Part shown: positions 1 through 64,000 of the stretch, one piece after another | Numbering within the stretch: position 1 is the first letter of the stretch | How the letters are laid out: each line of letters opens with the position of its first letter | Assembly: GCA_023920165.1 (NCBI GenBank) | Contig: CP089281.1 | Coordinates: forward strand, 744,001 to 808,000 | Source of the DNA: Curvularia clavata | Taxonomy: Eukaryota | Direction: 5' to 3' | DNA: 64,000 nt | Program-made: the position numbers and the translations under genes | Notes under the pieces: generated by a model | Database searches by the model: none | What the model was told of the DNA's origin: nothing | The model's input: only the letters and a program-made list of their open reading frames with translations

Positions 1-12
1 ACTCACTCCATA

Positions 13-1572
13 ATGGCTTCCAGCATTGAGCAGTCACCATTCTTCCTGCAGCAGAAGTCCAGAGGCGAAATCATCGTCAAAGGTATGAAGCCAGTCGATA
101 CTGTGTCGTGGGGGCAAACGTGCTAATGTATTAGACCCTCCCAAGTTCGATCTTGAGTCTTATATTGCTAATTACACCGGTATGGAAGTAACACACATGC
201 GACACTTGGCGCATACTAATGCTCTCTGCTAGGCTATACGCGGATTGATCGCCTTTACCACATCGGCGCCCACTCACCGTACCTTGCCGTTGACGCGTAT
301 CGCCTTGCCATTGCGGAAACAAAGAAGGGAAAGAATGTCGGACTGTACACAAGGTTGGTCGAGGATTTCAGCAGCATAGCACCAAACGATCCTGCTGCGC
401 TGCTCGATACAGCATGGGCCGAAAAGAAGACACGGGAAGTTCGAGAGGAGCATGACAGGCTGGAACACGAGCTGAAGTCGTATAAGAACAACTTGATCAA
501 GGAAAGCATACGGGTAAGTGGATAGGAATGGTGAATCTAATGTGGCTCTAACAGACCGCAGATGGGCAACGAGGATCTTGGCCACTTCTACTATGACACC
601 GGCGACTTCACCAATGCACACAAGGCATACATGAGGATGCGTGAACATTGCACTTCGTCGAAGCACCTCGCCGATATGACACTTCGCCTCGTATTCGTCA
701 GCATCGGACAAAAGTCATGGACAAACGTACTGGCAAACCTAGCTAAGTCGGAAGCTACCCAGATTAAAGGTGAAGAGAAGGCCAAGCTGGAGCTCATTGT
801 ATCTGCATGCAATGGTCTATGCAACATGGAAATGGGCAGCTTCAGGGAGGCCGCGACGGCCTTCCTCAACACGTCGGCAGCATACATCACGGCTGAACCT
901 GCGGCAGGAATCAAATGGCAGAAGGAGGTCATTTCTCCCAATGACATCGCTGTCTACGGTGGTCTCTGCGCGCTCGCATACATGGACCGAAGTGACCTGC
1001 AAAGCAAAGTACTCGCAAACGCCGAGTTCCGGAACTTCCTGGAGCTCGAACCGCACATTCGCCGCGCCATCAATCTTTTCTGCAACTCCAAGTACAGCGC
1101 CTGTCTCGAGGTGCTCGAGGGTTACCGAAATGACTACCTCCTCGACGTGTATCTTTCAAAAATTCTGCCTACAATCTACAGTCGGATCCGCAACAAGAGC
1201 ATTGTACAGTATTTCATACCTTTCAGCTGTGTCACACTGGACGAGATGGCATCAAAGTTTCCTCCAGCCGAAGGCAGAACCATCGAAGAGGACTTGGAAG
1301 AGATGATCAAAAACCGCCAGCTGGACGCACGGATAGATCTCGTCGACCGTTTACTCATCTCTCCACCAAAAGATCCTCGCCATGAAGTTCAAGAAGAGGC
1401 TCTCAAGATGGCAGAGTCGTACGACCATACCCTTCGCCTCCGACTAACACGTCTAAATATGTTGGCAGCTGGGTTGGAGGTCCAGCCAAACAAAGCAGGC
1501 GACAAGGCACCTGGCATGGGCAGCGGCATTGGTGACACATTCCGGGGTCTGGGTTCCAAAATGGGCTTCTAG
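13..1572 (+). CDS. CSN1: COP9 signalosome subunit 1 (PCI domain); 4 exons, introns about 83-134, 180-231, 514-561
   Basis: The spliced product contains KFDLESYIANY, ELKSYKNNLIKESIRMG, DIAVYGGLCALA and FRNFLELEP, plus a PCI winged helix (LDARID). Introns have canonical GT..CTAAY..AG signals. Confidence 0.93.
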
Positions 1573-2416
1573 GCGAAGTCGGCGACCAAATAAGATAGAA
1601 TACCGGGCGACGACGACAACGAGGAGAGCAGTAGCAGCGACAGCCCAGAGGCTTAGGAAACGGAGGAGACTGTCCTACAACACCTAACACGAGAGCCGAC
1701 CGTGCCGAGACGGCTCCTGAGGCGGAAGCGTAGAAGTAGTTATTAGCATTTGCAAGGAGTTTTTGTTTTTGTTTGTTTACTTTATCATACTTTGGGGGCA
1801 AGTACTACGGCGCGCGTTCAGGTTAGCGAAGACCCGGGCATAAGCAAAGCGGCATTCTGGCGTTGGGGGAAGGAGAGCGGCTGTGAATCAGATGGGAAAT
1901 GCGAGACATGGACAGAAAGGAAGAGCATATAACAGAGTTTCTTGTAATCAGCATAATTACATGAAACTCTTCGGTTCCTCTTTTTGGTTCTGCCTTGAAG
2001 AAATGAACGATGTTTAGGTCACGATATTCTTCCCTTCAGGCATTGTGGTAATGCACACCTTAGGAGAACCCAGCACGAGACTAGCACGACGCAAAGCGGA
2101 AACGAGTGTAGAAGAATTATGAATAAATATTTATATATGGGTATCTAAAAATAAGGCGTCCGTTCATTCCATTTTCCGCCATTTACTTCGTATCAAGAAC
2201 TCTTTTTTATTTTCGCAAATTAAAGTCCAACTTGGAAGACAAAAAAATGTTCCGAAAAATCGTGGAAATTACAACAAACTAAGAAGAAGTTGAACGAACG
2301 CCGAAATATTGGTGTGAAAAAGAGTCCTTGTTGAAAGTGGGGGGGCAGTACAGCTCCTATACTTCCTTTCGCTGAAAACCTCAAGTCACTCACTTTCTCA
2401 TACCTACAACGAACAA

Positions 2417-4791
2417 CTACTGTTGCTGCTGAGCGTCATTCTGACCCTGATACCCGTAATACGCCGCCGCCGCGGGCCACGCATACTCGCTCCTTCCAAA
2501 CGGATTAGTCGGGTCGATAGTTTGGGCCGAAGACGCCATGCCCGCATTTGCAGACAACATTTCCGGGGTGGCTTGGTTATTGGGATCTTGAGGTTGTTGC
2601 TGGGCTTGTGTTTGCTGGGCGGCGTTATTTTGGGTTAAGAGTGAGGTTTGGTTGGTCATGACGTTAACGGCGTGTGCGGTTTGGGGTAGGGGTCTGTTCA
2701 GTGTGCCATACGGGGAGTGGTTGGAGTGGTTGGCGGCAAAGTAGTTTTGGGGGGCTCGGAGTTGGGAGGACTGTATTTGGTGGGCTTGGAGCTGTTGCTG
2801 TGCTGTCATGGGTGTTGGGGATGGACCGAGTTGCTGCTGCTGCTGCTGCTGCGGCTGTAGGTTCTGGAGGCGTTGCTGGGGGGATTGACTGCCGAGTTTG
2901 TAGGCTAGCTGCTGCGGTGGGCTTCCAATGACGCGCGAGGAGCCTTGGTTGAGCTGCGACAACTGCTGACGGTGATTTGGTATTGTCTGTTGCCGTTGGG
3001 GAGTTTGTTGCTTCTGCTGCTGAGGAAGTTGAGGTATTGTCTGGGATTGTGAGAGTTGGGGGCGATGACGAGCCTGAGCCTGGGGCCGCATTTGTCGTGG
3101 CTGTTGTTGAATGTGGGTCTGTTGTGGTTGTGTGTGAATGTGTTGTGGTTGGGACTGTGGCCGCGGTGTCGTCTGCGGTGCTTGGACCGGAGTAGTCGAG
3201 GTGCGCCTCTCAGTCTCAAACTCTCGTATCTTTGCCTTGGCTTCTTCCAGTTCTCGCTTCAGCCTTTCCAGCTCGGATTCGGTATCTGGGGCTTGTTCAG
3301 CTCGAGACACCTGCTTAGAAAGACCAACAGGGGGAGGTTGCTCCTCATGAGCCATTGAGTCCGGATAGAAGCATTCCCTCTTCTTGCTAATACATGTTTG
3401 GCATATCGGACGTGTACCATCGCACTGCATCCACGTCAGCCAAATATACTCTTCCTGTCTTTCTGCAAGCTTACCTTTGTCTTCTTCGCCTTGCATACGT
3501 CACAACTGTTTCTTGAACGCTTTCTTTGCGACTGTTGTCCAGGTTGGGTTTCGACATGCAGCATAGGCTGCGGAGCCAATGGATGCTCTGGTGCAGATCG
3601 AACAAGAGTCGGTAGAGGCTGCGGCCGAGGCTGAGGCGGCACAGAAGGAGGCGTCGGTATTTGCGAGGGTGGATCTACTTGTATGAGCTCCAAAAGCGAT
3701 CGCAGACTTTGAGCCCTTAGATCACTTTCGAGCGAAGTATGGGACGGCCTCGGAGGCTCTGGGAAAGGCTGGGACTTCTTTCTCTTTGTCTTCGAACCGT
3801 CCGGGTCCTCGCTGCTCAACTGCCTGGATCGACTCGAAAACCTAGCCAAGGCGTCTGGATCATTCTCCTCAAGGTACTTTCGCCGCTTCGAATCCTTGCG
3901 TGGAGGTGGAGCGCGCTCTTCGTACGTCTTGTGAAGGGGCACATGCTTGTAGAAGACATCAAGCGTCTGTTTGGAGGCAGAAAACTTGACCGAAAGGACG
4001 CCCTTGCAATCGTAAACAGGCTTCGTGGCACGCTTGCCCAGTTTGGCGCCTTTTCCATTCGCCGCGCGGTCCTTGTTCAGCAGCGAGTCGTTGCAATAGT
4101 AGGAGAAGCGAAAGCTATCATCCTCTCTGCTGTTCCAGCAATTGTGGAAGCTGTATCGATACCCATCGATCTTTTGTATTGCCTCGACACAGCACTTTGC
4201 TATTGCCCTCTGCTTCCGCATTCTATCCTTTGGGTCTGGCGTTGGCTGCAACGCTTCTGCGACAGTCAAGTCGACTTTGAGCTCCACTTTCTTGGGGCCA
4301 TTGTTCGGCTCGATGGATTCGGCGAAGCTGGGCCTCGGCGCAAGAGTGGGGTCTGACAGAGGCTGACCCTGGGGAAGTCCCCCGTATGGGGTAGAATGAT
4401 AGCCGGAGGGCGCATGAGCGTGGTGATGGGGAAAGGAAGTTTGCTGTTGTGGTTGTTGCGACGGCGGCTGCTGCTGCTGCGACGGCGGCTGAGACGGCTG
4501 CTGGGATTGAGACGAGAGAGTAGTAGACACGGGCGGCGGAACAGAGAAACGGGTGCCTATCCAGAAGGAGAACTGAGCATCGGTATGCTCGGGATCTTCT
4601 GGTGGGTTGCTGAGGTATTCGCGTACGGACGACTGGAAGCGCTCAAAGGACGTGATGTTTGTGAAGGGGACGGTTTTGGCTTGCGCGTCTCTGGGCTGGC
4701 GGCCGCGCGCAAGCTGGACTGGGGCAGCGGGCCACAGGGCTTGGTCGTTGGCATGGCGAAGACTCGGGGTTTGAGCATGGGATGAGGCCAT
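2417..4791 (-). CDS. Zn(II)2Cys6 transcription factor with an upstream Cys/His domain and a Gln-rich C-terminus; intron 3425-3474
   Basis: Splicing GTAAGC..CTGAC..CAG joins SCDVCKAKKTK to CDGTRPICQTCISKKRECFYP, a complete six-Cys binuclear cluster. A coiled coil and a poly-Q region follow. Confidence 0.88.
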
Positions 4792-5619
4792 GTCAAGTGG
4801 AGACCGGCCCGCGAGCCAGGTTCAAGGTACCTAGGAGCGCTATCCCAAGTGCTATTACGGTGTTTTGGAAGTGGTACGGAAGACCGTGCCAGCCTTGGCT
4901 TTCAGGCCATCATCACCACGGCTAGCTTGACGGAGACTGCGGGCTCGAGGCCATGGACATCCCAGAAGAGCTACCAGTGGCTACGTTGGTACGAGAAGGG
5001 CCTGAGGCGCAGGCAGTCCTTCCATCGAATCACCTGGCAATGCTGCATAGCTGGGCAGTGTAGCTTCACTTCCAAAGATGTAATGACGCACATGTGCTGT
5101 CGGACCTGAGCCTTGCTGCCACGGAAAGGGCGAAAGGAGAGGAGAGTTGTGTCTGAGTGCGGATGATTGCATATGCAATACCTGTCCGTGCATGTTGCGA
5201 CGGTCTTGTGGATTGCAAAAGCGTCATGATCGACATGGATGCCATCTCTCGTAGACACAGTTTGGTGGCGATCACGTGACAACAGGTGCCTGTTTGCCTG
5301 CGGCTACCCAACGCACGCTGCCCTTTTGATTGATGCAAGCCGTCTTCTGGCAGAATGCACATGCGCCCTTTAGTCCCGGCTCGCCCTTTTATTCGATCAA
5401 TCCGCGTGGGCCCAAAGGGCGAAGGAGTGCATTGCAGCCAACGCTTGTATAGGCAGCAATACACCATTCCTCTCCAGGAAACCCTTCACTAACAACCCCA
5501 CACTTCTAATATCACGCTTCCTCCACCCTGAGGCACGCTTCTGCTCAACTCATATACCATTGCCGGCTGCGCCAAAGCGCAGCTCCAGGAACCAACGCCA
5601 TTTCACCTCACCAACAGCG

Positions 5620-7989
5620 ATGGCTTCCAACGACAATGCCGTTGAGACGCAGAAGCACTCTGTGCTGAATTCCTCCTTCCCAGTGCTTCTGCCTGAAGAT
5701 CCGGCGCTGCATATGTCAGAAAATGAGTTCCAGGACCTTCTCAAGCAGCAAATATACAAGACCGACCCAGACTCCAAACAGGAGCATGCAAGCACCAATG
5801 CCAGCGATTCCGTCACCGTCGTTCAAAATGAACCCGTAAGCACCAACCTGAAGCGGAGAGCCTCTTCCAGCGCTGACAATTGCCGCCCACAGAAAGCCCC
5901 GTTTGTCACTGGCTTGGAGAAGCATGCAGCCCACTTGCGAACATCCGAGCAGCTTGCTGCTGACAATGAGGCCCTCACAGAGAATGCCGACGTCACCAAT
6001 ATCTCGGCAAAGAATCCTCTGGTCGATCTGTTCTATGACCTCAAAGAGACTACGTCTGCTGGCGAGCTAGAGACCTTGCTTGAAAATGCCTGGAATGAAG
6101 ATCCGCTCCTGACATTGAAGATCATATTCAACGCGCGCAGCATCCATCTGGGCAAGAGTAGCCGAATCACCATGTACAAAGCCATGGGATGGCTGGCCGA
6201 AACCCACCCTGGAACTCTTCTGGAAAACTTGAAGTGGCTGGTCCGACCCATCATTGCAAAGAAGACCAATTCGGAGGCGAAAAAAGAGCCTCAAGACGGT
6301 GCGGTCAACACCCTCGAGGAGGACTTTGACATGGTGAATATTGATGAGCTGGATCCTATCAAGGCTCACGACGTTCGGTTCGGTATGTCACACGGATACT
6401 GGAAAGATCTTCTCAATCTCGTCGTGTTTTCCGCAAATGATCAGCTCAAAGTGGACAGCGACCCTCGTTTGCTACTCAACCAGAAGCCTGACGCAGAAGA
6501 GGGGTCCAAGAGAAAGAGAATCTGGGATCAGCAAGCCGCAAAAGAGGCTCGTCAGCGCAAGAAAAAGGAGCAGAATGAGCGTGTGCAAAACAAGATGAAG
6601 AACGACCCTTTCCATCGTGCCCTACACATCATCGTTGCAAGGCTATTTGCGGAACAACTCAAAGCTGACAAGACCTTGTTGGATTCGGGAAAGACATCAG
6701 ACCTGAAAAAGCTCTCTCTCGCAGCCAAGTGGGCGCCCACCTTTGGTGAGTTTCACGACAAGCATACATTCATTTTGTCTTCGATCGCCGAGATACTGTT
6801 CCCCAATCCAAGTATGCACTGCCCCGACGCCAGCAACCGAGAGCTCTATCTCCGCCATGTCCGTGAGCTTTATCGAATACAATATGCGTCGCCTCTGCGC
6901 AAGGCCTTGGGTGTCGTTGAGCGGGACATAGCCGCGAATACCTTTGAGAAAATCAAGTACGAACGAGTGCCATCAGTTGCTATGGACCGCTATAGCAAGC
7001 TCTTTCTCAAGAAGGACACCGAGCGCTTTACCAGCTATATTCAAGACGTCACTTCTGGTAAGGCAACCATATCTGGCGCCACCTTGTTACCTTCCACCTT
7101 GGTTCACCAAGCACGGCGGGTTTTGTCTTCGAATGTCACGCTTGGCGGGAATCAAAGAATGAACTTCAAAAACATTCAGCAGGCTACCGAAGCCAAGGTG
7201 CTTGCAGATGTCGTCGATAGTCAATGGGAGACACTCGTCAAGCGCGTCCGTGATGCAGGTACTCTACAGTCCAGCATTGCTGTATGCGATGTCAGTGGCA
7301 GTATGTTGTCGCCAGTCTTCCAAGATGGATCCTGTCCAATGGACTCTGCGATAGGCCTCTCACTACTCATCGCTAAGGTGACTGGCTTTCCGTGGTCTGG
7401 GATCATTACGTTCTCACAAGACCCAACATACGTCTCCCTGGACGAGTCAGGCAAAGGACTCCGCGAACAAGTGCAGTTCCTGCAGGATTGCGCCTGGGGA
7501 ATGAGTACGAATTTTGTTGCCGTCTTCAAAGACCTCATTCTCCCCATGGCTATCGAAAACAAGCTGAAGCCAGAGGATATGGTCAAGCAGATCTTTGTAT
7601 TCAGTGACATGCAGTTCGATCAAGCCGAAAATAGATCTCAGCGATGGACATCCTCGTACGAACGCATCAAAGAAGAGTACGCAAAAGCCGGTTACGAGAT
7701 GCCGCGCCTCATCTTCTGGAACCTTGCCGCACGCAGCTCCAGCAAGCCAACTACAATGGACGACGCCAACACCGCGCTTGTGTCCGGTTACTCGCAGGGT
7801 ATGCTCAAGGCGTTCTTGGAGACTGGCGCTTTTGGCGACGAAGAAGAGCTTGAGGAGGAAGAGGTCGAGGTCGAGGGCGAAGACGGCCTGACGGAGATCA
7901 AGGCGGTGAGAAAGAAGATTGACCCGTTGACGATAGTCAAGAAAGCTGTCGATCACAAGGCGTACATGATGCTGAAGGTTGTGGACTAG
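5620..7989 (+). CDS. DUF2828-family protein (TROVE-like helical region plus C-terminal vWA domain)
   Basis: Intronless ORF of about 790 aa from the first ATG at 5620. Motifs: DPLLTLKIIFNARSIHLGK, GYWKDLL, SLAAKWAP, YERVPSVAM, the MIDAS-type CDVSGSM, WGMSTNF, FVFSDMQFD and IFWNL. Confidence 0.85.
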   Translation: MASNDNAVETQKHSVLNSSFPVLLPEDPALHMSENEFQDLLKQQIYKTDPDSKQEHASTNASDSVTVVQNEPVSTNLKRRASSSADNCRPQKAPFVTGLEKHAAHLRTSEQLAADNEALTENADVTNISAKNPLVDLFYDLKETTSAGELETLLENAWNEDPLLTLKIIFNARSIHLGKSSRITMYKAMGWLAETHPGTLLENLKWLVRPIIAKKTNSEAKKEPQDGAVNTLEEDFDMVNIDELDPIKAHDVRFGMSHGYWKDLLNLVVFSANDQLKVDSDPRLLLNQKPDAEEGSKRKRIWDQQAAKEARQRKKKEQNERVQNKMKNDPFHRALHIIVARLFAEQLKADKTLLDSGKTSDLKKLSLAAKWAPTFGEFHDKHTFILSSIAEILFPNPSMHCPDASNRELYLRHVRELYRIQYASPLRKALGVVERDIAANTFEKIKYERVPSVAMDRYSKLFLKKDTERFTSYIQDVTSGKATISGATLLPSTLVHQARRVLSSNVTLGGNQRMNFKNIQQATEAKVLADVVDSQWETLVKRVRDAGTLQSSIAVCDVSGSMLSPVFQDGSCPMDSAIGLSLLIAKVTGFPWSGIITFSQDPTYVSLDESGKGLREQVQFLQDCAWGMSTNFVAVFKDLILPMAIENKLKPEDMVKQIFVFSDMQFDQAENRSQRWTSSYERIKEEYAKAGYEMPRLIFWNLAARSSSKPTTMDDANTALVSGYSQGMLKAFLETGAFGDEEELEEEEVEVEGEDGLTEIKAVRKKIDPLTIVKKAVDHKAYMMLKVVD

Positions 7990-8723
7990 GCTGATCAACG
8001 GAGTAACGGAAAAGCATGGGGTTATGATTTTACATTATATGGTGTTACAAATGGCTGCGATGTCCGTAGTATGCATGATTCCCCACTCACAAATGTGTAA
8101 TTAAACTACCAATCACCTCATGATATCACACAAATATGGTGCTTGTAATAGAGTAGCTCATATCGTGCGTCCCGGCTTATATCGCTAACGTTTCGCTATT
8201 CCAAACTACGGGGCTTGCTCAAGTGCGCACGACTGATGTTAAGGCTTGACGTCAACTTGTCACCAGGACGACACAATTTGATCGTTGGCATGAATTTCGG
8301 ATATTCAGATTTGTTTATGAATTCATAATGTCAAGTCCGAATCAATAGTTCAGTGTTTGATCAAAGTAGTTACAAGAATACGTTGCTTCCTCCGGCAACC
8401 CGGATTCGACCCACATTGCGCGATTGAGAAATCATTTAGTAGCTGATTATTGGATAATTTTCCGACTGATAGAAGCTGGGGTTTGCAATTGGATCGATTG
8501 AACGACGTGAGAAAGATGGGATGCTGGTGACATAAGCTGTGTCGAAGACTGCAGTAGCAAGCAGCAAGTTCGATGAATATTCCCTTGCTCCTTTTGGTGC
8601 CGGCTTTCCATTATTGGTAGCGTCCGAGGATCCCAATAGCGTCTTTCGTGCCACTGACTCTTTTTTTGTGTTCGAAGAAGTCGTTGTTCGCCCAGCTCCA
8701 TCTCTTTGCCCAGCCGCCAAGGC

Positions 8724-9122
8724 CTACCAATCATCATCACTATCCTCACCCGCGATGTCACCTCCCTTGACTCTATCCACCACCCTCTTCACGCCCCTCT
8801 CTACAGTCTCTCCTGGAATCGCAACTCCCTCGTGCCAAACAACCGGGTCCATGACGCCCTCCGAGAACCACATCAAAGTCGGCACAAAAGTGATATCCAG
8901 CTCGACACCCAGCTCTGGAAGCGAATACATGTCGAAGCAGTAAACATCTACTACGCCATATTGCCCGTAGCTGGATGGTGGGAGTAGTTTTTGTAGCGCG
9001 GCAATGACTTCGTTTGAGACTGGATCTTGTGGCCAGTATGCCAGGAGTACAGTTATTCCTGCAGTGGCTTTGATGCAGGCCACATATTCGGCAAGACTTG
9101 TGAGTTGCGTGAGTTGCGACAT
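8724..9122 (-). CDS. Small thioredoxin-fold protein lacking CXXC
   Basis: 132 aa starting MSQLTQLTSLAEY. Trx-like pattern (..ITVLLAYW.., VYCFDMYSLPELGVELDITFVPTLMWF with the cis-Pro VPT motif). Confidence 0.65.
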   Translation of the reverse strand: MSQLTQLTSLAEYVACIKATAGITVLLAYWPQDPVSNEVIAALQKLLPPSSYGQYGVVDVYCFDMYSLPELGVELDITFVPTLMWFSEGVMDPVVWHEGVAIPGETVERGVKRVVDRVKGGDIAGEDSDDDW

Positions 9123-10094
9123 TGTATCGATGGGTGATGCGGAAGATGTGAGCAACGGAAAGATTCTGAGAGGGCGCTGGGGCTGAGTAAGCTTCCGGGT
9201 CCGTGATTGGCTGGGACTGAAATTCCATTCGTCCACCAAAGATTACGATGTAAGCCAGGCCCATAGCCATCAAGCCAGTCCCGGATCGCCGGCGCAATCA
9301 TAACACGCAACGGATCCAGCCGGCAAGGGAACAATCAGGTAGCCATGGGGATTCTAGCAATCTAGACCGGCCATGCACAACGCGGTGTTTTCTATTTATC
9401 ATTCCCCCTGCTCGCTAGACGTCTGTATGGCTCTAATATCAATATTTTCACTTCCAATTTTCGAATGGTATCATGAGGTAACGTGCCATGAACTATACAG
9501 TAAACACTGGCTATTTCTACGGCCTCGAAGCCGATACATTAACTACTAGGCTCCTTATTGTACATATGATATGATCAGTCCAATTTGGGTAGGAGTGCAC
9601 ACTTTGACAGCTAACTCTGACGGGGAATCGCTCTGGGGAAGACAGCAAGTATGAAAATCAGAAGAGAAGACTTATCGAGTGCTTAGAAAATGCCTCGCAT
9701 GGACTACTAGGAAGAAGCGATTGAATGTCTCTCGGATGTAGCTAACGCTGGCTTGAGCAAAAGCTCGTTTGATGCTACTAGTCTTTCTGATGATGCTTCT
9801 CGCATCCAATCACTTGTGACACAACAACCATCAAACGAATCCCTAAGCCCGATCGGATGTAGCCCCGCTGACATGGGCATAGTGGTGCTGAAGAAATTCG
9901 CCCAGTATAAATATAAGCAGTTTTGCAGACGCCCACTAAAGCTTGCACGATGTTAGTGGTCGCAAACTTCTCTGGCCTAGCTTTCGAAACACAGCACTTT
10001 TTCCAAACAATCAAGATATGGTCATAGCCTGTATTGAATGGTAATGTGTTCAAATTCTGTTTAAACTTCAGTCTTACTTCCGATCGTTCTTTTT

Positions 10095-11131
10095 CTACGC
10101 CTTCGTTGTCGTAACTGTACTAACGACGGTACTTGTCTTCGTAACTCCACTGCTTACTGTCCTCGTCACAGTCGTACTCGCCGGTCCCTTCGTAATGAAG
10201 CAAGAGCAAGCAGAGGAGATTCCGGCTTCACCCAACCCAAGAGAGATGTTGATGCCGCCAGGCAGGCCCAACGAGATGCCAAGTTGAGGAGAGCGTTTGC
10301 GGATGGGAAGCTCAGTAGGGCAAGATGCATCATAGAAGGTGTATGGGGAGGTGGGGTTGAGGTTTGTGTTATCAGCGCTAGATCGAGAAGAGTTAGCAAA
10401 AGTGCTAGAGGGACATGTAAGGAAGGGAAGACGTACGCAGCCACATCAAAGAGCATGCAGTTGGCCTCTCCGTATCCGAAGCTCTTGCACTTGGAATCAG
10501 CCTTGCAGAGTGCGCTGCAAGCGGAGAAGGTGTTCTTCGTTCCACTGGATTCAAAGTAGTACGCTGGTGTAGTTTTGACATACCCGGCGAGACCACAGCT
10601 AGGTGCGCCGGTCGGTGTACTATTGAGTTTTAGTAACCTATACTCAAGTCACAGTTCGGGGCTCAGATGCTTACGGGGAAGGACTTGTTACGAGAGTCGA
10701 GGAGGCCAGTGTAGAAGATGGAGTTACAAGTGTAGAAGAAGAAGATGGTGTAGGCTTGGAGGTAGGTGTAGGTGTAGGTGTAGGTGTAGGAGTAGGAGTC
10801 GGTGTTGGTGTTGGCGTTGGTGTTGGCTTCGGTGTGGCTGATGGACGAATGGTTACCGTAGTCGTAGTCGTCTTGGTTGTTGTTGTGGAATATGCATTGG
10901 TTACAGTGGAGGTAGCTGTTCCAGATTTCAAGATGTTGGAACAGAAGATCAGTGCTTCCGCCGTGTGTCCTTCAAATGCACCGAGCCCACAGTCACTGAC
11001 TAGTCTTTTGTTAGTCAAGAAGTTTCCATGAAAAGGGTGTCCATACCGTCGGGGTTTCCAAATTGCCTTTTCCCGCGAACAGCAGCTTGTGCTGTCGCAG
11101 CAAAAGCTACAGTAAGGATTGACAGCCTCAT
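10095..11131 (-). CDS. Secreted Cys-rich protein with a Pro/Thr linker and a PAN/apple-like module; introns 11000-11046, 10620-10674, 10378-10436
   Basis: The hand-spliced ORF stays in frame. It has a signal peptide (MRLSILTVAFAATAQA), a KR site, (PT)n, CGLAGY..CSALCKADSKCKSFGYGEANCMLF, ISSACSCFI and a Thr-rich tail ending in TAG at 10095. Confidence 0.8.
10756..10832 (-). repeat. Coding hexamer tandem repeat (ACACCT-type) encoding (Pro-Thr)n
   Basis: GTAGGT/GTTGGT-like units repeated on the + strand; translates as KPTPTPTPTPTPTPTPTPTPTPTS. Confidence 0.9.
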
Positions 11132-11956
11132 CTTCGCAATTGCAAGTTTTCTACTGCAAGAAAGAGTGTTCTGGAGATTTTCAAATTCTTGGACCGATGC
11201 TGAACGGTGATCTCGGACCTACACACGCACTATTTATAAGGAATATGTAGACGCTTGCCTTTCCATCTCTCGAGTAGTGAAGGACGCGGTATGAGCATAT
11301 GCACCATTGTGGATCCAATAAGGAATAAATGAAAAGCTTCGTCCTCACAATCCCCCAATTTTAGTTGCAATGCCCTGGGCTAGAACCGCGTACTACTATT
11401 CTTGACTGGAGTAGTTAATGAACACGAGAAAATTGGCCGCCACCCGCCGGCAGATGTTGCTTCGACGCATGTTTATCACAAAGAAATTTGCGTGGGTTCC
11501 TGCAGCTAGCACTATAGCTGTACCGATGGTATGGTTGAGACATATGGTAGCCAATTAGCCAAACACGAAACATTGGGCAAGAAAGCTGGCAAAAGTGTGG
11601 AGAAATATGCATATACTAGGTAGCAGCCGACGTTCCCGTCATTAGGTACAATATCCCTATCCTGGCTCCGGTAAAATCCATGTGCAGGTACACTACGGCA
11701 AAAACAGCGACGGCTTGTTACGAGCACCGCGCAAGGCCGAAATCAGCGCGATCTGTTTCCCGACGCGATGCCAGATCTAGAGCGCTTCCCAATCCTAGCT
11801 GATCTGCCCTGGACGCAGCCCAGACGCGTCGAAAAGACCCACAAAGAGGTCCCCGTAGCCCGGCGCTTAGGCAAGCGCATAGTATGCACAACAGGGAAGG
11901 ATCTCAGTGGCTTTGTGTCGCGCCCGAATCTCATACACATGGGATCCAGGAGAGAG

Positions 11957-12778
11957 TTATTCACGACGAATAGCGAACCAGATCATCCTAGTCCTCTCCG
12001 ATACGAAGCCGAAATAGCTTTTGCTCAGTTCCGTAAGCTTAGCGTCCACGACAAACTTGATACCAAGTTCCTTTCCGATAAGTTTCCACATTTCTTTGAA
12101 GCTCTCAACGTTGTGTCGATACATCAGTCCCGTTGGTGATTCCTCATTCCCAGGCTCAGTGGCCCCAATTTGAGAACCGACAATCATTGAACCTGGTTTA
12201 GGTCGTAGCAACCCAACGACCGCTTTGGAGACCACCAGCTGCTCCTCGTAGCCCCATAGATGGAAGAATTTTGCAGCGTGGACAATGTCAAAATACCCTT
12301 GGTATTCTGCAAGGGCAGAAGAAGGATCAAAAATGTCTGCTGTTATAAACTTGCTAGGAAGCCTATCTCGATCTTGGAATAGCTTGTATCCCAGTTCAAT
12401 GAAGTCAGACTGTAGGTCGCAACCATAAATGTTCTTTGCTGGCGCCCCGGCATGGACCAGCTCACGTACCGCGTGGGCAAAGCAGCACGCCATGTCTAGA
12501 AACTTTTCGCCATTGTGCAGGCGTTGCACGATTTCTTCGAATTCTTTAGCAAGGTGTTTAAAGCTGGGTTCGACGAATCGAAATTGGCCAATGCATGGGT
12601 AAGGATGGATTTTCCAAGCTTCGTCGCGGATCTTTACCACGTGATCGAGTACGTCATCCTGTGGAATGCCGCTATACTTTTCGAGGACTTCCCGAATTGC
12701 GGGTGCTACTTCCTTCTCCGTCGGGCTTGGATTAAACCAAGCAGGTGTTTTAGTGAGCTTGTCTTCAACTCCCATCAT
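11957..12778 (-). CDS. Class I SAM-dependent methyltransferase (fungal AusD/Trt5-like secondary-metabolism family)
   Basis: Family-typical LEKYSGIP, RDEAWKIHPYPCIGQFRF, LDMACCFAH, GYKLFQDRD, FFHLWG and YRHNVESFKEMW. Confidence 0.85.
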   Translation of the reverse strand: MMGVEDKLTKTPAWFNPSPTEKEVAPAIREVLEKYSGIPQDDVLDHVVKIRDEAWKIHPYPCIGQFRFVEPSFKHLAKEFEEIVQRLHNGEKFLDMACCFAHAVRELVHAGAPAKNIYGCDLQSDFIELGYKLFQDRDRLPSKFITADIFDPSSALAEYQGYFDIVHAAKFFHLWGYEEQLVVSKAVVGLLRPKPGSMIVGSQIGATEPGNEESPTGLMYRHNVESFKEMWKLIGKELGIKFVVDAKLTELSKSYFGFVSERTRMIWFAIRRE

Positions 12779-14865
12779 GATGGAATGTGATTTTTTGCAA
12801 AAGATCGATGATGTTGTCTGTTTGCTTGAGAGAACTTAGAAACACACGACCAAGGTATTTATGTGCCAGCGACCAAGACGACTGCAATGCCCCAAAGAAT
12901 CTCTTGGCCAATGGTCCAAATGCCGAAATAAGCCCCACCAACACAAATGGTACCCCGCCGTTACTTTGCCCTAGCTCTAGACATGCTACAACTTTATTTG
13001 TCATAGGCTTCCCGAGCAATCCGCCCACCCCGGTAGTCTAGTTGCATTCTTTCATTCTTTGCACATACCTATCAACAATCAAGCCGGATTGAGCCCATCA
13101 AATCGAGCTAAGGTGATACAGCGACCCAGCCAGGCCAAGACGAGGTTTTGAGAATCTAAGTTGAGCTGGAGCATCCACCTTGGTGAGCATGAATTGGTTT
13201 GATAGGCCCATACATGAGAGCAGAGGAGGCGGGGTGTGCTCCAGGAATTCCAGGTAGGCTAGATGGATTGCGTGGTAGTGGGTTACGTGATCTACTGTAC
13301 TATACTAGAAATCTTGATAAAGCTTCGACTACTAAGCTTATTAAGCTGATAAAGCCAGACTGTGTGATCGCTATACTAAGTCAAGCTAAGCTGATATTCT
13401 GAAAATTTCCCTTAAGTCAACTTGAACTCGACCCTTCAGCCTGACTTGGCTTGGTTATTGACAGCTTTGTCATCACAAGCGTATGTCATGACTTAGCCAT
13501 AGTCAACTTTTGACATCATAACAAAAAAGAAGCTTTACACTAAAAAATGAGCTTGAGCCACCAGTGCAGCTTTGTTCAATCGCTGAAGAATCCAGCGGCT
13601 AGCTCCTCAGTCGTATGATCACTTGTATTGGTATGAGGCTGTGTCACGCCATATTCCTTTCAATCACCCAGATACCTGGGTTTCTGGACGATTTGCTGTT
13701 TCGATAACTGAAATAGGTCTCTGCGGCTTGTGTATTGCGCGAAGATATTGTTTAACTGGTGGGGCTCTTCATTGCAACGTATAACTCTTTATAGACATTG
13801 AACTGAGCTATCTAGATTATGTGGCCCTGCTACAAGATATGAGCTAGACCCCCCTGCATGCCACAAGAAATATTCTTATGATTCTCAGCACAACCAATCA
13901 ACAGATGTTGTTCCGGCGCTTTTGGGTGCATGTTGTGGGGTCAATGCATTGTTGCAGCGTCAAGATGCAGCTTGGTCAAACGATTTCAATGACAAGGAAC
14001 TCAGTCCCGATCAACGAGTCCCGAACTTTGAGGGTTGGTATCTTATATATGGAGCCATTGGAACCGGCAATAGAGTAGGTCGAAGAGATCGACTGCCTCA
14101 TTGCAACTCTGACCTTAAATATCCCATTCAGACTTGATCAAGCCATTCATTCTTACACTTACGCAAAAGTACCCTGCTGGAGACCCAACTCCGTCTTGAA
14201 CCCATCTGATTCATCGGTCGTTTACTGGTTTTCATGTTCTGAGTAACAATAGCAATCCAGTGTAGGTGACACAAACTAACGCGCAATCTGACATCCTCCG
14301 GCCACTAGCCAATTCCGACCGGGTATCTGACCGCGTCATACATAAACATTTCTCGTGTTACAACACTGTCATCTCTAGCGAGCCGCAAAACGCCCCCACA
14401 TATGTGGTCATAGAATACATCCGACCTGCACGTATCCACCAAACTCTGCGGCTCCATGGCGGGAAGGCACAAAATTTAAATCCTCCAATCGGCCGACTGC
14501 TCAAAAGGGCAGCTGAATATCCTGTACTGTCTTGCCTAACTCGTCGGATACTTCCAAATCTTCTTTTGACGTGCACGTCTACTCGACACGGGAGATGTCA
14601 TACACAATTTCAACCCCATCTTCAAAAATTGCCGTGTTACAGTCAAGTGCTCGAAGCAATAGCATGAACCCGTGCTCCCCTTCCCTCCCGATAATCTTCA
14701 CGACAGTCCCGGGGCTACACTCAAACTCTGTTGAATGATGTTGTACCGTCATGTCACTCTGATAATGGAGACCTTGAAGCCGATACGAGATATCCAAAAT
14801 AATTATATCTACTATCTTCGACTGCCTCAATCCATCAAACTCAGCGGCAGCGGCAGCAGCACAAA

Positions 14866-16451
14866 ATGATCGAAAAAGTCAGTGTCAAATCCATCCCCAG
14901 CGCTCCACGGAGCACCACAGATACCGAGTCAAGCTTGCCCAAAGAAGAGACCTCGCGTCCTGCATGCCTCACAATCCTCGGCTCAATCCTAGTATTCTAC
15001 GCCTCCTCAGGCCTTACAAATAGCTTCGGCTTCTTCCAAGACTTCTACTCGCACGAGTTCCTGCGCGGAACCCCCAACCTGGGTATCGCCTTCATCAGCA
15101 CAGTACAGCTAGCGCTGGCGAATCTGATGGCCGCCGTGTCTGGCGCACTGTGTGATCGGTACGGTGTCAAGGTCAGTCCGGGGAACTGCCAACCCCATCT
15201 TTGTATTCCTTCCCCATAGCAAGAACTTATGTCGTGACACTAGTATCTCCTTCTCGGCTCGGGCCTCGGTACCGTCACAGCTTTGCTCATGCTGTCCTTC
15301 GCACAGCCAGAACAGTTCTGGTTTGTGTTTACGACGCAGGGTGTTCTGATGGGCTTGTCTATCTCGTTCGGCGCACAGCCCGCGCTCATGGTCGTTGGAC
15401 AGCACTTCGATCGACGCCGTGCTTTGGCTATGGGGCTCGTGTCGACGGGTTCGGCGATGGGAGGGATCGTGTTCCCACTCATGCTCGGCCAGGCGCTTCC
15501 GAGAGTAGGGTTCGCGGTTGCGGTTCGTCTGACTGCGCTCAAGGTCGCGTATGTGATGATGCCTGTCGTGTAGATTAGCACTGACGCGTGTAGTGTGTGT
15601 TATTCCATTGCGTTCTGTATCTCGACGGGTAAGCCGAAGAACACTAGCGGTGGTAGGGGTGGTGATTACTTTATCGACTTTAGTGGTTTTCTGGACCGTT
15701 CCTATGCCATTCTCTGCGTGGGAACCTGGTTCGCTGTTCTTGGTCTCTGGCTCCCGGCGTACTACATCAGTGAGTGGTTTCACTTCGACACAACGCGTCA
15801 TCTCCTTGCTGAGCAATGTATCAGAGACATACACTGACAACTTATATCATGGCAACAATGCCAGTAAGTACTTTCTGTGTATGATGAATGCTTGCAGTAT
15901 GGTTGGCGCGACACTGTGAGTTCACATTACCATGTTTCAGACCCAAACTGATCTCAATGCAGCGGTGGACTCCTTGGTGATCACATGGGTCGGCTGAACC
16001 TATTATGGCTTGTTACACTGTTATCTGGTAGCCTGTGCCTTTTTCTGTGGTTGCTGAGCAACGACCTAGCCACGCTGATTCTCTTCGCCTGCGCCTATGG
16101 TTTTAGCGCCAGCAGTGTGACGGCACTGCCAATCTCTATCATCGGAGAGATTACTCCAGGCGACAGGTTGGGTGCGCGCACTGGAGCTTTCTACAGTGTC
16201 ATCACGATCGCGAGTTTGATTGGCACACCTATTGGAGGTACTCTCATCACAGATGAGCATATCAGGGAAGGATACAGATGGTTGATTGTATTCTCGGTAA
16301 GGCATCTCTTCTCTGCAGTGCACACAGGACTAATCTAACAGCTAACATGTAATAGGGAATCGTCCTCATCATCGGCTCAATATTCATGTTCAGTAGTCGC
16401 ATGCTCGACGACAAGTACTCGTACAGGCAGCGGCAGATGGAAACGCCTTAG
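14866..16451 (+). CDS. MFS transporter, monocarboxylate porter (Mch-like) family; 6 exons
   Basis: Hydrophobic exons splice in frame through five canonical introns. Motifs: NSFGFFQDFY, GALCDRYG, QGVLMGL, HFDRRRALAMG, GGIVFPLML, DHMGRLN, LGARTG and LIGTPIGG. Confidence 0.88.
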
Positions 16452-16467
16452 ACCCAACAACCCAATC

Positions 16468-17922
16468 TCAGATTATGCTCGGAAACAAGAAATCGTGGCA
16501 ACGGATCGGGCAGCGACATCTGGGCGGCCAAAAAGGGTCCTCTGTAGGCTGGCGGCCGATCTGCCCTAGATGGTCTCCCGCACCAGGACTCACCCATTTC
16601 TCCAGCTGGATACCCCCTCTATCTTCCCTGTACAGTTCTTCCATCTCGTGTAGCGTTATCTTCAACTTCGCTTGTTCCTCTTGCCTTCTTTGGTAGAAAC
16701 GAGTTTCTTCTATGCCTTCCATGAAATTGTATACCCTTACGTTGTCGTGGACAGCCAACGTTTCCGCCACCCGTTCATATATAAGTCTGTGCAGGGTACG
16801 AGGGCAACTGTACGGCCTGTCGTGAAACAACCGAGGGCCGAGCTGGCGTTCTGAATCTTCTGAATCTTCCCTCGCATCCGGCAGTTTTATTTGGATTTCT
16901 TTTAGATGGGGCATGCTCTCAAACATATGATAGCTCACCCACGATGCACGGTGGTATTGGGCAAATGACCCGGCCGTCACTCGGAAGAAGTGCATGTAGT
17001 TGAGAAACGACATGAACAAAGCGATCTTTCGGATCGCATGGTACAGCGTTGCGTACTGCTGCAGCTCTGGGTAAATGCGCGGCCAAAGCCTATACAACTC
17101 CATTGTCTGTTGGGAGGCTCTGTCTGTAGGGAGGCCGCCCGGTAAGAGCATTTGGTGACATTTGTTCAAGCGGCGTATGACCTTTTTAAAGGCCCCTGGC
17201 TCTTTGACTTCCATACGAATGCCCGTGCTTCCGACGAAGCATATCCGGAGACATATTGCCCGCACTTCGCTTGAGACACGGAGAAGAGTGACCCATTGTC
17301 CAAACTTCTCCGTGACCTCTTGGGCCAACACGGGTCCCCTTCTCCTGTTGATCATGACACGAGGGAGTGGATTGTAACAATGTCTCACGATATCTTCTTT
17401 GAGTTCATTGGGCAGACCGGGCCAGTTGAAAAACTGGCCATTCTGCCCCCACCACTCAAACACTGTTGAAGCACCGACGGGTGTATTCTTGATTGGGGGA
17501 AACTGGGTTTTCAAGAACTGTTCCAACGGCATCCAACTGCCTCGTTTCTGCGAATACGTCTCGATGCTTCCTGTAGGCATCTCAGAACCGTCGCGTCGCA
17601 TTCGAATCGCAGGTCGGCAAATGGCAAACACGGGGTTTCGCCCGAAATTGTAGAAACCGACCCAAAGGGAGAGGTGCGGGTAGAGAAGCTGGTCTACGTT
17701 CTGCGCAATCACCTGTCCAACTTCGATAGGGACGGCGAAGCGGCTTGGTGATTTCAGTCGGTACCTGAGTACCTCTGAACGTATGTCATAGAGGAAGCGG
17801 TTGCTCTGGCAGTCGACCAGCTTCCATTCGGCGGAGGCGACAGTGATGGCAACGTTGAAGTTGATGGCAGCTACAACTGCTGGCAGGGCAGGGGTTGGGA
17901 TAGAGGAGACGCGTGAAACCAT
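16468..17922 (-). CDS. Hypothetical fungal protein with an internal F-box-like motif
   Basis: 484-aa intronless ORF. FNWPGLPNELKEDIVRHC resembles the start of an F-box (LP.EL...I). Confidence 0.65.
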   Translation of the reverse strand: MVSRVSSIPTPALPAVVAAINFNVAITVASAEWKLVDCQSNRFLYDIRSEVLRYRLKSPSRFAVPIEVGQVIAQNVDQLLYPHLSLWVGFYNFGRNPVFAICRPAIRMRRDGSEMPTGSIETYSQKRGSWMPLEQFLKTQFPPIKNTPVGASTVFEWWGQNGQFFNWPGLPNELKEDIVRHCYNPLPRVMINRRRGPVLAQEVTEKFGQWVTLLRVSSEVRAICLRICFVGSTGIRMEVKEPGAFKKVIRRLNKCHQMLLPGGLPTDRASQQTMELYRLWPRIYPELQQYATLYHAIRKIALFMSFLNYMHFFRVTAGSFAQYHRASWVSYHMFESMPHLKEIQIKLPDAREDSEDSERQLGPRLFHDRPYSCPRTLHRLIYERVAETLAVHDNVRVYNFMEGIEETRFYQRRQEEQAKLKITLHEMEELYREDRGGIQLEKWVSPGAGDHLGQIGRQPTEDPFWPPRCRCPIRCHDFLFPSII

Positions 17923-18793
17923 CTTGATTTACGGAAGAGTTGGAAGTTGTGTAGGGTAGCTTGTAGTTGTCTGGGGCTCGTTCTGGTCGTGGCCGAAATC
18001 TGCACTGTGGCTTGACAGTGTCTGTTGTATCGAAAACCCCCGGAACAAGGCTCGACAAAATACTGTCAGAGGAAAAAGAGCTTATGAGAGTATGATTTGA
18101 GGGAGGTAGCTTTGAATGAGGGCTTTGAGCTGGAAGATACTCGTGGCTGGTAGTTGGTGGTGGCAGAGTGCAAACTGTGATACAAATAGTTGTGAAAGAC
18201 GCTATATCCAATCTTACCGCTCTGGTCACATGTCACTGAAGCGTTTGATGGTTTATTACGGCCTAGTAGTGGTGGAGCCTTGGCAGTGAAAGGAATGCAT
18301 ACTAATCGGGACAGGGATGGTGGGCCCCCTCCGTCGGCACGGTTTGTTTATGTCACCCCCTCTCACCCCAATCTACCACTTTTCTGTTTATGTGCGTTCT
18401 CAGTCCAGCTTTAATGTATCTCTGTGTCTCTGTCTGTCAATTCTCTCACCACAAGTGCCAACCCTACCCAACTCTGACTCGGCAGTGCACCAACACCAAT
18501 AGACTGTGCGTCGGCAGCAGGCTAGATCACGAATGAAGCAAAACCAAATTTTATACTTGTTTACAGGAATTTACACATGAATTTCCATTGTCTTGTCTTC
18601 AGTCAGTAATTGCAAGACAGCGGTGACGCCACTACTTACAATGTAAAGCATCTGCGTGCGAACGATTGTTGACAAGTAGATACATGGCTTCTTTCCGGCC
18701 GGGGTATCAATAACTCGCATTCACCAAAGCCTCCTGTGCCACCATCGCCATGCCTGCCCGTCAAGTCTCTCGAAAGAAAAGCATAAAACGTCC

Positions 18794-19439
18794 TCACCAC
18801 ACATCCTCCGCACTAACCTCCCATTTCTCGCCATCTTCCCGCACACACTCGCCCTTCTTGTCCCTACTGCAGCTCTTGCGCATATCCAGCGCGTCCTCGC
18901 CGTCATTGTAGTACTCCTTGACCACGCGATAAACACTGTATCCCATCTTGCGATACAGCTCCTTGGCAATCTCATTCGACGCGCGCACGAACAAGTCAAC
19001 AAACCAGGCATTTGCCGCGTCAGAAGAGCGCTCAAGCGCAGAAGAAAGTGCAGTCGCATGGCCGAGACGACGCGCGCTGGGGGCGACAGTCAGCGCAGTG
19101 ATGTGGCCGTGCCAGGGAAGGTAGTTGGGGTACTCGACGCCAGTTGTCGAGGGCTTGTATGGACTGATTGGGGGCGCGTAAGGCGAGGACTCAAGCTTGC
19201 CTAGGACTGTTGAGTGTCCTGTGTCAACCCATGTGTGTCTGCGTGCGCACTGTGACTTCTCGCAACGTACTGTATCCTTCGATTTGGCCATCCATTCCTT
19301 CGATGATTTGACAGAGCTCGGGCCATCTGGTCAGGTACTCTAGATAGAAACCTATGTTATAGGTCTCGGTAAGGTGATCAAGGTTCGTCGACGATATGCG
19401 CAGTAAGTCATCTGGGCGCATTGGCCGTATCGTCGACAT
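18794..19439 (-). CDS. NAT3: N-terminal acetyltransferase B catalytic subunit (GNAT); intron 19207-19270
   Basis: NLDHLTETY, FYLEYLTRWP, WHGHITALTVAPSARRLG, FVDLFVRASN and EDALDMRK are NAA20/Nat3 signatures. Confidence 0.93.
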
Positions 19440-20148
19440 CTTGATGTACTAGAACGACGAATGAGTGGTGGTAAGGTATGATACGAGCTGCTTGGAGGGA
19501 CAAAGGCTCTCGCGGTAGGTATTTAAATAGTGGGATGAAAACTGCCCCACCAAAATAGCCCAACGTGGAGAGAATCACCACAACACTTTCAGCTATGGAA
19601 TAAGTTTTGCAAGTAATCTGAGCCCATATATCACCTCCAATAAAAGCCATCACTTGTCTGTGAGAGCTAGTGGGCACGTTGTGCTGAAGTTGGTGGGTAG
19701 CTACATAGTTAGGGGTACATCTTAATCCGACTTTACTAGTAAGTGCACCGAGAAAGGTACTGTCACAGGGAAGTCTCACTTTGATGCCTGTCGCATCTCT
19801 CTTGTGTTCTCCAAGTCCCACAGGTGCGCCTCAAGTCATCTCACGAGTAAGTCTGTAGCAATTACCAACATAAGAAAATACGATTCTAAGCTTCAGCGCC
19901 AACGCTACATTATGAGGAAACAATGGGTATCTGGCAAATTAACAGCAACAACACATGACCACCCATTTCGTTATTTGTGGCCAAAACATCCTTTCTTCTG
20001 TACGCGATCAACGCAAGTTGAGATGTCCTCCATTTCCCAAGCGCATATTCAAGCTCAAACTCAACATATTCTTCTCCTCTCATGGATGCGCACCGCTCTA
20101 TGCGATTTGTGTCGCTCCATCAGTGTGTAAATAGAGCAGTGAACGCAA

Positions 20149-23006
20149 TCAGATGCGGAAAGAGTCAATACTACCCGGGCCGACCGGGCCGTTAACGAAG
20201 TCCTTGACAGACGATGGTCCTGAGCGCATTGCACGTTGCTCATAAGCCAGTGGGCTTTGAGCTCGGCGGGGGCTCGCTGGCTGGCGTAGGTTATCCATTG
20301 CAGAAACGCGGGCCACGCCGTTGCCATGGCCATTGGTATAACCATTGCCGTGACCGTTGCTATAGCCATTGCCAATCGGCGAAGCTACACGAGATGGGTA
20401 GCCATTCTCATCAGAGTAATCACTGAGCTGGGTATTGTTGCGCGAGCGCAGAGAGGCCGCGATGGAATTGTTGCGGATATCGTTGGGAATCGGCGGTGCC
20501 TGGCGGAAACGACGATTTGGTTGTGTGTGCTCCTTCTCGTCAACCAGGACTACCATCCAAACGCCTACAGATCCATTTTGGCCGAGGAGAGGAGTGCAAT
20601 GAATCCAACGAGGTCGGCCCTCATCTGTTGCTTCTTCGAGATCTTCGACTGGGTGTGGTAACCAACGGATTTTCGCGGTCACGCCACGTGAGCCGTCTGC
20701 AAGTGCGTCACCAAGGGATGCACGGACGCGGTTACTGCCGCCGATTCTATCAAGGAAACGCGACTGAAGGATTCCGGGCACGCGAAGCGATGGGGAAGTA
20801 AAGAGAATACGTAGAGAAGGCGCTGGACGAACGATAAGGTACTGAATCGCATGTTAGTCATTCCATTATGACTCGCAAGAAACATTGTTAAACTCACGTG
20901 CTTGTATGGACCAGAGAGACGCCCGTCGGACGAAATCGATGGCTTCTCTGGCCCGTCAACTTCAAAGGTCGACCGATCCTGAATGAGCAGCCTGGGCTTG
21001 TGCTGAATGGAACCATCATCTTTCTCCTCTAGATGCTCCCGATGCATGTTTCCGCCATATCTGCGCACCGTGTCCAGTTCGGTGTTGTTGAACATCTCAG
21101 AGAGTGCTTGAAATTCGTCCTTGGGAGAATCCTTTTCTATAAGCCCTTCTTCTTGATCAACCATGCGTCGAAACGCGTCGAGTTCTGTGCCATCCTTTAC
21201 AAGACCTGTCACGTCGATTTGCGCGCCAATAAAGTAGCGAACCGTTCCGCGAGAATCACAAAGAGGGGCAATCATCAGGAGGTTCATAAATGGAGAGCCA
21301 TCGCGACGACTAATTACTATTAGCCAAAGGCCACTCAAACTCAATCGACAGATACTACTTACTAGTTCAAAAAGACTTCGCTGTGGTCTTTACCCTCTCG
21401 AGAGGCTTTTGCAAAACGAGCCACACTGTGACGATTCGTTCGGGGTCCCTGTAGGAACCGACAGTTGCGACCAATCGCATAGTTCACCCCATATTGCGTC
21501 GTGCGGTGGAATTCTAGTCTCCGATCAGTGACGCACACTATGTCATGTTTGAGGGGGTACCGACCTTCAGATGCAAAGATGATTGGGTTGTCTGTCCGAG
21601 ATGGGTCCGTCAGGCAGAAAACCTCGGCCAAACCTTCGCTAGCCTCACGCAACATCGGAGGGAGGTTACCCGTGACTCTCTTAGAAATGCTTGCGCTCGC
21701 AACCTGAACGAAGATGTGGGTGATAAAAGCTGGCAAATCATCGCGGACCAAAACGTCAAAGGCCAGGTTGGCCTTTTCTTCCAGGCTTGCGTTGACAGTG
21801 CTTCGTGCTGCGGTCTCCGTAAAGTTCAAGCCATCGATAGGCTCTAGCGCTTCAGCAACAGCGTTTGCATAGTTAATAGCTCGTAGTGCCTTTAGTGCGT
21901 CCAGATAATACACTAATTTAGGGAGTGAGTTTGGTCGATAGGTGCTGAGGAACGAGGTGAATCGAAGCAAAGATGCAGTATCGGCAAAGATTGCGTGCAA
22001 ATGCTCCCTCGAAAACAGCTGATCGGCCCTGTTCTCCAGCGAGAAGAGGGCTCGTTCGTTTTCTACTGGCGCAGGAACCAGATCAAAAGAATGCGGATCA
22101 TCTTCCAGTAGTGGAGAGAGTCTGTCACCGTCATCCAGCGTTCCACCCTTCTGCTGCAGCGGCCCTAGCTGCTGGGTCGCAATGGACGGTGCTACAGACT
22201 CGTAGGAGATGACTGAATCGGCTGAACTTCGCATAGCTGGTGGCTCTGTTTCTGCTGCTTGGGGTGTTTGAGGATTCTGTGGAGTCTGGGAACGCCTTGG
22301 TGTTTGAGAACCCTTTGGTGTCTGGAAATAGTCGTTGGGCGTCTGGGAATCCCTTATTATCTGGGAATTTCTTGGTGTCTGGGGATTCTTCGGTGTCTGT
22401 GAACGCTTTGGGGTGGCTGATGGTGTACGTGAATAACTATGAGCACGCGACCGGTTCCTTTCTGGTGTCGCAGGCCAGATTGGCGACGTTGGTTCTTGAC
22501 TCAATCGTCTTTGCAACTCAACACGATGCTGTTGAGCCTGGGGAGTACTCGAACTAAGTGATTGTAAGCAAACAGAGAAAGAGTATACAAAAGGGATGAA
22601 CGTACCTGGTCCGGAAGGGGATATGAATCTCTCGTCTGGCGAACTCGACTTGGGGCGCTGGTGCGAAGTTATCATCTTCCGAGTGCCAACTTCCTCGACG
22701 CCCGTAGTCGCCCGAACTAATGACGGGTGAAAGAGGGGCACTCGCCCCAATCGGCTCAGCTCCCCCTAGCATAGTTGCAAAATCTAGGACCAGCGGTTCA
22801 TCCAGGGCACCGCCACTACCGTCGTCTTTGGCCTGCGCATCTGCATCGGGGGCCATGACGCTATCAACATAAGCTGGGGCCAGCTCGCTTGGACTCCCTT
22901 TTTGGGCCGAGGTGGAAGTTGAGGCTGATGTTCTGGATGCGTCAGAGGACCTCTTTTGAGAGAACATTCCGTGCGCGGATCGAATCTTGTTCTTGAACAG
23001 GGACAT
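20149..23006 (-). CDS. LOV-domain blue-light photoreceptor, RGS-LOV-DUF type; introns near 22554-22605, 21514-21564, ~21315-21360, ~20843-20897
   Basis: Flavin-binding LOV motif GRNCRFLQG, preceded by FCLTDPSRTDNPIIFASE and followed by NYRRDGSPFMNLL..YFIGAQIDV. There is an upstream helical RGS-like region (LVYYLDALKALRAINYANA) and a C-terminal WIHCTPLLG..GVWMVVLV domain. Confidence 0.9.
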
Positions 23007-26000
23007 GGAGACTGAAAAGGGCTACAACGGCCCAGTTATTTTGAAATGGAAAAGTGCCGGATATTGCAGCTCGCAGATCGAGAGAGCTGGACGCGCAATG
23101 CAGAAAGAGATGCACGCCCCATGACGAAGGGAGGGTCTATGTAGTAGTGTAAACATACCAGGTCGTCAAGCGCAGACTGACACGTTGGGTGGGTCCTTTG
23201 ACTCGAGACAACGGGGCAATTAGCGTCGTGCTGGCAGCGACTGGGCTCGCCGATGTATCCTTTGGATGCGCGAGAGATTGGCTCTAGTTTGGTAAGCTAC
23301 CGTCACAGAACATGGATGCCGCGTTGTCTGGTAGTATGGGCTAATGCAAGGCACGCTCGAGAAGGCAACGCCAGTGATCGTAGATTCGCCCCGTTGCTGT
23401 GAGAAATCGAGAGATTCAATGTCGACGCGCTCAAATACTGCCGAGCGCATCAGGGATGGCGAGAAAGCTAGGCACCCAGCCAATCAGCGCTGTGGCAACC
23501 CAGGGATCGCATGGGACCTGTGAGCTGTACCTTCAGACCGTTTGAAATACGTTGTCAAATCCGGTCCGTTGGAAAATCCGGCCAAAAAGAAACCAATGGC
23601 CACACCAAAGTCTCAACCCGTGAGGTGCACGCGGCTAGCAACATGTTTGTTTTCTGCCGCTTCTTGCATGCACCAGTGCCCTTCTTCCACCGCCGCATTC
23701 GACGGGAGACGGGAGACGGCAGGCGGCAGATACGTATTGATTTCTTCCGAGTGTGGGCGAATGTGATCGGCATTTGTACTTGGGCCCTGGCCATTGCTAC
23801 CTATGTCATACTAGCTCTTGGGTGACTCTGAGTTCAGTCTCACTGGAGGCGGTGGGGATGGGCGAGTTGGCAGTCGCTCAACGACCGGGGGACACGTGCG
23901 TGTGGACCTTCGCGGTGCCAACTGTCAATCCTCAACTGCTACCTGCGGTGTAGACGATGCGCTAGGGGAACGGGTAGACGCTCCAAGCCAGCTGCCTTTT
24001 TTTGCTCAAATAAGAAAGGATAGTTGAAATTGCTCTGTTTGACGCCTCCTTGACGCCATATCGATTGATGTTCCTGACTTCGCTTTCGTATCCTGCAGTT
24101 CGGTCCTTTGAGATGCCTTCAATTGGGATGGCCTGGCTCGTTGGCGTCCTGTCTGGAACCGATGCACATTACTCGGGAACCTGATAAGCCCACAGACCGC
24201 CCCTCGCAGACATGGATGGCATGACTGGTGTCGTTTGGGGAGCAGGGGCACGGACTCTACTCCGCGATTAAGTGGTGTTGACCTTGAGGTTGGAGCGGCG
24301 AAGCATTCAGCTGCACTACTGCAGCCGACCCAGCAAAGTTTGGATTCATGACGTATTGACAACTGGGAGAAATGGGTGGGCGGCCAGGGTGCCTGGTGCT
24401 GGGAAGGGTTTGCGATGCCGAAACGCAGGGCAGCGTTCCCCAGTGCTGATCGAGTTTTTCCTTTTTGCATAATTATCCGAGTGAACGAGTGACCGTGTTC
24501 CCGTAGCAGCGCAGAGAGAGGCGTGGGGTTGTGCTCGCACGTGAACAAATGTCCACCACCTTCTCAGCGTTGCATACAGTAGCTACACAACTGTGGCGCA
24601 TCCTGTCCCTCCACCACCGCCTACTCCTAGCACGGCTGCAATCAATAGCAAATATTCGAGGCCACTCTAATCCAAGCTAACGATCATCCTCGCCAGCATG
24701 CAGCTAGTGGCGATGCGACCAGACCTGGACATCGCATCCGTCCTGAACATGTCAAATACGGGTCAATATTGGAACCGGAACCCAGCCAATCACGACGTGC
24801 GAGGGCCTAGAAGCCCGCCAGAACCATCATACCCAGCTGATGGCTAACATTCTACGTCATGAACGATGTTACCCCCGGATCGGGCAGCGGCCGCAGCCGA
24901 TAATGTGCACTACCAGTACCAAGCTAGAGCGGAGAAGAGCGGTTGAACCGCTCAGATTCGACTCACGCCTAGTCCCCTCGCCCCTGAGCCTGTGCAGGAG
25001 ACCTTACCAACGAATCTTGAGACACACATGGTCACGAAGTCTTGTGGCCGAACCTTTTGATCGTACATGGTTCTTTTACTTTTTAATCATGTTTTGCATA
25101 AAAATAGGCATGTTCAGGCTTGTGCGGTAATCCCGAATACAATCTTGCCCTTAGGACTACTGTAACGTACATCGTGACCAGTCAACGGAATGAGGACGAA
25201 CCACTAACTACATGAGCTATGTAGCAGCGAAAAAAAAATTATCCAGAGACCCGAAACTACGCAGTGTAGTTGGGAGAACATGTGTTCAAGTTGCAACGGA
25301 ACAATTCATACACATTTTGCTCGTTATCTTAGACCCAATTGGAACTATTTCAATGAACAAGAAAATGTAATGGGTTTTCTTATGCTGACGAACCTCGCGA
25401 TACTCAGATACATAGTCAACGGTTAACAAGGCAACATGTTCGAGCAACGAAAGATGGATAATGAGCACTGAACCTTTGAGGCATCAGAAATGCCGCATAT
25501 GCCTCACCAACGGTCACCCAATATTTGTACTTCAAAGTAATCCTTTACACGGGTACCCTCGCTATCCACCCATAGATTCCTATAGTATTATGTTGCTCAC
25601 TTGAAAGCACGACAAGACGCACATATTGTAGCCATCCTATTCCTCTTCTACCGCCCCCTGAAAAATAAAATCCATTGACATGAGCAAGCACGGCATATGA
25701 GTGTCACCTACCATGATCAATGAGAGGTCGCACTCAGTTACCATCTTTGGGTTTGCCACCTGCCCTATGTCGTCCGTGAACCTTAATTTCTATGGCTGGT
25801 ACTTTCTTTTTCTCGGATTCGTGAGCTTCCATGACTTCTGGAAGCAAAACCCAAAACAGCTAAACGGCGCGGACATGGCCGAGCAAGTTGATCTGTGGCA
25901 AGCAGTAAAAAGTAATGGATAGAATAGCGCCGAAGCGCTGCCTGAACCAAGGTTGTGAAACGAAAATAGAAACAGCACGTTGCCACCCGCAATATACCAT

Positions 26001-26297
26001 TCTCTCGACAGTATAGCAGTCAGTTGCCATTACACCGTGGCTGAGAGGAAGACACATACATGTAGGTAATTGCAGGATTTCACGAGCTCAGGTTACTACT
26101 TGGTAGCAGTGAGCTCTTTCGTGTCTGCGTCAACAGCTGTGCAACCACATATCTCTATAACACGCAAAAACATGTTCTATCTCTGCAACTATGCTACATA
26201 TAATGCTCTACTTGTAGTGCAAAAAAGATTTATCTAACGCGGCTAGCGTGGCTTATCCTACTCGCTTCCTCCTTCACCTCTTTTCCGTTTGATTGCC

Positions 26298-26312
26298 AAA
26301 AAAGGCAAAAAA
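26298..26312 (-). terminator. Tandem Pol III terminators (T6-GCC-T6)
   Basis: A6 runs at 26307-26312 and 26298-26303 on the + strand, directly after the 3' strand of the terminal helix. Confidence 0.7.
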
Positions 26313-26615
26313 TCAACCAATCCAACTCTCAGCTTCTGTTGCTCCAACGGACGTCCTTAGTTGGATTCGAACGCCCGTCCTCCTAGCTTAGCAACCCATT
26401 GTTGGTGACGACAACACTAGGTTATTCGAGACTTTCCTATGCCTGTCAGCAGTCTATTACATGTTGCAATCTTGCCTTCCTGCGGTGGTCAGGGCATCCT
26501 GTCTCCTGAGGGCATCCCATAATTGGGGAATTATTTCGCTCGATTCGAGACCCAGTGTCGCCGTCGTCGTCGTGCTAGGAGCCCACCCGACCACTGAGAG
26601 TATGGATTGGTTGAT
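26312..26615 (-). ncRNA. Candidate ~304-nt structured RNA polymerase III transcript, family unassigned
   Basis: The 5' and 3' ends form a 21-bp helix with a 1-nt bulge. Three further helices are present, and their non-Watson-Crick pairs are G-U only on the minus strand. A-box-like TGGTCGGGTGG, B box GTTCGAATCC, upstream ATAAATA, and two T6 runs at the 3' end. Confidence 0.8.
26363..26372 (-). promoter_or_regulatory. Pol III B box (GTTCGAATCC)
   Basis: Exact match to the GTTCRANYC consensus, inside the candidate ncRNA. Confidence 0.7.
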
Positions 26616-27686
26616 GAAATAATGGGAATTACTTTGATATTTATGCTTGCATTATTAGCAAACGGGTACTGGGGCTTTTGTAGCAAACACTGGGCTGCCG
26701 AATTCAGTCGAGCGATGGCCAGGGACAGCAAACGGCCCTGACAGTGCTATCTTACAAAAGCCCAAATTGCTTGCGTACACAAATGCCAATAACGGCTGCC
26801 CTAGCCCTGTTGCCGTCTGACTTCTCCGAGCATATACGGTAGGGTTGTCTTTGATTTCTATAGACCACAGAGCAGTTTGTACCTGGACTCGTGTATAGCG
26901 GCTCGACATACTTGCGTATTACGAAGTAATTTCCGCAAAAAGCCTCGCCCGCCCAATTACTCTTCTGTCTGGTTGACTTCTAGTCCTTAAGCCTCTATTA
27001 TGCGTAGTCGAAAGAAACAGATGTAGGCGGCAAGACAAAGCATGTTTTTGCGTAATTACCAAAACACCGAGAGCCAGGACTTGCACGTAAATCATTTTTA
27101 CATACACTCTGGGATTGATGCACAGGAGTGATATCATATGAATATCAACACAAAGGCTTATGATAGAGAAGAGTTTGAAAGGGCAGAAGTAGTCACCAGT
27201 GATAGTCCAAGTCCTAATATATGCTTTGCCCCTGATGAAAATGGTACAAGGCTCGTTTCGAATAATTTATCGGATACAGCTACGAATGAAGTCTTAGCAG
27301 CTGCTGAGTTAATCCTGGTGCATGTGTACCCAGAGAGATGGCCCTAGCTGAGGTACTAGGCTCCTCCAGTAGGCCAAGGGTGTGTCTATGACAGGACGTA
27401 TATAAGATAGACACAGCTGCTGTAATGGAGACGTACAAGGACATTCACACTCAAAAACAATCACGGCAAGACATGGCAAACACTGGGACTGGAAGATGAT
27501 GTCTATTGGCGTGAGGGGTTACTCAAAGCCATAATGGCACACCACTATATCTGCATCGTGATATCGTCGCTTTCCATGCGTATGAAAGTGCAGAAGAGAG
27601 AATAATCGAGAAGTCCGAGAAACCACGCCGTTGACCATCCGTATCCCATGTTGCCAGCCCACAAATCCGAACCACCTCTGCAACGT

Positions 27687-28305
27687 TTAGATGTAGGTCT
27701 CGTAAGGTACGGGTGTGATGTTCTCTGGCTTGTTGTCCTTGAGGCTGACGACACGGTCGCCACGGGGCATGGCAGGCTGGCGCTTCATCTGCTGGGGCTC
27801 GCCAGTCTCCTTGGCCTTTTGTTGCTTGGCGAAGTTGAGCTTGACGCGCTTGAGGAAGTCCTCTCGTGAGCGCGAGTGGCGGACGTGCTCGATGCGGACG
27901 TTGATGCGCTTCTCGAGGTATCGGTTGCCGACCTGCTTCTGGAGGATGACACCAACAGCGGACTTGGTGACGTTGTAGACGATACCGGTCTTGCCGTGGT
28001 AGACCTTGTAGGGCATACCCTTCTGGACCGCACCTGCGCAAAATCATAAGTCCTCCGCCTCCAATGCTTTTCGCTGGGTTGAACAGGGTTTCGTACCGTT
28101 GGCAACGACATCGACGATATCACCGACCTTGTACTGCTTGAGGTAGGTCGAGAGAGGGATCATACCCTTCTTCTTGAAGTCCCTCGAGAATCTAGCCCAG
28201 CGTCAGTCCATGTCGTCGTCGCCATCGCATTGCGACCAGCGTAATTTTTCGGGATGCAACGTACGCATAGCGCGTACCCGCGCGAAGACCGGCTGCGTGA
28301 CCCAT
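27687..28305 (-). CDS. RPL21: 60S ribosomal protein L21 (eL21); introns 28192-28264, 28034-28096
   Basis: [66 protein letters not shown]. Confidence 0.97.
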
Positions 28306-28885
28306 TGTGAATGTGTTGGGGGTGGTTGTGTGTGCGGCGAGGTGAGGTTCGAAAGTTCAACGATTGTATTTTTGCAGGCCTGTGTGGGAAGCGGTTGCCG
28401 CAAATGCCAAGCGTCCGTGCACATCGCTAGTCCGGTCTGCCAACCATCGAGGACATGAATGCTGGCTTTACGCCTGCGCCTGCAGTTAATATGAGATTAA
28501 ATTCACTTAAGTATGGAGATAGTCTCTCGCATTATGAGTCTGCGTGGTATGAATAGTTGCAACCATATGTGTTGAGTTGGATCACCTGGCATGCAGCATC
28601 GAGGGCAAGGATAATAAAGTGCATCTTTGTTCGCCCAGTACTGCGATAAACGACGTTGATAGTATCTTGAATGACATGAATGCACCAATTTAACATGTCT
28701 CATGTCGCCAATTTGCATAATAACCATGCTGTGTAAAGCATGCAGTGCTAAGGTACGGGCGGCGCTCTGCGTAGTTGATCCGAAGCGAAACGGAAAATGT
28801 CCGTGCGCCCACCACATCACTTGGCGTCCTTCGAAATTCACGTTCGTCCTCTGCCCACGACTTCTCTCCTCCATCGACAACCACA

Positions 28886-29668
28886 ATGGCGCCCCGCTCC
28901 TACTCCAAGACGTACAGCGTCCCCCGTCGTCCTTTCGAGTCCGCTCGTCTGTATGTGATTCCCCATGGCCACTGAGCGAGAGCGTGCTCCGCTTATGTCT
29001 GGGACACTGGTTAATTTTTGGCTAGGGATACTGAGCTGAAGCTCGTCGGCGAGTATGGTCTCCGCAACAAGCGCGAGGTCTGGCGAGTCCAGTTGACTCT
29101 GTCCAAGATCCGTCGTGCCGCCCGGTGAGTACTCAATTGCGCGCTCTGCACGCGATGCGAAATTTCGGAAAAGCGACAACCGCTAACTTTGACCAGTTCG
29201 CTTCTTACTCTTGACGAGAAGGACCCCAAGCGCCTCTTCGAGGGTAACGCTCTCATTCGCCGTCTCGTCCGTGTCGGTGTCCTCGACGAGTCCCGCATGA
29301 AGCTCGATTACGTCTTGGCCCTCAAGATTGAGGACTTCTTGGAGCGCCGTCTCCAGACCTGCGTCTACAAGCTCGGTCTTGCCAAGTCCATCCACCACGC
29401 TCGTGTCCTCATCCGCCAGCGCCACATCCGGTATGTCTTTGCTTCCAAGCAATCGCTGGGAAAAATTCGCGACTAACAAGGCCACAGTGTCGGAAAGCAG
29501 ATCGTCAACGTCCCCTCCTTCATGGTCCGCCTCGACTCCCAGAAGCACATTGACTTCGCTCTGACCTCGCCATTCGGTGGCGGCCGCCCTGGCCGTGTCA
29601 GGAGGAAGAAGGCCAAGGCCGCCGAGAAGGGTGGTGATGACGACGCCGGCGAGGAGGACGAGGAGTAA
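28886..29668 (+). CDS. RPS9: 40S ribosomal protein S9 (uS4); 3 introns (about 28951-29025, 29125-29196, 29431-29488)
   Basis: [76 protein letters not shown]. Confidence 0.97.
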
Positions 29669-30155
29669 ACATTACGCCAAAAAGAATGATTCATGGATGA
29701 TCGGCGTTGGGCATGACGGGATGAATCTCTTTGACAGGTTATCCTGTCCTGGAATGCACTATGTCTCTTGCGGGTCTCGGCTGGCAGAAATTCTACATAC
29801 ATACCCTGTAGTCTCTGCCCAAAATATTCAATTGCCATTGTCCGCTGCCGTTTGCTTGATATTGTGCGTGATGCTGTGCTTGGTCTAAACTTGATCCAAA
29901 TGCTGCTGCGATCGTGTTCTACATGTCAGTGCTTTCGTTCTACGTCTGTGCTGAATTTTTTTCCATATTGAACCTAGTAGTTATCGCGGATGCTATTCAT
30001 GGTAAATGTGACTATGATTTTATTATTAGACAAGCGAGTGTCTACATGTTCGCAATGTCTTTGCGTAGGGATTTGTTACTACTATGCAAGTGTTTCATTC
30101 TACGGGCGTATATACGCACAGAGAAATCTATCATGACCAAACACTCTTCTCCTGT

Positions 30156-31419
30156 CTAGTAGGTCGAGTCATCCGTGTACAACCTCGTTACAGGACTCGG
30201 TCTCCTATCCTCGCTCGCTGTGAGTCCGGCCGCGACTTTCTCCTGGCCCACCTTTGCACGTGCCTCCTGCATAATCCACAGTCCACTGCTGGTACCCAGT
30301 CTAGTAGCACCAGCCTCGAGCATCTTAACAGCAGTGTCGAGTTCCCTTACGCCGCCACTCGCCTTGACTTCCATTTGGCGCTTGCCAATGCCCTTGGAAG
30401 CAAGGTGCTCTGCGGCACCGACCATGAGCTGGACGTTGGGGAGCGTGGCACCGGGGCCGTTGAAGCCTGTCGACGTCTTGATGAAGTCAAAGGACGCGGC
30501 GGCAGCAAGGTGCGAGGCAGCAAGGATTTGTGCGGGTGTCAGCTGGGAAGTTTCGAGGATGAGTTTGAGTGTTGTGGTGGGGCAGAGAGAGCGGATCGTG
30601 GCTAGTTCTCTGTATATAGCGCTGTAGTCTGGAATCTCTTCACTTCCAGCGGTAGCAGCAGCACCAGCGTTCTTGGCCGTGTTGGCAGCTGTGATGCTGT
30701 CAATGGCCGAGTCTCTGGAGCTAAGGGCAACGGGTTCCCGGCGGTTGTGCTTTGTGAGCAGCGAGTGGTTGAGCACAACGTCGAGTTCAGCGGCGCCGGC
30801 TGCCACGGCAGCACGTGCTTCACGGCATTTGGAGTATGTGTCTTGGGTTCCCTCGTGGAAACCGACAACGCAGGCGACGAGGACATCGCTGCCTTTCAGG
30901 TTCGACACGCAGCGCTGCACCCAGTTCAGACGCACGCATACGGACTATTAATCAATATCAGTTCAATCGGTCTCAAGTTGCCTTGTTCGCATGTGATTTC
31001 AACACCGTGTGATGATGATGCAAACACAGAAAGCATACCTTGAATCCTTCAGTCCTCGCCTCACTACACAGTCCATCTATGGCTGAACTAGTCGCATCCA
31101 GCTTCAAGACGGTATGATCAATTGTCTTAGCCAACTCTTTCAGCGCCTCCTCTCCATTGCGCATCCGCGGTCCTTCGTAAACCTTGCTTGCGCGCTCCCC
31201 GCTCTTCACCTCCTGCAGCACATGCTTGGTCGTCTCATCGATCTGCGCCTGCCACTCGGCATTCGTATACCGATCCGTCATCATTTTGATTGGCGATTGC
31301 TCGTCGTTGTCAAGATCCGGGTTAGCGGCCAGGAACCCACGGATCAGCACTTCGGATTCTGTGAGGGGGATGGGGTGGGGGTTTGCTGCAGCGCCTCCGG
31401 TTCCCGTTGAAGATGACAT
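30156..31419 (-). CDS. Deoxyribose-phosphate aldolase (DeoC/DERA); intron 30945-31038
   Basis: IDHTVLK, SVCV, VVGFHEG, GAAELDVV, LKLILET, DFIKTSTGF (Schiff-base Lys), VKASGGVR, GATRLGTSS and a terminal Tyr. The start may be a downstream Met. Confidence 0.93.
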
Positions 31420-32375
31420 GGTGGATACTTAAGAGGCGGCTGTATTTATTGATTTTTCCCTTTGCTGTCCAAAGATATGATTTGATTTTTTCCAAGTTAG
31501 TGCCCCTTTTGGATCGTGTGTTGTGCGCGATAGGGAATAGTTGGTCGGAGCTGGAAAACAATGGGTGATGATGACGTGGGGTGGCTTTTCCGCGAGTCGT
31601 GGATGCAATCAAGGGGTTGGTTTACGCTAACACAAGCATGCGAGTATGTCTTGGTTGGGGCAGGACCGAAGACTATTAATGTGTTTTACATTCGTAGCGG
31701 AGGTCGGCGTTTTGCTTGTCATGTGTATGAGTCGGAATGGGGTCTCGACCAGGATTCCCCACTTCGAGTGTAGAAATGTGCAGCCCAGGTTGAGGTCCTT
31801 CTGTTCTGGGTCTAATGTGGACACTCGCCACAGCAACTAACCGCCCCGAATCATAAAAATTGCTTGGAATTTCGCAGTCAGCAGTTGGTGGATGCGACAA
31901 CAGCTACTGCTTCAGATATGGATTTTTTCGTGTTAGACAGATACACACACACATACACAAAACTGTCTTCACGAACAGCAATTCACCTGCTGATGGGTAT
32001 AAACGAGTGTGAGGATTTGACGTTTTGATTTACAAGGGACCGCTAGCATGCGTAGGTATCCTCGATTGCAAACCGGTCCTCACCCTGGACGACTGATCCA
32101 AAGGCTCTGAGATGCCATCTCTCCTCCCACATGCATGTACATGAAAGCTGAAAGACCATGCCGAACAAAAAGGAAATAGATTCGAGGAAAAGGGTGGTCC
32201 ATGAGCGCTGAGATATCCGGAACTCCCGTTTTTGTTGACTTTTGTATTGACTCGAGTCGAAAGATCCCTCTTCTATCCTGCGGTCGAGCCGATCGGCGCC
32301 AATGAGATCTACACCCTATGCCATGATAGTCGTCATCGTAACCCATCAATCCCCGCTGTCACTACAACGAGTCGC

Positions 32376-32905
32376 TTACTTCCTTCGGAAAGAGCAGCCC
32401 TCGGTCAACCGCGCCTTGCCACCAGTGGGCTGGCACCTGTGAATGCATTAGCCCTTGTCCTAATCTTATACCGTGTTGTCCCAAAAAAAAACTTACAGGA
32501 CCTGCGAGCAGCCCTGGCAGACGACGACTGTGTTGGCGTGCGAGAAGACGGTGGTGATGGTGAAGCATCCGGGGCACTTGACGTCCATGAAGAAGGAGCG
32601 GGGAGCAGGCACGAGAGTCTTGAGCTTGTGCTTGCGGGCCTCACTAGATGGGCTGTTAGTCGGTCGCCCAAGTCGACAGGGCGGATCTGGGAACGTACGC
32701 GGCCGGGGTGGGGTTGAGAAGGTCAACTGCGAGAACCTGGATAACTGTCAGTCCGTGTTCTTGCTTCATGTCGCATCTTCGCAGCGCTGCGTGGCCAGAG
32801 GTTGCGAATTGAACGCATGTGGCGAACTCTTCGACAGTCTCGTGTGCCTGCACACTGGCCCCTCGCAGGCGCTCCGCGAGGCTTTCGCAGGGTCAAACTC
32901 ACCAT
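32376..32905 (-). CDS. RPS27: 40S ribosomal protein S27 (eS27); first coding exon is the ATG only, 3 introns
   Basis: [83 protein letters not shown]. Confidence 0.96.
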
Positions 32906-34116
32906 ATTGACGGTTTATGGAGAGTCTTGAACTGGTTGTTGATCGCCGGTGGCTTGAAGTCGATGGATTGGGCGCGAGAGTCGAGGACGCGGACGGCTTG
33001 TAGAGGAGGAGAGGGTGTGCAAAACCAATGTGGGCGGGCCTTGCCTGGTTAGCCGACGCGCTAAGACATGCGTCCGTGCGCCAAACACTTTTCACCGGCG
33101 GCGAGACGTGAAGGACTTGATGGATACAGGTGCATGCAAATATGTTTGATGCCGATTTTTTTTGTAGATGTGTGCGCTGTCTTTGGAGCGTTTGTGTTAA
33201 GCACGCAAAGTAGCCATTCGCAGCAGGAACAGAACAGCCCGGTTGGTCCGTAAGAACCGTCAAACTGCATTGGCACATGAGAAGTACAGTAGCTTATCAA
33301 AAGTAGTGTTTCTACAGATGCCTTATGAGCTCATGAGTTGTCTGGGAATACCTATCCTCGATGACGGTGCTTCCCCGCGCCTTAGAGTGGCAGATTTCAC
33401 GTGAACACGCATGCAGGCGTCGTCATGAACCTTAATACTTCGCAGTGTGCGTCTAAAGATATATAATGGATGTGCATGTCAATGCAAAGACCAAAATAGC
33501 TTGAGACTGCAGCTGGGTTGGCATTGGGCTCATCCAATGTTTCAAGAGCTTCAAATACCTTCAATTCGTGCCAAACAACAGTTCACCAATGAGAAAAAAA
33601 AGGTGGCCGTTATTCAAGTCGGACCGACTGAGAAACACAGTATCCAACCACAGGTCCTGCTGACAAGACATCGATTTGGACATATGAGTGGCCAGAAGTC
33701 GTGCCGTATGTACTGTATGTCAATTGAGACCACGTGTATTACTACCCACTACCAGTAAGCAACCCAAGACATGGAAGACATTCAAGTTCTTGGATCGCCC
33801 CCGCCCAGGAAGATCACATGCTCACCAGACAAAAAAAGTTCGGGAGACTACGCTGTTGACGCTAAAGTGCGAGATATTACCCCAACTGACTGGCTGGAGG
33901 AGTCCCTTACCCCACTTAGCGTGTCTTGTGTACTTGGTTGTGGGAGAACTCCGGGGAAATGTGGATGTGGATGTGTGGCTGTTTGGTATAAGTAACGACG
34001 TGTGTTAAGACTGCAGTATTGCATATAAATAGTCTTACAATTGATCCAAGCAAAGCATACCTGCTCCACTCAGAAACTACAGAAAGTCGGTGCCCAACTG
34101 CTGAGAAACCGCAAGC

Positions 34117-35084
34117 ATGGCAGCCAAAGAGAAAAACACGCACGAGATAGAAAAGGCAAAGAAGCTAAACCATGTACCATGGTGCGAGGAGTATGAGAAG
34201 ATGATCTCAGGAATGCTGTATGTGTACAACCCTCTCTTTAATCTGACGTCATTTTGCCTTTCCATCTAGTAAACTAGATGCTGTGAAAAGGGTTAACTTT
34301 CAAACTCCACTTCCTCAACCCCAAATATCAACCCCATCAACGTCCCAGCTACAAGTCCATTCTCCACCCCTCAAACAAAAGTAGAAGAGATGAAGAAAGA
34401 ACAGAATCACTAACACCACCAGTTACAACGCCTTCACCCCCGACCTCAACGCTGCGCGCTACAAAGCCCGCGCTTTCGCTCACAAATACAACACGTGGTT
34501 TCCACCAGCAGACTCCGCCGACCCAGCCAAAGGCTTCGACATTCTCGCTTCTGAGCGCCTGAAAATGCTCAAAGAGATAATCGGGCACGTAGGCGATGAT
34601 GAAGTTTGTGTGTTCTCACCCAATTTCTTTTTCCTTTCTCATCCCAAATACTAATACAAATGAAAAAAAAGTCATTGAACCTCCCTTCAACATCGACTAC
34701 GGCTGCAATATTTCACTCGGACCCAGGTTCTACTCCAACTTTAACCTGACCATCCTCGACTGCGCCACCGTCACCATCGGCGCGCGCTGCATGTTTGGTC
34801 CCAACGTGTCTATCTTCGCGGCCACACACGAAACCGACGTCAAAAGTCGGCGTGATAATATCGAGTATGCGAAGCCAGTAGTGATAGGGGATGATTGTTG
34901 GGTTGGTGGGAATGTTGTGATTTTACCGGGAGTCAGGATAGGAAGGGGTGTTACGGTCGGGGCGATGAGCGTGGTGACGAAAGATGTGCCAGACTTTTGT
35001 GTGGTAATGGGGCAGCCGGCGAAGGTAGTGAAAAAGGTGGAGGAGGTGAAGAGGATGGAGGGGGATTTGGTGGAAGGTTCGTGA
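34117..35084 (+). CDS. Maltose/galactoside O-acetyltransferase (Mac domain plus hexapeptide LbH repeats); introns 34218-34422, ~34608-34671
   Basis: PWCEEYEKMISGMLY, FIEPPFNIDYGCNI, NFNLTILDC and IGDDCWVGGNVVILPGVRIG..GAMSVVTKDVP. Confidence 0.9.
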
Positions 35085-35709
35085 TATATTTGTGATACGA
35101 GAGAGAAGAGAGAAAACGATGTGTAGAACGAAACCTTCACTGCAATTGCACGTCGTAAGAGGCTAAAGCGCGAGCTGTTTTAAGTTTTTATCTAGCATTA
35201 TCTTGCCCTCACTCTATACAAGAAAAGAGAGAAGCTCACTAGCCCAAAAGTAACAGAAGACTTCTACTCGGAGGATTGCACACATACGTACTTAATCTCC
35301 AAACGACACCAAGCAAAACCAAGAGAAATGCACAAAAAAAAGGAACGCCAGCGCCGAAGCTAAGCTGGGACTAACAATGTACACTAAAAAAGATAAGGAA
35401 GTCGAAATAGAAACAAACCAAGGAATCTATGCCAAAGAGCACCCCACCTAAGACAAGAGCAAAGACACAGCACAAGCAGGCTTTAGCTGGCCTAAACACG
35501 GATTTCTCTCCTATCCAACCAGGGTTGAGCCGAGGTTGTACATGTCGCCACCTCCTAAGAGAAGCGCTACAAGCAACAACATAATAGGGACATGAAGGGA
35601 GACTCCAAGACAACGGACGATGGAAGGGGGCTTTGTCAATCTGCACCTCGGTTGATGAGAAAAAAGAAAAGGATAGTGAGACCAACCAGTCAACGTCAAG
35701 ACCATTGAC

Positions 35710-36716
35710 TTAGAGAATGGTGCAGCCGCCACTCTTGTCTTTGCTCGTCTTGACTTGAAGAGCGACACGAGCGGCTTCGGTGAAAGCTTCGTTGACACCT
35801 CGGTTCTTCATAGCAGAGCATTCTGAATCTTTATTAGCTTACTCCAATTAAGTCGATGAGACATAGAAGTACCGAGATATCGCAGGGCTTTGATCTTTTC
35901 TGCGACGCGCAAGCCCTCGTTGTAGTCAATGCATGGCTTCTCGGGCTGTTGGTCGTCGGCATCGTCATCATCCTTTTTCCGCAAGTCACACTTGAGCGCA
36001 ACCAGGACAAGCTTGACGCCTGGGCAGTTTTCGGCGATTTCGCCGACCCACTTTGTTTCTACGTTTTCAAGCGAATCGGGGGAGTCGACCTTGGGGTATG
36101 TAAGCAGCAGTCGGGAAAACACAGGACGGGAGTCTTGTACCGAAAAGCAGAGCATGATTGCATGGGTGTCATCGTAGCTCAAAGACCGCAGCCTGTCGAA
36201 TTCTTCCTGTCCGGCTGTGTCCCACAAGCTGAGCTCGACGTGTGTGTTGTCAATGTAAATGTCTGGAGCAAAGTGTCAATTGAGTCAAGCAAAGAGCCCA
36301 GGTTTGGTGTACGAACCGTGTACATAGTTTTCTGCGACGTTTGTTAGCAAAGGTTGGTTGTGTGAGGGATTGGATCGGGGCTCGTACCGAATACTGTGGG
36401 CTCACTAAGACGGCCTTGTCAGCCTCGGGCGCCAACACGACATGGGCAAAGTACTTACTAGACTGTTGGGAAGTATCTGCACAAAAAGTCAGCAAAACGT
36501 GTCAAAGAGGAGCGCATTCCCATACATACCCTCGTGTGAAAACGTTGAGCAGCGAGGTCTTACCGCAAGCACCATCGCCTCTGTTAGGTCTCTGTTAGCC
36601 CAGTTCCGTCGCAGCGTGGTTCCGACACCTAGATAAGCAGGCATGCCGAGCCAGAGACAGACATACAGAAGCACCAGCTTGCGCTGCACCGACTTTGTTC
36701 CACCGCACAGGGGCAT
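35710..36716 (-). CDS. RHO3: Rho-family small GTPase Rho3, multi-intron
   Basis: MPLCGG N-terminus, GDGACGKTS P-loop, YFPTVYEPTVFENY switch I, WDTAGQEEFDRLRSLSY, LKCDLR, ECSA and a C-terminal CAAX box (CTIL). Confidence 0.95.
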
Positions 36717-37922
36717 GGTGAGGAGCGAGGAGGGATAGGGACGCAGCGATGGGTGTGTTGTGCGGGCTCAGGGAGCAGAGAGGATGTGCGCGCGCGCGTG
36801 TTGGGTGGTACAAATGGCAGAGGGCGAGCGTGAGGGCCGTGGCAGCGAGGGCGGAGAGCAGAAGAGCAGGAGGGCAAGCGTCGCACGGGAGCGAGTTAGC
36901 AGCTGGCGGAAGAGGAGCTTGTGCCAGGTTGCTCGGGAGTGCGCGATGGTGGAGTGGAGAGGCAAACGACGGGGCGGATGGAGCAGTGGAGTTCAAGATG
37001 CACCCTCGCCGTGCGGGTTAAGCCTAAAAGGGCGATTAGTTCTGGTCACATCCGCGCGACCACCTCACAGCCTCGATAGCATGTGCTTAGGGGCCAAAGC
37101 GGCCAATGGCAGGCCGAAGAGCGGCGCAAGCGCATCGAGTAAGGTTGATGGGCAAGGAGCGGGAGAGCAGCAAGCATCGCAGACGGTGGCCAAACAGGGC
37201 CAGGGTCGAGGATGAACCACGGCGGGCGGCGATAGAGAGCGTCTAGAATACGAATGTCCGGGGAAGTGCACGTGTAAAGTAAGTCGACGACGCCGGCCCG
37301 CATCACCAAGGTCGAGCTACTACTGCCACTACCGGGTGCCGTACCAGATGGGCAATGTGCGGCCGACGACTGCACGCCACTCGTCGTCAGTCGCATCGCC
37401 GGGGCGCTTCTCCAGGCCGAGTCCCTGCATCCTAAAGCGCCCAACGTCGTCCAACACCATTGGATTCAGCAACGGCATTGAGGCGGCCAGGGAAGCCCGT
37501 CCAGCTGCCAGACTGGCGAGTGCCGGGTGGTGACGAGGGCGTCGAGCCAGTCCGTGCTGGCCAAGATGAAGGAGGGGGAATCCTGGTCTGGGAGCGCCAT
37601 TTCACGTGACAAGTCGATCTGCATTTGCATCTTGACCTACAAGTAGATAGCTACGTGGGCACGTATCATGTAAGCATGTAAGAATGGACTAACTGGGGAG
37701 CTCTCAACCCAGCCCCGCGCAAGTGGGGCGCCTCTGGCGTGCAGGCACCACCGCCTCAGCTAGGCAAACACGCCGCTGCGGGCACCACTACGCCATCGAC
37801 AAACATCATCTCAACTCCCCGCCCAGTGCTCTCGTCCCAGCATCTGCTTGACATCCGGCGGACAACCCCAGCCCTAATTGCATTGCACAACACATCCTTA
37901 GACCGCGCCCCGCGCCGCAACC

Positions 37923-39686
37923 ATGTCCGACGATGACGACTTCATGCAAGACTCGGGCGAGGAGGAGTAAGTCGCCCTGGCATCCATACACACACACTAT
38001 ACCCCCCGTCTAACCAGGACCCGAGGTACGACTTTGAATACGAGGATGACGATGACGAAGAGAGCGGCGATGTCGACATTGAGAACAAGTACTACAATGC
38101 AAAGCAGCTCAAGGCCGACGACCCCGAGGCCGCCATAGACGAGTTCCTCGGCATGCCTGCACTCGAGCAGGAAAAGTCGGAATGGTATGCCCAACTGGCG
38201 CCTGGCGTCACGCACATAGGCTGACGGACACAAAGGGGCTTCAAGGGACTCAAGCAGGCCATCAAGCTCGAGTTCAAGCTGGCGCGCTACGACAAGGTAC
38301 ATGCCTACCGCCACAACTCCAAAAGCGCCATGGCTAACCTCAGCACAGGCAGTCGAGCATTACAAGGAACTCCTCACCTATGTCAAGTCAGCAGTCACGC
38401 GCAACTACTCGGAAAAGTCCATCAACAACATGCTCGACTTTATAGAAAAAGCCGCCGAAGACGCCGACGCCTACCGCTGCATGGAACACTTCTATGCTCT
38501 GACCCTTGACATCTTCCAGAGCACAAACAACGAGCGGCTGTGGCTCAAGACCAACATCAAGCTCGCCCGCCTGTGGTTGGACAGAAAGGATTATCGCCAG
38601 CTTACCGAGAAGCTCCGCGAGCTGCACAAGGCCTGCCAGAGGGAAGATGGTACCGACGATCCAAGCAAAGGCACATATTCATTGGAGGTCTACTCGCTCG
38701 AGATCCTCATGTATGCTGAGACCAGGAACAACAAGCGCCTGAAGGCGAGTCTCGTCCCAACCCACTCGATTGCACGTGCACCCCTGCTAATTCATGGACA
38801 GGCTCTGTATCAGCGGGCTCTCAAGGTAAAGTCAGCTGTTCCGCATCCTAAAATTATGGGCATCATCCGCGAATGTGGTGGCAAGATGCACATGAGCGAA
38901 GGCAAGCACCCTGCGTAGCCACAGCACCCGACATGTGCAGTCAGATGCTAACTCATCCCAGAAAACTGGAAGGGGGCGCAAAGTGACTTCTTCGAGAGCT
39001 TCAAGAACTACGATGAGGCCGGATCCCTCCAGCGCATACAGGTTCTAAAGTATTTGGTCCTTGCCACCATGTTGTCGGGTTCCGACATCAATCCATTCGA
39101 CTCGCAGGAAACAAAGCCCTATCAGAATGACCCACGAATCTCCACCATGACTGACCTGGTCAACGCCTACCAGATGGAGGATATCCACGGTTACGAGAGG
39201 ATCTTGCAAAACAATAAGGACCTGCTCGAAGATCCCTTCATTGCCGAAAATATTGACGAAGTCACTCGCAATGTACGCACAAAAGCGATTGTCAAGCTCG
39301 TTGCGCCCTACACGCGCTTCACCCTGGCATTTATCTCAAAGCAGCTCAAGATTTCCCTTTCCGAGGTGCAGGAGATTGTAGGGTTTCTCATCGTCGATAA
39401 GCGGTTACGCGGCAAGATTAACCAGCAGAATGGAACGGTGGAGATTGAGAGTCGCACAGACATGGATCGGGTGCAGGCGATGAAGGAGTGGAGCAACGCC
39501 ATCGGATCGCTGTGGCAGACGGTGCTGAACGAGGGCGAGGGCTTTAAATCGGACGAGAATCCGTCTCAGTTTACGCCGGGCGGCGGCTCGGGCATGGGAT
39601 GGAATCAGAGCGCCATGGGAGGCAAAGGCGGGCGTCCAAGAGGCAAAGGCCCGGGACGACAGGTGGGCATGGTGGGCAAAGGATGA
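37923..39686 (+). CDS. CSN2: COP9 signalosome subunit 2 (PCI domain); includes two GC-AG introns
   Basis: MSDDDDFM..DIENKYYNAK, WGFKGLKQ, VTRNYSEKSINNMLD, NNERLWLKTNIKL, VPHPKIMGIIRECGGKMHM, DFFESFKNYDEAG and INPFDSQETKPY. Confidence 0.95.
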
Positions 39687-39995
39687 CCTGCATTGTCATG
39701 GACGGTTTGCTTCACACAAGACGACCTGGAACTGGGTTGTCGGGACACGGGCGGGACACGGTGGGTTGCACATTACCGTCACCCAGGCGTTTCCCACCTC
39801 AAGAGCCATATGAGACATGCGGTCAGGTTGCTCAGAGCGAGGGGTGAGGGTTGGCCGATCGGGTAGCACGAGACAAGCGGTTCCTTTCACACGCACCATA
39901 GGCGTTTCAACATGGTCACTTGGACGGGCGGAGATGCTCGGTCACGCAGCAGAGGAGAATGAATCAGCCATGGGTCAGCAACAGATGCTCCACCT

Positions 39996-40013
39996 TGTGT
40001 GTGTGTGTGTGTG
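39996..40013. repeat. (TG)9 microsatellite
   Basis: Read directly from the sequence. Confidence 0.85.
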
Positions 40014-40620
40014 TTTAGATGCAACACGGCCTCGTTTTGTCAATGCAACATTCCAAACGCCTGGTTGGAGCGGGTCATGGGTTGGGCAAAGACTGCCGCC
40101 ACGATGCGCCTCGGCTATGGCGAGGGACGTGACGCAGTGCATTGAAGCTTGGCTGATAGTGACCATGTGTGCGAATTGGACAAAAGCGTGCCTCCGACGA
40201 CAACGGCACCTCGCTCCGGGGAAGCGGGCACGGGACATGGGTTGCTCGACGCAAGCGAGCCCACGCCTTTCCTGACTCGCACCTTTGGCGTGGGATCACT
40301 GACTTGCCCAGTGCCCCAGTTGCAGGGCTATCGCTCGGGTGTGCGGGAAGCTAAACTCTTATTCTTATTTTTATTTTTTCCTGTCGCATCAGCGCCATGG
40401 AGCTCCACAGCGAATCACGGAGCCCACCCCCGGTCTCGCCTTGTTCTTGGACGCCACGGGTTGCCTCGATGATGCTGTGCTCGACAGAGGATTCCTGCCG
40501 TCGTGACACAGCAGCCTCACGTCTACTGCAAATGCTCCGGTTGGCAGTTGGGAGTGAGCCCCCCGGTTCTCTGTAGGTGGTTAGGCGAAGACAAGTCCTA
40601 ATGTCATGCGAAGAGTGACA

Positions 40621-40647
40621 AGAAGAAGAAGAAGAAGAAGAAGAAGA
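40621..40647. repeat. (AGA)9 microsatellite
   Basis: Read directly from the sequence. Confidence 0.9.
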
Positions 40648-40928
40648 GCAAGACGGGAACGAAGAGAGGCCGAATGGTCGTCCGCATGTACTGTCATTTC
40701 CAGAGGCCCCCGTTTATCACCACTAGATAGGCAAAAAAGGATTAGTTATCATCACACGCCGAGTCTTGTTGCGCATACAGTGCCGCTTCGCCCTGTCCTG
40801 GATGATGTGCCATGGGTCATGGCCTTTCCCCTCCCTTCTCCGCCCGCGCCGCCCCCCCCCCCTCTCTCGTAACGGGTTGCTTTTGTTTGATGTACTATCC
40901 AGACGCGGATCGTGTGCGTGTGTATGTA

Positions 40929-40946
40929 TGTGTGTGTGTGTGTGTG
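40929..40946. repeat. (TG)9 microsatellite within a longer degenerate TG tract
   Basis: Read directly from the sequence. Confidence 0.85.
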
Positions 40947-41560
40947 CGTGGCCTTGGTCTCGTACGCCGTCACGCCCGCCTTTGCCCTCTCTCTTGCACA
41001 CTCTTGCACAGGCACACAGGCACACGTCTATTCTCTTGCTCTCTTTCCGCCTCCCCAAGTCCGGCTACCCGGCCCCCGGTGCAACAGGAATCATAGGCCA
41101 CTGCAGAGCGGGCGAACGAAAAGGTTGTAGAGTGCGTTGGTGCCTGGCAGACTGGATTCGATTCAAGTGGTACGCCGCAGAAGATCAGACCTGTCTCTCC
41201 GATATATTGGCGCTGTGCCCCTGGACGCCTGTGGGTATCACAGCAACGACACAGCTTCCAGCCCAGCGCCGCAGGCCTCTGCGGCTACTAAAGGCGCCGC
41301 TGCCCTCGCCCCTGGTAGCCCGCGAGCGAATTGTTGCTGAGATCGATGCGCATTACCGACGCTGCTGTGGAATCCTTCTGTCCAATTGCCAGTCTTCAAA
41401 GCCAGTCACGCCCACCGCCCACCAAGGAAACCAACTCTAGACAAGTTCGCGGGGGGAGAGTGAGAGCATTTCCAGCTCTCCAACCTACCACCACGCCCAT
41501 CACCACCCACGCCCACCCGCACCAGTTCGCACCCAGGCCGACTCGCTACAGATAGTCGAC

Positions 41561-43551
41561 ATGAACAGACAGCCCGTGTTGACGGGCTTTCATCCTCACG
41601 GGCACCATCACCCGCATAGCCACCAGGGCCACTATGGAGTTCCGGCTCAGAGCCACTACCAAAACGGACTGGCGTTTGCTATCCGCGCCCCGGTCCTTCC
41701 CTCCGGGAGCTATAATCATCACCACACTGGCCACCACCAACATCAACAACAACTCAGTGGCCGCCAACACCGCAACCCCCACCTCACCATGGCTGCCTAT
41801 CCCTCCGACGAAGAGTATGCCCACTTGCAGAAGCTCTCGAGCGAGTTCCAGCCCGAGGCGACCGTGAGTTTTTAGCATGCGCCCGTCATTTTGCTCTGCG
41901 CGCTGACCGCTAAAGGGCCCACTTGTGGGCGAACGCCAAAGCAGCGCGGCCATCACCACCCAGTATGCTACGGCAGATCCCGTCTACCAAGTCAAGACGG
42001 CTGCGCTGCCAGCCAAATATGCCTACTTCCGCACCTGTCGTGGCGACGGCCATTGTGGATGGCGGGGTAAGTCGACGTCGCTTCTAGTAGCTTTGGGCTT
42101 GTCTTGCTTTGGCCCCAGGTGAGCTAACGCACAAACAGCAATCGCCTTCACCTACTTTGAAGCCCTGCTGAGCCTGGGTGACGTTGGCAAGTTTGAAGAA
42201 GAGGAAGCCCGTCTGAACTCGCTGGGCAACCTCCTCGACCACATTGGCTATTCGCGTGACATCTGGATCGACTTTGCCGAAGAAGCCTTCGAGCTCTTGC
42301 ACAAGCTTGCAAACTCGCTGCGCAACATGGATGGCCAGGCCGCTGACATCCTGCTCCGCACCTTCAACGACATGGGCGAGTCCATGGCAATCATCACCTA
42401 TGTCAAGGTGCGTCTTGTGCATCTCGCTCACTTCTTGACCCTGCTAACCATGTCCGGCAGCTGCTCGCCAGTGCCTGGGTGCAGACGCACGCAGACGATT
42501 TTGTCCATTTCATAGACAACGGTGACGTCAGGGGATACTGTGCTAACAACATCGAGCCCACGCAATGCGAGGCTGACAATGTCGGCATTGCTGCCCTGGC
42601 TGAAGCCCTCGTCAAGCCGGCAGGCTTTGGCATCGAAGTGTGGTATCTGGACCGCTCGCCCGGCGAGGAGATCAACCGCAGCTTCTACTCGGAACCAACG
42701 GATGCCCACCATCGCCCAATCCCCGGTGCCCCCATGCTGAGGCTGCTCTACAGGCCGTAAGTCGTCTCTACTCATAGAAACGCCAAGCCTCTCCCCCTTT
42801 GCTCATCTTCTGACTGTGACTAGTGGACATTACGATATTCTCTACAAAGCTGAGGACGTGCCCCAAGTCCAGCATCAGCCCGTTTCTCAGCAGCAGCAGC
42901 AGCCGCTCCAAGTGGCTCTGGCCAACTACGCCGACGAATTCATACCGACCGCAGCCAATGTTGGCGACGTCATGAACATGATTCCGGGAATCTATCCCTC
43001 TGGACTCGGCATAGGTCAGCGCTGGCCTTCACTGTCGTATGACTTCAATGCCAGCCCTGTTTCTCACTCTCAGGTTACACCTGTCCAACCATTTGCCCCA
43101 GCAGCAACGCCCATAACCCCGGTTACCAACTCACACCTAGACTTTGTTACAGCCATCCACACCAGCAATGCGAGCCAATATAACGCGCCGGCTCATCACA
43201 ACATGCACCTCGAACAGCCTCCTGTGGCACTGCCCGTACACCCTCCCCCGCCACCCGTGAGCATTGATAGAGCAGCTCCTATAGGCGTAGAAAGGGGTGG
43301 TCCTTTTAGGCCATCAATGTACGAACTAGAGCCTGGATTCGGTTCTTCAATGCAGGTGCAGCCATTCCAAACGTCCATATTCCGAAAGTAAGTACTCCTC
43401 TTGTGGCATACCAATACTCCGCTTACATTTGTCGAGTTCTCACTTCAACACGGCGCATTTTATGAACCCAGACTTTGAACCTGAGCAGTGGTGTCCGGAT
43501 GACGAATACGCCACCAGCAACAAAGGTCGACACAAGTCACATTCGTCTTAG
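41561..43551 (+). CDS. Otubain-type deubiquitinase (peptidase C65) with a His-rich N-terminus and Pro-rich C-terminus; 5 introns
   Basis: Catalytic motifs RTCRGDGHCGWRA and LLYRPGHYDILY, plus IEVWYLDRS and a C-terminal FRPSMYELE/FRNSHFNTAHF. An alternative start is the ATG near 41789. Confidence 0.9.
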
Positions 43552-46425
43552 ACACTCTACTTTACATGGTTCGCTTTCTTCCCGCTCTTCTTACGGCTTT
43601 CCTCCAATATCTTAGCGACACTTTCCGTACGGCCAGCATCCTCCTCCATATAGTCATCAACACTGACGAACAACGACGATCGACAAATTTTCTAACCCCT
43701 TCCTGAGCGCCCATCAATTATATCTGCACATGGAAAAGCGAAGGTACTTCGAGTGCCTATTTTCAGACTTATTTGGACATGCATCTGCCTTTGATCTATC
43801 ACCTATTCACTGTCCATTGTTCTTCCAGCGAGGGTGGAGTACTGTACTTTGTCTTCTCTTCCTTGCCAACCACCCCTCCTCAAGCATTCACGACCGTGAT
43901 GAACACCAAAGACTATCTGCCTCGGGGTGATCGACCTTAGTGTTGAACATCTTTATCATCGGTTTGTTTTTCTTCTTCTCCCCTTTCCCGTAGTATTATT
44001 AGCCAGAACTCAATATCCTCGGCCTGATTTTAGTCAGATACTCTCTCACACACACACACATACTTTTGTTTTTTCCTTCTCTGTTTAATACCAAACAGTA
44101 TTCGGTATGCGCTAGTCTTCTTTGTCGCTGCATGATCAAAGCCTGGCCACTCGCTTGCTGCTACTCGCAAAACGTGTGGTCGACAAACAGCAGCTGGGTC
44201 AGATATGACAGCCAAGAGCAACAAAAAAATAAACATACTCAACAACACTTTGCATTCCAAACGTATGTGTGTGCCAGTACCTGTGTGTAATGTGTGTATA
44301 CATGATGCAAGGCTTTGTTTTGCTGACTCTATAGTTCTATGCTACTATCACGCATGGTAGACCTCGGCATGAAATACCCGAGTCTGGGATTTCTCGAGGT
44401 GTGAGTGGGGAAGTAATCGGTTGTTCAAACCAAGTATTATTCCCTTGGCTATCTCTGTACTGTATATGTGCTTATCTCTGCTTATTCCTCTCTTATACTC
44501 ATGGGTGGGCAGAAGCAGAAGCAGAGGCATATGCTCATCATTAAGGCAACGAAGAAATCCGTTTTCTTGTCCAATTGGATACCTTTTCTCCTTGCCACAT
44601 CATGTCTCGCAAAGTGGAGCAGGTGTGGAGGTGAGAAAACTTCGCTTACAGAGAGTACTGTATGTCGGTCCGGCAAAGTGGAGAGAAGGGGAAAGGGTGG
44701 AAAAACAAGTTGAGTGGAGAACAGTGTCGGAATAAATATCAAAAACCTACCAGTAAAATCAGTTCTTGCGTCAAGGGTTCAAGACTCGCATAAAGTTGTA
44801 ATAGTACTACGTTGCTATAGCCAGCTAACACGTGGTTGCTACTAGCGAGGTTTGAGCATCTCGTTCGGTGGTCCACCCCCCGGGACCATTAATGCGTGGG
44901 TGGAAGGGGAAGCCGTGCGGGGAAACAGGATGCGCATACCGATGCATGGACGTTAAGGCGTGCCGCTCTTATTATCTTTTGCTATTACTGTTGATTCTTG
45001 GTGGTTGTTGGTGGTTGCTGTTGTGGTGGCCCTGATTGGAGAGTGAGACCCAGGATATGCCAAGTTTTCCTTGTTATGCTTCATTTTTTCCTCCGCGGTA
45101 AGGATAGATAGGTTCTGATGATGAGCATTGAAATTTGACTGGTGTGTGGAGAAGAGAGGGGGAAACGCAGGGGTATGCAGGCATAGTCGGCGACCTGTTC
45201 GCTTTTTACCCTTAATTATTTCCTTTTCTTGAGCGATACGGAGGGTTAAAAAGAAAGGACCGAAGAAGAAAAAGTAAAGAAAGACAAAATGGGGACAGCA
45301 ATGCGCCAGACGCGAACGCTTCAAAAATCAATGTTTTGTCAATGCATTGGTGCACATACCCGGAACGGACGTTCGCAGGATTCGACGATTGGGGCAGGGT
45401 TGCGCCTGGATCAAGGGCCATGCATTTCTTTTTTCCAATTTGTTTGCTTTTTTCTCCAGTCTATCTATCCTTGAGCCAGTCACGAAAGGCCGGAGGCACC
45501 GCCATGGAGAACGGGTCTGGCACGACTGTTATATTCGATGGGGTCTTCATATCAACAGGGGGCGGGCGGCATCCTGCATTGCATGTATGCGTGGGAAAAC
45601 TGACCGATCGTTCGATTGCAAGTCCCCATATGCAGTCTACATACGGTCCGCGCCCCGCTATCGGGTGAAGCAGGCATTCGATCTTGTTCCAGCATTGCAT
45701 GCGGCTAATCATCGTGCCTCTGTGCCTTCGGTGAGCGGATGTTGGCGTCATGTTCCACAGCAGCAAAAAAACAGAGACATTGTTCAGTTCTCTCCTCTTA
45801 CGCAGCATCTGTTTCTCCTATAGACAATCTACCAACGTGCAACTAACTGCAGTGCATAGTCGCCGCAGTGACACAGCAGAGAACGTCGAACATAGGATGC
45901 GTGATCGAACAAAACTGGACTACGCGTTCGAGCTTGGTCCTAATTGCAAGTACACCTGATGATGATCCGAGCGCAGAGCCCAAGACACGGCATCGTGCTA
46001 GCGTCGTGTAACCAAGTGCGTCAATGGTTACACAATGACAACAATCAAACATATAGGCTACCCCACTTTGTGAGAGTGGTGGCTTGGAGAGCCCGAGATC
46101 CGTGGTTCGTAATCTAAAGGAGGCGTTTTCAAGTGCTCTCGGAACACCACAGCAACTCCGTTGGGTATGAGGATTGCTCATAGCACTGCAAGATATTTCC
46201 CTTCAATGGCCACGAGGTGCGAAAAGTGGCACAGGGCGTTGGTAATAAGTGTCTCGCAAACATCTTGATGACCTGCTGTGATATACGAACAGGGTATCAA
46301 GGTCTCACGGGCTGATAGACGGAGCCAGGCACTAAGAAGCCAAGGACACAGTAGCAAGCATGCCCGGCATTTCCTCTCTCCTGTAACAGAGGAGAAATGC
46401 ATAAACCTCCAGCATTGACAAACGC

Positions 46426-48155
46426 TCAGGGCTTCTCGTCTGCACGGGCAGCATCGGGCTCAGAGTCGGAAGTGGCGTCGGTTCCGTCGTTCATCTCCGT
46501 ATCTGCAGTCTCATACTTGTGATTTGCGCCATTGCTAAGACCCATCTTCTTTTTTGCTCGTGACTTAGCAAATTCTGCCCGCTTCTTTTCTTGGGCCATG
46601 AAGTAGTCATTTTCCTCTCGCAGCTCTGAAAGCTGCGAGAATGTGACCTTTTGGATGCGTTGAAGACTTGCAAGCTGTTTCTTCAGCTCCTTGATCTCGA
46701 CTGGCTGGGCGTTGTCTGTGGTCCCAGATACATTTGCACTGGCTGTATCTAGGGTCATGAAGTCGGGAGCGGGAGCAGCGCTGGCCTTAGTCTGGGTACC
46801 CCAGGAGTCCAATTCGGCCAGGCCTTCCTCTAACATACTATTCGGAAAACTTGGATGAGTAAGGGCTGCTTCAAACGCACTTTTGCTGACCCGCCCTTGC
46901 TCAGTGGCAGACAAGTGAGAGCTACGTAGCCGACCCGTCAGCTGCATGTTTAGGGTGTAATGTGGTGGAACTAGGCCATTCCCGCTGCTTGCGACTTCGG
47001 TGTCTTGTTTCGGTTTGACAACAGTCTGGACCATAAAAGTTGGTTCCGCTGCGTTGGGAAAGCCTGTGGGAGAAAGAAATTGCAGATTCGACACAGGGCC
47101 TGGCAGATTGGCTGGAGTAGACAAATAATTGGCCTTGGCGATGTCCCAAGAAGCAATCTTGCCACTGGCATGGCCAGAGATGAGTGTTGTGCCATCCCAG
47201 CTCAAACTCAGACTGAGGGCTCCGCCGAGCTTCTGTGAGTCGGCACTGAAGCGGGTTTTAGACGGTGGTTGAATAGGACGGTGAGACAAAGCACTATCAC
47301 GAAGAAGATTGACTGAGGTTGTTTTCTGCGCCTCGTCGTAAAAGTCAACCGTCTGCAAACTACCGTCGGTATAGCCCACAAAAAATGCACGATCTGCAGG
47401 ATCAAGAGTGATAGCAGTAGGCGCCTCTGGTAACAGGTATGTGCGTAAAGCCTGTCCATTTTGATAGTCCCACACAATAGCAGACTTGTCCGCCGATATA
47501 GACACTGCAATGTTGGCACTACTCGAACTGTGCCCGCAGACGATGGAGGAGATGGGGCCGCGGTGGGTGGAGAGGGTATGTACGGGGGAGCGGGAGGCAT
47601 CAGGCGAGAAGGATAATATCGAGGGCAGTGCCCATACGTGGATCATGGCATCCGAGGACCCAGAGAGGAAGAAGTTGGAGGACGGATCGACAACAATGCA
47701 TGTTACCGGCTGGAGATGCGAAGTAGAGGTAGAGACGAGACGGCCCGAGCAGATCTGGAGAACATGTTAGAGCTATATACAGCCGAATATTTGATGATGG
47801 TAGTGTTGCGACTAACCTCCCAGGCCAATACCCGTCCACTTTCCGTCCCAAGCAGTAGCACGCTATCCTGTGCTGCCAGCGCAATACTATGGATCCTTTC
47901 TGGGAAGGGAACCAATGCCTCTTGGTTGCCTTTTTCCCTACTATACACGTGAACGATGGCTTTCTCGGACTGCGCAGCGAAAATATGCGTGGCGCTCACG
48001 GCGATGCCATTCGGCGCAGTCGCGCTCTTCTTCAAGACTTGTCGTTGGGCGGCCAGTGGCTGGAACTCATGGACAAAAATACCGGCGTCTTTGAAGACCC
48101 CCGTATTCGGCTTGGTCGAAGCCGATATGGCGGCCACGAATTGCTCGGTCAGCAT
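46426..48155 (-). CDS. IPI3: Pre-rRNA-processing WD40 protein Ipi3 (Rix1 complex); intron 47755-47816
   Basis: MLTEQFVAAI, IFAAQSEKAIVHVYSREKGNQEALVPFPERI, GRVLAWE, LSGSSDAMIHVW, WD repeats and a C-terminal coiled coil. Confidence 0.88.
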
Positions 48156-49104
48156 GGCCGGGATGTGGAATAGCTGAATGTGGTGGTGGGCAAGTTGCAA
48201 AGTTCAGAGCTCTGGAAATTTTGGTGGAGCATCTTTCCCATCAGGGTCCGTGCATCTAGCCGCGGTATCTCGCGCTGGGTGCGTACAATCTCCCTCCGCG
48301 CCGTTCACCTAACTATTGTCTTCTTCCTCCGCCACCACCAAGAAACTGTGTTAGCAAAACACCAAGTTCGGTCTGGATAAATACTAAACGTCTACAAGAG
48401 AATATTGTGGCAAAGAACAGAGCAGACACAGCCCCCTGCCAAGCCGAACTGCAGCCAACAACACATGTTCCCCACCCTGCGATGGTCGCCTGAGTGGGGT
48501 TGTTCAAGTGCACCTGTCTGAAAGAGCAAAGATGATCCATCCGTCAGCAGTCTTGCGCGGCAATATGGTTTCTTGTTTGCCATTAGACACAAAGAGAACA
48601 GAGTCTCAGTTCGCATACGTGCGTTGTAGAATGAACCACTGCTTTTAAGACGAAAGCAGATGAGGGCTAGCACAGTATACCAGAGCATACTTCGAAGTTG
48701 GTGTCCAAAGCAAGACCGCCGAGGAAGTCAACAGAGCTGCCCCACCTTGTGTTAGTAAAATCTTACTACCGATGCATTGTCGCTTGCCTCAGCCAATATC
48801 TGAATCTCACCTCATACAGTACACTACTGGAGCTGACTTCCTAATCCAGATACCAATTAGGTATAATATCCTTGAAGCAACGTTTGGCCATTGGTATTCG
48901 CATTCCCGCTGTACCATGGGAACCTGGAACTAGTATCCAGCTCCGCGCTTCCAAATCTTAGGCTATTCTGGGATCCGCATTGTGCGTTGCCTAGACCAAT
49001 CTGTATAAATTCATAGAGGCCACATATATTTGACCCTTTAAGTTGAATCATCCACGTTCAAATTTTCTTCGTCATCCATACCACAGTACCCAACTTTGGT
49101 CATC

Positions 49105-51376
49105 ATGTCTGACGACAAGCCTCTTACTAACGGAGCGGCTGCTGAGGACTTCACAAGCCGATCATATGGTATGTAGAACAAAGCCCCTGGGTTACCTTAG
49201 GTGCATTGTTACCAGGGACGTGCCCTTTGGCAGCCCATTGCCCTTCTGAAATGCCATACAGCTCGGAATAAGTTCTCCAAAAAGTATAACCCACTAACCA
49301 TCTATTTCTAGACTATATCATCTGTGGTGGCGGAACAGCGGGGTTGGCCATCGCAGCGCGTCTCACTGAGGACAAAGATGTCACTGTTGCAGTTTTAGAA
49401 GCTGGAGGCAATGCGCTAGACGATGTATTAGTTGATGCGCCAAATATGTTCATGCAGCTTTGGGGCAAACCACAGTATGACTGGGATTTCAAGACGATCC
49501 CCCAGGTATGCTAATACCACCTTCATCAATTGATTTCCACTAAACATTGGGATAGAAAGGCACGGCGGGCAGAGTTCATGGCTGGGTCCGTGGCAAAGTC
49601 CTTGGTGGCAGCAGCGCTGTAAACTACAACATGTTCAGGTGAGCACTACGTAAAAACTTTGTCGAACAACTTTGCTGAAATCTCCACTAGTATGGCATCG
49701 AAGCAGGACTTGGACAACTGGAAAGAACTTGGCAACGACGGCTGGTCCTTCGAAGATCTCAAACCTTACTATCGCAAATTCGAAACCTACCACTCAGCTT
49801 CTGACAGCCATGGCGAGAAAATAGACAACAAATATCTAGACAAGTCTCTGCGCGGAACCTCTGGACCTATTCAGGTTAGTTGTTCATGGAAGACTTCGTT
49901 TGCTTTCTCGTGCTGACTAGCTCCAGATCTCCTTCCCGGAAGGCGAAGTTACTTGGAGCCAAGATATGTGGCCGAAGACCATAAAAAATGCGGGTTACGC
50001 ACCGGCGAATGATCCTCGTACTGGCTCCGCCATTGGAGGCTTCAACCAGTTGAGCACTATTGATCCCAGGCACAACCGACGAAGCTACTCAGCAAGGGAG
50101 TACTACGAACCGAACAAGGACCGACCTAACTTTTTTGTCTTTACCAATGCCCTCGTTTCGAAGATCGAACTCGAAAAGAATGACGACATTATCAAGGCAA
50201 CTGGGGTTCAGTTCACTTTTAATGACTCTCCGTTCACCGTCAAGGCAAACAAAGAAGTCATCGTATGTGGAGGTGCCATAAACTCTCCGCAGATTCTCGA
50301 ACTCTCTGGTATTGGATCACCTGATGTGTTGCAAAAGGCTGGAGTGGAAGTAGTTGTAGATCTCCCAGGCGTTGGTGAGAACTTATCCGATCACTCTGCA
50401 ACAGGAATTGTTCTGGTAAGTACAACAAGCTTTGTATCTCTATTTATCCAGTTCGAAAGAAAGTAGTAGTACCACCAACATCATCTAACACCCTAAACAG
50501 GGCGTCAAAGACGAATACCCTACCGGAGAGGTCCTAATCCGGAATCCCGCCCTCGCCCAGCAAGCCCTCGAAGCCTACATCGCGCACAAAGCCGGGCCCT
50601 TCGCCAGCGGCCCAACAACCACAGGCTTCGCCTCTCTCGCCAAAGTCTCGCCCGATCTCTCCAACCCCGAGTCCCACATCCAATCCCTCCTCCAATCCTA
50701 CTCCAGCGCGCACCCATCCTCTGACCCCGCCGGACGCGACGCTCTGCTTGCCCGCCAACTCCTCGACCCCAAAGAAGCCGTCTGCCAACTAGTCCTGCTC
50801 CCCATCGGTGCCAACCCCGCCCACCCAGAAGACACGAGCAAGCTCTTTCCCTGTGAAGACGACGGCATGTGGCTCACTCTCGGCATAGGCAGCACGCGCT
50901 CCTTCTCCCGCGGAAGCGTGCACATTACATCGTCAGACCCAACGGCACATCCCGCCATCGACCCGGCATATTTCTCGCACCCGCTTGACATCGATCTCAT
51001 CGCTAGAAGTACTCTGCATGCCCTGACCTTCGCCAACATCGAGCCGCTGGCCAGCGTCTTCCGCCGCGACGAGAAAGGTGAGATTGTTATCCCCAAGAAT
51101 GCGTCGGGCCCGTTGCCCCGAACGCTTGAGGAGGCGAAGGAGTGGATCCAGGAGAACACTGTCACTGAGTATCATCCCGTGGGTACTTGTGCTATGCTGC
51201 CGAGGGAGAAGGGAGGTGTTGTGGATGAGCAGCTGAGAGTGCATGGTGTGCAGGGGCTGCGGGTGGCAGATGCTAGTATTTTCCCTCTGCATGTGCAGGG
51301 TAACATCGTAAGTCTTGTTTATGCGGTTGCAGAGAAGGCGGCGGATTTGATTCGAGGGAGGACAGCAACAAGTTAA
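49105..51376 (+). CDS. GMC oxidoreductase (AA3-type), no signal peptide; 5 introns
   Basis: YDYIICGGGTAG FAD motif, VLEAG, RGKVLGGSSAVN, GAINSPQILELSGIG, PGVGENLSDH, SRGSVHI, catalytic EYHPVGT and GLRVADASIFP..GN. Confidence 0.93.
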
Positions 51377-51583
51377 ATAAGGGTTATCAGGAAGAAAGTT
51401 GTATATTTTAACATTGGGTGAAGACTGTCCAATCGTAAATATAGTTTACTTTGATTTAGGATAACACAAAGTTGTCAATACAACGTTAATAGCAGTGGAT
51501 CACTTTTCTTGTACTAAATAATGCTGCGATAAGAAATACTCATACACGCATCGAATGAGACCACTCTTTTGCACCACATACTC

Positions 51584-54334
51584 CTACCATTTGATGTCCT
51601 TCTTGAAGATAGGAATCTCTTCGAAGTTGTCCACACTCCACTTCACCTTGCCGTCACTCGTCACCCACGCGCCTCCCTCACTAGCCTTAAGCCCCACATT
51701 TTCATTCTCGCTAACCTCATTCTTGCTCACGCCAATACTGTCCTTTGCCAGCCAAACAACTGGCGTCTTGCTGGTGTAAGCCGGATTGAGGTATGCCTTC
51801 TTTAAATCTTCGTCGCTGTACTCTGGTTCTTCGTCATCGAAATCACCGTCGCGGATCCAGCTCTTCATCACAGTGTAACTGCCGAAGACGTGCGGTTGCA
51901 AGAAGCGAGCGAGAGGCGAGATTACGTTTGATGGGACATGGATTCGCTCGCTTACACGAGAGACTCTTGACTCTGCGTGCTGTAGAGCATCCGACTCGCC
52001 TTCTTCTGCCGATGATAGTAGAGGTGACTGTTCATGGTCTTCTGATTCGAGAGCAAGGTCCGCAGGAAGGTACTCTTCGAGCGGTGCAAAGTAGCGATTG
52101 GTGGTGTAGTTGAATATGGCAGTCGCAATGAGTAGTACCACAAGCATGAACGAGGGACCAGTAGCTCCGCGCAGGCCAAAGATACCAATGAGGCAAAGCT
52201 CGGCAATGTAGACTCCAGTGAGGATATGCTGAAGGGAAAGCGTGTATGCATGCCCTTTAGTATCGATCTTTGGTTTCACCGTATAGAGCAGTTGGTATCG
52301 ATAGCTCCAGTAGAAAATGGTAAGGCCGATAGCAGCAAAGCCGAGAACAAGAGGGGCAATACAGGCGTAAGCAATCGCTATAGACCATCAGTGATATTAC
52401 AATTTAGCGAAATCAAGAATAACATACCAATGATGACGAAGTTGACATACTTCGGAAACAACTTGCCCCACTTCATGCCTCTCATCGAGATATGAGTCTT
52501 GTACTTTTGGCGGGGTGTCTTGTCAACGAACTTGTCATAGAAGACGTAAGTAAGGACGTCGGTGTAGTTCAGAATATTACTCGGAGCATTTGTCAACGCC
52601 TGAACAACAAAGTAGGTAAGGTAGGTGTTGGATGCCCTAGGCAGACGGTCTGCCAGAAGCTGGGGAACCGAGCCTGGATCTTTTGCGATCTGTGATGCCA
52701 CCGCAGCAGCTCCCGATGATAAGGTGGTGACAAGGAACACTTGAAGTACTTGAAAGACATAATGCCATTTCAGTACCTTTAGTTCAATCACAGACTTAGT
52801 AGGGTCGCCGAATGTCGTGAAGATGTCTAAAGTTGTAAGCTATGTTGATCAGTACATTTGACGGGATACCTACACCTGAAGATGTCTGGCACCCATCGGG
52901 CTAGGGCGCTCAGCAATAGAGGGGGAATCAGACCACTCAGAAGGTTCCTGAGGGAGGCCGGAAGCCTGTTGAGAAATTGGAGCCACTCAAAATTCTCTGC
53001 AAGATACTGAATATTGGAAATGGCGCCAACCAAAGATACAGGAATGGACCAGAAAATGATGGTGGCAATCACAAGTGATAGCGCAATACCACTTTGCGAT
53101 ATACGGCGAGCAGGTGGCAGAACCAGGTTGGCCCAGACGACTTCGTCCGGCTTAGTCCCTACGAACCGAGGTGTAAGAGAAAGAATGTCGGCGGATGCAA
53201 TCTGCTGGTATGCCCGCTGAGCGGCAGGCTGTGTACGGAACTCGACGAATACCGCCGCTGCTCCACCAAGACTCGCAGTTGACTCGTTCGATTCACGGGC
53301 TTTCTCTATCTCGTCCTCTTTCTCCTTGATTTGGTCTCGATAGTAGCTAATGCTGTCGACTTCCTTACCAACAACTGGTGCCTTAGACTTGTGTGTAGGC
53401 CGCAAGGATTTCTTCATCTGCTTCGGTAGCTGTTCGTATTTAATATTAGCATTATGGCCATTCCTGACCTCCTTGTTTACGTTCAGAATGAACGACATCT
53501 CTGCACTTTCTAGCTTTTCGACCCTCGAGTCCCTTTCAGAAACCAGGGATACAAGCTTGTCGCCTTTGGTGACTGGCCAAATCCTGACTGCATCTTCCCC
53601 AAAGAACCGGTGCATGTTGCTTTCGTCAAGAGCCGCGGTAGGTGCTGCAAGATAAAGAACAGTGCGCGAAGACAGTCTCTTCGCGTTTGGCTTTGCCAGA
53701 TTCCAAGCTTGCCGCATTCCTATGAGCCACAGCCGCTCTCGCGCAACAGTAAACATGACGAAGCTAAAGAAGACCCAAGCAACGGCGGCATGAGCGTACA
53801 AATGGTCCTTCTTCTTCACATTGCCAATGCCTAGGCGATTCAGCTCTTTTGACTTGCCTCCACCCGTCCAGTTAATAGGCATGAGGATCGGCCAGGTAAT
53901 GGCAGAGCCCACAACGCAGATAAAGATCAGTGTGCGAAGGAAGCGAAGAAACAGGTATGAATCGAGCGATTGATGATATAGTGCAAACTTGTCTGGCACT
54001 GTCCTCAGAGTACGAATCCAGTCCAAATGGCCCGGCGATTTCGAACATGGCGTACGGTCTTTTTCTTGAACCGTGCCAATATATGTCCTGGGGGAATAGA
54101 TTTTGGGAAAGCTTGGCCTAATGATAACGAAGACAATCATGTATAGAGTCGCGATCACAGCTGTAGGGACAAAAGCCGCAGCCAGTGCCGGGAAGGATGA
54201 AGGGCCGCTAGACTTCTCCAACGCGTCAGGTTAGCAGGTATGCTTGAGTAATGTCGCGCGTACTTGCAAACACGCACCGACTGAGCATGGCTGCTCGAGC
54301 TGTCCAAGGCAATATACACCGTCTGGAGATCCAT
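51584..54334 (-). CDS. CSC1/OSCA/TMEM63 (DUF221, Rsn1-like) calcium-permeable stress-gated channel; introns about 54216-54277, 52827-52874, 52378-52427
   Basis: IYSPRTY, SLDSYLFLRFLR, PILMPINWTGG, SSRTVL, AVFVEF, PDEVVWANL, FQVLQVFLVTTLSS, YACIAPLVLGF and IDTKGHAY. The first exon (MDLQTVYIALDSSSSHAQS, from 54334) is my best model and is less certain than the rest. Confidence 0.9.
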
Positions 54335-54908
54335 CTCGGCTTCCTGGGTCGAGATAGAGGAAGATCAATGATGGCTCATAGCCGGAACCCAGGCGGTGAA
54401 CAGATATCTGCAGAAGTGGGGTAAACTCGTTCACCGTCGTAGTTTTGCAGGGTGCTGGCCAGTGTTGTGGAGATCAGAGGATGAAGCCTGTCCAGAACAG
54501 GGGACAATGACGTAGACGCGACGATTTGGCGGCGCGGAGCCGCCAAGGCACGTGCAAATCCGCCTGCAGCGCCAACCGTACCATGTAGCAAGAGGATCCC
54601 AGCAACCAATAACAGAGTGATCATAGTATGGGACAATTAACCTTGTGTCGATTACAAGTTCGCTTTTCAACTAGCCATGCAGATACATCAACACGAGTTG
54701 CTCGCCCTACCAAATAAATGTCCGAATAGTTGATGACAGGACTATACATGCTTGTCTAAGACATATTAAAGATCCATTATCGATATACAGAACAATCTAT
54801 GCAGCATGGTATCCAATATTCCTGAAAAGCGACCCATTATCCAACTCCATATGTATGCGTACAAAGGAAATCCTACCACCCGTGAATGCAATGTGCTACA
54901 AGGCCGAT

Positions 54909-57900
54909 CTAGAGCCAAAGGAGCCATCGAACAACTCCCCAGCCCATACCAAAGACGCGCTTCACCGACCCAACAAGCACGACAATGAGCCATAAACACC
55001 ACATGAAGCCGACGAGCGCCCACTCGACTAACATCCAGCCAAAGCCTCGCATCCATCTCATGCGGCGCTTCCGCGCTCTGATCATGCGGTCGATTTCATC
55101 TGTAATCTGTTTGACTTCAAGTGAGCCCTGACCGGAGACTTCACTTGTAACCCGCACAGCTTTGTCGCCACCTTCCAAGATGCGGGGCATGAGATCTGAG
55201 TCGACGGTTGATTGCAAGGTCGATATCTGACTCGTCAATTGCTGAATGGCCTTGTTGCGAAATGTTTCAAGAGTTGATTGTAAAGCTTTGGTTGAAGCCT
55301 CGAGATCTTTGACCAATATGCGCGCAGCCAAAACATGCTCTTCCTTACGTGGTACTGGATATAGCTTTGTTTTTGTCAAGGCAGCAGCACGCACAAGGAA
55401 GTCGGGAGTTGTCTCTCGTACACTATAGGCGCGGCGGACGATTTCCTGCGCCTTGACACCGGAGCAAAGAAACAATGCACGCACGCGAGCAATGTCTGCT
55501 TGTGTGATCAAGTCCGCATTGTTCTTGCGGTCGACAGTTTGATCATCGCTGTCGGCAATACTCCAGTGTCTTCCGTTCATCCCTGGCCTTGGACCACTAT
55601 TCTGCTTATTCGCCGCTTGTGCATTCCTTAAACCTGTGGGAGGAAGAACTCCCCCACTTACACCGGGTCGAGCAAGTGATTGATGGATCTGATCTTGGCT
55701 GTGGCTGTGGGCGAGGGTGAGAGAGGCCTGAGAGGAATGATCGGATATGGTGCTCAAATCCATACGTGGAGGCAAAAGCCGGTCAATGCGAGGGGAACGG
55801 CTACCCCGTCGTTCCCGAGTTTGACGCGAAATGTGGTGTTCTTCATCAGAATTGCCACTTTCGATGGCGTTGACGGAGCGGAAGGATGGGAGATCGAGAT
55901 AGCTGCGATCTTTGTGAAAGGAATTTCGACTGCCCTCTGTTCCTCCTGTGATTGTACGTCTTATTGCTTGTCGTTTGCCGTGTTTAGCTCGGTGAGAGCC
56001 ATCGTCATCGTCAAATTCCACCGAATTATTATCAGACATAGTTTCAGAATCAGAGTCATCGGCTCGGTCTCTTCGAAAGATGATATCTCCGACTTTCGTG
56101 CCCTCATTCTTGACCCCTTTAAAGAATCGTGTAACAGCAGACTGGGGCTCCTGGATCTCTCTCCGACGTAACTTTTCTGGACTGGGCAAGCTACTAACAC
56201 TATCATTTTTCCGATGGCCCAGAAGGTTCCTGACAGCACCAGGCGCAGCCAGTATAGCCGTTCCAAGGTGTTTATCGTCCGCAGTCTCGCCGCCATTTTG
56301 ATGAGATTTTGCTTTTCGGTCTGTTCCTGAAGAACCGGGGCGCCCCTCATGCTGGCTGTCTTCGCTGTGATCGTGCGAGTGGAAAATGTAATTGAACTTC
56401 TGGCGTATAGGTTTTCTGGTTTGTGAGTTGGATCGGCTCTGGGGTGGGGAAAAGTCGGTGCCAATATGGGGAAGTCGTCTGGTAAGTGGGGTGTTTGGGG
56501 CTGTACTGTCTTGATGCTCTTGTGAAGACCGGGGCTCGGCCTCTTCGTTGGATGAATTCACAGCCTTCCACGGTTTGGGTGGGATCTTGAAGTTACCGTG
56601 GTCTTTGAGATATGAGAAACCGTTCGTGAACTGCGGTACTTCGAGTGAGTCCCGAGCGGGCTTTTCGTCAAGCGTTATGTCTCCGTTGCGCCCCCATTTA
56701 TCGGGTGTGTTGGGTGACGTGCCCGGTGGCGACTTGGCTTGTGACTCCTTGGCTTGCTGCTCCAGAAGCAGGGCGAGTGGCCCAGTGTTGTGTTCTGGGT
56801 CCGTAGCAACACGGGTCTTGCGCCTCTTCGTGTCAGACTCTGACCCAGAGGTATCACCATCATCGTGATTTCGAAGCCTTGAACCTCTTCTCGAGTGCTT
56901 CCCGCCCTTGGGACTATCGGAGCGAAGCGCTGGAAGCAGTCTTCGCTTGCGTCCACGGTCACTTCCTCTATCACTCTCGTCACCCGTTGTATGATCAAGT
57001 GTAATGCCAGGCCGTGCATCCCAGCTCTTCCTTCGCTTGTCAGTGTATTCTCTGCTGGAACGCACTTGTAGAGATTCCCTGGGTTGCGCCTCTCTAGGGG
57101 GAAATATCTTTTGGCCGCGACGATTTTCTACCAGAGTCTTGTTGTCGCCCTGTTCCAGCCAGTGCGCGTCAGCGAGCAGCTCTTGTGGGGTAAAGAACCA
57201 TCCCTTGTGGGGCCGTGCAGGTTTGCTGGGTGGAGAGGTGGCTTCATGGTCGTGGTGTATCTTAGGCAAATATACAGCATCGTTTCGGCGGTACCCAGGT
57301 CGTTTGGCATGTTGTTCAACGCGATCCACCCAATCATGCACCTGCTCGACGTCCTCGAATTCCTCTGGGGGATGGTCTAGAACTACACGCTCGCGAGCTC
57401 TGATACGGCGGTTGCGGATATACTGTAGAGGATTATAAGGGCGACCAAGATTGTGTTGTTTGCCAGCGTACGATGGTGTGCGAGTGAGGTGCGCCTGAGG
57501 ACTGCCTGGCATGTTACTCGATGAGACAATAAAATTGCCTGGAGCACTAGCATCGGGCTTCAAAGGCGGAAGAAATTCCAGGAGCCGTAAATATTCCACA
57601 TGAAGCTCGATATACGCTCGAGCTTTGTTCACTCGTGCGAGCGTAGAAGCTGAGGGGTTGATTGTTTGAGAGCCAGAAAATGCGATTGAACCACCGCCCT
57701 GCATGGAAGCAGACATGTGCCGCGACGGTGAGCCTCCACCACCCATTGGAGATATGTTCCTCGATGTTCGTCGTTGCTCGTTGAGATAGTGCTTCAAACT
57801 ACCGCCAGCGCCGTAGTTGGAGTGGCTGCCTTCGCGTTGCGAACCAGACGCGACGCGTGGTTGGGATGCGAGAAGCTGGCTGGTACTGATGTATCTTCTT

Positions 57901-58445
57901 CGACTCTCGCTGAGATTCAGGGCCATGTGGACCAGTTGGCTGGGGTCGATGGCCTGCCGTGGTGGCTCCGTCTTGGGTGAAACATCTCTGCTATGCTTTG
58001 TAGACTGCACTTCGTGCGCGCTCCGCCTATTCTTGTCAATCTGAATGCCTTCACCGCTATGCTCTCGAGATGCGCCCAGCGCACTGCTTTGTCCTGTCTC
58101 CTGTGTTCCATGGTATCGCGAACTGCGCTTGCCCCTCGTGTCCTCGCCATGACTGTCGCGATGTCCACGGCGCTGTCGTGGTCCGCTCGGGAAGGATGAA
58201 TCAAGCAAGAAGCCGCCACTTCGTCTTGCGCGCTGCTTGCGATGGGCAAAGTCTTCCTCTGTGACTATGCCCAAACCATGAATCGCGCCGCTGCTCGGCC
58301 TGGAGTTCTGGCTCTGCTGCGGCGAGGAGCTTCCTTCGCCATTATCCGCATACGCGCCTGAACTGCTGGCGACATATGTGTTTGAGGAGGCTGTCCAACG
58401 GTCCGAGTCGCCGGAGGGACGCCCATGGGTGGACGGTGCCGACAT
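54909..58445 (-). CDS. Large low-complexity protein with C-terminal transmembrane segment(s), MTC4-like
   Basis: Intronless ORF of about 1180 aa from the ATG at 58445. RPYNPLQYIRNRRIRARE resembles the conserved motif of the Mtc4 family (recalled, not searched). The C-terminus is hydrophobic. Confidence 0.75.
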   Translation of the reverse strand: MSAPSTHGRPSGDSDRWTASSNTYVASSSGAYADNGEGSSSPQQSQNSRPSSGAIHGLGIVTEEDFAHRKQRARRSGGFLLDSSFPSGPRQRRGHRDSHGEDTRGKRSSRYHGTQETGQSSALGASREHSGEGIQIDKNRRSAHEVQSTKHSRDVSPKTEPPRQAIDPSQLVHMALNLSESRRRYISTSQLLASQPRVASGSQREGSHSNYGAGGSLKHYLNEQRRTSRNISPMGGGGSPSRHMSASMQGGGSIAFSGSQTINPSASTLARVNKARAYIELHVEYLRLLEFLPPLKPDASAPGNFIVSSSNMPGSPQAHLTRTPSYAGKQHNLGRPYNPLQYIRNRRIRARERVVLDHPPEEFEDVEQVHDWVDRVEQHAKRPGYRRNDAVYLPKIHHDHEATSPPSKPARPHKGWFFTPQELLADAHWLEQGDNKTLVENRRGQKIFPPREAQPRESLQVRSSREYTDKRRKSWDARPGITLDHTTGDESDRGSDRGRKRRLLPALRSDSPKGGKHSRRGSRLRNHDDGDTSGSESDTKRRKTRVATDPEHNTGPLALLLEQQAKESQAKSPPGTSPNTPDKWGRNGDITLDEKPARDSLEVPQFTNGFSYLKDHGNFKIPPKPWKAVNSSNEEAEPRSSQEHQDSTAPNTPLTRRLPHIGTDFSPPQSRSNSQTRKPIRQKFNYIFHSHDHSEDSQHEGRPGSSGTDRKAKSHQNGGETADDKHLGTAILAAPGAVRNLLGHRKNDSVSSLPSPEKLRRREIQEPQSAVTRFFKGVKNEGTKVGDIIFRRDRADDSDSETMSDNNSVEFDDDDGSHRAKHGKRQAIRRTITGGTEGSRNSFHKDRSYLDLPSFRSVNAIESGNSDEEHHISRQTRERRGSRSPRIDRLLPPRMDLSTISDHSSQASLTLAHSHSQDQIHQSLARPGVSGGVLPPTGLRNAQAANKQNSGPRPGMNGRHWSIADSDDQTVDRKNNADLITQADIARVRALFLCSGVKAQEIVRRAYSVRETTPDFLVRAAALTKTKLYPVPRKEEHVLAARILVKDLEASTKALQSTLETFRNKAIQQLTSQISTLQSTVDSDLMPRILEGGDKAVRVTSEVSGQGSLEVKQITDEIDRMIRARKRRMRWMRGFGWMLVEWALVGFMWCLWLIVVLVGSVKRVFGMGWGVVRWLLWL

Positions 58446-61400
58446 GTCTTGCGGTTGCGGCTTCGGCTCGGTCACCTGGGGCGGCTAGGGGGTGGTTGCA
58501 TGGCGATGAGGGTGGGTGCGAGGCGCAGAGAGCGCAGGCGGGCCGGTGTGCTGGTTGTTTGTTCACGAGTCGAGATGCTGAACTGGCGACGTGAATGCTC
58601 GGCAGCAAATAGCGGGCATATGAAGTCACATGTGGGGTGGTTTGGAGCAGACTGAAAGCGAGCTGCCTTCTACTCTTGGATGGAGCACCGTCGCTTGGTC
58701 CCCCCTGTCATCACCCCTCCCATTGTCCAAGGTGGGTCCAGCTGTAAACCACGGTTGGTACATTGTCTTTTCTTTTGTTGGCACCAGCCACGGTTAGTTG
58801 AGGTTGCCTCGAGCCTTGCTTCACATTCACAACAATTAAAATACACTTTCTGACAAAAGATTTGTTGACGTCACGTTGGTTGTGACGGTGCTGACTGGTC
58901 CCTTGTCCACTCCACAGTGAGTGGCCAGAGACTACACCGGCTCCCTTACTCTCTCCGACTAACCACACCTCCAGCGTGACAAACCAATCTACTTCATGAT
59001 GAGACTCGAGAATGGCACCGGTACAGTTCAAGCTACCTGATCTCTGCCCAGCCAGCGCGTTCGCAAAGTACATCATGGGCGGTTATTTAAATCTTCCAAG
59101 CTACATATAACTACTAGTAACTGCCAAGCATCAAAGCATACAGCTTGTGGCATTAGCATGCAGAATCAAGTCTATACGCCCTGGCATGGCAAAGTTACTT
59201 TTCCTTGCGCCTCTCGATGCATGTCGAACGTACCACGGATACCACGTCTCGTTACTTGAAACCTAGATCTTTGATGCTATCGAGGCCGTACATTGACGAT
59301 CCAAGAGTCTTTTGCCGGAAACCAGGACAAATCACACCACAATTCACTGTTTACGTAACAATTGCACACCTGTGGCATTGTTCTTCTCGGTTACTAAAAA
59401 TCATCATTTGCAGAGATACAATGGTAGGTGGGCCAGACTTACAATGGCCAAAGTTCCGCAAGAAATCTAGGTATATCATGCTGAGCTATATGGAGCATGC
59501 ATCGTCGGCCCGGGAACACTGCCATCCAGACCAAATACACATAGTGAACCCGCGTCGATGTTGAACGTGTGAAAGTTATGCAAGGCGTGTACATCCATAT
59601 AGAAGAGACATGAGCAAGCTGAGACGGGCGTACCCGGTGCTAGTGATTGACAGCCAGGGTTCTCCAATAAACCCCATTGACGATACTCTCCGCCCTCAAC
59701 CACGGTGGGCTTGGCGCATCCAAGGACACTTGTCACTCAGCCCATATCCTTGTAGACTGAGAGACCGTCGCACTGCGTCTCGGTAGCGACGTGCATCGCG
59801 GCCATGCATTGTAGACCGGGATGAGGGCTACTTTTCGCTTTTGTAGCGCGAGCCTGAGAATACGTGTAAGTACCTGGTTGAGCAGATTATCAATGCTAAA
59901 CACTGAGTACAGATTTGGCATAAGAGCGAGATTCCGAAGCTGCAACAATAAACAATCTCCGGCCCACCACCAGCATTTGTATCGTGAGCAAGTCCCCACT
60001 CGGAGGCAGACCGATTACAGTAAAAAGGCTCTTGCGGGATCTGGTCGCTTTCGCGTCGGTAAACGTTAATTGGCGTTTTATCACTTTCGAGGAAGACTCT
60101 TCGGAACATGAAACGCCGACCCGGTCATCTATCGGCTAGAAGCTTACGAATCGATAAGCATCTTCTTGCGCCTTTTGAGCTGGGTACGGTGTGTGTGGAG
60201 CATGGGGCGGGGAAAAGGCTGACATGAGGCGAGCTGAGCCTAGGGTCACATCGCGAAGGTGTCAGACAGTTGTCGTCGCAACCTTTTACCCAAGGTACCA
60301 GCAGGGCTTCGGCAGCAGCACATTGATACAGTAGCTTGCGATCAGCGCTCTGACAGCGAGGCAAGATGGATACCGTTTCCCTGGGTGGGGGGTGCGCTAT
60401 GGTCTAGACAATGGAATAAGGTTTCGTGGCAGGTGGACGTCAGCCTCGGATCCAGTGGCCAGCCGGTCTTACCTTTACGCCCATTTCCCATATTCCGTAA
60501 GCCAAGAATGACGGCAGAGAGCCAGGCTTGGGCAAGGCGGGAGGTCAGTGTGCTAACATACCAGCCCTGTCTTCGTATGCTCATATTACGCTCCACCAAA
60601 AAGGGTCCTGTCCCGTAAGTGATATGGCAGACGCCCATGACAATGACCACGAACAGAATGGCCGCTGCGAGCTCGAGCTTCCAGGGACGTAGCGCGTCGC
60701 AATGCAGGCCATTGCTTTGCAGCTGGACTGGAGGCTTGGTAGTGCACGAATTGGATCGCGGATCGGCGTCTCTTCGTAAAACAAAACAGAGGCCGCCCCC
60801 GGCAGCTGATTCGCCGTCAGCTCCGGCTCCGCTTGGGTTGGCAAAGAGGCGGACTGTTCCACTACTCAGACGCAGCAAGGCTGAAGATGAACGGTAAGAG
60901 AAAAAAACAAGGTCGGGTGCCAATGCTCTGGATACCAGAAGCGTCTAGAGGGCGCGTTTGTGCTGAGGTTGTTGAGGCGAGGCGATGGTAATGTACTCGC
61001 TCCGGCAGAAGTGCCTGGCTCGTGAAATTCGGCTCAATGGCCAGGAGCTCGAAATAGGAAAAGCATGACCAAGCGGGCGAACACAGCAGCATGCCTCTGC
61101 CCCCAGTAAGCCGACGACCCTTTGCGACTCTTGGACTTGCAGTTCGTCGCAATACCCGGGATGATCCGAGCAAGGGTTGGACGGCATCCTCATTTCTTTT
61201 TCGACTATCTGGACCGGCTGGCCTAGAAAACCGGTCGAGCTGTACGCAACAGCTCACTGTGATTCGCCCTCTACCAAGGCATGTCGTTCAACCTGAAGCC
61301 CATGTCCAATAAGCTGTCAGCTCGCCAGCTTGCCGCTTATGGCGTGGCTTGCATGTCAAGGTTCACCCACTCATGATGGGAAACGAGGCTGACTGCGCCA

Positions 61401-61711
61401 TTCCAGCCTTGTGCGCGCACCTCCACTGGGCCCAGCAAAAATCGAGATATCTTGTTGCCTGGCCCCCTCCCCCCGCGCTGTTCCAAGATCGACTTGGAAA
61501 CACATCCCGAGCACCCCAGTTGTTCACTTGACACCGCAGACTGCCTAATCCCAATCCTGCCGGACTTAGCTGCCGTTAGAGTTACGGCACTCGCCCCACC
61601 AAACAGTCCAGCCCAGCTTTGACTCCGGCCTTCACGTCTGAGACGGAACAGGTCGGCTCCGCAGTGCTTCAGCTGTCTGAATTCCCTAGCATATCAACGA
61701 CAACAAAGTAC

Positions 61712-62464
61712 ATGCCGCCAACAAGATCCAGGGCAAGAATGAAAGCAGGAGCGCCAGCAGAGTCCCCTAGGACTACAACGACCAAGGCTAGCGAAGCAGA
61801 AGAGCTGCCTTCAGCTCCAAGAGAAACCGTCGTGACAGCTCCTAACGTCGAGACAACGCCCAATACTTCGCCATCATTTGCACCTAGCTCAAAGACTCCG
61901 TCTCGCAGAGTCCTGAGACTCAAATGTCCGGTATGCTCCGACTATCCCGACGGCTTCCGCAGCGAGCATGAGCTGCGACGCCATACCAATCGTGTCCACA
62001 AAAAGGCACGGAAGGTCTGGGTGACCGTCGACACTTCGCCAGATAAGTCGTTCCTTGCAAATTGCAAAGCATGTCAGACTGGCAAACGATATAACGAATG
62101 CTACAATGCTGCAAGCCACCTCCGGAGGATGCATTTCCATCCGCACAAACGCGGTGAGAGAAAGATGACTGCAGCAGAGGCCCGAAGGGGCGGCAAGCCT
62201 GGCGACTTGGATCCTCCTATGGATGTACTGAAAGCAAACTGGCTTCGAGAGGTGGACGAGATAGTCGAAGATGAAAATGAGCCAGGAGAAGAGAACGCAA
62301 CAAATGCATCGTTGTCGCCTCCCCAGATGGTATCGCCGCAGACGCAGATGCAGCAGCAGCCTGCATCCAATAAGTCGGATGGCCAGGCGCCCCCGACACC
62401 AACCACGCCGTCTACTCGGTCCATGGCAATAGACAGCATTGTCGATAAGGTGGATGCATCCTGA
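61712..62464 (+). CDS. Protein with atypical C2H2-like zinc fingers (putative transcription regulator)
   Basis: CPVCSDYPDGFRSEHELRRHTNRVH and CKACQTGKRYNECYNAASHLRRMHF, followed by RRGGKPG..PPMDVLKANW. The start is uncertain. Confidence 0.75.
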   Translation: MPPTRSRARMKAGAPAESPRTTTTKASEAEELPSAPRETVVTAPNVETTPNTSPSFAPSSKTPSRRVLRLKCPVCSDYPDGFRSEHELRRHTNRVHKKARKVWVTVDTSPDKSFLANCKACQTGKRYNECYNAASHLRRMHFHPHKRGERKMTAAEARRGGKPGDLDPPMDVLKANWLREVDEIVEDENEPGEENATNASLSPPQMVSPQTQMQQQPASNKSDGQAPPTPTTPSTRSMAIDSIVDKVDAS

Positions 62465-63373
62465 GCCCAATGCGCTCACTGGGTGGGGCACCGACAGCAG
62501 CAGCCAGAGTCGAAGAAAGACTACGAGGAGACATCTGGCTTGACGAGAGTACAACTACTACGCATACTCGTTGCAAAGCGTCTTGCCACCAGACAATTCT
62601 TGGCAGATACAGCGACCTTGTCGGTTGAAGGAGGAACAGAAGCAATGCTGCAAGATAGTGTTGCTCAAATGCACCGAGCAAACCACCGAACTACGAGCAG
62701 GGATACTGGGGTCGGCCATTCGGTCAATGTTCAGGTCGTTGATCTGCGGAGGACGTTTTGGTGTTCAAGGCGTCGAGTGGTGGGGAGGAGACGATTATCT
62801 AAGGGAGCCAGCCAGAACCGAAAAGGCGTCCCATCCAATAGCGTTTGTAATTCTAGTCTGAAGCTGCGCGTTTGTGTATGTTCCAGTTCTAGGACAGTGC
62901 TTTAGAATGTGAGACGGTTACTCTTTACGTATGATTTGCGTCATGCATATGGTAGTAGTAACAGAGGGCGATGCTGTAGACGAGTTGACAAGAAAAGGAT
63001 TCGTGAGCATAGTTTTTTTCCATGTGTACACGTGCCCAAGGGCAACGCAAAAGGGCGCATACGGCTATTTAAGTCAAAAGGACAGATGATGTGAAGTGCA
63101 ATTAAGACATGTGTCGATCGACGAAGGGTAGTAGCGGGTCCTGGGTCGGTACTCCCGCCAAACCGGGCTCGTGCGCAACAATTTGTCTTCTGCATCGCCG
63201 CCCATGCCCACAACGTTACCCACGCAGTCTTCCATTTGGCAATGGTCATCTCATCTTCCATTCGTATTCATAAACCGACTTGTTAGCGCTGTGAGAAAAG
63301 GCACATGCCATCTGTGGTAGATACCGTGGATTGAAGAGTACGTCAGGCCCGAGGAGGCGCATGCAAGCAAGCG

Positions 63374-64000
63374 ATGTCCTTCCGACGAGTGCATGGCAAC
63401 TATGTCAATCTGGGGAGACTATACAGCATCCCGCCATGGGGCACTGTGCCACCATATGGGCTGGCTGGGCCCCAGAAAAACCCTGTAAACCTTGGCAATC
63501 TGTACTCTAACAGCCAATCCAAATACCCTTCTGGATGGGCGTATTTCGAAGATGGCTCCATTTTTATACTGCCCCAAGGATGGTGCTCTCACGATACTTT
63601 GGAGGCACGTATGAAAATTTTAGCGCATTTTGTAAGAAGTCCTACACCGAAGATGCAGCAGATACGCGCCACGAGAACGCCCATGAAGCGTTTCGTCATT
63701 ATCGAGTAAGTCGCGCTGCTGTCTCGCCATGCATGCGGATGCGCTAACTTGAACATCAGCAAAAACGGCAGTGGTATACGCGAGAACATGCTCCGGATCC
63801 TGGCCCGCAATGCTCAAGATGGGCAGACAGTGTCTGTCGCTGACCCGCGATTTGAGAAAGTCGAGCTCAGCCTCGACCCCACTGGAACCCGCCCAGTCTC
63901 TGCTCGATTTAGTGACGCTCTTCAGTTGAGGTATGAGAACAGACTGCGGAATAGTCAAGCCTTGCAGACTTTTCGGGGAACTTTGGTTGACGGTGTTCTG
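63374..64000 (+). CDS. Hypothetical protein, truncated by the window end; intron 63706-63759
   Basis: The 111-codon ORF ends at a strong GTAAGT..GCTAAC..CAG intron. Splicing restores a frame that stays open to position 64000. Confidence 0.5.

What the first reader, a model, noticed from the sequence alone, without database searches (positions are those of the whole stretch)
26312..26615. Unannotated ~304-nt highly structured ncRNA gene in the long intergenic gap
Seen, on the minus strand: P1, 5' end 26594-26615 paired with 3' end 26312-26332 (21 bp, one bulged nt). P2, CUCCUAGC/GCUAGGAG (26574-26581 with 26380-26387). P3, GACGGCGACACUGGGU/ACCUAGUGUUGUCGUC (26550-26565 with 26407-26422; 16 bp, 3 G-U). 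P4, a side hairpin (26369-26379 with 26346-26356; 11 bp, 3 G-U). An apical domain of about 125 nt has further small hairpins, e.g. AUUGCA-ACA-UGUAAU and AGACU..AGUCU. All six non-Watson-Crick pairs in P3 and P4 are G-U on this strand and would be A-C mismatches on the other, which points to selection on RNA structure rather than a DNA inverted repeat. Knowledge: I could not find the SRP Alu start (GCUGURAUGGC) or helix 8, the RNase P/MRP P4 pair, U6 or U3 boxes, or a telomerase template. Inference: an abundant stand-alone RNA of unknown function. The known family to exclude first is the similarly sized Aspergillus RNA Afu-182; I recall its size but cannot compare sequences.
Basis: partly seen in the sequence, partly recalled or inferred. 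Interest (0 to 1): 0.9.

Follow-up and report, generated by a model that had tools for sequence, protein, structure and literature searches.

The report
Unclassified structured small RNA gene in fungus
A 304-base stretch between genes of a Pleosporales fungus most likely encodes a tightly folded small RNA that matches no catalogued RNA family, but its expression and function have not been shown.

Summary
On the minus strand, 26312-26615 folds at -124.2 kcal/mol (z -6.8 against shuffles; plus strand -108.2).

Partial copies in public runs keep P4 through two double compensatory changes. P1 and P3 carry only wobble-compatible single changes, plus one or two ambiguous breaks.

The unit has RNA polymerase III-type signals. 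These are a TATA-like box about 30 nt upstream, a GTTCGAATCC B-box-like decamer (the only one in 64 kb), a partial A-box and two T6 runs at the 3' end.

No Rfam family matches. That covers SRP, RNase P/MRP, vault, Y and the Afu families seen in the library. The locus lacks the insA neighbour of Afu-182.

One run holds at least three versions that share the basal modules, one of them with a different, shorter apical domain. So this is a small family, not a single gene.

Best reading (0.55): a polymerase III "panhandle" RNA, built like vault or VA RNA, in a Pleosporales fungus. A mobile SINE/MITE-like element is not excluded (0.2).

Transcription is unproven. I obtained no full sequences of relatives, so I ran no formal covariation test.

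The parts
26312..26615 (-). Proposed RNA gene, 304 nt, from the first paired A to the last paired U
   Evidence: Fold z -6.77. Stems verified. Similarity of related contigs ends inside or at these borders while the contigs run on into unlike sequence (tables 1, 7, 8).
26637..26645 (-). TATA-like CATAAATAT, 22-30 nt upstream of the proposed 5' end
   Evidence: Read from the sequence. No change is listed here in the one related contig that covers it, X13 record 7. Not all differences are listed by that tool.
26594..26615 (-). P1 5' strand
   Evidence: 21 pairs plus one bulge with 26312-26332. 26607 A>G in a relative keeps the pair as G-U.
26591..26601 (-). Partial A-box-like ACUCUCAGUGG. It matches the recalled consensus TRGCNNAGTGG at 6 of its 9 specified positions.
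   Evidence: Read from the sequence. The consensus is recalled, not taken from a tool. The stretch 26574-26598 shows no listed change in X13, X16 or X19, and 26574-26594 recurs with one change in the high-depth X18 contig.
26574..26581 (-). P2 5' strand CUCCUAGC
   Evidence: 8 Watson-Crick pairs with 26380-26387. No listed change in the laid contigs that cover it; the high-depth X18 contig has one unlocated change somewhere in 26574-26594. So it gives no covariation evidence.
26550..26569 (-). P3 5' strand, including the 4-pair extension
   Evidence: Pairs with 26392-26395 and 26407-26422. 26561 G>A gives A-U. 26563 C>A would break a pair in X16, next to an indel.
26423..26549 (-). Apical domain, about 127 nt, with GGAUGCCCU twice (26509-26517, 26491-26499) and the AUUGCA-ACA-UGUAAU hairpin
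   Evidence: The X19 relative has 1 listed change in 26420-26507. It has 10 substitutions plus 3 insertions in 26328-26419. Two MFE pairs here (26508/26447, 26537/26528) are broken by changes in relatives, so the MFE of this domain is not supported. One X18 contig replaces 174 nt here with 91 other letters (table 5).
26407..26422 (-). P3 3' strand
   Evidence: 26419 U>C turns G-U into G-C in X16 and X19.
26379..26398 (-). Best-conserved module, UGGGUUGCUAAGCUAGGAGG. It contains the P2 3' strand (26380-26387).
   Evidence: No listed change in any of the 5 X13 contigs, 3 X18 contigs or the X19 contig that cover it. It occurs once in the window with up to 3 mismatches allowed.
26346..26379 (-). 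P4 hairpin: 11 pairs and a 12-nt loop
   Evidence: Two double compensatory changes: 26378/26347 A-U>G-C, and 26374/26351 G-U>C-G. Two pairs change G-C>G-U. The loop is 6 nt shorter in X18 record 10.
26363..26372 (-). B-box-like GTTCGAATCC. It matches 10 of 11 positions of the recalled consensus GGTTCGANTCC.
   Evidence: It is the only GTTCGANTCC in 64 kb on either strand. 0.39 matches are expected per window.
26312..26332 (-). P1 3' strand
26298..26311 (-). Two T runs, UUUUU-GCC-UUUUUU, directly after the last paired base. This looks like a polymerase III terminator.
   Evidence: Read from the sequence. By my reading, the loose ends of two X18 contigs also show two T runs after P1 (table 7).

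Best explanation
This is a gene for a roughly 300-nt non-coding RNA read from the minus strand, most likely by RNA polymerase III. The inferred promoter is a TATA-like box near -30 plus internal A-box-like and B-box-like elements placed near the two ends of the RNA. Transcription would stop in the T6 run that directly follows the last paired base, which leaves a short oligo-U tail. The 5' and 3' ends pair into a 21-bp terminal stem (P1). P2 and P3 continue the rod, P4 is a side hairpin that carries the B-box, and an apical domain of about 127 nt sits on top. The basal part (P1, P2, P4 and the two promoter-bearing modules) is shared by a small family of related units in close relatives. The apical domain is nearly invariant among the closest copies but is replaced in another family member. 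By inference, the base provides transcription, end protection and probably export. A base-paired 5' end with a 3' U overhang is the La-binding and 'minihelix' arrangement known from VA and vault RNAs (recalled). By inference, the apical domain is the specific working surface that binds a protein or another RNA. Shown: the fold, its strand bias and its maintenance by compensatory change. Inferred: polymerase III transcription, the exact ends, stability, and every step of function.
For: Fold: z -6.77 on the minus strand against -4.49 on the plus strand, and -124.2 against -108.2 kcal/mol.

Stems: 60 pairs with 7 G-U and 0 A·C.

Changes in partial relatives from coded runs:
- P4 has two pairs changed on both sides and still paired: A-U>G-C in X18 record 10, and G-U>C-G in X18 record 10 and X19.
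- Six single-sided changes keep a standard pair: 26349, 26350, 26378, 26419, 26561, 26607.
- The P4 loop varies in length while the stem is kept.
- The loose end of the 945-nt X18 contig shares the same P4 variant. By my reading all 11 pairs hold, with a 6-nt loop.

Polymerase III-type signals:
- The only GTTCGANTCC in 64 kb lies inside the element.
- Two T6 runs start at the base after P1, and a TATA-like box lies at -30 to -22.
- The A-box and B-box regions are the parts shared by all family versions.

Other evidence:
- A 284-nt contig of a 93%-like relative in an oligo-dT RNA library spans 26328-26598 plus 10 letters and nothing more. This is a weak hint of a discrete RNA.
- X13 record 7 crosses the 5' border into 46 nt of flank. 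Four of its 5 differences lie at 26607-26629, so the body is close to identical. Two flank contigs differ at 13 of 232 and 12 of 330 places.
- There is no other copy in the window and no Pfam match among the overlapping ORFs scanned.
Against: - There is no direct evidence of transcription, of the ends, or of the polymerase. All laid runs were contigs, and the RNA library may contain DNA.
- The A-box match is weak (6 of 9 specified positions). The A-to-B distance is about 220 nt, far above the 30-60 nt typical of type 2 promoters (recalled).
- One change (26563, X16) would break a P3 pair. One (26369, X19) would break a P4 pair. Both lie beside indels, so the alignment there is uncertain.
- P2 never varies, so it gives no support.
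- Changes in relatives contradict two apical MFE pairs.
- The covariation evidence comes from a table of differences in short contigs of unknown linkage, not from an alignment of whole sequences. I could run no statistical covariation test.
- Several versions in one run, one at about 7-20 times the depth of the others in a 945-nt contig, fit a repeated element as well as a gene family.
- Exact-word scans with the two best-conserved modules found nothing in metagenome, prokaryote-genome or viral collections. Conservation beyond close relatives is therefore unknown.
Confidence: 0.55

Rival explanations
1. It is one copy of a short non-autonomous mobile element. It could be a MITE whose terminal inverted repeats are the P1 arms. 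It could also be a SINE-like retroposon that carries its own polymerase III promoter. On this reading the fold is a by-product of its palindromic build.
For: - P1 is a 21-bp terminal inverted repeat.
- At least three versions of 26366-26399 occur in the single-label run X18. One sits at depth 68.7, against 3.1-10.2 for the others, inside a 945-nt contig.
- The contigs run on into flanks unlike the window's (table 1).
- Four runs with the same species label hold none of the sampled words. That could mean presence/absence polymorphism, though the tool warns it is no proof of absence.
- B-box-bearing repeats are typical of SINEs (abstract of PMC7279448 in the listing).
Against: - I found no target-site duplication by reading the borders. 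The flanks are ...CATTATTTC and TTTTTGCC... on the minus strand.
- There is no second copy and no solo terminus in 64 kb.
- The termini are less conserved than the internal A-box and B-box modules, the opposite of a MITE.
- Mismatches are all G-U on one strand (7 to 0), and P4 is kept through changes on both sides. A DNA element is under no such constraint.
- There is no A-rich or simple-repeat tail. The T-run terminator lies at the unit's own end.
- X13 record 7 shows the unit at the same place next to the same upstream flank in a close relative.
Confidence: 0.2
2. It is a polymerase III-transcribed precursor of small RNAs. Dicer or another nuclease cuts the 21-bp terminal stem (open end with a U overhang) or the 16-20-bp P3 into 21-23-nt microRNA-like RNAs.
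For: - P1 has 21 pairs and a 22-nt 5' arm. Its 5' end is paired and it has a predicted 3' U overhang.
- P3 is a 16-20-bp duplex.
- In Neurospora the major microRNA-like RNAs depend on polymerase III (PMC3547838, title and abstract in the listing).
- Vault RNA also yields Dicer-dependent small RNAs (PMC10087102, abstract in the listing).
Against: - I could inspect no small-RNA data.
- The best-conserved parts are the apical domain and the promoter modules, not the duplex arms. The P1 sequence differs between family versions, so any small RNA from it would not be conserved.
- A 304-nt multi-domain fold is far larger than a hairpin precursor needs to be.
Confidence: 0.1
3. It is a strongly diverged copy of a universal RNA of similar size (SRP RNA, RNase P or RNase MRP RNA) or of the Aspergillus RNA Afu-182.
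For: - The size is about 300 nt, and Afu-182 runs at 300 nt on a northern blot (PMC2377427, Table 2 passage).
- The signals are polymerase III-like.
- A GGAAAGUC stretch at 26428-26435 recalls the CR-I motif of RNase P/MRP. A UGUAAU at 26456-26461 recalls the SRP Alu motif. Both resemblances are recalled, and both motifs sit in the wrong position.
Against: - No Rfam family reached its gathering score in the window.
- None matched at E<=10 in 901 nt.
- On 326 nt alone, the only match was Afu_513 at 11.3 bits against a cut-off of 48.
- The helix order does not fit RNase P/MRP (P1, P2, a local P3 hairpin, then CR-I) or eukaryotic SRP RNA (a 5' Alu fold). Those layouts are recalled.
- Afu-182 lies beside insA, an INSIG homologue (PMC13439689, passages). 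No INSIG domain was found in the 71 ORFs I scanned, out of 116 ORFs of 45 aa or more between 22500 and 30500.
- Several versions in one run would be unusual for these single-copy genes.
Confidence: 0.05
4. It is a chance or purely DNA-level palindrome with no RNA product.
For: - The plus strand also folds better than shuffles (z -4.49), as any inverted repeat would.
- Transcription has not been shown.
Against: - The minus strand is 16 kcal/mol more stable.
- G-U to A·C is 7 to 0.
- Compensatory changes occur in P4.
- The terminator, the TATA-like box and the B-box are all on the same strand in the right order.
Confidence: 0.03

Closest known systems
Vault RNAs (animals, some protists)
   Same: [quoted passage not shown] Recalled: the boxes lie in the conserved 5' and 3' parts, which pair into a terminal stem; the central domain varies; there are several paralogues per genome; the gene ends in a T run.
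   Different: This RNA is about three times longer (304 nt against roughly 90-140, recalled). The Rfam library gave no vault match. Vaults are described as lost in fungi (PMC3762200, abstract and passages). The A-box match is weak.
Adenovirus VA RNA I
   Same: Recalled: a polymerase III transcript with internal A and B boxes, a terminal stem formed by the paired 5' and 3' ends with a U tail (the 'minihelix' export motif), a central domain and an apical stem. Dicer can cut the terminal stem.
   Different: VA RNA is viral, about 160 nt, and has no sequence relation to this RNA. I tested nothing about PKR-like targets or export.
Y RNAs, including bacterial tRNA-like YrlA
   Same: The 5' and 3' ends form the basal stem, and the upper part is variable. 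Bacterial Y RNAs carry a tRNA-like module (PMC4201824, abstract in the listing). Here the B-box is T-loop-like, and one related contig can form a 7-bp hairpin with a UUCAAAU loop (my reading, table 7).
   Different: There is no Rfam Y RNA match. The size is about three times larger. I could not test whether this fungus has Ro60.
Afu-182 and other Aspergillus fumigatus RNAs of unknown class (Afu-202, Afu-309)
   Same: They are structured intergenic RNAs of about 220-350 nt, conserved within a fungal genus and of no known class (PMC2377427, passages).
   Different: There is no Rfam match to any Afu family above noise. The insA neighbour of Afu-182 is absent. This fungus is in Pleosporales, a different class from Aspergillus. 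I could not align the sequences directly.
Polymerase III-dependent microRNA-like RNA precursors of Neurospora
   Same: They are structured RNAs made by polymerase III in a filamentous ascomycete (PMC3547838, title and abstract).
   Different: I had no small-RNA evidence. This RNA is larger and has several domains. Its conserved parts are not the duplex arms.
tRNA-derived SINEs and MITEs
   Same: It has a B-box, a partial A-box and terminal inverted repeats, and more than one version occurs in a genome-scale run.
   Different: The boxes are about 220 nt apart. There is no tail and I saw no target-site duplication. The termini are less conserved than the interior, and the structure is kept by compensatory change.

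Membership tests
Any Rfam 15 family (SRP, RNase P/MRP, vault, Y RNA, tRNA, snRNAs, snoRNAs, ribozymes, Afu families) | Covariance-model score at or above the family's gathering score | tested here: not met
   There were 0 matches at gathering score in 64 kb and 0 at E<=10 in 901 nt. On 326 nt, 1 match appeared: Afu_513 at 11.3 bits against 48, E 3.7. I did not verify that a model for Afu-182 is among the 4227 families. Afu_513 is.
Afu-182 | Position next to the INSIG homologue insA | tested here: not met
   No INSIG domain appeared in the 71 ORFs scanned at E<=0.1, out of 116 ORFs of 45 aa or more between 22500 and 30500. The neighbours are RPL21e, uS4 and a DeoC aldolase. This is a weak test, because synteny need not hold between fungal classes.
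tRNA gene or tRNA-derived SINE head | Cloverleaf detectable by a tRNA finder | tested here: not met
   ARAGORN with default settings found 0 in the window and 0 in the region with introns up to 300 nt allowed. A 'tRNA-Ser(gct) with a 179-nt intron' appears only at -ps80, where the same setting gives 172 calls in 64 kb. It is gone at -ps90.
tRNA-derived SINE | A and B boxes 30-60 nt apart in a 5' head, a 3' tail, and target-site duplications | tested here: not met
   The boxes are about 220 nt apart. There is no A-rich or repeat tail. Reading the flanks showed no direct repeat. Copy number in the genome could not be tested because no genome is held.
MITE | Terminal inverted repeats | tested here: met
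   The arms are 21 bp with one bulge, 13 nt of them perfect.
MITE | Target-site duplication and many near-identical dispersed copies | tested here: inconclusive
   I saw no duplication at the borders. There is one copy in 64 kb. At least three versions occur in run X18, one at much higher depth. No genome is held for a count.
MITE | Termini are the best-conserved part | tested here: not met
   P1 differs between versions, whereas 26379-26398 and 26574-26598 show no listed change.
Polymerase III type 2-like gene (the kind, not a family) | Internal B-box | tested here: met
   GTTCGAATCC lies at 26363-26372 and is the only match in 64 kb, with 0.39 expected. The consensus is recalled.
Polymerase III type 2-like gene (the kind, not a family) | Internal A-box about 10-20 nt from the start | tested here: inconclusive
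   ACUCUCAGUGG at RNA positions 15-25 matches 6 of the 9 specified positions of the recalled consensus.
Polymerase III type 2-like gene (the kind, not a family) | T-run terminator at the 3' end | tested here: met
   A run of 6 T includes the last paired base, and a second T6 follows 3 nt later.
Polymerase III type 2-like gene (the kind, not a family) | Occupancy by, or dependence on, polymerase III or TFIIIC | not testable with these tools
   This needs ChIP or a transcription assay.
Vault RNA | Association with the major vault protein, and a host that encodes MVP | not testable with these tools
   No genome is held. The literature describes vaults as lost in fungi (PMC3762200).

The most novel reading that the evidence does not exclude
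This is the founding member of an undescribed, lineage-restricted family of modular polymerase III 'panhandle' RNAs in Pleosporales fungi. It would be a fungal counterpart of vault, Y and VA RNAs in a kingdom thought to lack them. A conserved base (P1, P2, P4 and the split A/B promoter) drives transcription, end protection and export. An exchangeable apical domain gives each paralogue its own protein or RNA partner.
Probability: 0.35. Interest if true: 0.7.

Novelty: new variant of a known kind. Interest (0 to 1): 0.55.

Why it matters
The known polymerase III repertoire of filamentous fungi is short: tRNAs, 5S, U6, SRP and RNase P/MRP RNAs. Mid-size RNAs of the vault, Y or VA type have not been described in them.

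A structured, selectively maintained 300-nt RNA with its own promoter modules and paralogues would add a new class to that list, in an order that contains many crop pathogens. It would also give a compact system for studying how a split A/B promoter tolerates a 220-nt spacer.

If the unit proves to be a mobile element, it would instead be an unusual case of a transposon whose RNA fold is under selection. Either result can be reached with ordinary genome searches and a northern blot.

Tried and rejected
**Rfam.** I ran it three ways. The only result was a noise-level Afu_513 match.

**tRNA gene with a giant intron.** ARAGORN at -ps80 drew a tRNA-Ser(gct) cloverleaf over 26353-26600 with a 179-nt intron. 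The same setting makes 172 calls in 64 kb, and the call vanishes at -ps90. X19 changes at 26358 and 26359 would break its acceptor stem. I rejected it as noise.

**Fetching relatives.** Exact scans with the 19-mer (26379-26397) and the 22-mer (26574-26595) gave 0 hits each in metagenome contigs, genome contigs and viral contigs. A search for both words in the full text of papers gave 0. As a result I built no alignment, no covariance model, and ran no R-scape-like count.

**Own genome.** None is held, so I could not count copies.

**Earlier findings of this scan.** Four look-ups returned nothing.

**Second copy in the window.** blastn with word size 7 and nhmmer found only the element and its own arms. 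The terminal motif ATCAAYCARTCY gave 3 matches against 2.36 expected, two of which are the element's own arms.

**Cover of flanks by X16, X18 and X19.** Their contigs have depth only within the bins spanning 26261-26617 (table 2). The tool says missing cover is no finding, so I do not use it.

**Runs X20-X23.** They have the same species label and hold 0.00 of the words. The tool says this is no proof of absence.

**A joint in X13.** It runs 26323>26575, one contig, depth 2.82, side 24. It may be an artefact of the inverted P1 arms, and I did not use it.

**MFE of the apical domain.** Changes in relatives break pairs 26508/26447 and 26537/26528, so I do not propose that part of the fold.

**Bacterial-type promoter and terminator scan.** It is not relevant to a fungus, and the counts were at chance level.

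**Literature.** I saw passages or listings only, and none describes this RNA. The papers were two fungal structured-RNA screens (PMC8216456; PMC5640933), a Cochliobolus transposon survey that mentions 7 Tc1-mariner MITEs without sequences (PMC4112212), and the Aspergillus screen (PMC2377427). I did not open their supplements, and those could hold alignments that bear on this.

Full report
**What is in the sequence**

On the minus strand, 26615 to 26312 reads as a 304-nt unit with G+C 0.516.
- P1 joins the two ends: 21 pairs, with one bulged U at 26602.
- P2 has 8 pairs.
- P3 has 16 pairs, plus 4 more after a small internal loop.
- P4 is a side hairpin of 11 pairs with a 12-nt loop.
- Across these 60 pairs, 53 are Watson-Crick, 7 are G-U, and none is A·C or any other mismatch.

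The fold is -124.2 kcal/mol against -89.1 +/- 5.2 for 100 dinucleotide-preserving shuffles. That is z -6.77, and no shuffle did as well. The complementary strand reaches only -108.2, z -4.49.

In 638 folds of 304-nt windows across the 64 kb, the mean was -86.5 (sd 15.7). The eight most stable windows printed had G+C of 0.59-0.63. My sampling register missed the element's own start, so its rank is by comparison only.

**Signals around it**

All of these lie on the minus strand.
- CATAAATAT lies 22-30 nt upstream of the first paired base.
- RNA positions 15-25 read ACUCUCAGUGG. This is a partial match to the tRNA-type A-box as I recall it (6 of 9 specified positions).
- GTTCGAATCC lies at 26363-26372. 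It matches 10 of 11 positions of the recalled B-box and is the only GTTCGANTCC in the whole window on either strand, with 0.39 expected per window. By my arithmetic that is roughly 0.001 for one on this strand of this element.
- The last paired U is the first base of a T6 run, and a second T6 follows three bases later.
- TATA-like box, internal boxes and terminator are in the order and orientation of a polymerase III gene. None of them has been shown to function.

The window contains no tRNA gene. Every overlapping ORF that I scanned lacked a Pfam match.

The neighbours are an RPL21e gene on the same strand, which ends about 1.07 kb upstream, a uS4 fragment and a DeoC aldolase. The best named relatives of a nearby ORF come from Exserohilum (71%), Alternaria (67%) and Pyrenophora (64%).

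**Known families**

- Rfam 15 (4227 models) gave no match at gathering score in the window.
- It gave none at E<=10 in 901 nt around the element.
- On the element alone it gave only Afu_513 at 11.3 bits against a cut-off of 48.
- A true SRP, RNase P, RNase MRP, vault, Y or tRNA-like RNA should have scored. The helix order also fits none of them, as far as I recall their layouts.
No INSIG domain appeared in the 71 ORFs I scanned, out of 116 ORFs of 45 aa or more between 22500 and 30500.
- I could not align the two RNAs directly, and I did not verify that an Afu-182 model is in the library.

**Relatives**

No genome is held for this window. Exact-word scans with the two best-conserved modules found nothing in the metagenome, prokaryote-genome or viral collections.

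The only comparative data are Logan contigs of four coded runs laid on 25700-27200. Those four were picked from 19 runs in 15 studies that hold part of the stretch. The contigs are 80-99% alike, short, and of unknown linkage, so what follows is bookkeeping on a table of differences, not an alignment.

I checked every listed substitution against its pairing partner.

In P4:
- 26378/26347 changes from A-U to G-C in X18 record 10.
- 26374/26351 changes from G-U to C-G in X18 record 10 and in X19.
- 26376/26349 and 26375/26350 go from G-C to G-U.
- 26378 changed alone gives G-U.
- The loop is 6 nt shorter in X18 record 10 and carries insertions in X19.
- The loose end of the 945-nt X18 contig shows the same P4 variant. 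By my reading all 11 pairs are kept, with a 6-nt loop.

In P3:
- 26419 turns G-U into G-C (X16, X19).
- 26561 turns G-U into A-U (X13, X16).

In P1:
- 26607 turns A-U into G-U (X13).
- The insertions listed at 26320 and 26322, read together with the loose end beyond 26598, suggest coordinated changes on both arms. The two arms lie on different contigs, so I count this only as suggestive.

Against the structure:
- 26563 (X16) would give A·G. It lies beside a 2-nt deletion, and its partner is 4 nt from the contig's end.
- 26369 (X19) would give G·G. It lies beside an insertion.

P2 never varies. Two pairs of the predicted apical fold are broken in relatives, so I do not trust the MFE there.

In total, two pairs changed on both sides, six kinds of single change kept a standard pair, and two changes were ambiguous breaks. 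Several of the tolerated changes (C>U opposite G, A>G opposite U) are neutral only for the minus-strand RNA. This supports selection on an RNA fold, in line with the 7-to-0 excess of G-U over A·C.

**A family, not a lone gene**

- Region 26366-26399 (P2 3' strand, start of P4, B-box) is covered by five different contigs in X13 and three in X18.
- Region 26574-26598 (A-box region, P2 5' strand) is also shared.
- The contigs then run on into sequence unlike the window. The share running on unlike is 0.73, 1 and 1 for X13, X16 and X18.
- In X18, which carries a single species label, the three versions have depths 3.1, 10.2 and 68.7.
- The deepest is a 945-nt contig in which 174 nt of P3 plus the apical domain are replaced by 91 other letters (table 5).
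- In one X13 contig, the letters that replace P4 can form a 7-bp hairpin with a UUCAAAU loop, which is T-arm-like. This is my reading of the 30 letters shown in table 7.
- In contrast, the apical domain is almost invariant in the X19 relative. It has 1 listed change in 26420-26507, against 10 substitutions and 3 insertions in 26328-26419.
- X13 record 7 crosses the 5' border into 46 nt of the same upstream flank. Four of its five differences lie at 26607-26629, so the unit sits at the same locus in a close relative and its body is close to identical. Two flank contigs differ at 13 of 232 and 12 of 330 places.
- Whether X18 is DNA or RNA is a guess by the tool. The depth ratio therefore means either copy number or expression.

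**Expression**

The only library on record as RNA is X19, an oligo-dT metatranscriptome. It holds one 284-nt contig of a 93%-like relative that spans 26328-26598 plus 10 further letters and nothing else. The length fits a discrete RNA of about 300 nt. The tool warns that this does not show transcription, and I treat it as a weak hint.

**Interpretation**

The best reading (0.55) is a polymerase III-type gene for a rod-shaped 'panhandle' RNA.
- The promoter modules sit in the conserved 5' and 3' parts, which pair with each other.
- The terminator directly follows the terminal stem. The RNA would therefore have a paired 5' end and a short U overhang.
- A distinct apical domain would do the specific work.

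This is how vault RNA genes are built: a type 2 promoter with box A and box B (PMC7904556, passages), and, as I recall, a terminal stem and a variable centre. As I recall, VA RNA I and Y RNAs are built the same way.

It is not a member of any of these families. There is no model match, it is about three times longer, and vaults are described as lost in fungi (PMC3762200).

The main rival (0.2) is a short mobile element, either a MITE with P1 as its inverted repeats or a SINE-like unit with its own promoter.
- For it: the several versions and the high-depth contig.
- Against it: no target-site duplication, termini less conserved than the interior, strand-specific wobble pairs, compensatory changes, and the same locus in a close relative.

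A role as a precursor of small RNAs (0.1) is compatible with the 21-bp open-ended stem and with polymerase III-dependent microRNA-like RNAs in Neurospora (PMC3547838, abstract). It remains untested. A diverged known RNA (0.05) and a functionless palindrome (0.03) are unlikely.

**Rejected lead**

ARAGORN at a relaxed threshold drew a tRNA-Ser cloverleaf with a 179-nt intron over the element. That setting produces 172 calls in 64 kb, and the call disappears at -ps90, so it is noise. A remote tRNA ancestry of the A/B modules remains possible but is not shown.

**Verdict**

This is a real, strand-specific, selectively maintained RNA structure with polymerase III-type signals, and it is absent from Rfam. 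It belongs to a small family in a Pleosporales fungus and its close relatives. Its architecture is a new variant of the vault/VA/Y kind of panhandle RNA. Its transcription, copy number and function still have to be established.

Noticed in passing
window 27688-28305 (-) and 29129-29473 (+): A ribosomal protein L21e gene with introns (ATG at 28305, stop near 27688) and a uS4/S9 exon lie on opposite strands about 0.8 kb apart. They look like a divergent ribosomal-protein gene pair just upstream of the RNA unit.
   Followed up: partly
window 21365-22765 (-): This is a long ORF of 467 aa with no Pfam hit of its own. Its relatives are 640-820-aa PAS/PAC-domain proteins of Pleosporales, and one is named 'white collar protein'. 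It is probably one exon of a light-sensor-like gene, and it places the window in Pleosporales.
   Followed up: partly
window 26162-26182 and 27033-27053: A 21-nt inverted repeat (86%, 13 nt perfect) brackets the RNA unit at about 130 and 420 nt from its ends. Its core, AACATGTT, is itself a palindrome, and a third similar site lies at 25275-25286. It could be a shared protein-binding site or chance.
   Followed up: no
window 26491-26499 and 26509-26517 (-): GGAUGCCCU occurs twice, 9 nt apart, in the apical domain of the RNA. It may be a pair of binding sites. Position 26508, next to the first copy, differs in all four laid runs.
   Followed up: no
window 26291-26320 (-): The two T runs are part of a possible hairpin, UUGCC-UUUUUU-GGCAA. 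It is followed by AUCAA, which repeats the RNA's first five bases. An alternative pairing of the 3' trailer with UUGAU of P1 is therefore possible.
   Followed up: no
window 30159-30944 (-): An ORF has a DeoC/LacD aldolase domain (E 8.8e-12).
   Followed up: no
runs X20-X23: Four runs carry the same species label as the best holders and are of genome-like size (30-38 million letters), yet hold none of the 30 sampled words of 26290-26640. This could be strain-level divergence or absence of the locus. The tool warns it is no proof of absence.
   Followed up: no
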